Notes: a model not told the origin generated them from the sequence alone. Shown: positions 1 to 64,000, counted from the first letter of the stretch. The stretch: DNA of 64,000 nt from Paramecium tetraurelia (GCA_000165425.1 CT868042.1:62001-126000), one strand, 5' to 3'. Translations and numbers: made by a program.

Positions 1-170
1 GGCAGGTTTTCTTCAGGGTCTTGTTATTTAGGCATGAGAGTGCCAAATGAGAGTGTTACATCTGGAAATGCAATGGTTGTTGTGATTATTTGAAATAGTA
101 TTATATTAAACATTAAATATAAAGTAAAATCAAATTTCATATTCCTTAATTTTAGTTTGAAGTAGTTAAT

Positions 171-972
171 TCAATTGTTTTTGATCTTCAATCTTCTTGA
201 CAAGCTTTTTAATGATTAATTTTTATAAGATGATAATTTCATCCTTATCAGGTATTCTAACATCTTCATCTGCATCCTCAATGTGATTTAATAAACTCTA
301 TTCTAATTCAGGTAGAACATCGTTATGCTAGACTTAAAGTCCTCTTAAAAGTTATATCATCTATAGGTAGGTGTCATTAATTTTGTCTTTGGAACGGGCA
401 TGAACTTCATTTCCATCTTTGGCAACTTTGAATTTATGCTATAATTCTTCTTTTTGTTTTTGAATTTCTTCATATTATTGCTTGCAATTGTTCATCTATT
501 TTGTCATTTACTTCATATCATTCAAAATGACCTGCTTTTCCTTTTTAATTAACCCCAAAATTCCAACAATCCCTTGTTATAATTCTGGAGGCTGTTATTA
601 GTGTTCTTCTACTTATTTTTAAGTATCCTAAAATAGACTGGCACTGCAAACAGATTTGTCTTTTACTTCAAATTCATATTGACTTAGTGATCGATCTATT
701 TGAGTTGAATTGTCAGTTTGATGATGACTACTTAGAGAATAGCATTGTTGTCTTTTTGGACTTGGACTAGTTTGCAATCGCAAATTTTTTAGTTTTGAAT
801 AACTTAATTTAGGTTATTTAAAGAGAGGAGAATATGATTACTTTGCTTATTATTTTTTAGGTTCCAAGATAGAGGCAGTATTTTTTCGATTCTTTTATAG
901 AAAGTCTTAATATTGTTTAATAAAAGAATTCTAGCTGGCTTATGAACGAGGCTTAAAATAAGGCATGTTCAT
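171..972 (-). CDS. Hypothetical protein (at least one short intron implied)
   Basis: ATG AAC ATG CCT TAT at 972 and TGA at 171-173. Gln-rich reading under code 6 (MNMPYFKPRSQASQNSFIKQY...). The span is not a multiple of 3, so an intron is needed. No family recognised. Confidence 0.5.
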
Positions 973-996
973 GTTAATAATGATATTAATTAAATT

Positions 997-1321
997 TCAT
1001 TCCAAAAATATTTTCTTTTCTTTTAAATATTTTGTAAATTCTTATTCGATCACTTGTCTTTCAGCTCTCATCATACTATATTTGACAAGAAAGAGGTAAT
1101 AATCATCAGCAGTAAAATTGAAATTGAAGAATGCTTATGGATTCTACTTCATTTCATCAATCAAGATGTCTTTTTGTATTTTACTTTCTAGGATGACAAT
1201 TGTTGTTACCTAATTTGCTGCAGATTTCTTAAGCTTACTCTAGATCCTGGAATTACTCCAAGGTACACTTTTCTCCGATTCTGGGAAGGGTGCCTTCTAT
1301 GTCATCATAACTCTTATTCAT
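997..1321 (-). CDS. Small hypothetical protein
   Basis: ATG at 1321 (MNKSYDDIEG...). A 3' frame reads DILIDEMKQNPQAFF...KYLKEKKIFLE-TGA (997). Joining the two needs one short intron whose position is not resolved. Confidence 0.35.
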
Positions 1322-1419
1322 TAGAAATAATAAATAATATATTTAGTGCAGAAGAGTGACAATGGAAGTATTAATAATTAATAAATCTTATTGTACTTAT
1401 TTCTATATATATTATTTTA

Positions 1420-2069
1420 TCAAATTTCTAAACGCTTTTCACTAACATAGATTCCATCCAAGAATTGTCTAATATCCTTGTTCTTGACAGCACAAGCTTA
1501 ATGAATAAGTGCACAGGTGAGTGAAACGTTATTCGAAATCGTTTCCTTAGAGTGTCAAGACATCTATAGTGGGTATATTAAGATTTTATTACTCTTCTCT
1601 TCAGCTTCATTTCTGGTGATGGTCACTCCTGGAAGGCATTTGATAGTTCTGATGATCTTTTCTCCGAGGAAATTCTTGATTTCAACGCCTTGTCCATTAC
1701 CAATGAGGTTGATAATGATTGGAAAGTGAGCATATGCCAATACCATCTTGAATTTATAACCTGTGGTAACACCTCTAATCATGTTTCTAATTTGAGAGGC
1801 AACTGAATTAACTTGGCATCTTTATTTTCTGTATGATTGCCACATCCTAACACTGACTCTGGATTTGGCAACATTGTTCTTCTTATTCACTTTCTTTGAA
1901 ACTTGGATGTCCAAAGCAGAATGTCTGAAATTTTTGGTCAATTCCCCTCTGGGTCCTAAGAGACGATAAAACATGACTCAATACCCTTAACTTTGACCAC
2001 CTTGGATTTCTAAGTGATCTCAATCTTTTCAGGAATTGGAACATGCTCCTCAGTCAGGATGTATTTCAT
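1420..2069 (-). CDS. RPL9: 60S ribosomal protein L9 (uL6)
   Basis: [19 protein letters not shown]...[57 protein letters not shown]. Introns at 1956-1984 (29 nt) and near 1565-1593. Confidence 0.97.
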
Positions 2070-2104
2070 ATCTTTTAATTCTTTTAATTAAAAATATTTG
2101 AAGT

Positions 2105-4205
2105 ATGAATCCTTATTCTTCTAATTTTGATTGTATTAAGCATATTAATACACTCTTTCCCAATGAACAATCACTTGTGGGCATCGATACTGAAATTGAG
2201 AAGCTCCAATCTGAGCTTACTCAACTATAATCCGAATTATAAGAGGACATACATGAACATGCAGTCATGCAAAATAAAATATGGAGAGATGTCTAAGATG
2301 TAGAATAACTCTCTCAAGGAATAGTCACAGAAATTCAAGAAATCAAATAGAAGGCAGAAAAAAGTGAAGACCTGGTTTATTCAATGTGCAAAGATATCAA
2401 ATCATTAGACATTGCAAAAAGAAATCTGACATTTTCAATTGCTGCCCTTAAAAAATTTATTATGATGTTAACAGCAATTGAAAAATTGAAAGAACATTGC
2501 AAAGAAAAGAAATATGCAGAAGTAGCTAATCTACTCTCAGCATTTACTGAATTATCACAATATTTTGTGAAATTTTAAAACATTCCATAAATTTTAGAGA
2601 TAACAGGAGAAAAAGAATAACTGATTAAGGATTTGAAGCTATAATTAATTGATGATTTCATCATGTTCTAAAAAGGCACTAATTTAATGCAAATTAAAGA
2701 TCTATAAGATGCATGTCAAACAGTTGAACATCTGGGATTGAAATTCAGAGATGAATTGGTTCAGAAAGTATGCAAATACATTATATCTCCTTATTAAGAA
2801 TTGTTTCAATAGATTGAAAACAGAAGTTTGGAAACCACAGAAAGAAGGTATGCTTGGATGGCTAGAGTCATTAAAGATTTTGACACAAAAGCATAAAATG
2901 TATTCCCAGAATACTGGGCAGTACACTGTCAGATTTATTATGAGTTTTGTGCTGTGACTAGGTTATAAATAACTGATATCTTGGAAACCCTTAAGGATTT
3001 GGATGTTGCTGTATTAATGAAAGCATTACAAGCCACTCTAAAATTCGAATAGAAACTCAATGATGAAATGAAGAAAAGATACGAAGAATGGCTAGGCAAA
3101 AAGAATAGCAATCAATTTGCCATCTCAGAATTACCAAAAATTAAAGGAGCCATTTCTGATAGTTTTGAACCCTATTTACGACCTTATATAGATAGTGAGG
3201 AGAAAGAGTTAATGTAACACATCTAAACTATTTTAAACTCAGATAAATTGGATGTTGAAGGAGACTTGAAAATGTTGAATTCATCTATGAGTATGTTTGC
3301 CTACTTTAAATAAATGCTCAAAAGGGCATCACAATATAGCAGAACACAGGTTATGTTTGATATTTAAAAACTAATTAAGAAGGCTTTGAAGAGGTATTCA
3401 GATGAGATTACATTCAAAATAAATTAGACTCGAAATAATGAACAATTTTCATAGATCTACTGTTGTTTTGTGATTAACACTGCTGAATATTGTAAAGAGA
3501 CCATCCCAGCATTATAGGAGAGTATGGTATAACATCTCGATTCCCCTTTTTCTGATCAAGTAGAATTATCAAATGAGGAAGAATACTTCAATTAAATGAT
3601 GAACAAATCAATCGAGACTTTATTAGTGTACGTTGATTCTAAAATAGATTAATTCTATCAATAAATGCTAAAGATTGATTGGAATGAATTCGAGAATATG
3701 GGAGATGCATCTAAATATATTAGAGACACCATATCCTTTTTGGAGGGACACATTAAAATAATAAAAGATTTATTATCAGAGTCCTATCTAATATTTTATT
3801 TGAATAAACTTGTTGTGTATCTGAATAATAAGTTTATAAATTCTGTTTTCAGAATTAAAAAAATCAGTGAGGTATTTTATGAATAATACTTAAATTTAGA
3901 TTGGATTATCCTAGTTGATGTTGGATGTTTCAGAATTGAAGACAAATTTAGTGAGAATCTCAAAATTGAAGTAAGAGTCTAAATCACAATAATCATTCAA
4001 TAATTTTGTATAGAAGACATTGTCAAGGAGTGATTCTATTTTAAAATTGATTTAGATGAGTATTGAAAAATTCGTCGAGAATTTCCCAGATTATGCTAAG
4101 AAATATGAATCTGCTCCTACTGATTTAGATAAGATTCTAGGTCTTAAACAATTAAGAAGACAAGATGTTCCCTAATTAAGTAAGTTTTTCACAAAGATTA
4201 ATTGA
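2105..4205 (+). CDS. VPS53: GARP complex subunit Vps53
   Basis: N-terminal 'FDCIKHINTLFPNEQSL' and 'DIKSLDIAKRNLTFSI', plus 'ERRYAW' and 'VINTAEYC', match Vps53_N motifs. One intron near 3872-3899; TGA at 4203-4205. Confidence 0.9.
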
Positions 4206-4225
4206 TTAATATTATTATAATTATA

Positions 4226-5730
4226 ATGTTAAATAATTGTGATGAATTGCACATCTTAAGGCTCCCAAAAATTGTGAATACTTTTGCAAAAGATGGTAAT
4301 AATTAAATTGAACTAAGAGTTCTTACAGTTAAGCATGAAAGTTAGTAAAATAAATGAATATGGAAATAAACATACAAGATATTTCGTGTTAACCAATAAA
4401 AAAATTTTACTATTGAACAAATCAAGTAACAACAATGTCATTTAAAAGCGATTAGAAGGAAAGTACTTCTGTCCTTTATCATTGGGATCACGATTTCCTC
4501 CAAGAGTTTTGAGTTCATATTACATTTTAAAAATGAATATGATGATGATGATCTCAGATTACAAACTGAGAGTAGATCCAGATTAATTGAATTCATTGTC
4601 AAGACTTATGCACTTGAGTTTCACATCCCTTTAGCCTCATACTAAGTTCAAGATTTGAATCTGAAGAAATATGTAGTCTATAAACAGGATAGGCATAAAC
4701 AAATTTCTAAGTTGCCAAGTGTTAAAGCAAACTACTTAAATTATAAGCCCATTTTGGAAGAATAAGAGAATTTTTTAAAAATGCAACAAATATATCAATA
4801 AGATACTGCATCAAAATTATTATTTGGAGAGTTCTTATTGCAATTAAAAGATTTTGAGTTAAGAAAGATTCTATGTGAGGGAAGCATATCATAAATAGTG
4901 TAGATATTAAATACAAAAACACACACCTATCATATTATGAAATGTATCAGCAAAGAAGATTGTGGTTGGTTAAATCTGAATGAGTTTGTCACTTTTGAAA
5001 ATTATGTAATAGATTTAATAGATTTAGTCTCATCATCCATTTTTGATACCTTTGGAATATTGCTTCGAAACTTTCAACAAATATTACTTCATTATGCCAT
5101 CGGCTAAATGCGATTTGTATAAGAAGTTAGATGAATTGAAGAAATTTGACTAGAAATAATTATAATTCATAGCCTAAGAAATGGTTGTAGTTTTGGGGGA
5201 TTTACATAATAAATAGATCGTCCATGGGGATTTAACTTTGGAGAACATTTTATTAGATCAAAGTTATCACATCGCTTTGTGTGATTTCGGATACTTAAGG
5301 AGGACATTGAAAAGTAAAGACCAGTTTTATGGGGTTGCTGAGTACACCCCACCAGAGACGATCCAAAATAAAGATTATCAATATTATAGTGATTATTGGC
5401 AGTTGGGAATCATTTTGTATGAAATGGCTTATGGTCATCCCCCATTTATTGATTACGACCAGAACTTAACATTTGATTATATTTTAAACTGCCAATTAGA
5501 ATTTCCTATTCAAATCGAGGTAGATCCTCAATTAAAAGACCTATTATCGAAAGTAATCTTTTGAGTCTCTATTTCAGCTATTGTGCAAGGAGCCAACAAA
5601 AAGAATTGGATATCAAATGGGGGTCTCAGAGATATAAGAACATGAGTATTTTAAAAATACGAATTGGAAATAAGTATATGATAGACAATTACAGCCACCA
5701 GAGTTCGAGAAAAAATTAAAATTGTTTTGA
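4226..5730 (+). CDS. AGC-like protein kinase (degenerate motifs) with N-terminal myosin-TH1/PH-like domain
   Basis: N-terminus 'VSKINEYGNKHTRYFVLTNK...IIGITISSKSFEFILHF'. Kinase domain 'IVHGDLTLENILLD...LCDFG...GVAEYTPPE...DYWQLGIILYEMAYGHPPF', then AGC-type tail 'KRIGYQMGVSEIQEHEYF..NW'. Several short introns. Confidence 0.8.
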
Positions 5731-5785
5731 ATTTAGTTTTTCATCAATTATTGATATTTAGAACAGTATATAAATATATTATAAA

Positions 5786-7020
5786 TCACTATTTTTACTT
5801 GAACCAGGAAGGGATTAATTTATGGGCAATTTCAGGTTGGATCTGCAATTCCACTTTAATTGATAATAAAGATCATAATTACCTTTTTGAAAATCAAAAA
5901 AGTTAGGTAATTACACATTTGGGATTGAGAAACCTTCTTATCTAATCTCATCGAAATATGGATGAAGCAAAGCCTCCAAAGGTTTCAATCTTTCTTTTGG
6001 AGAATATACAAGCAATTTACTAACAAAATCAACAAATAAAGGTTCTGGCTTATATTTAGCAAACACCTTCAATATTTTTGTATATTACTTTAGCCCATGG
6101 ATGACACTTTATCTAAGGGAATTTAAATTCTTAATGTTAAGGATTCATTTTTTTAATTTATTCAATTGTAGGAGTACCCAATATTTTGATTATTTCAACA
6201 AGTTGATCAGTAGCCGACTCTCCAGGAAAGAGTGGTTCACCAGTAAGCATCTCAACGATAACACATCCTGTAGTTTTAATTAATGAATACCTATCGACCA
6301 GATATCAATAGATGTTGTATATTCAGTTGCTCCAAATATCAATTCAGGAGCTCTATAATATCTGGAACAAATATAAGCCACATTTGGTTCTCCAGGTACT
6401 AATCTTTTTGCTGACCCAAAATCACAAATTTTTAAGACATGAGTATTTGGATTAACCAATATATTCTGAGGTTTAATATCACGATGGCAAATCCCAATTC
6501 CTAATTTCTTAATAATCAGAGTACCTTCTAAATAAGCAAATGCTCTTAGCATTTAATAACTGTAGATTTTGAGTAGAACATTTGGAAATGGGGTCTTGCT
6601 CTTTTTGTAGTTTCGAATGAGTTTACTGAGGGTTTCAGGAATGTAGTCCATTACTAGATTCAGAAAAATGTCATCTGGCTATTTTCTTAATATTTTATTA
6701 CATTTTTGGAATTGTCTCCTTAGGTGAAAAATGCTTGTCTTAATTTTACAATGCAAGGATGATTTAATTCCTATATAATAAGATGTTCTCTGTTTTTATA
6801 GCGTTTATCCTAAAATACTTTCTTGATAGCAACTTTTTCATTTGTTTTTGTATCCAATGCCTATTTAAGAGATCAATTAACATAGTACTAGATAAACCAT
6901 ACCGAAGGTGCCATTGCCGACGACTTAGAGTATTTGAAATTGATTCTATATGGAATTTGATTTTTGAATGAAATTATCTTGAGGTCCTTCATCTGCTTAA
7001 GTTACTAATCTCTATTTCAT
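5786..7020 (-). CDS. GSK3: Glycogen synthase kinase 3 / shaggy-like kinase
   Basis: VVGNGTFG; 'DKRYKNRE'; '[59 protein letters not shown]'; '[22 protein letters not shown]'. Multiple short introns. Confidence 0.95.
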
Positions 7021-7045
7021 TTTAATTATTAATCATATAATATAA

Positions 7046-10000
7046 TCAGATTATCATTCCAGGTATTCCATCAAATGAAGATAATGATGCTTCACTATGC
7101 GATATAAATGATCTAAAAGAGTTATTCGCACTTAAATTGAGATTACTTTAATTGTTCTAAGGGATCTGTTGATTAAATATTACATCTGCAGGATATACAA
7201 CCATCTTGGTCGACTATTTGATAATAGAACTTGGCGTAGATGCATCCTTTTTTGGTTTGATTATAGATCTTTTCTGCAATTATTGAAGAAGATTTGAAGC
7301 CATTTTAGAAACATCTCTTTTGGGTGTAAAATAAAGTTCATTTTCATGGTAAATAGGTAAATCCAATTTCTTTAAATTTATGTTGTGATCACTTTCGAAG
7401 GTTAAACATTGATTAGATTTATTGGGATTCGAGGGAATCTTCCTAGTCAGATTTTCCTGGCTTTGTTCCTCATCTTCATCTACTCTTGAGAATATGTCAA
7501 TATCTCTTATATGATAAATAAATATATTACTATACTTCTTGTCCAAAGGAAGAATTGTCAGAAAAATCCTCCTGTTCTAGTTTAGATCTTCTTATTAATT
7601 GTTTGGTATAATTTTACCAAGCTTTAAAAATAACTAAAATTGAAAGATAATCGCTGGCAATGCTAAAATTGCTATTGAATTCGACATAAGTTGCAATAAA
7701 TGACCTTTTTTGTAATTTGTCCCTTCTAAAATAAAACAGTCTCATTTGCATCTCTTTATTGAACTTTTTAATTATCTTAATTGAATCTTCAGATCCTTAC
7801 TTAAAAACTTACTATTTAAATGTTCTCCTGAATATTTCATAAATTAAAGAGTTGAATTAGATATAGCCTTAATCGTCAGTTCTAATTTTTAAGTATCCAG
7901 CAAAACGTGCTGCATCCCAAATGTTATCCTTTACATGAGTGAATGGTTAACCAATTTCTAACAGAAACTTGCAAATCTATAAGTAGTGTATTGCTTTTCC
8001 GTGTCTTTGGTATGAGTACTTACACCACACAGTTTTTATTTTGTCAATGGATTCAATGTATACTTAAAGAATTGAGTTTTCCGATTAAAAGAATTTCTCG
8101 AATTGTTCAATTAATCCCAAGACAAACAAATTTAACAGGACATAGTTTGATATAAACACAAAGGAAATAAAGTAAATTTATGCAAATTAAGACCCACAAT
8201 AACGTGGATCATCATAACAGTAAATATTATGGATCATTGTGTCTGTCATTATACTTCTAAAATTATCACAAGATCCACACTTTAATAAGGTCAATAGAGA
8301 ACTTGTAAAAGTTGAAAAATTAATCTAAGAATCTATAATGACTCCCTTATCTATATGTCCAAATAATTAGCATCCCAACAAAGCATAAGATAATGTTGTT
8401 ACAATCAAAATAAATAATATCTTTCCCAGGAATGGAAAAGAGAATATCATTACTCTGATCAATCTTTATAGATCATCAAATCCTTTAAATAATATTAGAA
8501 TTCTAAGATTCCTTAAAGCAAACAATAATCTTATAATCTGATAATTCTCAGTGAACATTGTAGATGTAAATTGAATCCTAAATAGATCATATTTTTAGGT
8601 AGCAATCAATTCAAATAAAGAGATTATAACTATGAATGAATAGAATTGTCTCCATTAATCATCTATAAATCTCTTAAATCCATAATCTAATAGTTACACT
8701 ATTACCCAAAAGGTAAATAGGATCGAAATTATCTCGTGGTATTTGTTTAATTCCAATGCAATTTCAATCTCCATATCTTAATAAAATGACATTTAAATTA
8801 TTGTATCTGGTATTAATATAAGAAAGGATAAATATTAGAAGTATGAATTGCTATTCAACTTCTGAGCTATTCTTCTAATGATATTTCTGGGAGGCTATGA
8901 AAATGAAGGTGAATCCCTAAGAATCTTTTGTGAGACCTATATGAATTCTTATTGATAGACTGTTAAATCATCATATTCTATTTTCTATTAACTTGCTTTT
9001 AAATTTAAGAACAATAAACCGGTAAACAAACTTAAGAAAAACATTGAACCTATAAAGCAGAAAAGAGTTAAATAGATATATGTAGGCAATTGATTTGCAA
9101 AAGGAGACGGGCCTTAATAAGAAGGTCTTGAATTCTCAGCCACTTGTAAGATCTCTCCCCAACCATCAAATGTTGATATCACAAACAATGTAGGTAAAGC
9201 AACTGTAATATTATCAAAATTATGTTAATATGTTATCCATCTTCTGCCTTCATCTTCACATTATTATTTATTTATATCAAACTACATCAAATCATCACAG
9301 AATCCAAATTTATTTTAATAAAGTATCATACCGTACACTGCAAACATTGTCCATATTATTAATAGTGTTATTAATACATTACTCATATTATATAAAGCAG
9401 CCACTAAAGAATTGTATAATTTAACTATTGGCGTAAATGAATACAATAACTTAAATGGTCTCAAATATCTGAGGTACAAAAATAAGTGTAATATTCTACT
9501 TTCAGTATTTATCAATTATAGATAATAACATACTAAATACATGATGTCTATGATTTACCAAATGTGCTATATAACAAATTAAAATTACTTGTATATAAGA
9601 TCCTTTCTCATGAAATAATCCTAGTGCTATTATTAACATCATAGTCTACACTGTTATTAATAGATTAGTTATCAGAATCAAGGAGTCTACAAATACCATA
9701 TATTCCACATGATAGGTTTATATTGCAATTAAGACAATAAACCCTATATTCAATCCTAATCTGCTCCAATAAAAGAGTTCTGATCGTATGGTTTTCACAC
9801 AGAAGATTCTCTATTAATTGAATTTATCAAAAAAAAATAACGATTCTTTACACTTAATTCCTAAGTAGATCTTTCTCCTCTTAGTTTTTATCTGTTTCAC
9901 TAGTTATTCTATAAAGATATATCAATATCTTACAAATGGATTCTAAAAGATAACCATATTGAGTATCCTTCTAAACAGATTGGTTTTAAGACAAAACTTT

Positions 10001-13000
10001 AAGTGATTTGGTCGCAGAACCCTTCTCTTTTTCTTTTTAATTCTCCTCAGCTTCTGAATCTGAATCTTGTTTATCAGAAGTTTCACCTTTAAACATAATG
10101 TCTTAATCTTTCTTTATCTCTATTAAATATTCTCCAAAACCATCCAATAATATGGCCATCACTAAACCATAAGTAATATAATTTAAGAAGTGAATCATAG
10201 AAAATGAGTAGATAAATGCAAATATTTAATTAACTTTTGTTCCTAATGCCAATACGCCATACCAGTCATCATTTGTCATAATATTAAACACAGTCATCCA
10301 AGACTTTAAAGGATCTTTGTAAGAATGCAAATGTCCAAGCAATTGGGTTTCATCAAAGCTACTTGCATAAACAGCCATACCCAATAAACCATATATAAGA
10401 ATCATTAGAAACATTAAAAATGTCAAATAGATATATTACTTAAATGTTCTTTTTGCTATCAAACCTATGAGCACAGCCATTCTAATATATTTTAAACATC
10501 TATGAAATAGGAGAATCTTGGTGCCCCTTAATAATCTAGCAATTATGTCTTACTAGTTTAGAATCTATCTAAATGACATTTCATAAAAGTTAATTAAAAT
10601 AATGATTGATTCTAAGATTACTTATTCTTTTTAAACTAGTTTTGCTAGAATGATAATAAATATATTGATTACATGTTTAATAAGAGATTAACTTTAATGC
10701 AAATTCAATTGAAACTATTATTGTTGTAAAATCTTCAATAACTGTAAGAAATTGATTAGATATGATGCCTATCAAACTTAAACATAAAAAGTTAACTAAA
10801 ATTACACAATCCACAAAGAAATTTGTAAACTTATTAGTAATTATCATAAATGTTATTTTCCTAATAATTTTGATTTTCCCTCTAATTCCTATTAACCAAA
10901 TCAGGTAGTCAATGTGATTTAAAGAATGTTTAATAATATTTTTGTGTTCATAATTATTAATAACACTAGATATGGAACAATTTTTGGATTCAATAATTCC
11001 AGTCTGCATTTCTGGCATTCTTATTTATAAATATTTCTCCTCATAATTTTTTATCTCATCTGCAATTCTAATTTGTATTTTCTTGTTGATCAACTCTGAT
11101 ACTGCTTTGTAATTATGATAGAATCCATAAATTTTAACATAAATTTCTTTCTCCTTATGTAAAATAAATGTACTGGTACTCTTCTTGTTTTAGGCTGAAA
11201 TAATTATATTATTCGGATGGATGGACGCAGTTTATTACTACGATGTAGCCCTAGATTAATGATGATGAATGTCCATCAGTGTAATACCACTTGAAGCAAA
11301 TGATGCTATTTTCTCTTTTAATCTTCTGCTCTTAAGTATTGGAAATTATTTAAGTTCATTTAAATTTTTCTATTTATTCTTACTTTTTGTTTGGTATCTA
11401 AATTACAAGATTCTATTTTGAACCTTCTAACTCACTTCTTATTTACATTAAATAACATCTGATGCACTATTTGAGACGTATACTTCATTTTTTGCATTTG
11501 CCCAATATCTTGTAAATTCATTATGAGTAAGACACTACATGTTGATATCAGGTTTCTCACTTAAATTGTCATACAAATCCTAAAGCAAATTCTAATATTT
11601 TTTAATATCCACAAATTTAGGCAGCAACAATGTCTTTAATGAGAATTACTACAAGAACTAAAAATTGTTTTCATATTTAGAATAGTGTTTTCCTGATAGT
11701 ATACGAGGTTATTCGGACTGAATAGATGTGAATGAACAAAAACTTCTACTTAATAATTAATGATCGCCTTTCAAATACATTTTGTACTATAAAATAGGAT
11801 GATACAAACCATTTTATTTTAGAATTTATAAATTTAATTTCTCCTCTTTTTGATGTTAATCATCTTCTTCGGATTGATTTAATTTTTGATTAGTTTATTA
11901 ACTATAATGAATTTTTAGGACAGCAATAACTAAATTAAATCCAAAGAAACCACCAAAAAAGATTATCAATAAATAATACACCCAAATGTAGGTACCATAA
12001 CTTTTAAGGGTGAAATACATGACCCATGTCCAATCATCCATCGTAATTGTTCTTAAGACCTATGCATATGATGAAAACACATTATTAAAAGATGTTGGGA
12101 TATTTGGTCCTTACGAAACATATTAACAAACCAAATCATCAGGACAAGAGGTGATTCTACACGAAATCCATGGTTAATCATCAAGAGAATCATACTACTT
12201 AGGCAGACATCTATAGTTTATTAGACCGTGAAATAGACTTTGCCCAAGGGTTGCAAAAAACAACCCAAAAATAATCACAATTATTAAAGCTTCGACAAGG
12301 TATTTAAACGATTTTCCAAGAGCTTATAACATAATTTTCAAACCTAATTAAACTAATTTATACCTGGCACAAAATCTCCTAAATACAAAAGCAATGTAAT
12401 TAACCTCAAAGGTGAAAAATCTACAACATCTATAATTGGGATTAAAGTAGTAATTATTTGCAAGACTGTTAAAATTAAATCAAACCAGTTTTTAACAACT
12501 CTGAAATATGCATGTTTGTGTCCTATTATTCCTTTGGAGAGTATTCGAAATACTTAATCAGCGATGTATACGTATATTACCACTAGTTTCAATAATATTG
12601 CATTACTTATTTCATAAATAATAAACTTATCATCTTCTATGGATAAGATTTTAGATACAAAAATTACGAGATTCACCAATATTATAATTGACATAAATAA
12701 TTTGTAAAAGATGGTTCTTTGCATGTAATTTAAAATGATTAGTATTCCATATATAACTTTGATTATGAATTTTCTAAGTTTCAAAAAACTATAGTTATCT
12801 TGATAAATCTATTTAAATAACAAATTACATTCAGTTCGTATTTCAACCTTTAATAACCATAAATTTTATAGAGATCAACTAAATAAATTTATTCAGTCTT
12901 TAGTTTAGTTTTTTCATATCTCTTGTTCATTTTATAGAATTAATTATCACTATTATTAAAGGTCTTCTCAGTTCGACATTTCATTTTCTCTTAAGCAAAC

Positions 13001-13419
13001 TTGTATTTTTGTTTCTAAACCTTTTCATTTATTTATTAAACAATCTAAATTCACTACAATAATTACCTTATTAGTGGATTCCCTTTTGGGTTTTTCAGAT
13101 CTGGCTCCAAATGTATATTTGACAGATGAGATATCTTTTTTTGATAAATTATCATTGTCGAATCTCAAACCAAAAACACTTTCTTCATTTCTTAAAATTA
13201 TGTTTGTTTTAGTTTTTTTCTATTTTCTTACTTTTGGTGTACCAATTTCAAAAGCGTTGAAACTTTAACATTTTTATTGTTAATTCGAATTCATGTTTTC
13301 AAATTTATCATTGACTAGTCTATTCCTGAAATGAGCAATCTCTTAAATGGATGTTTAACTACGTAGCTTCATTGACTTTACTTTGAGAATGCTATAGGCT
13401 CCAAATCTTCATTATTCAT
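7046..13419 (-). CDS. Four-domain (4x6TM) voltage-gated Ca2+/cation channel alpha subunit
   Basis: Four repeats of transmembrane segments with pore loops TMDDW, TNDDW, TFDGW and SCDNF. S6 motifs 'GGFFGFNLVIAVL' and 'GSMFFLSLFTGLL'. S4-like 'LRYLRPFK' and 'IIRLLFALRNLRIL'. TGA at 7046. The frame can be followed upstream to ATG 13419 through short introns; an alternative start is 12930. Confidence 0.9.
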
Positions 13420-13534
13420 ATAATATAAAAAATGATAAATTATTAAGTTCTAAAATTATCATAATGTATTAGAAACCACACATTCATTATATTATTATAT
13501 TAATAATTATTGATATATATCTTATTTAGTCTTT

Positions 13535-13810
13535 TCAACAATCACATAAAGATGCCTTGTGGATAGAAAAAGTATCACTTTGATTATTTTAGTTCATATG
13601 ATTACCACTTGGATCATTATGTTTATTAACTTTAATGAAATAATAGTGATTTCCAAGATACAAAAATTTGCTGGAAGACAAATTATAATTTTATTTTTTC
13701 CTTGATGTATAATTCAAATCATGATTTGTGTTTATTTGCTTACAACTAAGTCTTATTTCTAAATTTATAGAATTTGCCCATATGTCATGCCACTTAATTG
13801 GAGTAGCCAT
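13535..13810 (-). CDS. Small hypothetical protein (91 aa)
   Basis: Uninterrupted code-6 frame from ATG GCT ACT CCA ATT AAG TGG (MATPIKWHDIWAN...) to TGA at 13535. No homology recognised. Confidence 0.3.
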
Positions 13811-14718
13811 ATTATTAATTTTAAAGTTAATTATTATTAAAATTGCTTTGCATTTTTCCTTTAATTTATTGAATTAGCTTAAAATAAAGTTAGATGATTA
13901 ATTAAGACTAGAGAATGGTATCTATTCTAAGCACATATGATCTTACCTTACAAAAGCACATTATATCGGTCACCTCTTATGAATAGACTACAATACACTA
14001 AAATTAGCAATCCTCTTTTTCTATATATAACCATAATAACCATAATATTCTAAATAATATTTTAATATTCCTAGTTTAAGTCTTTCTTTTTCAATTATCT
14101 AGCAAATATTTTTTTCTTTCCTTTAAAATTTGTTTCACAATATAATTACTTATAGGTTTTTGCCTTCTTAATTTTCGAAAAGGAACATTTTGAAGTAAAA
14201 TATCAGAATAAATTAATAATAAGGATTTCCATAAATAAATAAGTATTTTATTAATTGGTAATACAGATTCTTTCTTTTCTAAATTAATTAAATCCTAATT
14301 TTCTGTCGATTAAAGAGGTTGAAATACTTAGGTTGTTAATCAATTCCTCAGATTTTTTTAGAATAGGATTGATTATTAAAATCAAATAAATGAATGGAAA
14401 TAAATTGAAATCGAGGAAGAATAAAATAATATCTCAAATTATACAATAGGAAGCAAGATTGAATCGATCTTGTAATAATCGATTACCATCCATATATCAA
14501 TCAGCCCGTGCATAAAAAATACAGGTCTAGATAAGTTAACCATACAAGCAATTTAGATTAACTAGGTACAAAAATGAATCAATTCCATTCGGAACTCAGT
14601 TATTAGATATTAAGAAGAAATAGTTAACATCTACGACTTTACACACACTTGAGGAGAGCTTATGAAGTAATATAACTAACTAAAAATCACAATAATTTGA
14701 TCTAACAATATACTCAAT

Positions 14719-16271
14719 TCATTTATATCTTGCCTTTAATTCTTTTCTCTCGGCTTCATTTACGACATTTTTGTCTATTGTCTTAGTATGCAATATTTAC
14801 CAGAGACCATGTCTAATATATCATCTAAATTGGCTAAATCATCTGGCAAAAAGGGAACTAATGATGCATCAAAATTTAGATTATCACTTCTTACTTCTAA
14901 CATCTTTTTATAATCATAGTCCTTTTTCTACTCCAACATAATTTGGACTATTTGAACAAAAAGACTTAATTAAATGCAATATTTACGTAACATAACCTAA
15001 ATCAGCCATTTTAACGACTTCAGATCTAAAGAAATTAGGGCCAAAAACTACAGCCATATTATAAGCAGTCATTAAATTATCATTTTATTCTTTAATGACT
15101 GAATATAGGAACCCTAGAGAGAAAAGTAATATTTCTCGATTCAGTTCTGGCATATAATCGAATAGCATCTGCACACTTACTTCCATATTTTACTCAATTT
15201 ATGGTTTATTTTAAACAACCCATTCATAGAGTTGAAATGTCATAATTGGTTCTCTCAATCTTAAGAAAAATTATTTAAAAACACATGCAATAGTATGAGC
15301 ATTTTCAACTTTATTCACAAATCCTACTTTTTAACATGCCAATGCTGCCTCGACTACTTTCTCTTCATAAACAACGGCTTACTTTCTAAATATTCCTTCT
15401 GTTTTGAGTTTTTCTGGTTATTTTTCAAAGTATTAAACAAGCATATCTAGAATGACTGGAATGCCATATTTGTTTCTTTCGTATTCGTGTAAATTCAATC
15501 CCAAAATCTTAGAATCTTTATCAAAATTATCATCTGAATCTATATCATCATCTCCAACCGCCTATTAGGTTTGCTATTTCCTGAAAACAGTCCTTTTTCT
15601 TTTATTCTCGATATCTTTATAAGATTAATCGTAAGCTTTAACACTTTCTGGTAATGCAGCTAACATCTTATATTTAAACCATTCTTCTTTGGATAATATG
15701 AGGAGTCTAGATATTAATATGCTATAATACGTATCTTCAAAGGTAGTGATTTTCTTAAAAAAGGATTTGATTTCATTCATTCCAAAAATACCTCCTCCTT
15801 TAACAATAAAATTTGCATGAAGGACAATAAATTTCTTCATATGAAAAAAGTATTTTTCAGGTAGAGTTCCATAAAAGTCTTTGAAATCATTGAGAGTTGA
15901 GGCAGTCATCATATTAGTATTGAAAAAGACTATGATAAAAAATCTATCAATTTTTGGATGCATGGTTTCAATGACATCAATTTTAAAAGAATCATAATCT
16001 TATTTTTTACTTTGATCAGGAATGTGTTCTCCATAAATGAAATAGACTTATAATTCATCATTCTCATTGCCTGAGTAATTTAATGATATAAAATCATACT
16101 TACTAATTGTATTGCTGGTTTTTTTGTGTAACTTTCAGATTTCTTGAAATATTGAGCTACTTGAAGTTGAATTTCATAATTCTTTTGATTCTGTTACATC
16201 TGGTCTTTCAATGGATTGACTTTGATTTTTTGTTTAAGGAAAGCCTCAGCATCATTAATTGATTAATCCAT
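14719..16271 (-). CDS. Rho GTPase-activating protein with BCH/CRAL-TRIO-like N-terminal domain
   Basis: RhoGAP motifs 'GIPVIL...KTEGIFRK' (arginine finger), 'ACVFKQFFLRLREPIMTF' and 'NLMTAYNMAVVFGPNFF'. Upstream 'LPEKYFFHMKKFIVLHANF' resembles the BCH/CRAL-TRIO motif. Confidence 0.85.
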
Positions 16272-16884
16272 AAAAATAATATTATAACAATTAAACAATA
16301 GAGAAAGAGTAATTATAATTACAAGAAATACTTAAATGGAAGAGATTCTTTAAGATAATTTAATGTTTATTCTTATAAGCTTCTGAAAAAGTATTCAACT
16401 AATTAAGTATCAATTTATTAAATTGTTTTTCGATTATCCTTAATAGTTTAAGCCATCCCTATCATATCAGCTGCATTTACAAGGTAGAACTATTGCAGAA
16501 TTAGTTTATTTTGCTTTATTAAATCTTCAGAATAATTTGAAGCAAGAAGGGTTTCAAGTTAAAATCAAAATTTCAATTTATTTTAAAAAATTTACTTCGT
16601 ATTCAACACCTTAACAATTTCAAAAAAAATTAATAAAATGGAGTTCAATCATATCGTTCAGAAATTTAAATCAAAGTCAATATGCAATTACAAAATTACT
16701 GTCCATCCTACTCTTATAAAATTTAGAGACTCATATAAAACATAAGATAGTTTTATTGATCAACTAACTTAGTTTATCGAACTCTTTATTGCCATAAGAG
16801 CAATTGAGGATGGTGGCATTCACCAAATGGCAACTACTTTATTAAACTGTATATACATAAATAATTGATTATAATAATATAAAA

Positions 16885-18368
16885 ATGAGTGTTCGTAGAG
16901 TTTAATCAGCAGTAGCTTCAAGTAAATAGACCTCAGCAGTGATTCCACTTTCAGAGTTGAAGAGAATGCAAGACCATATTACAGTATATCATCAAGATAC
17001 TCCGGAGAAATTTGAATTGTATTAATAACTGTTCACATAGGCATAAATTATCGTAGGATCGTGTAAAGAATTGGAATAACACTTTGAAATAGAACAAGGT
17101 ATAGAAGGACAGAACCAAGTATTCAATTTGTAAATCTCATTTAAGGTTTGAACGTTTTAAGTAGGACGAGGAAGAAAGGAGAAAAATAGATGAAGATGAA
17201 CGTCGATATTAGGCACTTGTCAAATAACAAATCTTAGAAAAAGCTAACAAATAAATCTATGAGAATAATGAACGTATTAGACAGTTTCAATCTAAAATGC
17301 TTGTTGTAGATGCACTTTAAGAAAGAGAAGGATAAAAATAAATTAAAGGGATGTAGAAACTCTTAGAGAAGGAAAGAGAAAAGGTGCAATATGAACAAAT
17401 GTTGGAAATACAGGCTGAAAAAGATTTATTAGAAAAGAAGAAATAATAGGAATTAGTGGAGAAAAAGAAATAACAGCACGATATGCTTAAGAAATAGCAT
17501 GATATTATGAGAGTAATGTTTGTTAATTTAAGAATAGGATAAATTTATTAAGTAGGTTCAAGAAGAAAAGATAGAAGGAGAATTAATGAAGGCAAAAGTC
17601 CAGGCTGATTTAGAAGAGGAATAAAGAATTGCGAAGTAAAGGAAGGATAAAGTCTTGGAAAATCAATAATTATTAATTTAGGGTAATGAGGTGTTGAAGA
17701 AGCAAAGGGAATTGGAGAAGTAGAAATAATTAGAAGAGGAAAAAAAGATTGAGGAACATGCTAAGAAGAAGGAAAGAGTTTTGGAAATCAGGAAAATTAG
17801 AGATGAATAGAGAAAGGCAGAAAAGTAAGCATAAAGATAAAAATTGATTGATGCTTAAACAGAAAAATTGAGGAAATAAAAGGAAGAATAAGAAAAATTA
17901 TTAAATAAAAATATTATTGAAGCTGAGATTAAAGCAGAAGAGGTTGAAAAAATGAAAAAAGAGTAGAGACGTAAATTATAAAGTGCAATAAGTTATAGTC
18001 ACAAAGTGAAAATGGAAATTAAATAATAATAGGAAGAAGAAGAGAAGAAATTGAATTAAGAATTTTAATAATATTGGATTAATAGAAATAAAGAATTGCA
18101 TGAACAGGAACTTCGAGAGAAAATGGAAATTAGAAAAAAGAATTAAGAATTAAAAGATTTTCATCATTAATAAGAAAATGAACGAACTCAAAAAAGAACA
18201 TAGGAAATCATGAAAAATTTTGATGAAAGAGATAAATGTTTATAAAGATTAGATAATCAAGATAAAGAATTTGACGAATGGGCTGCTTAGATTGTTAAGA
18301 GATATTAAGCAGAAGGCAAAAACACTGATATTTTGATGAAGGAACTCAAATAATTCAAACATAAATGA
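16885..18368 (+). CDS. Trichohyalin-plectin-homology coiled-coil ciliary protein, CFAP210/CCDC173-like
   Basis: 'DRVKNWNNTL', 'EERRKIDEDE' and 'ILEKANKQIYENNERIRQFQSKMLVVDALQEREGQ', followed by a long E/K/Q/R coiled coil. Three short introns; TGA at 18366. Confidence 0.7.
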
Positions 18369-18583
18369 TGAATTTGACTAAATTTATGAAATTTTTAATA
18401 TAAATATTATCCTAATTAAGTGTAATAACATTATTTCTTTATGTTTAGTTTATATAAAATTCATCAATTAATTATCGATTTTCTTTTATAAAATTTAAAA
18501 ATTAAATGAAATTTTGAAGAAAGAAAATAAAAATTTAGGTTGTTTGTAATTTATATATTTTGTGATAAACATCACTAAGATTA

Positions 18584-20043
<1,460 letters not shown>

Positions 20044-20179
20044 TCACCTCATAATATCTTTTTTTTAATTAATTTCCCCTACCCCTTAATATATTTTATA
20101 AAAGAAAATTGTAATTAATTTATGAACAATAATTATTGATCATAATTTATCATATGAAACCGAAAATATAAAATAATTA

Positions 20180-20648
20180 ATGACGAAAGTTGTCAATTAC
20201 AAAGTAAATGGATCTGGAAGAGATACATACATCAATTATGGAAATGGTGGATTCTATAAATCAGACTCATTGCATACAGAGGACTCCTTTTGCTCCTTGT
20301 CAAAGCAGAACTCATTGCCCATTATTAATAGCAAATTCAAGCTTTATCACACAGATGGCACAGGTCGAGATTCTTACATCAGGTATGTGAAATGAATACA
20401 AAAAGCGAGGGTCAGGGCGGGTTCTATAGCTATCAACCCAAATTAAATTTTTTAGGCAGATTACGACGCTATGAGCCATCTCCTGAGGCCATCAGAGAAA
20501 ACGACTTTCTAAGAAGAAGCTAATTGGTCAAACCAGCCAAGGAGCAAGAGCGACAGCTCAAGTAGCAGTGTTAGAGTATTTTAGATAGAGCGCAGTGGTG
20601 GAACAAGTCACTCAGAGACTACAATTACCCAAAATCAAAAAGGAATGA
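20180..20648 (+). CDS. Small protein with two G(S/T)GRD(T/S)YI...GGFY repeats
   Basis: YKVNGSGRDTYINYGNGGFY and YHTDGTGRDSYISEGQGGFY; the second copy is restored by splicing the intron at 20383-20405. A second 23-nt intron gives the C-terminus VTQRLQLPKIKKE-TGA. Confidence 0.7.
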
Positions 20649-20676
20649 TTTATTATAATATATATATATATTTAAA

Positions 20677-23565
20677 ATGTCAGATAGCTCATCGGATGAA
20701 GATTATCGCAAGTTCAACAGGAAGGCTAAGAAGTCTTAAGCACGCACAAACGTCCAAGATCCAGAATCCACTCGGTTTGCCTAAGAATTCGCATAGAGAT
20801 TGTTACGAGAGAGAGGATGTACATAGTGTGTATGCTAAGGGAAGTTGACATCACTGAAGAAGAGATGGGATTCAAGAAACAAACTACTAAATAAGTGAAG
20901 GCCACTACTTACGTGCATAGTATTGATTAGGCCACATTCAAAGAATTACAAAAGGAATTCAATAAATGCGAGAACATAGGTCAGATATGCACCATCCTAA
21001 AAGCATTAAGTAATCATAAAGAAGCCACACCATAGCAATAATAATAGTATAAGATCTAGAGAAGCGACTTCTTGATCAAAAATAGAATGTATGAGGAAGC
21101 CAAAACAGAATGCTTTGAATTGTTAGAGAAGGAATTGTAAACTTTGGACAAAGTGAAGGTCTTGTTATCATTATGTAAGGCATAATTAGAGACGAATGAA
21201 ACATATAATGGATGCATGTAAGCATTGAGATTAAAAAGCTATGCTGAAACAGTTAAATTGATGCCATCATTTAATCTGGGTATATATGATCTTACTCCAG
21301 AGTAAATTTACAAACAAATAGATGATATCTATTAAAATACTATATTTAAGATCTAGAGAGATAATAAAAAGGTGATATCTCTTTTAGGAGTATAAGGTAA
21401 TAGTGCAACCGGTTGTTTGGGTTAAGGGGACTTAACGTAATGCAGTGAGTTGACTTAATATTCGATATTCAAAAACAGGAAAATACTCTCTATTGGATGT
21501 GGAGAACATCATGTTTTAGTTTTAATAAGTGGTTGTTCATGTATCAATCCCTTTTTGGTCAGTTAATGTAAAGGAGAAAAATGCAATAATGGTAATGAAG
21601 TCTTTGGTTGGGGAGAGAATTTCTTGGGTCAAGTAACCATGAGTGAATTAGATGGAAATTTTATTAGTGTCCCATATAATATTAGTTAATTAAGCAATAA
21701 GAACATTATTGGAGTTCAAGCATACAAAAGCTCATCAATTGCTTGGGATTCTGAAGGTCGGATATATCAGTGGGGAGCTAAACACATACTCAAAATAGAC
21801 CCTATTGCAGAAATTTAATAGATCATATTGGGTTTCAAATTTGGAGCTGTTCTCGCTAAAAAGTCATTGTTTATCATTGGGGAATTGGATGAAAATATTA
21901 AATATCCTAAACTAACTAAATTAGCTGATAATATTGATTAAATTGCAGGTGGAGATAACCATTTGTTATCACTTAACTCATAAGGTGAAGTTTGGGGAAT
22001 TGGATAAAATAAGTTTCATTAGTTAGGGGTGAATAATCATCAACAATATTCGTAAATATAAGAGGAGGAATGCTTTTATATTAATGCTAATGAAAATGCT
22101 AGTATTTTTGTTACTTCTGATGGTGAGGTCTTGTATTGTGGTTAAGTGAGCAAAGAAAAAGTAATTGATTACCCTAAAACATTGCAAATTGATGAAGATG
22201 TCTAAATTATTTAAGCTTGCACATATGAAGGTGTGATCTATGCTTTGAATTTGCAAGGAAAGATATTTAGATGGGATATTGACAAAGAACCGAAATCTAA
22301 GTAATTCTTCTCCGCTCCTGTAAGACAACTCCATCTTTGCAGGGGAATCAGACTTTGTGAATCAACTGCCTTATAAGGGGAATGGTGTAAATTGGAATTA
22401 GAAGATGAGGATTAAGAAGAATTCGAAACCTTTTCAGATATTAATCTCATTATCAACCTAGGAGATAAGTATGGTCCATATGGAATCAAACAAACACATC
22501 CTATTAGATATAATATCTTTGTTTCTGATGATTCTGAAATTACTCCTGATTAGTTATTACACAAAAATCAAGTGGTCTCTATGAGCAAGATTTAGTCGTA
22601 ATAAGATAATAAGATCTATCTTAATTACATGAACGATGGCTACAAAGCTGAAATTAAGGAACTAGATGAACCATCTAAACATAAACTTGTTTTGTAGGTG
22701 AACAAACCAGGGAATTATTTCGTTTATTTATATTTGAATGAGTAATTACTTATCGATTGTCCTTTGACTCTCAATTTAGTGGCTGGAAGCAGATAAGAGG
22801 AGTTGATGTAAGCAGAAGAATTAAAGAAATAATAATAATAAGCAGAATTACAAAGGAAATAAGCTTTGTTATTGAAAAAATAATAGGAAGAAGATGAGAG
22901 ATAGAGAATGTTGAATGAATAATAATAAGAACTTTAGTAGAGATAATAGGAGACAAGTAAAAATATAGTTTATTTATATAGAGAAAAGAGCTGATGAGAA
23001 ATTATAATAATATCAATTAAAAATGTAGGAAGAAAAAAGACAAAAAGAGGAAGAAAGATAATAAAAGAAGGATTTATTAACAGGAGGAGGTTTTGATTTG
23101 AATAAAGTAAAATAGTAGCAATAATAATAACAATAACAATAATAACAATAATAATAATAATAGGAATAAATTTAAAATAATAATCAACCTAAGAAAATTA
23201 TTAAATAAGTTAATACTGCTTTAAGTTAAAAGGTTAAACAATAGATGCAAAATTTATAATAAGAAAGATAATAATTACAATAATTAAATAATCAATAGTA
23301 ATAATAATAATAATAATAAAAATAAACTAAACCTCAATCTTAACCTCCAAAATTAAACCCAGTAAAAGCCACTCCTAAAGTACTTCAAAGTATTTAATCA
23401 ACTAAAACTACTGACAAAGCATTTTCTACATAGGAGACCTTCAAAGAAATGCAATAGACAGGATAATTTAGAAAAACAGATACTTAATTGTAAAAAATAC
23501 AATAAGAATTCCAATAAGAATTGTAATAGCTGAAACGACAGGAATCAAATAAATATAAAAGATGA
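20677..23565 (+). CDS. RCC1-repeat protein with helical (TPR-like) N-terminus, coiled coil and poly-Gln C-terminal tail
   Basis: RCC1 motifs 'ILSIGCGEHHVLVL', 'VFGWGENFLGQV' and 'IAGGDNHLLSLNSQGEVWGIGQNKFHQLG'. Q-rich tail encoded largely by TAA; TGA at 23563. Confidence 0.8.
23113..23163 (+). repeat. (TAA/CAA/TAG)n trinucleotide run encoding 17 consecutive Gln
   Basis: TAG TAG CAA TAA TAA TAA CAA TAA CAA TAA TAA CAA TAA TAA TAA TAA TAG, in frame within the RCC1 gene. A second TAA run lies near 23294-23320. Confidence 0.85.
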
Positions 23566-23594
23566 TTAAATATATTTAATTATATAAATATCAA

Positions 23595-23964
23595 ATGAAA
23601 TATCAAGTTGATAATAAAAGTACAGAATTACGAACTGAACAATGCTAAACAACTAAATAAGTTTTAATATCTCATAATGGAGACTTACCTCTTATTAGTC
23701 AAACTGATATTTCGTATCCAAAAGTTCCATAGACTAGAGAATCTCAAAAATTATAATGTGTAAACTGCCAAAAAGTATCTAATTCAAAATTAAAATATAA
23801 AAATGGAAAAGGTGCACATTTACTTATACTTTTGTTTGTTGTATTTATTATTACAATACCTTTGGCAATTCTTGTTTACTTTCTAAAAAGATTTCAAAGA
23901 TGTAGAACACTATTGTGCAGAATGCGGATGTTTAATAGGAACATAGCATTTTTTAATTGGATGA
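23595..23964 (+). CDS. LITAF-domain (CxxC - hydrophobic - HxCxxC) protein, apparent 1-nt frameshift
   Basis: 'LQCVNCQK...G...hydrophobic stretch' is in the start frame; 'FKDVEHYCAECGCLIG' is in the +1 frame after about 23890. Confidence 0.75.
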
Positions 23965-24950
23965 TTTATATATCATAATTAAAATGATTTATCATATTTC
24001 AATCAAGCTTGCATAATCATATAATTAAGCTTAATTCTAAAAACTAACAAGATTTTCAACACTTTTCGATCAATTTTTCAATTATTCTAACAATGAAGTA
24101 GTCATCTTATCATTTTTGATCTTAAAAATTCCTAAATAAAATTAATTATTATGATCATGTTGTTTATATCCAATTTTGTAAGTAAAATTATTGATTGCCT
24201 ATCAATAATGATTTTAATTGATAAATACCTTAAATTCTGCTTTTTCTCCAGTTCTTCGTTAGTTCTAACTGTTTGTTCATTATTTACAAAAAATGAAAAT
24301 TTTTAACTAGTTAGTAATCAACTGTCAAATTTTGCTTTATATATTATATAATTAAAATTTCAAGTAATAATTTGCCATGAAATTATTAAAATCTTTCTAG
24401 TTCTTTATTTATTAAAATAAAATGGTTTTTCAAACACTTCAAAATTTGATATTTTCGTATTGATGATTTGAGATTTTTGCATGTTCCCCTACGTTTACTC
24501 TCTTAAATCAACTAATAATAAGCTATCAATCAAAAATGTACTTCCAAGAACATATGTGGCATGCATGAGGTCATCATACATGTCACTTTCTATTAAATTC
24601 ACTTAGACCATTTCTAAAAAAAAAATTCTTATTTTTCTCAAAACCTCTCTTCATATGAATCTTTAATTATGATTAGGATGTGATATTTATATAGCTTTTT
24701 TTATTGTTTCTAAAAACAAAGTTTATGAATAATTTGATTAGCTCATTTTTGAGTTTACTTGTAGGAAGAGTAATCTTGTAAATTTACTGCTTACAGATTT
24801 TCAACAAGGTGGATTAGTGGTGCTTTATAATTTATTTGTTCAAGGATAGAATGGTCTGAAAGATACTTCACTGTTACTTTATGAGATTATAAAATATTAA
24901 TTTGTTGTATTAAATAAAAAAATGTAAAAATGAAACACAAAAATATAATA

Positions 24951-26428
24951 TCACACTCTTCTGCTAATTCTGGATGGTTTTAAATCCCTGACATAAATTT
25001 ACTATTTTTAAAGTCCAGAGAGATCGTTTAAGGTATTTATGGAGTCGAGATTTGGTTTGTCAATAGTTTGATTGATAATGCATTTTGATTTAAATGTCAT
25101 AGAGTTTCCTGCGAAGTCAGTTGCTAACACTGGGGGCAAATCAGCGAAGAAGGGATGCTAGAGTGCTTGGTAAGCAGTAATTCTCTCATCAGGATCCTTG
25201 GCTAACATTGCCTTCAATAAAGACTTAAATTTATTATCGTTTGTTTTACGATGCAATTTTTGGAATAATTATATTATTGAACAATAGACCAGTCTATTTA
25301 GCATTTTTTGTTGTTTGCTAAGACTTGATCAGAGGTTTATCCTTAAAAACAACTGATGCCTTTGGACAATCTAATTGTATGATAATATTGTACAATTTGA
25401 AAAAGACAACACCTAGACTAAAGATATCGCAGAGAGATGTCCAAGCTTTTTGTTAGTCTTTTTTCATATTAACGATTTCTGGAGCCATATAGCCAGGAGT
25501 TCCACATCTGTTATATTACAATTAATTTTTGATGCTTAATCCAAAATCAATAATTTTGACATTCCTAAAGGATGATAGAGAGATCATAATGTTCTATGGT
25601 TTAATATCTCTATGAATCACTTATTCTTAATGAATGATAACCATAGCTTTAAGGATTGCCTACAACATAATTTTGATGTCGTATTCTTTGAGCTTATTTT
25701 GATGTTTTTTGAGTTGTTCAATAAGAGTAGCCAAACATATTCCATCAACAAATTCTACAATGATTCCATACTGATGTTCTTCGATTCTAAAAACTTCAAA
25801 TATTTTGAGGATGGATTCGTTATTCAATGAATGTAAAATTCCGATTTCGTTTTCTAATAATTACTGAATACAATTAAATGCATAAATACCATATTCTCCT
25901 TATCATTCTTTTACTTACTGGATACTTGCTTCATTGCAAATGCCTTGTCATCATGCAACCTATGAACTTTATGGACTTTAGAAAATGAACCCTGTCCAAT
26001 CACTTTTTCTAATTTATAATGTTCATCAAGTGAATGGAACCCAATTAAACAACTGATTGCCTAACGAAATTTGGTTAATTGTTCAGAAGAAGCTTCAAAA
26101 TACTTCACATTCTTTCTTTGAAAATATTAGTTTAAAAATAATTACTTACTTATATTTAATACCGAAGGCTTTGTTCTACCCATTCTCCTATTTCCAATAA
26201 ACTGTATTCTTGAGATTCAACTCCAACTTGTATTTGGGGTTGGGGTCGTTGAAATGCTACTTCTAAATAGTTGTGTACCTCTCCTAATGTAATCATATTA
26301 TGAAGTGCATGAACATGATACACTTTATCCTTAAAAAGATGTCGGCGTAAACATTTGAAGGAGTACTTCACATTCCCATAATTGATTGATGGCAAAGATT
26401 GTTAATTTTCACCTACAGACTAATTCAT
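24951..26428 (-). CDS. Ser/Thr protein kinase (CAMK-like) with N-terminal PH-like region
   Basis: [49 protein letters not shown], 'MLAKDPDERITAYQALQHPFF'. Several short introns. Confidence 0.9.
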
Positions 26429-26459
26429 TCGTAAAATTAATATATATTTATAATTAATA

Positions 26460-27700
26460 GTTTCAATTAGTTAGGCTGAATAACTTGATTTAATTTTTGG
26501 CTCCAATCTATTAATAAAAACCAGTTATATAATTGATTTACACATTCATTTTTGAAATCTTCAACCTTCTATCAGAGGTTAATCTCAAGGTTATCATAAG
26601 GCTAATCTTGCCTCATTAAAGGATAAAAATCTCTCCAAATGCCATTTGATGCGTTCAAATATACCCTCCAATCATCCAGGCATTCTAAATAATAATTAAA
26701 TTGATTGTCGTACCAATCTATATAGCTAATGTCTTCCCTCAATATAATTGATTATTTTATTCTAGAGAATCCTGGGACAATCAGAATATATTCCAAATCA
26801 TTCAGATTTTATAGTATAATTTCTTTTTAACGAAATCAAATACTTTCCCAGTCTTATAACTTTAAATTCTTTACTTGAAAAAATGAAAAGATCTTAATCA
26901 ACAATAATTATGTATCATAAAAGCCTTTTAAAGATTATGAAATGAAAAACACTATACCCCTTGGATAGAAGACTTCATTTAGCATTCTATCATATTTTCT
27001 TTTTTCTTTTTTTAAAAAAAGAGTATTTTTCATTAATTATTCAATATACCCTTCATTCATATTGATCTTTTCTGTTAGTTTAATAAATAGTGGTTGCGAC
27101 TTTCCCCTTTCACATTTTTAGGAATGTTAAATAACAAAATAAGCTATCTTATTTAATAATGATATTCTTGGATTTTGCCTCTTCTTGATAGAATTCATCT
27201 AAAAATTATACTATTTTACATCAATAGAACACACTAACTAATGAATACAACCAAGTGCAGTATGAGTTTCTAACTTATAGGAATCATAGATTAGTCATAT
27301 AAAATAAATATTGAATTTATTTCAAATTTGGAACAGGAAATCTATTCCTTATTTTCACAATAGGGTTAAAAATTGAATTCACTATAGACTCATAGAATGT
27401 CATACTCCAATAATAGTGAATTTTTCATAAACAGACTTTTCTTTAATTGACCATATCTTGATGAAATATAATGAAATATATGTTAAATGTTTAACTTATT
27501 TGTGACATTATGATAAATTTAAATAAGCAGACCATATTCCAAATCTTTTGTTCTTAAAATGGCAGATAACTATTTTAAATAAAGAATAGATTCAAACATT
27601 TATATACTTTTCATCAAGTTTAATTGAGACTTTCAGAAAATTGGGGATAATCTTATTTTCTTATGAATATTTGAGACAAAAAACAAATGTTAAATTTTAA
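26460..27700 (-). pseudogene. Probable decayed gene remnant
   Basis: A protein-like stretch (DDLEYILIVPGFSRIK...ECLDDWRVYLNASNGIWRDFYPLMRQ...EINL*QKVEDFKNECVNQLYNWF) has an internal TGA at 26572-26574. No continuous frame can be followed upstream. Confidence 0.35.
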
Positions 27701-28308
27701 GTGTTGATATTATATATTTTTATTATATTAATTTAGGTCATTAATTATACTTGTTGATATTATCAATTATTATAAAATCGCAATAATATATTTGAAAATA
27801 CTAATCAATAAAGCCTTACTAATGATCCCCCTACAGTACTCTTTACTCTTATTAAGTGAATTTATCCAATAATTCTTCATTTAATAGAAAAGATATACTG
27901 AAAAATTCTGAAATTTCCTATGTTATTTTATCTTCAGAATAAAAGAATGAAGAGTTTTAGCTATCATCCTTAAGATTTGTAATTGTAATTTAATCTCTAT
28001 TCTGATGAAACTGGATTTGTATCTTTTGAGTTTATTATTGATATGACTATTCCATTATGTCTATGGGTAGATATCTTCACTTAGAAAAACACATATAAAG
28101 AGAATTTATCTTGAATTGCTCCTTAGGTAGTTTATCCTTGTTATTTGAATCATAAAGTTATTTTTGGTATCTGTTGATTTTCTATTTATTAATCCTAATT
28201 GTTGTTTCAAATTTCTACAAATTCCATAAGAATAAGTTATATTGTAAAATCAAAATAATTCAGATTGATAGTAATTTTATTGATGAATTTATATTATTTT
28301 ATCAAAAT

Positions 28309-29644
28309 ATGAAAGTGAAATCAAGAATTTAATTACGCTTACCAAAACACTCTGGACATTTACAAACAGAGGCAAGTTAAGATTAATTGTAGTCTACCAA
28401 TGACACTAGATTCAAAGGGGATATGACTTGCAGATAAACTATGAGAGCAAAGAATGCCATAAAGGAAGCTCTGATGATCCAAAATATAAAATTGGCATTT
28501 CAAGAGGAAATGGATAAGATTAAGGAGGAGATAAGGAATCCTGAGAAGTAACAATAATTGATGTAAGTGTTTATTATGGTAATGTAAGTACTGAGATGTT
28601 ACAATAGAATAGAGTTATCATCTAAAATGCTCTAATGCAATTAAACCAATTATACTTGGAACGGAAGGATAGAGATTAGGCGATTAAAATAATCAATGAG
28701 ATAAGCAATCAAGTGTTGAAATCTAAGATCCCAGGTATGATCAGAAGTAATAATAGACTTGAAAATATTCATTCACCTTAAATTGGCGAAGATTGTGTGC
28801 AGTTATAAATTGCTCTACTTTAGCATAATCTTGGCGAAAATTGTAAAGAGGATGTCTGATAATGAGCACCTATTAAAGTATAAATTGCTGGCTTACAAAC
28901 TCTTGGGGATTTGTTTTTTTAAATTAAGGAATCGACAGTCTAAAATTTACTTTACCAAATATTTGATGTGCAGTTGGAAATTGCATAAGAAGAATCACGA
29001 ATTGAAAGCATACGAGTATTTGGGGAAGTACTACTTCTAGGAGGGAGATGTAGACAAGGCCACAGCCTTTCATGAGAGAATGGTAAATGGAGCCATTTTA
29101 GTAATATTTCCAAATAAAATAATTTAAGTTACCTCATTCATCTTTGAGAGTGTTGGGCATCAGGAAATTGGAACAGGGATCAATTGGGAAGGGCAAGAAA
29201 AATTATGGATTGGTAGAATATCATGAAATTAATGTTTCTAGTGATGCAGAGGGGTTTGAATTGGTATTTAATGATGACGATACTCTTCCCAACAAGGTTG
29301 CAATTCAAAAGATGGATCAGGTGGTTCAGAATGGGCAGAGGCAGAGTCTCATCAATTACCCTATCAGAAAGACTCTCATATTCTAGCATAGGAGTCTGCA
29401 TCTATTGGACAATAAGATCAAGACTCGGAACACACACCAGTTGCCAGTGATGTTGAATCATCTGAGTCCCAATAGGTAATTGGTGAACTACTAGTTTCTG
29501 GAGTTGAACAAGGCAGTTCCCAATTACAAACAGACTCAGAACATTGATCCCTATTTTGAGAAAAAGGATACTCAAAGCATTGCCAGTTTAATAGTTAAGC
29601 TATCTCGTGTTTTGGAATAAGTGGACATTTGGATTAAATTATGA
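28309..29644 (+). CDS. Hypothetical helical / TPR-like protein
   Basis: ATG at 28309 opens a long code-6 frame. TPR-like segments 'KLLAYKLLGICFFKL' and 'ELKAYEYLGKYYFQEGDVDKATAFHERM'. Short introns; TGA at 29642. Confidence 0.65.
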
Positions 29645-29663
29645 ATATATAATTATTTATATA

Positions 29664-30106
29664 ATGGAAAAGCTATATATTGAGCAGATCACTAAATAGC
29701 AGGAGCAGATCGACGAACAGTTGAAACAAGCTCAAAACCAGTAATGTAGAGATTGAGATCAATTTAGATGTTGAGTATGTTTCATCTAAGTTGGATGACA
29801 TTCTTAAATTTCAATAGCAGGAGAATTCAAATTTGCAATCATCGAAGCAATTGACTTTGCCGATTGAAGAATTGGTGGCGTTATCAAAGGAATTGGATGG
29901 GAGGTTCTAGAGATCGATTAGGTAACTTCAGATGAAGTAGGTATGAATTGTTGAGTAGATGAGAGGACTAATTGGAGATTGAGTAGAGTTAATGGAAGAA
30001 TTAATTGAGAGAGAAGGAGCAGCAGCAATTGTTGTTGTTGGAATAAGAGAAGGGTCAGATTGATAAGTAATTCAAGGAAAGATTGAGGACTATTCATATG
30101 AAATGA
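29664..30106 (+). CDS. Small coiled-coil hypothetical protein
   Basis: MEKLYIEQITKQQEQIDEQLKQAQN..., E/Q/K/L-rich, with GT..AG mini-introns. TGA at 30104 is immediately followed by an AT-rich spacer. Confidence 0.5.
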
Positions 30107-30125
30107 ATTTATTAATATAATTATA

Positions 30126-33100
30126 ATGGGTCTTTTGAGAAGATTGTCTTAAATATTCAAATCAGAAGCTCCTTAGACTAATAATGATCATTTGCATGAG
30201 AATTAACAGTACTCAAAGAAGGTATGAATTTTCTAACTATAGATTGTACTGGAAAATGGGGAGAGTGTAAATGTCAGAGGAAATGAAAATCAATTTAATT
30301 TAGTAAAAACTAGTAGATACACATTAACAAATTGTTTATACGTCTTGATAATTAAATTTTTTAAGCGATTTCTAAATTTGTACTTATTTGTCATCAACAT
30401 GATATAATTAGACTATAATTATCTAATTTCACTTCTGTTAACATTTACTATGCATATGATCATTGAATTGTACTTTGACTCTTAAAAACGAGAGCGTGAT
30501 GAAAAAACAAACTCTCGCTAAGCCACTGTGTTTGCTGACTTAAAAAAAAGTGTATTAAATGTGGCTTCTTCAAAATTAATTAAATAAGGAGGAAGGAAAT
30601 CCATTAATCAAAATATAGTTGAACATGAAAACTTGGTTAATAACAATAATTACCAGAAGGACATTTGTATGAGAAAGGTTAGTATAGATACAGTCCCTGG
30701 AAGATAGGACAAATAAACTAGAATTCCTCTATTTACAATGAAGAGATGGGATTAACTTCAGGTTGGAGATATCATTTATTTAAAAAATAATGAAATATGT
30801 CCAGCTGACGTATTAATTCTGGATATGGGTTAATCTGCTAGCATGGCTAGTAATACTGTAATGAGTGGCAATACCAATGAAGTTAGAAAAAGAGCATGCC
30901 CTTTAACCACTATATCCAAAGAACATAATGTTTAGTTACTTGATTATCGCACTATTTTGAATGGTGTTATAAGATACGATCAAACTGACTCTGATTAATA
31001 TTATAAAGGTATGGTAAAATTGAAGAAGGATCCCAAGCCATTGGAAATAAACAAAGAAAACATCTTCTTCAGAGAGCAATTACTCCTAAATGACTTGTAC
31101 TTGTTTGGAGTCATTCTCTCTGTTGGTCTTGATTGCAGATGCTATAAGTCATTTAAACATGTTGAAAAATATGGCTACTTTGAATAAAAAGCGAATTTAT
31201 ACTTCTTTATAGCCATACTCTCTTTAGTGTTGCTAAGTGTAATTTAATACACTATTGAATATTATGGTGAACTTAATTACCTTATTGAATTTCCATTGAT
31301 CAAATATTCAAACTTATTGCCTTTGTATTTCTATTTTCTGATTGACCTACTCTACTTTACATAAATGTTGTACAGCAATTACTAATTCCAAAAGGAGAAG
31401 GGAATCTCTAAACATTCACGCCAAGATTACAACCCCTTATAAGATAATTATCACAAGAATTTAAAGCATTTGCAAATAAATTATTCCCCAATTTCCAATT
31501 TATCATTGATCAACCATGTTTTGATAGATAAAACTGGAACTCTGACAACTCCTTCTTTCAAGATCAAATGGATTTTCATCTTTGATTCCCTCTATAAATT
31601 AAGATATAGATCATTTGCAGAAAAGGAATTTCAAAATGCCATTTAATAGACTAAAATGAGACAGGAATTAAATTAACCAATAGATGAGAGAGCAGAACCT
31701 GAATCCTCTCCAGTGATCAAGTGTAATAATGAGGAGGTGAATTTCAAATTGGAAGACTTAGATGATGATCATCCACCATATGATGAATTACATCGGACTT
31801 AGCCTCCAAGATTCAGACCAGAATCTCAAATAAGCAGTCAATTTGATTAAAGTGCAGAGGGAGCATAAATCTAAAAGCAGTCTCAGCCAAGAGGTAGCAG
31901 TTTAATTGTTAACAGCCAACATGAAAGCAAAAGATAGTTGACTTTACAAAGAGGGAGCTAGAAGTTTCATGCTCCTAGAATCCCATCAAATTTAGAAATA
32001 GTTTCAGAAGTCGAGTTTTCTGGTAATGAAATCACTTTGATAAGGAGAATTCAGGACAATGAATTTAAGCCTCATTATTTTGAAGCAATGTTTGCTTTAG
32101 TGTTATGTCAGAATACAAGATCATTATATTAGAAAAGTGATGACTCGTTCTTTTATGAATATAGTTCAGAGTTAGATAAACAATAATTGCATTTGTGCAA
32201 GCACTACGGTTTTAGATTCATTTGTAGAAGCAAATACGAAAATCAAATCAGATATGTAATTTAAGATGGAGAAGAAATTCATCTAATTGATGTTATGTCA
32301 TTACACTCATTTAATTCTAGGAAATTCAGTATCATTATCAGATTGCAAGAGGAATTATGCAACAAGTTGGGTCTAGAAAATGATGATTCTCAATATTTAT
32401 AATATTTAAGAGATGACAGTTTAGATATGATAGGTTGTTTATCTTTGGAAAAGGATTAAGTGGCCAAACTAGATCTAATGATTAAGGATATACAAGTCTA
32501 AGGTAGCAGACCAGTGTTATTTTATAGAAGTTTAATGACTGAAGTTTAGATGTAAACTTTTATTAAGGAAGCCAATAAATTACTGGATATTCAATCAAAC
32601 AAAATTGAATTCATGCATGAGTATTAGTTTTTAATGCATGAATTTGAAAGGAATTGCGATCTGGTAAGTGTGATAGGAGTTCAAGAAAAGATCAATAAAC
32701 ATGTGACTCCAACATTAAATGGGATTAAATAATTAGGCATCCCATGTTGGTTGGTTAGTGGAGACAACTATGAGAAGGTATTGCCAATAGCATTTAGAGT
32801 CTAATTGCTTAACTCAAATGACACTGTTGTTCACATCTAAGCGAAAACGCAAGATGAATTATTCCTATAATTAAAGCAATAGTTACAAAATTTAAGTGGT
32901 TAATTAAGATCCCATTCAAATAAGAAGGAATTAAGGCATTCAGATACTTTGATTCACAAAAAAGGATCATTTACTTGTAGCCCTAGATGGATTTCAGGTG
33001 GATAAAAAAATCTACATATTCGATAATTTTAGATTATTATAAATGGGGAATCTTTGGAATAGATCTTAAGAGATGCTTATTTGAAGAAACATTTTTAATT

Positions 33101-36100
33101 TCTATTACAATTTACATCAAATTTCATTGGGTATCGGATGACACCATAATAAAAGTCAATTTTGATTAAATTGTTAAGAGATAGGAAGTTGAATTATAAA
33201 TTCATATTGTCAATAGGAGATAGTTTTAGTGATATCAATTTATTCAATCATTCAGATTTTACAATTTAGATGCAATCCCAAAGATAGATATTTCCACATG
33301 ATAAGAACAACTTCGAAGAACTCTAACATGGAAGAGTATCAATAAAACAATTGGATTAGGAATCACAATTCTGTACCCACAAATAAGATCATGGCTTTAT
33401 TGAACCCTTATATAACAATGACGTCTATATAAAGGAGTTTGAATTGATCCACAGAATGATAGCGTTGGATTCCAGAAGATCTGCGTTGTATTTTGAGAGA
33501 ATTCTTATATTTGCTTTATTTAGAAGTTTTGCTATAATCTACTTGGTGTGTGTGACATAACTGATTCGAAAATAACTTAATGTGATATCCACAGATTATC
33601 TTAAATTTCATTCTAATATATTTTTTCTACTCTCAAGTTCCTTTATCATAAGTGAGATAAGTGAGAAGGTTGAACCTTGCAATCATAGTGAGTTCTTGTA
33701 TTTTGTATTTAAAAATAATTAATTAGAATTAAACAACAATAAATTCGGTAAATACATAACACGAATTACATTATTTCCATTAATCCAAGCATTGCTGATC
33801 AATCTATACACTGAATATACGGATCTATCAATTCACGATGGATTTATCATGACCTCTACTGAGTTAGGATCAGGCTTATTTCTATTATTACTCATTGTAG
33901 ACACTATAAAATTGGTTTAGAGAAAATATATCACTCAGAAATAGTCTGTATTCAACATTGGCCTAACCTTTGGACTATATACTTTGATTTCTCTTTAATT
34001 CGATTCAATTTCCATCATCTATAAATGGGCAGCATCAATTTAAACCCTATTTTCATTCATATTCATTGTAGCCATCCACATCATTGTTAATTTGGCACTC
34101 AATTATGTGAATAGACCATTCTTTATGCCCCTCGTCATACAGACAAGCAACGAGTATGATGAAATCGTTAAAATATACAATAAAATCTCAGGGGATGTAG
34201 CCAGATAAATTAAGTTACATAGAGCTACTATAGAGAAAATATCGTATTATGCGAGGAAACTCTTTCATGGGGACGAAGACATGGACCCAATCATAAAGCA
34301 GATGTTGAGTGGAGCATTTGCAGATGAAACAGAAAACTCAATCAACTCAGTCACTCTGAGATTCAAATCATAGTTATTATAAAATAAGTTTACAGAGGAT
34401 AATCTCATTTATATAGTTAGAACCTATAGAATTATAGTTGCAATTACATTTTTATTCTATGAGATAGCTATTTATACGATTATAATATTAACAATGGATA
34501 ATTTCAACTTCACTTATTGGACTGATTACTTTTATGTTTCAATGTTCGGAGTGCTACTGTTGCTCGTATTATTTTGTTGGTCTCGCTACTACAAAGTGTA
34601 TTTCTTTGAAGTCAACTTCATCATATTGTTTATTAGATGTTCCTCGATTATCATTTGGCTCTTCAATCAAGATTAATCTGTAGGAGAGATGAACCTGAAC
34701 ATGTTACAATTAAGTTTATCAGTCAATATATATCATTATCAAGAATAGCCACTCATCAGTTAAGTGTTCTCTGCCATTTATGTGATCATATATCTAATCA
34801 AGAAATCTGATGAGGATGATGTCTATATTCTGATCAACCAATACGTCATGAGCATTGCATCATTGTTCCTCTTGGTTGTAACATTCAGAAGAATCATTCA
34901 CATATTTTTGGAAGTCTTTCTAGGCAGGATTAATATGAACAAGGAGAATTAAATAATGAGTGACATTCTCTCTATTCTACTCCCTCAATTTATCAGGGAT
35001 CGTATCAATAAAGCTGGTCAATATGATATTCAGGAAGATTAAGGTATGGTGGCTGTTTTGTTTTGTGACATCATCGATTTTGATCAACTAATAAAGAATG
35101 AACAATCCAATGTGGTTGATATATTAGACAAGTTATTTAGAAGATTTGATTTACTTTGCTAACAACATGAAGTCTAAAAAATTGAGACTGTGGGCAAAAC
35201 CTACATGGCTGCAGCAGGACTCAAAATTCATATGAGTTAGAAATCTAATCCAGTTAATAAAGTGATCTCTTTGGCATTAGATATGAAACGACATGTTATG
35301 TCAAATGAAGTATTTTAAATTAAGATTGGTATTCATTATGGGAATGTCATTGCTGGAGTCATTGGTCATCATAAACCATAATTCAGTCTGATAGGTGACA
35401 CCATCAATACAGCAAGTAGAATTTGTTCAACAGCTGAGCCTTGGGATATAGCCATTTCTGAATAAGCATATAGATAGACTAACAAATTTGAATTGGTTTA
35501 TGTTTAGAGAGATGTTGTGGCAAAGGGAAAGGGAAAATTGATTACCTATGTAGTTAACACCAAGAGAGGAGGCAAGTAAAGAAAGCAAACAATCATGATT
35601 CAAAGACCTCCCAAACATCCCTTTAGAGATCCAAAGGAATATTATAATCTTGATCAACACAATTCAAATTTAATATCAGATAATGGAGCTGTTACTAATA
35701 AGGAAGCACAACCCCTTATAGCCATGATCGAGGATCCATAGCCATTGATTCTTAACAAAAAGCAAAAAAGTGAGATTTACAATTATGTAACCAAAACATC
35801 AAAGCAAATAAGTATTGAGAGTCCAAATAAGTCAAATCAATAATAAATAGTGTTTTAATAATCTATAGTTTAATTTGCCTTAAATTAAGGTGGAGGATCC
35901 TCTAAAAATTATGCTTCCTAATCCATAGTTGGAGGCGTTTAATCTTAAGGGTATGATGATCGACACCAAAAACATCAAGACCTAATATAATTGTTAGAGA
36001 AGAAGACTAAGTGTGAGTTAAATGTCTCTGATTATCAATTAAATATGGAGTACCATGTTGAGAAGGATAAAATAAGGGCTCTATACAGTGTTGATGAAGA

Positions 36101-37444
36101 TGCTCAAGGCTAAACCTTATTATTGACTCTAAATCCAAAGAAATTGTATCTAGATTTTAATGAAGATATCACTGTAACACTGGAGTTTTATGAGTTTCTA
36201 TCTTCATTATATAGACCATTTGCTATTCAATATCTATTGACAATAGGGTCATGTGTTTTAATAAGTTCAGTGTCTTGTGTGAGCTTGAATCGATAGATAT
36301 TCTTGGCCAATCTAATAACTGGAGTATTTGTGGGTCTAGTACACTTATTATTGTGCACTCTAATACATAAGTACGAGTCCTTTTATAATGTGATATACTT
36401 CCAAATTTTGGCATATATGTTGCTGGGAAGTTACGCTCTGGATTGTTTTTTAATTACTGATCATTATGAAATTTAGATAGCCAAAGGGATCATATATTGT
36501 TTAAGTGTTCTTCTTAATAGAATTCTTCGACATCAACATAAGTTAGTATATCTGGTTCTCTTCTTGGGAGTGACAATTGCAGCCATCGTGGTGAATGATT
36601 GGCCATGGAGTAGATTCTACTATTGTGTCATAATATCGATATTCGCCTTTTGTATTCAATTATTCATGTTTTTGAAGAATGTCAACTCATATAATGTCAA
36701 CAAATAATTAATCGAAAAGTCAATCAAATACTAATTTTTATTGAATTATTTATTGCCTAAAAATGTATAATTAATTTATCTCTATCAAACAGGTCCTTGA
36801 AGAGTTTTTCAGGCCAAATGAGGAGAAACGAGTATTAAGAGAATAGGCAGACGAAGTAACCTTGCTATTCGCTGATATTGCTGGTTTTACAGAGTATTCA
36901 AGCAGTGTACAACCTGAATAAGTAGTGAATATGTTGAGAAACCTATTTACTGAATTCGATAAAAATTGTCTTTTGCACAACGTCTTCAAACTCTACACAA
37001 TTGGAGACTGCTATGTTGTGATGGGCATGGTGGATTATGGCAAAGGAATCTAAAGAAATCCATCCCAAGAAGCAGTCAACGTTGTCAGAATGGGTTTCGC
37101 GATGATCGATGCAATCAGAAGAGTCCGAGCCCACATCAACCATCCTACCTTAGACATGAGAATCGGAGTCCATACTGTACTTTGCTTTATATTTAACTTC
37201 ATAGGGATCCATCATTGGGGGTGTTCTAGGGACTGAGTTAGTGAGGTATGATATCTATGGACCTGATGTTTTGATTGCCAACAAGATGGAATCCAAGGGA
37301 GCCAAAGGGTTTGTCTAGGTGTCACAAGAGACAAAGGATATCATTGAAAAGGAGTTCCCTGATCTTTTCAGATTCGAGTATAAGCAATCTATTGAATTTG
37401 AATCTATCGAGAGAAGCACGTCGGGTTACTTTGTTTATTAATGA
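30126..37444 (+). CDS. Bifunctional P4-ATPase-like / membrane guanylyl cyclase (alveolate type)
   Basis: ATPase half: 'NLVKTSRYT', 'WDQLQVGDII..NNEICPADVLIL', DKTGTLT (31527-31547), 'WLVSGDN', 'LSIGDSFSD'. Cyclase half: two transmembrane clusters plus 'VLFCDIIDF..KIETVGKTYM..KPQFSLIGDTINTASRI' and 'LFADIAGFT..KLYTIGDCY..RYDIYGPDVLIANKMES'. Confidence 0.95.
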
Positions 37445-37530
37445 TTAACTAATTAATTGTGGTTTATTGAATTCAGTTTTATAGTTAAATAGGGAGAGAT
37501 ATTGTTATTAGGTAAAAAGGAGAATCATAA

Positions 37531-37899
37531 TCAATCCAGTAAGAAAAAGGGACTGTTTGAATTCCTTGGAATATAGGTTACATTCTTTCTTAATAGTCGA
37601 CCGACACTTGAATTCAATACTCCTCTCTCCTAAGTGTTGATCATAGTCTCTAGCAGTATTTAGCTCTTTTGTTTTCTTTCTTTCCAATACTCTTATTCTT
37701 TTATCAACGGATCGGTTTTTGTCCGCACTCCAAGACTGTGCAGATACTTCACGATCTCCACCTCGGTCTGATAGTCTTTTTGGTCCATATAGTATTCGAT
37801 CGAATCATTCAATTCACTTCTCGTCATGGGACTACTCTAGGTCGAACTAGAGCTCAGGAGACTCACCACTGGATTTGAATAAACATAAGTTGGCTTCAT
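37531..37899 (-). CDS. Small hypothetical protein (122 aa)
   Basis: Uninterrupted code-6 frame MKPTYVYSNPVVSLLSS...RNSNSPFFLLD-TGA, with GC content above the flanks. Confidence 0.55.
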
Positions 37900-38778
37900 G
37901 AAATCTTTCTATACCAGAGTAATTTTAATTAAAAATATAATTTTTTTGGCATTTCTCAATTCAACATTTATATTTGAAATGATTATTGATTATTATTCAC
38001 TGAGCATCACTCCCAATTTTGAATCTCACTTGAAGTATTTTATCGAGACAATTTAGAATCTATTCCTATTGACTGCGCAATTCAACTTGAATGCTGCTTT
38101 TTTTAATTTTTTTGAATTAATATATCCTTTTAATAAGAATTAATAATTTAACAGTTGGGATAATACGTGTTGATTTTATTAAATTTACAATATTGTTATC
38201 AATTATTATCAATTCGTATATAAGAAATATTAAATTGAGGCTATCGAATTTTCTAACAACGCAATTCTGTAAATTATTCAATCCATAATTTCAACTTAAA
38301 TCAAATTACTGATCTCATCCAATAAATGACATGTCTCGGAATGAGATCAAATTTGTATGCATTATGTATTCAAATTTTTTGGTTTTCATTAAATCACCAT
38401 AATATTGGTAGTTAATTTAATTACTAATAACGCAATTTGTATTAATTTTATTAATTGAACTGGAATAAAATAAGGATCTCCTAAATTCATTGTTTATATT
38501 CAATAGCTCTTTCAATAAACATATAATAATGATACACAATTCTTAATTATCACCTATGTGGCTGCTTTTGAAAACACATTAAAATTTAGAATGGCTATAT
38601 AATTTCCTTCCCAAAAATAATAAAGGATCTATCCTTAATGTTATTTCTAACTTCAATCGTAATATAACAACTCACAAGAAAATCTGTTGTTATACAAGAT
38701 TCTCAAGATGTCATCAATAGAATTCAACAATTAATTATAATAAATCTGTAAAAATATATAAATTTCTATTTATAGAGA

Positions 38779-39845
38779 TCACTATTTTCCATAGAGCTTA
38801 TTTTTGATTAGATATTACTTCAAAACAGTCGGGCAATCCGTCATCATACCGTGACAGCCAGTCTTAAGAGCTCTCTCATATTCCTTTTCATTATTCAAAA
38901 CCCAATAGTATACGAAGATCCCTCTTTTGTGTAAATGATTGAATAATGGCTTTGATATTAAACCCAAGAACCAAATGAAATTATGACTTTAATATTTTGG
39001 AATTTAAATTACAATAACATTTGCTAAATCTTCTCCGAAGTCGAATTTGCAACTTAAAGTTTCCACTAGTAAAAGTCATCCGTATACATAGGTGCTTACA
39101 TTGAATCATCTGGAATATCGAAGAAAGGTAGAAGACCTGTCAAATAGAGAAAGTACACCTTCAAAATTCCTTCAACTGTGAAAAACCTGGGGATTGCAGG
39201 ATTAATTGATTTCAGCAATTCATTTTACTTTTAAACTATCATTATATAAATTGTGCAATACATCTGGCCCCCCATATGATTGTATCCTGTCTTTAATACT
39301 TCAGAATAAGATCATTTACGATTTAAACAACTTCTGGATCTGGAGTTTTGATTTCGATATTAAGTAAAACATCAGGGAACTTTTTAAGAACATCCTCGAA
39401 CAAAGGCAGATAAGCAGTTTTACAGGTTGAAGTTGAAATGTAATCATTAGGAGCAAAATCTAGTCTGACTCTTTCTAGGAATTTGGGTAAGTCAGCATAA
39501 TTATACTCTTTGACATGTGCTTACACACCGCACATTCTTAATAATGAGGAGTCATGCAAAACTACAATCTACTTTATTTATCACCTGTACCTTCTTGTCT
39601 TTAGTCATGCACAAATCCATTTCTAAACAATCTGTACCGAGGTCATAGGCATGTTAAAAGGCTTGCATAGTATTTTCTAAATTTTCACGACATCCTCCTC
39701 TATGTGAAATATGAAGGATGCTTTTTCTCTGAAGATATTTTTAATATTTTGAATGCCTAAAGACATTCTTCTTCTTGTATGGGAAAACAAAAAATGTTAA
39801 TGACAAAGCCCAATATCCAATGAATCCATAGAATAAGTAATTCAT
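38779..39845 (-). CDS. Glycerophosphodiester phosphodiesterase (GDPD1/GDE4-like)
   Basis: N-terminal hydrophobic segment; 'ISHRGGCRENLENTMQAF'; 'LEMDLCMTKD..IVVLHD'; 'NIEIK'; C-terminal 'YYWVLNNE..GCHGMMTDCP'. Confidence 0.9.
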
Positions 39846-39874
39846 TATATTAAATTAATTATATTTTAATTGTC

Positions 39875-40107
39875 TCATAGATAATATCCGAAATCAATGA
39901 CTGTTACTTTGATATCCAATATCTGATTCAATGATGCGAATTCAATTATATTAGTTTCCTCACTGTTAATGATAAAAAGATAATAATAATAAGTTTAAAG
40001 GGAATTAAAAACACTTATTTCATAAATATCAGATTCATCCTCTAAATGATAGAGAAGGAAATATAGATATAACTCAATATTATTTAATTTCGAAATTATT
40101 ATTGCAT
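39875..40107 (-). CDS. Possible very small hypothetical protein
   Basis: ATG at 40107, a 32-nt GT..TAG intron, then an open frame (KDESDIYEISVF...VTVIDFGYYL) to TGA at 39875. Confidence 0.3.
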
Positions 40108-40154
40108 AGATTAAAATAGTTTATATATTATTTTTAATAATATTAATATATAAA

Positions 40155-41138
40155 ATGGCAGAAACAAAAGAAGAAGTTAAAGCGCAACCAAAAGTGTATT
40201 AATACGCAGACTTAATTGAATTCGAAAATAAATAGGCATTCAGCTCAATAGGCAAAATGCCTATTTCTACAAAGCAAACCCTACCATGTTACAGTTTCGG
40301 TTCTGCTGAACGAGCCAATCAAGCAAAGCTTTATCACAATAAAGAACTAGCAAGAATTGATTTTGCAGGTACTAATCTAATTTAGTATTCCAAGGAAAGG
40401 GAAGTCCTGGGCCTATTTATAATGTACGAGGAGGAGATCAGTATTATTATACAAAAGACGCAGAAACAAAGTTTGGAACAGACCCACGTAACACTCTGAA
40501 TACAGGAGCCAAATTTGATTACTATCAAAGGAAGGATGTCGATGTAAAAGAGTTTTGTTATATTAAAGTTTGAACCTCAAGAAGCTGATTTAGTAAGAAA
40601 GACCAAGGCTCCAAATGTCAAAATTGGGTTGGAATCAAGAGTACTTTATCTCTCACTATTTTACAGTTTCCCCCTGAGAAAAGACTGAAAGGAACCCCTG
40701 GTCCTTAATACGATCCAGCCATTAAACCTGAGGTTCCAACTCCTCCTCAGTTTTCCTTTGGGTATAGAAGAGACATCCCAGGAGCATCGGCATTGGCTCC
40801 GACATGTTCCACTCCTGTGATCGTTGGACCAGGAGCGTATTTACAAAAGGCTCCTGCCAATACAAGCAATTTGGAAGATGCTGCTCATTGGACTATTCCA
40901 AAAGGTCCTAAGATTGGCAAGATCTTTGAAGGCTGGGACAAGAATCAAACATACGATACTAAATAGTAAACTTAATAAGATAAAAAGGATCGCCGTGGGT
41001 GTGTAAGTGAATTCTAAAAAGAAATCATATCCTGCATTCAGTGTTGGAAAATCGACAAGGGAAGCCAAAGTGGGACATTTTAAATAGTTGATGGTCAAGG
41101 TTCCTTCAAAGGTGCATATTCCTCATCCTAAAATTTGA
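40155..41138 (+). CDS. SHIPPO/STPGR-repeat (ODF3/CIMAP1-like) microtubule-associated protein
   Basis: Repeats 'SPGPIY', 'TPGPQY' and 'VGPGAY', with 'P.(Y/F)SFG' and 'PAFSVG..TR' linkers. Four mini-introns; TGA at 41136. Confidence 0.8.
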
Positions 41139-41205
41139 TTATTAAAATACAAATGAGAAAGATTATATAAAACTCTAAAGTTATTTATGTATATATATTT
41201 AATTA

Positions 41206-42562
41206 TCATAAACTAATGTGGGTTCTACCTCTGATGTTGACACTTTCCCATTGATATTATTTAAAACAGTCTTAATTACAGAACCATTAGCCAATTTCAT
41301 AAAATGCTTAAGCAATATCAATTTGTCTAGCACATGACTGCGATCGACAGAGATACTAAAAATCATATAAATTGATTACTATGTTCTATAGTTTGTAAGA
41401 TTCAAGACATTCCTTTGAACAAAATTCTCGGCCATTATTTCCAATGGCAAATTTTTAATCGAACAATCTATAACATTGATAGCAAGAGGATTTATCAATT
41501 ATAACAGGTTATTAATCAGTCCCTTAAGTTTAATCATAATCAATATCAAACATTTTCCATTCGTTGGCACCTGATAACAGGAACTTCATTTTATTTCTTT
41601 ATTATTCTTCTTTTTTATTCTATCGACTTGATATGTAACCCAATGATTCATCTTCAATTAATATTTCTTCTGTATGTTATATTGCTTATTCCTTCAATTC
41701 TTTCTATTATTTCTGTTATTATCTGTATTCCATAACTGCTTCCTAAAATAATCTTTGTTGTTCCTCCTCATCGTAGATTTCTGAGTTAGCAATCTCTTCT
41801 ATGTGGCTTTAGGATTCTTTTAAACGCTAAGCTTATTTTTAAGATTGAATCAATTGTCTTTCCTCTGTTTCCACTATTTTTTGCACTCGGTTCAATAGCT
41901 TCCTTGCATCCATTGGAGGTATGTTCATGTCTTTGAGATGATCTACTGATATTTCCTTTAAAAGCTCCATCTCATCAAATCCATTTTCAAGTATTACTCC
42001 TGCATGTTTTTCAAGATTAATGGAATTGAGGAATTTGACAACTTCATTAGTGTATTCTAACTAATATAAGTCTGTAAGATTTACATTATTGGACTTGAAG
42101 TGCTCGTTTCAAATTTTCATTTGCTGAATTCTTCCCTGCAAAGCGGAGACTCTACGACAAGAAGCTCTGATTTGATTGTGATGAAGTTTCCGATTGCTTG
42201 CTCTATTTAGAAAGTGAACTAGAACGAGAGGAAGGCCTGGATGGCACTTTGCTTGATTTCTTTTTCTGTTGGAATGTCTTTGCAACTTCCCTATGCTTTT
42301 CTAAAACGTGCTTCCCATAATCTATTTGTAGCAATATAGGAACGTACTTCTAAGAGGAACATTAGTCGAAGCTGCTGACCATCTCGTGGATCCCTGACTT
42401 GTTAACATTCTTTCTTTAGTGGTCTCCTTTTGAGATTGCAATATTTATTTGAGTCCCACGATTCGTTATTCCTACATGGATAAGAAACAATTAAACCATG
42501 ATGTCCACTTCCACTTATAATTTTTGGGTGTTTCCTTTATTTTGACTCTTCTTTCTCATCAT
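41206..42562 (-). CDS. SAM-domain protein with C-terminal CxxC...FCxxxC (FCS/TRASH-like) zinc fingers
   Basis: SAM: 'EVVKFLNSINLEKHAGVILENGFDEMELLKEISVDHLKDMNIP'. Fingers: 'CYQCYR...REFCSKECL' and '..SCARQI...WFCNQDCF'. Confidence 0.75.
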
Positions 42563-42609
42563 TATTTCAATTATTAAAATAAAATTTGGAATCAAATTAT
42601 ACTACTACA

Positions 42610-42693
42610 AATTCCCATAAGTCAACTTAATATCCAGTAATCAAGTAACCATAGATGATTGAGTGATATTAAGGATAATGGGGAATTAAAATA
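42610..42693 (+). ncRNA. Candidate structured ncRNA hairpin (H/ACA-like geometry)
   Basis: Nested inverted repeats AATTCCCAT/ATGGGGAATT, CTTAATATC/GATATTAAG and AATCA/TGATT in an intergenic gap. An ANANNA motif follows 14 nt after the upper stem. Confidence 0.3.
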
Positions 42694-42956
42694 TAAGTTT
42701 AATCATTTAGTTCTTTACTATCAATTATCGTATGCTCTATTTCAAGATGTAATTACTCATAAATTATGTAATATGAAAAATAGTTTAGGTTGAGAAGATA
42801 ATTATGACAACTTTTTTTACTTTGACAAATAGAATTTAAATTTACTATTACGTTTTGTTTTCCTAATTTAATCAAACACATATGATTATGTTGAATACAA
42901 AATAATTATTGAATATTGAAAATGAATGTTAATTTAATAACTAACATAAATAAATA

Positions 42957-44132
42957 TCAATAAAAAATAGTGTTAATATAAAATGATACATGTTTCTTAT
43001 AGAGTGGAGGATTGTTGTAATATTGTAAAAGGTCTAATAATTAAGAAGGGGCATTTTTATCTCTCATTTTCTTAGCGAACTTTGCTATAAATGATCTGTC
43101 TAATCTGTGATTAAACTTGGCCAGATATATGAGTTCGCCAACGTTAAATTAGAGTGTTGTAGTTTCAGGATTCTTGAAATTCTAAGCAAAGTCTTCCTCC
43201 TTGAATTTAGATAATTAATCGTATGTAGCATCTATATATGCTAGTATTAACTCAGGAATGCCACGGATCATTCCACGAACCATCAAATAGTCCCAGCATC
43301 TTATGCAGTCTTCCATTTTGAATATATAAGTGAATAGAGATAAAATCATTTTGCTAAGCCAAAATGAATCACTGATATCACTTAAGTTAAGTTTAGGAAA
43401 TTTCTTTCTAATTTGATGATGTACCAAGTTAGTCAAAAAAAAGTGAAGTGGCATATCGTCGGAGAATGCAAAACACAGAAGGTGTTGTTCATTAATAAGC
43501 ATTTACATAAAGGCTTAAAATACCTGATGTTCATCACAACCAGAGACAATAAGTAGAACAGCACAAATGAAATTCATGCCTTAACAATACCCCATAGATG
43601 GTAATGCATTAGATATTGCACAGAGAATTCTTTTTAATTGATCCTATCCGCAGCTTCGATGCTTAAATAAAGCATAATCTACAAGAGTACGATTTATATC
43701 ATTGATAATGTTAGATATGTCTGTTGGTGCATTTTCCAAATACTTTTCATAACCAATACGAGGTTGGGATTTAGTTAACAAATTCATCCAGCATATCCAC
43801 CTAAATTGCTTAGGTGGACCTAATAAAACTAGTTCATTAAATTCAGGTCTATCAAGTAACGAATTTATAGTTTGTTATGAATCATTGATTGTGTTTAGGC
43901 TATTAACAGCCTCCTACCATCTTGATTGGGCTAATTTATTGTGATATTGAGGCAATGCTTAACCACATTGGAAATGAGCGAAGAAATCTGGGTTGTTTTC
44001 TTTTTCAACAAGTGTTTAGATGCAAGAGCCAGATCTCAGGTCTTCCCTTTTCCATTTTGATTTAGATTTTGGGGTGGTGTGATGAGTTCCATTGACAGGT
44101 ATTTCAGCTAGGCAGACATTATTATTTCCCAT
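42957..44132 (-). CDS. TBC-domain Rab GTPase-activating protein
   Basis: 'GPPKQFRWICW', 'IINDINRT' (Arg finger), 'GYCQGMNFICAVLL' (Gln finger, with Q encoded by TAA) and 'CIRCWDYL'. The N-terminus MGNNNVC suggests acylation. Confidence 0.9.
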
Positions 44133-44169
44133 TGATAGATAAATAAAATTATTGTTAATTAGATGATGA

Positions 44170-44724
44170 TCAATTAAAATTAAAAATCTCGTTAATTAGA
44201 CAATTGGCTTTATCCAGAGCCTCAGTATTTGTTTTGACTTTCTTTTTTGATGCTTTAATAGGTTCACTAGATTCATTTGTTTAAGAATTGTCATCATAAT
44301 TTTGCAATTTGATTGTTCGTTTTCTTAAATTGATTGTGTTTTGATCATTTTCATTGCTAATTTTTCCTTTTGAAGGAGATTCCTTTTTTTAGGTCTTTTT
44401 AGATTTTTTGCTCACTTTTATTTATTCGGCAAATTAACGCATTATCAGATTCTCCAAGTCATCAAGGGAATCACATAAGGCTTGTTTATTTAGTTCGGAA
44501 TCTTAGAACTAATCTTTGATTGATTTTATCTTATCATGAATGGGCTAATAGTCTTGTTCAACTTCTTTAAACATATGTTGCAATTTCAAGATTTCTTGAT
44601 TTTTTTCAAGTGCACTTTGCTTCAGTTTGTTCAACTCTTTTATGACTAGAATATGATATTGGATGTTACTTTCTTGGTTTTCAGAATAAATTTGCTCGCA
44701 TTGCTATTAGAAAGACTCGATCAT
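44170..44724 (-). CDS. Hypothetical coiled-coil protein (184 aa)
   Basis: Uninterrupted code-6 frame MIESFQQQCEQIYSE...INEIFNFN-TGA (555 nt). Confidence 0.6.
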
Positions 44725-44757
44725 TATTATTATGACTGTTATTTAATATATTATATA

Positions 44758-47700
44758 TCATAATAATCTTGATAACGCATATAAAATTTGTGAACCCTCC
44801 TAGAATTTCGGTTTTAATTATTGTTTAACATAAGTATTGGGGAATTTCCTTAAAGTTTTCAGTAATTATAGAACATAAGGCATGTTTTCATTAGTATTGA
44901 TTTATTGGACAGCATAAGTGATTGTGTCAGGTATTAGTTCTTTCATTTAATATCTGACAAATTGCAATCTTAAAAGTATACCATATTGATCAAATTTAAT
45001 GTACTTCTGTACATATTACTCTTTGTTGTTTTTATTAGTATAAGTGTATGTTAAGGCAAGGATATGAGCTAAGCGAATATAATTGATATAGATACCTAGA
45101 CGATTCAATTCACAAGGAGAAGCAAGATCGAATGTTTCAGTTTGAATGCACTTCTCAAAATATTATTTAGAGAGAGAGAAGAACCTTTCCAAAACAGCAG
45201 AGGAATAAATCTATTCTTGTTGATCCTTGATTGCCTTCTTAACTATTTTCAAATGGCATTCTCGAGCCTCCTAAATAACGCTTTAAACACCCTTGTTAAA
45301 AAGCTAATTCAGAAGCAGATCCTATTATCTATAGAATAATCATTATACTTTTTTATCATGCCATTAAAGGAATTAACTATAACTCTTCGATAGTTGTTTC
45401 AATCCTCCGTCTATTTAGTTGATGTCGATAATTAGTTTCTCATAAGTAATAGTTAATTGTGACTTAAACTTTGAAATATCAAGTCCTTTCTCTTGGGATA
45501 AATGCACCAATTGCAAGGCCAGCACCTTGAGTTCAGTATTGCCCTTGTAATTCAGGATGCGTATAAGAGAGCCGACCAATTTGAGAATGTAGATTTAAAG
45601 TTACTGTTCTTCAGTGAATCTTATTAGTATTTTCATAAAGTCGAAGGCATACTTGAACATCTCCTCTTTGCCAAACACAAAGCAATCGATGAGCATTGAA
45701 ACATAGGGTTCTATTCCAGCACCATCTTAGGTGTTCAGACTAGGTATCTGATGGATGTGGATTCGATTCGTGAAACAAGTGTGTAGGTTACGCATATTAT
45801 CGAAATGATATTGCTTATCTAATGTGTTATTAATTGCGTAGATGATTTTGTTGGCTAAATTATAGAATTTCTCAAGTTATTGCTTGGAAAGGTTAGCTGA
45901 TTACAAATATAAGAAAGGAGCTACCTTCTCGATAATAGCTTGAGAGAATTGTTGATGATCCTCAGATGTATTTTACAAGAAGTATTACAACACTTCTAAT
46001 GGAATAAGAGAATGTTTATAATCAGTAGGCTGTGTTTCAGATTCAAAGATTGGTTTACTTTTAGTTTATAATTGTCGAAGAATATCTTCTACAAATATTG
46101 TTAAGGAATTTTCAATATCAGATTTGATGTGAATACTCAATTATTGAATACAATACAGGAGAGATTCAGTCCTATCATTCCATTCGTTATGATCGTTGAA
46201 ATCAGCACATGAATAGAGATCATTAAACAATATCTGGATCGGTATTTTGTTATCACACTGTTTATACATGACACTAGCGAAGGTGGATGCATTATTAGTG
46301 AGAATATCAATTTTGAATTGATGTAGTGGTGGTACCAAAATCAACACCATCAAATAATGCTATATTAGAGTTTAATTCAATGAGCACAACCTGGAGAACA
46401 CTTCTAAATAGCCAGAATACCGAGGATCAAGTTCACTCATATTAGATAAGTCAATCAAATATGGTTCAATGATCATTTCCACAAAAGTAGTCTATTTAAC
46501 CTTATTGATCATTGAACCAATTGATTAAAACAATTACGATTTAATCAGGTTATCTTTGCAGAAGATGTATAATCTTGAAAATTCAATAAATTGATCTCTA
46601 TATCTTGTAGCGATATTCAAAGAGATATGAATATAAATCTGATTCAATACAGAATAAGCCCCCTTGACTAATGATAAATTATCTTAGTAATTCTATAGGA
46701 CATAGCCTAAATGATTGAATGCTTCATTCATCTAAGTCTCACCATACTTTTCACAGAAATTTCTGATAGTGTTGATACCATTTTACACAACACTTTCTCT
46801 ACTCATAATATTACACAATTAAATAACATATTGTTTCAATCCACTCTTCAAAGTTTTGGGAGTGTTATCTATATATTCCATCCAAATAGCCACTGCATTT
46901 TATCTGACAACATCTGTGACATCTTATTACATGGTGTATAATGTCATTAGATTCATATAATATAGATCGATGTTGATGTACTGGAGACTATCTGGATTGT
47001 TCAATTGAGCAAACACATACTTCTGAGTCATTTTGAGCATTTCCCCACTCAAAATAGTTCCTGCATTTCGTTTTTTGGCATCCTCATTTAACATATTCTC
47101 TGTCAATGATAGATACAATAATTCATTCTATAAAATACAAAAATTCTTAATTAAAATCTTCAACACTCTTAATGTGATACTACTTACCACCTCATCTTCA
47201 TGACTAACACATTCATAAACATTCTCAATTATGTCCTTCACATAATTTTCAAATTTCTATTATAAAATGCTTGGAATATAAATAAATATCCCAATATACC
47301 CTTCCTTAACAAATATTTCTGGTCTCTGAATCTAACTGAAAATAAATTTTAATTGGTCCTCCAAATAGTTATCTCCATGAATACAAGAAATCTCAGCAAA
47401 TGCATGAGCTGCACCAGATCTCTTATTCGAACTAGCCTCCTTATTCTCTAATACATCCCATATGAATTTAAAGAAGGTCTTAGTATATTCAATTCCGATC
47501 TTTTTGGATACTTGACCTATTGCCTTTGCTGCAATTGTCCTGACTTCTAACAGCGGATCCCCTATCACTACCTCCAATCCACCCACAATTAAATTCATAT
47601 ATGGTACTAGATCATCACTCTTCTAGATAAGATGAGGTAATCCTCCTATTAAAATAGAAGCTTGTCTTCTTTAATTACTATCCTATGCTCTGAGACCATA

Positions 47701-50700
47701 ATCGATGATGGGAATCAATAATGACATGGCTGGAGCATCGATGTAATGTCTGAACTTTGTTTCCAATACTACTGATAGTCCTCTTAAATTTTCATCATAG
47801 GGATTGGATAATGAAATGATGAGTATGTCTGCAATACTTGAAATTTCAGGATTCTTAATGGTCGATCCTATTTCATTCAATGATTTATTGGCTTCTGCTT
47901 TTACATCAGGATGAGTATCAGAAATTGCTTTGGAGATGGAATTGACAATCTAAGGAAGACAACTTGACAATTGTTTTGGTGAGCAATGTGCCAAATGGCC
48001 TAATGCCCAAATGATGGCCACTTTCACTCTCCATTGAGTATCTGAATCCAGAACCTCGAGTAATTTTTGAAGCACAATCTTAACACCATAACTCGAGAGA
48101 GATTACAATAATCTATTTGCATTCGCCATGGCTAAGTTACGCACTTCCACTTTTCCTTCTCCAAAATACTTAATCAGCAACTCCATAACTTTCTCCACAT
48201 ATGGTTCTAATGTCTTCTAAAATAACTCAATCAATGCTTGTAATTATATGAGAACATTAAACTTATCCTCTAGAGTCTCCTTTCTATCTTTCACTTCCAA
48301 TAAATCCAAAATACCCAACTGCTCCACCATTTCTATACCCAAACCTTTTATTAATCCTGCTATCATATAAGCATTTCCTCTCTTTACTTTCTCATCCTTC
48401 TCTTACTTGTTAGTTCTCAATAATTCTTTAACTAAATTTTCAGTATCTGGGAACAGATTCAATAATTCTTATAATGAACGAGCTAATTCCAATTATGAAT
48501 CGTTGTCACTGCTTCTAAACAATTAGACAATCTATTCTTAAGTTTTCACTTAGTTGTGTCCTTGTAAAAACGAAGACAAGACACCCAAAAACGTTATGGC
48601 CCGTATAGAAGCACAGGTATTTTTGGATTGGAGATGGTTTTCAATTTGATTCAAGATATCATTAGAGTTTTCTTTACCTACACTTCTGATTAATTAGACT
48701 CCAGCCTCCCTACAGAGCACAGCTAAATTTTATCTTTCTGGAGTAGATGAATATTGAATTAACAAATCAATGGTCTTGCCAATTAATTGTTTAGGGTATG
48801 TGTTTAATTACTTACTAACGAATTGGGGGAAGAATTCCAATTATTCTTCTTATAATTGCTAATCAACAATCAACTTAGATGCTGCTTACAGTATCATCTC
48901 TGGGAATCCATTGACGTCATTTAATAAATTGATCATGATTTCACTATGTTCCCTTGGATACTTCTTCAAGAATCCCACAAGGTCCCATCTTTGGATTTAG
49001 TTCAATACCTTAAACTCCTTATCCACAAAGGGTAGGGCAGCCACTTTTGTTTCTTCGAATTGAGCCAACACTCTGACTTTGATATGAATGTCAAAGTTAT
49101 CTGGTAAATTAGGTATTGTTCTCAAAATTAGATTTTAGGCTTCTGGCACAAGATTAAAAATGTTATTAAAGAATAATTGATAATGTTCATCACTGTCTTT
49201 GTTAAAGATCAGTTACAACACTTAATCTGCATTCTTGGCATGTCCACAAATGTTGATATTGTGAACAAAGGGTGTAAAGTATTCAGCAATTGGCAATTAC
49301 TCCTTATATTTCAGAATGATGGCAAAAGCCTTAAACTTGGTAGTCTAAGTAAATGAATTTTGGTTGATAATGTAGAGGTTCATCAAATGAATTAGATGGA
49401 TGGGTGGGTTTTTGATGTTTTTCATAAGGCAATCTTGAAATTAATGGATTTTTTCTAGTGTGACATCATTGGGGATGGAATTCAAACTGCGTTCCAAGAA
49501 GAAGTAAGTGAGAGGCCACTTGAATTGCTGTAACAAGGGAATAGTCTCAAAATACTTTAGTAGGAACATACAACTGTCATATCTAGTGGACATTTCTTTA
49601 GTGAAGGCAGATATCTTATCAAAGTATTTTGTGATGAATTACTCTTTGGCCTTAGTGTGAAGAAGTCCTTCAAATAATTGTAAGCACAATAAGTATTTTT
49701 GACACAACTTATTCTTTTATTTCAATAACATTTGTTACTTTTCTTCTCCTTCATCCATTAGAACTAGGTTATTGCTTTCAAACTTTTTTAGTTCTTGCTA
49801 CAATTGTAATTCAGCTTCGTCTACTGGCTTATCGTCAGTCATCAATTTCAATCCGGATTGCTATAAAGCTGTATGGTCGTAGGATTCGATTTCAACCTAC
49901 TACAATTATTCATCTAAGTGATCTATACTGTTTAATCTGTTAATGTTCAATGGATTAAACCATTCTTGAATGGGTTAAACAATTTAATTGAAGTATCCTT
50001 ACTCAACCAGGAGTCTGCAATAATTAACTGTAGATTGAACTGTGTAAGGGTTATTGCTCATTAATCCGCGATTGGTAAACCAACTCAGGGGATTCACATT
50101 GACTTCATATTTTGGTAGCTTAAATTGAAATTGAGAAATAAATGCATGAGAAAAGGTAGTGTAAATGTACTTGGGTTATTTAATGTGGGTGTTTCCAATT
50201 TGAACCATGATAAATCTAACGAAGTGTATCAATCTATCCTTCCTGAAATTGATTCCTTCTCCTTAGTGGGGGTTGACATAATACAGAAATTCATGCAAAG
50301 CCTTAAATATTTTATTGTAGAGCACATTGATTTCGATTGATTTGAATGGTGTTAATAGTTTTAGAGATTGCTTGACATTCACACTATTTTTAACTCTACT
50401 GCTGAATGCTATCAAGATGATCAATGGCAATATATAATTGAATTGATCCTTCTCATCAAATGTGATTGCTTAATACAAAAATAAACAATCCAAGAATAAC
50501 TAACTCTCATTTTAACATGATGGTGAAATCAAATACTTTAATTAACACAAATGACTCTTTGGGTTGAAGATCTCTGTGTGTTTATTCAGATTTTCATTAA
50601 TTGCGATCATCAATTTGGCTGGAGCATCATCTTCACAGAACAGTGCATATAAAACAACACATTTCAATTGAGCTAAAAACATGACTGGCTATGTAATTAC

Positions 50701-51767
50701 TTTAGCAAAGTTCTTAAACTAAAAATATGTTATAAATGAACTTACATTTGCAGCTAATCCACTAATAATCTATTCCATAATGGATTCCAAGTCTTTACTA
50801 TTCGATTCATATTTCTTCTCCAATAGCCAATCCACAACCAAAAGTGAGACAAAGGTATTCGTGTACTTATTGATGTTTAATAACTTCTTTAGGTGAACCC
50901 AATTACCCAAAGGAACTTAAAGATCTCGCATTCGTGCAATCAAATCAAATACTTTTTAATCATCATTCAGAATTGTGGCCAAATTATATATGATATCAAC
51001 TTACTTTTGGCACTTATGAGGAAGAGTACCAAGAAACGCAAATTTTCTATTCTCATCATGAATACCCTAAGTCATCTTAGCCACGAATTAAACTGCAACA
51101 GTTAAATCCCCTCTTACACAAGAATGTGCTAATTTCAAGCAAGTGATCGATAGATCATTCTTAATAAACTCAGACAATGCATTATGAATTGCTCCTAATT
51201 ATGGAGTAATATCGTATTAGGTGTCAACTAATTCACTGAGCACAATTTAGAGGGTGTCCAGATTTTATTCTGATCTCTTAAGAAGTCGCAGACATTATTC
51301 AAGGCATTGATTAGTTAAATTATCCTATAATGCCTTATAATATTGATTTTTGAATGTGAGTGAATCTTGAATAGGATTAAAATAGACATACCGCTCTTTC
51401 TTATTTTGGAGTCAACAAAAAACTCTTCCTTTAATCTATCAAATAATTATTAACCTTATTGTTGGGATGCTAAAATTAATGTGTTTTTCTTATTGAAGTC
51501 GACAACTTCGAGGGGCGCAGTTTCATTGATTTTTAACTTATGCTTCAATTTAAGTTGGAAATATTGAGGGGTTTAATGCGGTTTGTGAAGCATTCTCAGC
51601 AATCTTTTGACTTTTTGAGACTCATAATTTAAGTTTTCAATCTTTTGGAATAAATCAGGGTATTACTCTGAGGGAAGAGATTATAAATAGTATCTCAATT
51701 AAGAATTAGGCTTAATGTAGGAATATCGAAATCGTTATAGCAGTTCTTCATAATCAAGTTACTCCAT
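44758..51767 (-). CDS. GCN1: GCN1 eIF2-alpha kinase activator (HEAT-repeat protein)
   Basis: 'KRGNAYMIAGLIKGLG', 'EPYV', 'LSSYGVKIVL', 'WRVK..LGHLAHCSPKQLSSCLPQIV..ISDTHPDV', 'IKNPEI' and 'FRHYIDAPAMSLLIPI' are characteristic GCN1 HEAT blocks. About 7 kb. Confidence 0.92.
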
Positions 51768-51851
51768 TAATTAAATTTTAATTTATTTAACACTCGATAA
51801 AGATGAAGAGAGTATATGTGTGAATGTTTAGAATATATCGTATCATATGTA

Positions 51852-53254
51852 TCATTTCTTCTGCAGCAGGGCAATCACTCTCTCCATCAGATCCTTGATG
51901 AAAATAGTAGTTTGAGTATTCGGAATCTACGACGTATTCTACTGATACTCGACCAATAACTAGAGTGGATAGACATACTCTTTACTTGTTCAAGATCCTC
52001 ACTCCTGCTGGCCTCAATCTTATTCATGAATTCATCAGTCAGCTCAAAGATTTGATTGGTCTATCTAAATTGCATAAGTGCTGTAATATACATTCATCGG
52101 ACTTTATTTGGGCAAGGGAGTCGAATAGGCCCCACTCTTTCCGCATTCCAATCCCAACTGACTAGACTCATTGTTCCCGAACATAAACAAAGCCCCATTC
52201 TTAGTAAGCACAGCCGAGTGGTGTCTCCCACAAGCTATCATCTCTCCATGGATCTGCAACATCTATGGAGCGTCTTGTTGTTTGTAATCTCCCAATCCCA
52301 ATTAGCCAAATTGACCAGATCCAAAGACATACACTGAACCATTGTTTTGCAATGCCATGCTGTGAGCTTCTCCACATGCCACATCTCGAATGGAGGACAA
52401 AGAACTGATTTGATTTGGTTTACTGCAATCATTTGAAGTGCCATGTCCCAATTACCCTTGCAATCCACGTCCCCAGGAATAGAGATTGCCTTGAGTATCA
52501 ATTGCCAATACATGGAATGTGCCCAAGGCCAGTTTAGCTATTTTGAGATTGCCAAGTGAAGTTATGGGAGATGGCAATTTCATACACTTGGCAAATGCAT
52601 TCTATCCCAGACGACCAAATTCATTGCTACCCCATGAGAAGAGACGACCTTCTTCGTCTATGGCCATTGTGTAATTATGCTATGCATAGATATCAACAAT
52701 TCGAGGGAGATTGTCCGAATCTAATTGGTGAGGAATAGCAACAAATTATTCTGAGGCATCGAAACCCAATTGCTAATAAGCATTGGAACCCCAAACGAAA
52801 ATCTTGTTTTCCTCCTCAACTTCAATTAATGCTACACTGTGATCCAATCCCACAGCTATCTTTTACAATTGCCATCCATATTGCGAGGCTTCACTGAAAA
52901 TGTCAAACAAGGTGGGAGTATTCACTGAGTTATTCATGCCCAATTTCCCTTATTTGTTTGAACCACTAATATCATTAATGAACACTCTCTTACCATCCAA
53001 AAACCTGAGTGTCTGACCATGCAAACCAATGCTCCTTTGAAGCTGCTATCTACTCAATATCCTGGAGTTCCAATTGTTTGGGGATCTGAATCCCCTATCC
53101 CCACATAAACACTTTCTTGTGGATTGTGATACAAAATGTACTCTCAGCTCCACAAGTAACCTTCGATTAGAATTGGGTATACGTATTGAAGTTATTCTTG
53201 AATTGCACTTTAGGTTGGAGTACACACTCTGTTTTATTTGGATTCTTGCAACAT
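51852..53254 (-). CDS. RCC1-repeat protein
   Basis: 'VTCGAESTFCIT..KVFMWGQG', 'IAVGLDHSVAL...IFVWGSNAYQQLG', 'FVVWDR/GQQ', 'ACGDTTRLCL..GALFMFGNN'. 22-nt intron near 53161-53182; TGA at 51852. Confidence 0.8.
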
Positions 53255-53264
53255 TATTTAGTTA

Positions 53265-54007
53265 ATGAATTAATTAAATAGTGATCTGAAATCATAAATC
53301 ATCGAGTATTTTGAAGAACTCTAAAACAAATTGAATCACATCGGCTACTCAAACATACGTGTTATGTTACCAGATGATATTGCAGTAACATTTAAATACA
53401 TCACTCGCATCCTAGATTAATTTATAGAGTAAATACTAATTATGTACATTAAAGATTACATTAAGAGATGACAGAATAATATGAGTTGTTGGAACATTCA
53501 CTATAAAAGATTGAATCCGAAAATCGATATCATATTCATGTTCATTTTATCATTTATGTCAGATAGAACAAAGATTGAAGATTCATTGCGATGAATTAGA
53601 AGAGACTCTGTTGTAGAAAGACGATCAATACAAAATACTTCAGATGAAGATTGAGGTAATCATCCCTAATACTTTAAGCTGTATGAAAGATAAATCATGC
53701 AATTAAAAAAAGAAATTGATGTCGCATCAAGGAGACGAATAGAAACTGAGAAGAGTGTAACTGATACTCAATCAAGAGTAAACATATCTACTTACAGAAG
53801 CAATACTTAATGATAAATGGCATACCCTCATAATCAATATTCAAACAAATATTAAAACCAAAGACTCGAATGCAGACCGAGTCTATAGAGATCAACAAAG
53901 TGAGGTCTATCTCCTCCCTAGACTACAATAACTTTTCGGTTTTAGTTAGAAGGAATGATGAACGAAAAAAGAGATCTTCCACTATTTAAATCAAATAAAA
54001 AAAGTGA
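53265..54007 (+). CDS. Hypothetical coiled-coil protein
   Basis: The frame is continuous across four mini-introns: MNQLNSDLKSQIIEYFEELQNKL...LQKIESENRYHIH/IEQRLKIHCDELEE...KQKK-TGA. Confidence 0.6.
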
Positions 54008-54028
54008 TCTTTTTTAAATATTCAACTA

Positions 54029-56867
54029 TCAACTATTTTCATTTACATAATTTATGTAGGTTTGAGTTATTTGTTTCAAGTCCAAATTGATATCCTTTTA
54101 TAGAATGGAGATTTAAGTCTTCAGACTCAACAATTGCAACTTGCTTATCTGCTCTACATATTGACTCTGTGTCCGTATATCAAGTAATCTCACAAAACAA
54201 TCAAATTGCTGACTCTGATATTATCCATTGACTTGTTTAATAAACTTTTGCAATTCTCCCTGCATTTGTTACTTGTTGGATTTATTTATAGTCCCCACTA
54301 TCAACTCCATTAGATTTTCTGTGTACGCTTGATAATAAATCTACCCTATCTCTTCTGGCTTGATCGTTTGGTTGCTCAACGATATGACCGATATCTGATG
54401 CATTATTTGAGTCATCTTGTACATAATCTAATAACTAGTTATCTGTTTATTGTCAATCTCACTATCCTTCAATCCTTGACTATAAATCCATAGGAATTTC
54501 AACTGATCCAGCCATTGCTTCGTTTTCTTTAAGTAGGATTCGATAAACTCGATGTCTTCCTAGTATCGATAAGACTGTCTAATAAACTCGTATATTTGAT
54601 AACAAAGCGTTAAGTTCTCTAGGATCTCTCTCAAACAAGACGAAGTGTAAATCACCTAAATTTAAAGATTCGTCGATCTAATGCTATCTATTTATTTCAT
54701 TAGCATTTGCTATAGATTACTAAATCTAGCGAATTTAATGATGTGATGATGACTTATCACTAGATTGTCGAAATTGTCCTCGTATGATGGCAATTCAAAT
54801 TACAACTGCTTTATTTGGGCATATAGATCATTCCTTATCAAAAGATAACAATAATATTCAAAACAATGGATAGTATGCAAAAAACAGTCGATTCTGAATT
54901 GCTAAACATTTTAAGCAAAAAAGAGTAGTTCCTAAAACTGACTTACAATGAAGAAGTATTCCTCCTTCTTATTGTACGGACTCTCAATTGATTACAAAGG
55001 CTATTGCTATTCAAAATGAGGTATAATTTGTTTGACTTCTAATAATTAATTCAAATATTGAGATTGAGCATTGAGTCTCCTGTTCTCCACATAAAAATCT
55101 AGTTTATTAAATAGCACACATTGATATTAGGGTTTAACTATATTCGTGGATCCCATTCCTTTTTGGACACTTAAACATTGAATGACATTTATGCTCAGTC
55201 CTTGTGCAATCAATCTTAAGGTGTTTTTCAGATGAAACAAGAGTGTGTAGGATTTCAAATTACTTAGTTCCTCCCCTATTTGGATGATCTTGAAAATCAA
55301 AGCCTCGAATCTTATCCAATCTTAATAAACACATTGCGCATCCATCTTGGTGTGTCTGATACTCTTGACGACCTTATCCTGAATATATTGCCAGAACTGA
55401 TTCTTTTCAATGTTATACTGAAATCCCACCTTCTTCAGTAAGGGCTGTTTCTTCTGCTGAGCGTTGATTTACAACAACCTTTAGAATTGCTAAACTATCA
55501 GACCGAGAGAGTATGAAGTAAGATAGAATGAAGTTAAGAAGGCCGTCAAGTATTTATTCAAAGAATGTAGGCAATCATACTTAACTCCCTTTTTCTAATA
55601 GAATACTTAATTAAAATACCATAAGCTATTTGTTGAAATTCTATGGTTGGATGTCTACATTCTCATTTCTCAATTGTTGTCTGATAATGCTTCTAAATTG
55701 ACTCTAAAGAGATGTTCGAATCTATTTGCTGATGTCAACACTTTTATTATTCAACTCATAATATTGCAGATAATCACACATGCTATCTAACATCTTGTAT
55801 AACTCTTCTCTGTCCTTATTATTTTACACAAAAGTCAAGACTATATTTTGAGTGAAGAAACGATAAGAATATTCTAATTGTTGTTGAAACAAGGATTCAA
55901 TGTATCCTCTGATATCACTGAAACAATAATATAGATGCATCTATTGTTTCATATCTCTAGATTAAGTCCAAACTAAATCTTTAATAGATATTATCTTGTA
56001 TAAGGACCAACTATCACTGGTCACTTGATCCTTATTTAATTCGCAAACTAATTCAAAGACCTATTGATATCTTTGTCTAAACTTGATAACATTTGAGATC
56101 TGTAATTCTACTTCCTCCTTTTATTTTTACTTCTTTTATATTTTCAATCCCAAATCCTTGTGTGTTTGCTTCAATAATTTTAATACTAGTCTCGCCCTGG
56201 CAATTCTTGCACAACATTAATTGACTCGAAATGATAATGCATCCCACATATAATAACACCAATTCAATTAATGTTAATTTTCCATCAATTTGAGAGAGAG
56301 CTGCTTCTTGACTTCACTGTTTTTACGACTCAGATTTTCTATCATGGTCCCTTGTATTTCAAGTGTGGGTCTCTTGCCCATCTGTGTAATCAAGTAACTC
56401 AAAATCTCACATTCATTATTCTCTTTATAATACATCTCATCTATGTCCTTATCTTCAGTCATTAAGAATTGCACAGTCAAACTGCTCTCATCTAAGTCTT
56501 CAGATGGCTAAGATTACACATGTTTGGTCAATTGCATATTTGATTATTTCCATTCAGGTTTACTAAAAATCTGAGGCTTGGTCCTTTTAACAACAGGAGC
56601 TTCATCGAAGATCTTTTTCTTTTGCGAATTCTATGAGTTCATTCTGTCCCAAATAGGAGACTTGGACTTTTGAGTGTGGTGTTTTTAATCATTTCTTGAT
56701 GCACTAGAATTAGCTCTTTGATGTGAAGTGAATATTTTATCCTTGTACTCCTTCATCTTCTAGCCAACATTATTGAGTTACTATTGCACACTTTAACTCG
56801 TCGTTGGCCTATCCTCAAAGTCAAGAAACTCATTAAATTTACTATAAATGCTATATATGTTATTCAT
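54029..56867 (-). CDS. Large alpha-helical protein, possibly a CATCHR tethering subunit (Sec5/Vps51-like); 5' end uncertain
   Basis: Long code-6 frame of helical composition. 'EILSYLITQM..TLEIQGTMIENLSRKNSEVKKQLSLKLMEN' weakly recalls the Vps51/Sec5 N-terminal coiled coil. The C-terminus reads ...QITQTYINYVNENS-TGA. Family call is tentative. Confidence 0.5.
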
Positions 56868-58320
56868 ATTAATAGACGACCCATATCAATCTCCTCCCCA
56901 ATAATCCATCACCTTTGGCCAATTCACAATCAAATTCATCTGTTTCTCTCTAACTTTACTTCTACTGAACATTTCTAATGTATTTTCTATGTAACACTTT
57001 AATAAATACATAAAACTAGGATAATTTCTTCATTAGCAATTTATGAATAGTAAAAGTGTCTAATGAAAATATAAATCATATCAGAGTGGTCATATTTGGA
57101 ATGATTTCATTTGTTGTCCTATCAATAAAACATATTCATGCTGATGTGAATTGTAGTTCTCTTAATTAAATAAGTTAAAAGCCAATGATCTATAGAGCCA
57201 AACGTGATGGTGAATCAAATGAATCTTTACATCATTCCTATCTTAACCTTCAGATATGCTATTAATTATTCCAATAGAAATTCATCACCATCTAATTATC
57301 TATCATTAATTAACTCTGCAGATCATTCATATGCTGTATAATCATCTTTAGTTTTTTAATAAATTCTGAATTCATTATTTCAAAATGATGTCCATTTGAT
57401 ATTAAGGTCGATTGAAAAATATAAATTATTGATATTGAGTTTATTAATACTTATGATTTAATTTATTAATTGATTTTTTACTCTTGATTAATTCATAAAT
57501 TATCTAGATTTGAAAGTCTTAAGTCTTATGAATGAGAAATGATAAATAAATTTTAAAGAATTCTCATCATTTATACGATATAGAGCTTCTAACAAAAATT
57601 AGAAGTTGTTATTTCTTCATAGTAGATCAAGTTTACTATTTGGGTATATAGAATTTGCTTTAATATAAATTAAATATCTAATTAATATTAATATCTTATA
57701 AATTTTAAGTGGAGGGTTATATTATCATTAATTAACAAATATGGAGAGGAAATGGAGTCTACGAGAAACGAAATAAAATGAAATTTCTTAGAGATATCAT
57801 AATTTAATAAAAAGATAAATTATTGAGAACCGAGTAGCAACATGGTTCATTAATTCATATAATAATATTAAAGAATAGGATATTGCTTACTTTAAAATTA
57901 ATATTATTGAAGATTATTGAAATGTCTTTAATAAAATTGCATCTTTGCTCAAAAAATAATTGATTATTCAAAATTATAATAATGAATAATATATGAATTT
58001 AATCATTACAATTTCAATTTGATATTACTTATTATTTTATCAACAGTTAATTTACTTTTTAAACTGCTGCCTTGTATTGGTCTTTCAGATTTACATATTT
58101 AAATAAAATGTTCCTTTTTTTCTGAAAGTTCGATGAGTTTAAGTTAGATGCACTTTGCCTTGTTTTTCAATTTCAGTAGAATGACTCATATTTTAATTGT
58201 ATCAGCAATCTTCTCAAGGTTGATTGATTAAAAGATGAATTCTTATGTAATAAGATAAAAAATAAATACTTTATCAGACTATTGATTTGTTTGATATATT
58301 ATTCTAATATACTAATAACT

Positions 58321-59901
58321 ATGCAACAAAAATCAACGAATTTAATACATCGAAAGTTTAAATTCCCAGAAATCGAGGGTTCTAATAAATCAAATCGCTC
58401 AAGAGGTTCACCAACATCGAGCAGAAATAACACAAGTTAGGAGAGGGATCTCTCAATTGATGGTGGAAATTAAATATAGGTGTTTAAAATACGAAATCTT
58501 CAAGTTTCTGAAAGAAGCGAAACTCCAAAACAGGAGAAGGTATTTGGAATGAGCAAGAGTACTCGTCTGAAAAGTAGATAGGATCAAAATGATGATTATA
58601 CTGACCGTAATTCACAGGAGTTAATGCTGCCAAAAATTTATTCGCCGATCTTAACTTCTAGCAGAAATATTGTTACCAAGATGAAAGACTCTATATTTAA
58701 ACCCTTGTTATTTAGATAGGAGATTATTGATAATCAAATAAATATCAAATTATAAAACAAAATACATGATTAATTAAAAAAAGGAGTAAATATTAAATGC
58801 TTATATTTATCACAACGAACAGATGTGTAAATAAATAAAATTATTGTTTTGAATTTCGATAGTAAGTTTGTCTATTATCAAAGGTTTGGTGCTTGGAAAA
58901 AGAAAATCCTTTTGGGAACAGCGAAATGAAATAACAATGTGCTCATAAATAGTGGGATCAAAATGTGATAATTCTTATTGTGCCTGTGCATTACAAAAAG
59001 AATTGAAATCCACTTTGTCTATGTAACTGTAATGTCATACTTAGATTATCGAAATAATTTTATATTGTCCTACTTTTCGAATGTAGCATCAGAGGTCAAA
59101 TTTGGCAATAATTTTTGATAGAGAGCAGATTTTCTATTGATGCCATTTATAGCATATCATAAATTAGATTGTCCGGTGGTGGAATTAAAATGAAATAAAT
59201 AATTTCCAATTTTGGTAGTTCTGATATCAAATAGTTGTTATACTTTGGAACCATAGATGGTGAATACTAGTATCTTAAGATTCCTAAGGAGTAGTTCTAC
59301 TATTAAGTTCCAATCGTTTAAGCAAAAACCTGTGTTTTAATCTACTTGTTCTAATTGCAAAAATCGAAATTCCTAGATTCTAAATTATTATTTGAGATTT
59401 GTATGTTGAATTGCAATAAGTCTGAGAGTTTCAACTATAAGAGACCAATTACAGTTGTGAATTACGATATAGAATCGACAATAAAATAAATGATACAGAT
59501 CGAAGAAGAAGATCTCATTTAGAATCAAATTTACAAAAACCTGTAAGTTTAAATTTAATATTAATAGAAGGCAAGAAGATGTTCAAGTAGAGGAAATGGA
59601 CGAAGAGTAAGAAGAAGGAAGTGATTCAAAAAACCTGCTCATGATTTGGTTTTATCAAGCCAAAAAATTACTATTAGATTACTTTAAAAGCATAAATAAT
59701 GAAGATTAAATCTAAAATCCCATTAGTATGATTGGCGATGTTTTGAGAAGAAATACATCAATCTAATTAAATTTTATTACAGAAGATTACGATAAACAGT
59801 CAAAAAGACATAAATTGTATAATGAAATAAAAGGTTCAGTAACAAAACAGACAACTTTCAGAAAATAAATTCAAATAGATTGCTTAATTATCCATGATTG
59901 A
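58321..59901 (+). CDS. Hypothetical protein
   Basis: ATG at 58321 (MQQKSTNLIHRKFKFPEIEG...) opens a long code-6 frame with short introns; TGA at 59899. No family recognised. Confidence 0.55.
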
Positions 59902-60134
59902 ATACAGGTTGTTGTGAAGGAATAACATTCTTCTATATTTATTATATAATTTAATTATAACTAAGTTTTGCATCTTATAATTATAAACTATGTAACAAAT
60001 ATCGTTTTAGAAATTAATTGAATTAAATAATCAAAACTTTTTTTTTTAACTTTGAATTAGAGACCTAAGATCCTATTAACTCTATAGATTTTATTTGGCA
60101 AATGGTTTCAACATCGATTAAATTAACATCCCTT

Positions 60135-61966
60135 TCATATTACTCGAGAGCGATTCCTATTTTTCACTGTGTAATCTTCTAAAATTTTAAGGTTACGGAG
60201 AACTGTTTTTATTTACTTTATTTAATAATTATTTAGTTTCTTTATCATTTCTTTCAGTCAAACATCCCAATTCATGGATTGACAACTTATTTTACAAAGC
60301 TCTACCATCAGATTTATTTTTTTTATGTTATTTCTTTTCGAGTAAATTGTGTTATTATTATTATTACACATTACTAGGTTTTTGTTTATTATATTAGTGA
60401 AGTATCTTATCTTAATTTGAACTCTGCTTTGTATGAGCAGAATTCTTTTATTTTTAAGCATTTTATGCCTTAAGAAATAGATCTTTTGCAAGCATCTCTA
60501 ATTGATGGTTTTTTTGAGGTGAATTAGTAGTTTTGAGTTTCTATTATCTGTAAAAATCATCCTTATGTTATTTTGGTTTGGCCAATTTTTGATAATTAAT
60601 TGAAGGACTGTTCCTGGTTGATGAAGACCCAAAAAACGCATTTGTTCCAGATAAAGGTCTGTGAGTTATTGCTCCATTTCTTAATTTTTACTATTATTCA
60701 ACTTCATCTAGTTAAAGTTTAACTACTTGATTAGGCTTATGGTTATTCTACGATTAAATAAGAGGTTATTATGATTTCAAAGAGGCTGAACATATGGATG
60801 TTTTATGCAAAGATAGAGTGGGTGAAATTTAATTGAGATCACCAATGAATTTATTAATTTTTAGTTAGTTTTTACTTACTATAGTCTTTGACTTAACTTT
60901 AATTAATTCCTGAGGTTTGTTCTCCAATCTAGTTCCACTCTCAATAATATCTGTCGAGGCTTATCGATTTGATTTCTTTGAGATATTATTAAATTGATCC
61001 TTCACAAAATTATTCCTTATCTCGATCGACCCAATACTATATTTGGTTTCGTTCTTATTATGCATGCTCGAATTTTTATTTTCCTTTTAAGACATCTTAG
61101 CCTTCTAACTAATGATCAACTCCTAGATCAATTATTCTTGGGGTTTCCTTGTAGTTGGAGATGTTCTCTAATTCAAATTGGCTTTATCTCCGATGTACAT
61201 TAGAAAATTATCTAAGGTTACTTTATCTTATTTAGTAAATTTAACTATTGAAAGGGATGATTAGTCTCCTCCAGATCCTAATTAATTGCAGAACTCATTT
61301 ATGGTTTGAGAGACTTCTATAGGCAGAGTTTTTTCAGGCTAATGTAGTTATATGGTAAAGTCTTACTTTTAACCAACTTAGTTCTTTTAATATTTAAATA
61401 TTTTTGATATTCTGTTACTCCTTGTCCTCTCTATCTAGAAGCTCAGATTCCTATGAATTTGCAGGGGAAGGTCTCTCACCCACTATTCCTTTAGGTGGTT
61501 TATTTGGATTTAATTTGTTTTCCTCTTCAATCATTTTAGCAATCCTAAAATAATCGTACTTCCTTTTCTTATCATAATATTTGTTTAAAATTGAACAGAT
61601 TGGCTCTTAAAATACTCGTGCAATATCTATATGGAACTATTTCGTATTAATATTGTACTTTGTAGTATTCTGTGAGTAACTGTATTTTTTGAGGAAATTC
61701 CTTCATTTAATAAAATCTCTTAAGGTATTCTTCCTATTCATATTAATTACTGTAGATACATCCTCGTCCATAGCCAGCTAATCTTTAAAAGTAATGACTA
61801 TTTTGGTATTAGCATCACCTAATATTTCATTAATATCCCTTATGTAGTAGTAATTTTGAGAGTGCTGATATTTTTCATACAATTTATAATTCATAACTGC
61901 AATTGGTTTTCTAACTATTAATGGTAACGATTGGCTTTTCTCATGGAATTTAAATTTCTAATTCAT
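60135..61966 (-). CDS. Hypothetical protein with a globular N-terminal block and a low-complexity S/Q/K tail
   Basis: MNQKFKFHEK...YYYIRDINEIL...EYLKRFY...LLTEYYK...ILNKYYDKKRKYDY, then a long low-complexity region. The 3' end is approximate. Confidence 0.6.
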
Positions 61967-62461
61967 ATTGTTAATTAATTTTAATTATATAATTTTATAT
62001 ATATGCAATGCATAATTTTATTGAATGAGGTAGGACAATTTATATTATTTGTGCAATATTGCTTATAGTTTAACGTATTCAATTTTATGCAATAGCAATC
62101 TTCACAATTTTTCAATCTCTCCTAAGTCATCTGAAAATAATTAGCTTTCAACCTACTTTGGTCTTTGACACTCTTTTCAAACCATTACAATGATAGAATG
62201 ATAAAAAGCATTCACAAAATATTGATTTTTCACCTTAGCGGGATAGGATTCTAGTTTTATAATTGGACTTAATTTTGGATTTATATTGTAATTCTTAATT
62301 TTAATTCATCCCACTTCTTCTATAGATTACTATTTTTAATTTTATATGATAAATTCAAAGTAGGATGCTCAAACTGTAATTAGCAAATCAGAACTTCATC
62401 TCGATTCGAACTTAGGATCAATTTTACAAAATTAATTAAAAATTATATAAATAATAAAAAC

Positions 62462-62784
62462 ATGTCATCACATCATTAAGAGAGTTTACCCTAAATAAGA
62501 TCATTTATGGTGGAGAGAAATGCTTACATAATAGATTTAACAAAAAGAACCATAATTAAAAAAGGCAATTAATAAGTCAAATTGAAGCTACCAAGCTTGA
62601 GTTAAAGATAGTCAATAATTACAATCAGGGATCCTCCAAAAATTAAACAAAAAAGGGACTCATTAACTGAAAAGATTAGAAAAATTCTTGTATGTTAATA
62701 TACCTATCCTAGGATTATTAATCTCCTTAATTCAGTTTGAAAAGAATGTTAGAAAAAAAAGTTAAAACAGTGACATTTCTTTGA
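62462..62784 (+). CDS. Small basic hypothetical protein ending in a KTVTF (RVxF-like) motif
   Basis: MSSHHQESLPQIRSF..., one 23-nt GTATG..TAG intron, then ...LEKKVKTVTFL-TGA. Confidence 0.5.
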
Positions 62785-64000
62785 TAATAAATTTATATTT
62801 TTCAATATTATCGTTCACAATATAGTAAGAAAACCTTTCTACTCTATTCATTTCGTTCTATTGGTTATTCTCCTTTTAATAAGTTAATCAATCCATTCTC
62901 ATTTGGAAAACCCACTGTTCATAACAGCTAAATTTTAAAACAATGAGAAAATCTTTTAAAATCGCATATATTTTATTTAGATTTTCAGAATGTTGATTAC
63001 TTTGGGTTTGTTTAATTATCTAATAAATTGTAAAATTATAAAATACTATATTAATGCAGATCAAATAAAATGATTGAAAATATAATAATATTTGGTTATA
63101 TGCAATTCTAACTTATTTTTTAGATCACCACCTTAAATAGCATCTTATGTTGTTTTCTTCTAAATAACGTGAGTAATATAAGTTGAAAACTAACATAATT
63201 TCTGAAATTGTTCTAGCTCTATCAAAAAGTTCAGTTTTAACAAGAAGTTATTGATTTCCTATCTATAACTTTGAGATAATCATATTTTAATATATTTGTT
63301 AAACCCCCTAGAATTATAATTGAGGGCTTTTTTAATTCAAAATTAACATTTCAATTTTTAATATAACAACTATTTTAGGAAATTTACTAATGTAATTTAA
63401 ATCCTGAAATAACAACTACCTCGCTTAAAATAGCAAATTTAAGATTAATGGTTTTTTATATATCTAATAACCTAAATTGATAGAATAATTCCTTTATTAG
63501 TATTATTATTACTATAAAATGTAGTTATATTTTCTATTTTTTATTTGTATGCCTGTAAATATTTCTCAATTCATATAATATTCTTTCAATTGCATAATTA
63601 AGTGATTTATCATAACAGCTACAAAAAATTAATATAATTATGTTTTCAAATTAGAGTAAAAATACAATTGTTCATTTGATTAAGGATGTTGTATAAGGGG
63701 AAAAGGAATTGGAAAATATAAAGCAGAGTCTAATTCTCCATATCACTGATAACAATGCCAGTTATTAGACCTGCTTTTTACATGTTATAAATTGTAATAA
63801 TATTAGCTTGCTTATGAGAAAGATAGAATAACGAGAAATGATTTGGAAGTATTTCTATAAAGTTCGTAAATACGTTTTGATTTAAGAGAAATATCATTGC
63901 TGAAATATACTACCTATTAAGAGTAAAATAAAATAATAATCATTAGTTTTTTGGACTTAATGCTTCCCAACAATCAAATATTTTTGAAGCAATATCAATA

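Follow-up and report, generated by a model that had tools for sequence, protein, structure and literature searches.

A gene on the minus strand of the 64,000-nucleotide stretch of Paramecium tetraurelia DNA analysed here (the window) encodes a single-chain, four-domain cation channel in which, as judged by alignment, four aspartates form the ring at the high-field-strength selectivity site. From its sequence and by analogy with characterised pores, it is rather likely that this member of the Paramecium-expanded ciliate subclade Ic is a Ca2+-selective entry route, separate from the EEEE channels of the cilia.

Paramecium, the classical 'swimming neuron', has several divalent currents known from electrophysiology besides that of its ciliary EEEE calcium channels, and to our knowledge only the latter channels have been tied to genes. 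A large, conserved and expressed all-Asp subfamily is an obvious candidate set for the divalent currents without a gene, and it offers a natural experiment on how an Asp rather than a Glu ring tunes an asymmetric four-domain pore. Since the discovery at sequence level dates to 2018, functional assignment, which is beyond the reach of the window, is what would matter now.

Gene model and transcription

The minus strand was translated with table 6. The gene (7046..13419; all features given below also lie on the minus strand) begins with an ATG at 13419, ends with a stop codon at 7048-7046, and has 10 exons encoding a 2054-aa channel of 4x6TM architecture, with a reading frame open through all of them. 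The gene is GSPATT00035233001 (XP_001433501.1) of P. tetraurelia; the DIII-DIV exon matched P0005, which is XP_001433501.1, at 100%. Over 2046 aligned residues the model shared 97.1% identity with P0266, its ortholog in P. octaurelia, and the channel shared 89% with its own ohnolog, GSPATT00017106001. The exon translations matched PF00520 (Ion_trans) in domains I-IV, and four Ion_trans stretches were present in both P0266 and the ohnolog P0270.

The deposited model has 1924 aa and lacks the 25-nt intron at 7506..7530 (GTA...AAG); because this intron was missed, the C-terminus of that model is truncated. RNA contigs from two runs stopped exactly at 7505, and the loose end of one run's contig, at 7531, corresponded to the next exon. 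Splicing of another 25-nt intron (9909..9933) restored the match to the orthologs in a stretch that the deposited model reads differently. A 22-nt intron was placed at 9567..9588, with one RNA contig beginning at 9589, and further introns lie at 10645..10672 (28 nt), 12344..12363 (20 nt), 12809..12828 (20 nt), 13045..13066 (22 nt) and, directly after the start codon, 13359..13381 (23 nt). The in-frame 24-nt intron at 12583..12606, where there was no read coverage, is probably real because the corresponding 8 residues are missing in the orthologs. A 19-nt GT..AG candidate (11805-11787) was rejected as an intron, since its removal would break the frame and an RNA contig reads through it.

Oligo-dT RNA gave 29 and 72 reads in two runs, with every first mate on the plus strand, and the mean depth was below 3 in every bin. 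Spliced RNA of the expected strand was present. The gene is thus transcribed at a low level from the expected strand, which answers the question of expression raised in a preliminary description of this DNA. Comparison with near-identical contigs from one run showed that, among the differences listed, 31 of 36 fell at third codon positions. The gene is intact and conserved across aurelia species. No tandem paralog of the channel gene was found within the window; at the ohnologous loci in two species an adjacent paralog is apparently present.

The selectivity filter

The four pore loops read TMDDW in DI (12030..12044), with D425 at the selectivity site and D426 at +1; TNDDW in DII (10262..10276), with D1005 at the site and D1006 at +1; TFDGW in DIII (9159..9173), with D1357 at the site; and SCDNF in DIV (8259..8273), with D1657 at the site. 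These strings and positions, mapped by script onto the table 6 translation, agreed exactly with those first proposed. As the four loops fall in the four Ion_trans repeats, the TxDxW-like motifs are not a matter of chance.

When the gene model was aligned with 89 homologues using MAFFT, the first Asp of each loop fell in the high-field-strength column. Those four columns hold EEEE for Cav1/Cav2 and EEDD for Cav3 of fish, DEKA for a rotifer para Nav and NEEE for Cch1 of fungi. Independently, each domain was aligned pairwise with HMMER to a solved Cav or Nav chain to check the filter columns. The DI Asp aligned to the DI Asp of eel Nav1.4; the DII Asp to the DII Glu of Cav3.1, with the +1 Asp on its +1 Asp; and the DIII and DIV Asp to the DIII and DIV Glu of Cav1.2, respectively. 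The two approaches agreed and neither placed a different residue at the site, so the all-Asp filter that had been claimed holds: by alignment the high-field-strength ring is D/D/D/D. None of the four sites is occupied by Lys, and E/E/E/E is absent. Every repeat aligned a [T/S]-x-[D/E/K/A]-x-W loop at the selectivity site, except that the loop of DIV ends in Phe, not Trp.

The earlier observation that DIV has lost the pore Thr and Trp was also correct, with Ser and Phe in their place. The usual pattern of the surrounding clade is S-G-D-D-W/F, against SCDNF in the channel. Among the 47 clade proteins with a DIV loop, 40 begin it with Ser, and 29 end it with Trp, 17 with Phe and 1 with Leu. On these counts, the replacement of Thr and Trp in DIV is largely a trait of the clade and not of the single gene. 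The DIV losses of the orthogroup (+1 Asp to Asn, Gly to Cys and Trp to Phe) could loosen the filter.

Voltage sensors and cytoplasmic motifs

The S4 segments of the four repeats were compared for basic residues. The DI S4 (SPLRLITLLLYLGDFVP, 12365..12415) carries a single Arg, so that voltage sensor I is degenerate. The DII S4 (RLLRGTKILLFHRCLK, 10490..10537) has five basic residues, all in every-third register; the DIII S4 (HLFLYLRYLRPFKLLYS, 9438..9488) has three and a His; and the DIV S4 (IIRLLFALRNLRILILFKG, 8481..8537) has four. An Arg/Lys-rich S4 was therefore not found in all four repeats (one Arg in DI; 5, 3 and 4 basic residues in DII-IV). Judging from these strings, sensor I looks dead, and sensors II-IV look plausible.

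After domain IV, the C-terminal region contains an IQ-type motif, ILVIFKAWQNY (7608..7640), presumed to be a calmodulin-binding site. No GPHH or Ca_chan_IQ Pfam domain was recorded for the channel, which matched PF00520 only, while the fish Cav proteins in the same comparison have PF16905 and PF08763. In the III-IV linker, DDLT (8961..8972), polar and charged and not hydrophobic, stands where the inactivation particle of Nav channels has its hydrophobic latch.

Phylogenetic position and earlier description

The pore loops were identical in 8 of the 10 orthogroup proteins, the P. tetraurelia ohnolog included. Two orthogroup members have damaged filters (P0008, DIII = SQFNGLG; P0007, DII = TN-NW). 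In the surrounding Paramecium-only clade, DDDD was found in 38 of 49 proteins and D/D/G/D at the +1 positions in 37 of 49. These counts span five aurelia species, and they show that the ohnolog and further Paramecium species retain the ring.

In the tree, the channel fell within a DDDD clade of 42 tips (support 1.0). This clade had the ciliate four-domain EEEE channels as its sister group (support 0.999) and stood on a long branch separate from the Cav/EEEE channels. The Paramecium ciliary Cav channels are assigned in print to the EEEE group (PMC5824947). The suggestion that the channel represents a ciliate subfamily apart from that group is thus supported by the tree.

Among 149 aligned proteins from a search of representatives, no full-length DDDD channel outside Paramecium was found; the filters were EEEE in 66, -EEE in 21, --EE in 9, EDEE in 7, EEDD in 6, DEDD in 4, and others. 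This search says little on the spread of the clade, because the clade is seemingly represented there only by a 336-aa fragment (P0117). Partial matches with D in several loops were P0124, P0138, P0183 and P0236. The '-DDD' entry P0150, a tick T-type fragment, was rejected as a DDDD relative and is probably an alignment artefact.

The protein has been described before. XP_001433501.1 is Paramt26 in the survey of Pozdnyakov et al. 2018 (PMC5824947), and the four S4 strings, the IQ string and the DDLT linker string are identical to those in its supplement. In that survey, the defining marks of ciliate subclade Ic are a D/D/D/D filter, one or more S4 segments poor in R/K, and the presence of an IQ motif but of no identifiable pre-IQ; its authors called the subclade 'likely voltage-insensitive' and its filter 'uncommon', and predicted no selectivity (PMC5824947). 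The channel has the D/D/D/D filter, an R/K-poor S4 (DI) and a string in the IQ column. By its filter, its DI S4 and its place in a DDDD clade of the tree, it is a member of subclade Ic. The published subclade (PMC5824947) and the subfamily described here are the same thing, with a D/D/D/D filter, a charge-poor DI S4, a presumed IQ motif and a polar III-IV linker motif in common. The gene and a subfamily with an all-Asp ring have therefore been known since 2018, and the novelty implied in the preliminary description does not stand. What is new here is the corrected 2054-aa model, the RNA evidence, the conservation counts across five aurelia species and the recognition that SCDNF is a derived loop of this orthogroup. 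No mention of the gene identifiers was found in the literature searched.

Predicted ion selectivity

The channel shares the 4x6TM architecture of animal Cav1/2/3 and ciliate EEEE channels, and its best match among solved structures was Cav1.2 (E 3e-59). The +1 Asp of DII and the C-terminal IQ-type motif are common to Cav and the channel. However, the filter of those channels is EEEE or EEDD instead of DDDD, and the channel differs from them also in its extra +1 Asp in DI and its degenerate DI S4.

The bacterial Ca2+ channel CavAb was engineered with an LDDWAD pore. In engineered LDDWAD channels (CaChBac), the T-x-D-D-W motif equals that of DI and DII of the channel, and NaChBac converted to LDDWAD has a PCa/PNa of 133 (PMC2229573). 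In those homotetramers all four loops are the same and there is a third Asp farther out, whereas the channel has the +1 Asp in only two of its four loops. A +1 Asp is stated 'always' to go with a calcium-selective channel, with Glu and Asp alike at the high-field site (PMC10120453), and DDDD is counted among the calcium-like pores of non-animal channels (PMC6259924). Because DI and DII have the +1 Asp, as in the engineered LDDWAD pore, a Ca2+-selective reading is suggested. In the Cav3.1 DDDD double mutant, currents persisted and gating was measurable (bioRxiv 10.1101/626069), but conversion of EEEE to DDDD in Cav1.2 was reported to abolish Ca2+ or Ba2+ currents (PMC2229573). Given this loss in Cav1.2, an Asp ring is no guarantee of Ca2+ conduction in every scaffold. 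No recorded current from any subclade Ic channel was found in the literature searched.

In the mechanism we propose, the four ring carboxylates, together with the two outer ones at +1 in DI and DII, would bind divalent cations tightly, and this tight binding would make the pore a Ca2+-selective entry pathway. Either sensors II-IV or some other stimulus would gate the channel, and sensor I would be inert. Regulation by calmodulin is probable, and fast inactivation of the Nav type would be lacking.

Alternative explanations

The most serious alternative, which is unlikely, is a voltage-insensitive channel that works in the manner of NALCN or Cch1 and not as a voltage-gated Ca2+ channel, either a weakly selective cation leak or gated by a ligand or second messenger. 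NALCN and fungal Cch1 are four-domain proteins with reduced voltage-sensor charge, as in the channel, and the single Arg in the DI S4, the 'likely voltage-insensitive' label given to subclade Ic (PMC5824947) and the strong divergence of the subfamily all point this way; the divergence is indicated by the Ion_trans score of the ortholog, which at 329 bits is half of the 673 bits for a Paramecium EEEE channel. However, the S4 segments of DII-IV retain their 5, 3 and 4 basic residues in every-third register, and the six carboxylates of the filter region favour divalent selectivity. The selectivity ring of NALCN contains Lys (EEKE/EKEE), unlike the filter of the channel, and that of fungal Cch1 reads NEEE in the alignment, against DDDD. 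NALCN chains also matched far more weakly than Cav (E 1e-15 versus 1e-59); the sequence matches to NALCN and Cch1 are much weaker in general, and both fall in distant clades of the tree.

It is improbable that the channel conducts divalent cations with an unusual preference, being permeable to Mg2+ or carrying the somatic hyperpolarization-activated Ca2+ conductance, which passes Ca2+ and excludes Ba2+, Sr2+, Mg2+ and Mn2+ (PMC2229130, PMC8208649). The Asp side chain is shorter than that of Glu, which gives the ring a different geometry, and such currents exist in Paramecium, with no gene named for them in the excerpts of these papers (PMC2229130, PMC8208649). The case is purely circumstantial, however, and nothing ties the gene to either current; the filter is common to about twenty paralogs, so it does not point to any one gene. 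An equally long shot, stated for the Paramecium D/D/D/D channels as a group, this gene and its ohnolog included, is that they are the basis of a classical current without a named gene, with the somatic hyperpolarization-activated conductance as the lead. If so, an unusually strict ion preference would arise from the shortness of the Asp side chains together with the derived SCDNF loop of DIV. The somatic conductance sets ciliary beat frequency.

That the gene is a decaying, non-functional copy dating from a whole-genome duplication would agree with the damaged filters of P0008 (DIII) and P0007 (DII), the low expression and a DIV loop without Thr, Gly and Trp, but we regard it as very improbable in view of the intact frame over 10 exons, the identities of 97% with the ortholog of P. 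octaurelia and 89% with the ohnolog, the loops identical in 8 of 10 proteins, the concentration of most listed differences from a near-identical transcript at third codon positions, and the spliced RNA of the expected strand.

That four CatSper subunits were fused into one chain, making the channel a true CatSper relative, is hardly credible: although Asp occupies the same site in all four CatSper subunits (PMC10120453), CatSper matched single domains at about E 7e-3 to 3e-6, whereas Cav/Nav matched at 1e-13 to 1e-59, domain for domain and in order, and the clade lies beside the ciliate EEEE four-domain channels (support 0.999). The term 'CatSper-like' in the preliminary description is therefore apt as an analogy of the all-Asp ring and fails as a statement of kinship, the CatSper matches being marginal (about E 1e-3 to 1e-6); on this sequence evidence the likeness is convergent. 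CatSper is assembled from four separate 6TM proteins and many auxiliary subunits, whereas the channel is a single chain of 2054 aa, and Ca2+ selectivity is presumed for both. For the shared high-field ring, the CatSper side was taken from the literature (PMC10120453); CatSper1 has an Asp at +1 too (PMC10120453).

Gene structure and deposited models

With a GC content of 0.24-0.37 the window is AT-rich, and it reads like DNA of a ciliate that uses TAA and TAG as Gln codons. Long table-6 frames on the minus strand, from 7.0 to 13.4 kb, translated to ion channel pieces that matched Pfam Ion_trans. These frames were joined over nine GT..AG introns of 20-28 nt, which gave a minus-strand gene of 10 exons and 2054 codons with its ATG at 13419 and its stop at 7048-7046, the only channel gene in the window. 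The model was 97.1% identical to a P. octaurelia protein over 2046 aligned residues, and the only gaps were one residue and the shorter N-terminus of the ortholog. The deposited P. tetraurelia model of the gene, P0005 (1924 aa), was 100% identical over a 678-aa exon. It misreads the intron 9933-9909 and misses the 25-nt intron 7530-7506, so its C-terminus is truncated; about 130 C-terminal residues conserved in four sibling species are absent from it. The public model of the P. tetraurelia ohnolog, P0270 (XP_001450132.1), which is 89% identical to the window gene, lacks 7 residues within the domain IV S4, probably owing to a false intron call. Directly downstream of the channel gene, on the same strand, lies a protein kinase gene (6145-6837, continuing to about 5626; Pkinase, E 3e-28), whose activation-loop region we take to resemble the GSK3/CMGC type.

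Selectivity filter of the window channel

Translation with table 6 gave the minus-strand pore loops TMDDW in domain I (12044-12030), TNDDW in domain II (10276-10262), TFDGW in domain III (9173-9159) and SCDNF in domain IV (8273-8259), exactly the motifs and positions of the preliminary description. The window model was then aligned with 89 of 112 homologues, 23 redundant fish Cav rows having been removed beforehand. The columns holding the first Asp of each loop read EEEE in fish N- and L-type channels, EEDD in fish T-type channels, DEKA in rotifer para and NEEE in fungal Cch1. The high-field-strength site therefore lies in these columns, and there the filter of the window gene is D/D/D/D. Each domain was also aligned independently to solved chains by pairwise HMMER, which placed 'tmddw' opposite 'lqdyw' of eel Nav1.4 domain I, 'tnddw' opposite 'tqedw' of Cav3.1 domain II, and 'tfdgw' and 'scdnf' opposite 'tfegw' and 'tgeaw' of Cav1.2 domains III and IV. 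Both kinds of alignment bear out the all-Asp filter claimed earlier. The domain I turret and pore (11880-12341, minus strand) matched animal Nav domain I (E 5e-21) better than Cav domain I (about 1e-14), and the best matches of domains II-IV were Cav.

Conservation and phylogeny

Cluster look-ups placed the window gene in an orthogroup of ten proteins from five aurelia species, P0270 among them, and all four loops were the same as in the window gene in 8 of the ten, which answers the question of conservation in the ohnolog and other Paramecium species raised in the preliminary description. The P. primaurelia copy P0008 has SQFNGLG in domain III (Asp to Asn, Trp to Leu), and the P. sonneborni copy P0007 has TN-NW in domain II (one residue and one Asp lost) and THDNF in domain IV. 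Elsewhere these two proteins are 85-86% identical to the window gene, and their damaged loops may mean that one duplicate came under relaxed constraint once the whole genome had doubled. In P. primaurelia, and likewise in P. sonneborni, the ortholog at the ohnologous locus seems to have another channel gene of the D/D/D/D type directly beside it, the accessions of P0117 and P0274 lying one or two from those of P0006 and P0268 on the same contigs; no tandem channel copy was found in the window.

Across 49 Paramecium proteins (P0005-P0053), the filter was DDDD in 38, NDDN in 5, D-DD in 2, DDD- in 2 (both models without domain IV), and DDND and DDRD in 1 each. At +1, immediately after the selectivity column, 37 of these 49 proteins have D/D/G/D. 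The usual domain IV loop of the clade was SGDDW (24 proteins) or SGDDF (12 proteins), and in the window orthogroup the +1 residue of this domain is Asn. SCDNF is therefore a derived, yet conserved, variant of the clade's loop.

A FastTree tree was built from 1325 trimmed columns, excluding P0005 (a duplicate of the model) and the partial P0049, P0053, P0097 and P0102. The DDDD sequences formed a single clade of 42 tips (support 1.0), all of them Paramecium proteins. The NDDN group joined this clade with support 1.0, on a stem as long as 0.91, and the two together were sister to the EEEE channels of the ciliates Blepharisma, Tetrahymena and Paramecium (support 0.999). The ciliate subfamily proposed earlier thus stands as a Paramecium clade apart from the EEEE channels. 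No full-length DDDD channel outside Paramecium was found among 149 aligned in an exhaustive search of cluster representatives; since the clade itself is seemingly present there only as a fragment, this is weak evidence that it may be restricted to Paramecium. The sister group with the N/D/D/N ring comprised P0047, P0048 and P0050-P0052, and this variant is mentioned in the 2018 paper of Pozdnyakov et al. (PMC5824947).

The window channel shares its all-Asp ring with CatSper. However, CatSper chains matched it in single domains only (E 7e-3 to 3e-6), whereas Cav/Nav chains matched at E 1e-13 to 1e-59, and the tree placed the clade within ciliate four-domain channels. On this evidence the resemblance to CatSper is convergent, and the CatSper-like framing of the preliminary description was not supported.

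Prior description

P0005 is XP_001433501.1 (GSPATT00035233001), an accession that Pozdnyakov et al. (2018; PMC5824947) list in their supplement as Paramt26; the S4 strings of all four domains, DDLT and the IQ string given there agree exactly with our reading. Their survey describes ciliate subclade Ic by a D/D/D/D filter, an S4 poor in Arg/Lys in at least one domain and an IQ motif, and calls it 'likely voltage-insensitive'. The ohnolog is Paramt31 in the same numbering. A 2018 review, citing earlier work, also includes DDDD in its list of calcium-like pores from channels outside animals (PMC6259924). The finding is therefore a rediscovery, and the channel is already known at sequence level. 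Of the earlier interpretation, the filter and the distinct subfamily stood, but the CatSper framing and the implied novelty did not. A literature search found no paper naming the gene or reporting a current from the D/D/D/D subfamily.

Proposed selectivity and voltage sensing

Addition of Asp turns NaChBac Ca2+-selective, with PCa/PNa reaching 133 for LDDWAD (PMC2229573). Asp at +1 accompanies Ca2+ selectivity in Glu and Asp rings alike, and ring Asp is present in CatSper1-4 (PMC10120453). The window gene has the four-Asp ring and Asp at +1 in domains I and II, and it was therefore read as a probable, though by no means certain, Ca2+-selective pore. Against this reading, Cav1.2 is reported to lose its Ca2+/Ba2+ current when DDDD is substituted (PMC2229573). 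The domain IV loop of the orthogroup has also lost its Gly and Trp, as well as the Asp at +1. In bacterial Nav channels, that pore Trp staples neighbouring loops together. There is a slim chance that the D/D/D/D subfamily carries one of the divalent Paramecium currents to which no gene is assigned; an example would be the somatic current that is activated by hyperpolarization and strictly specific for Ca2+ (PMC2229130; PMC8208649).

The domain I S4 contains a single Arg, and voltage sensor I is probably inert. S4 of domains II, III and IV has 5, 3 and 4 basic residues in every-third register; because these sensors look usable, the label 'voltage-insensitive' was taken as unproven. The III-IV linker contains DDLT, a polar motif that would argue against Nav-type fast inactivation, and the C-terminus contains ILVIFKAWQNY, an IQ-type motif that would argue for calmodulin control. 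Pfam found only Ion_trans, in four stretches of the ortholog, with a total score of 329 bits versus 673 for a Paramecium EEEE channel.

Expression and selection

RNA was examined over 6900-13550. Two oligo-dT RNA-seq runs gave 29 and 72 reads, at a depth below 3 per bin, and the first mate was on the plus strand in every read, as a stranded library should show for a transcript of the minus strand. Contigs from two other runs stop exactly at 7505. In one of them a loose end at 7531 equals the next exon in sequence, which shows splicing of the 25-nt intron. Another exon edge, 9589, is where a third contig begins. Expression, on which the preliminary description had made its reading depend, was thus seen as low-depth, spliced RNA from the expected strand. 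One run has near-identical contigs; among their listed differences, 31 of 36 fell at third codon positions by our count, as would be expected if purifying selection acts on a close paralog or allele.
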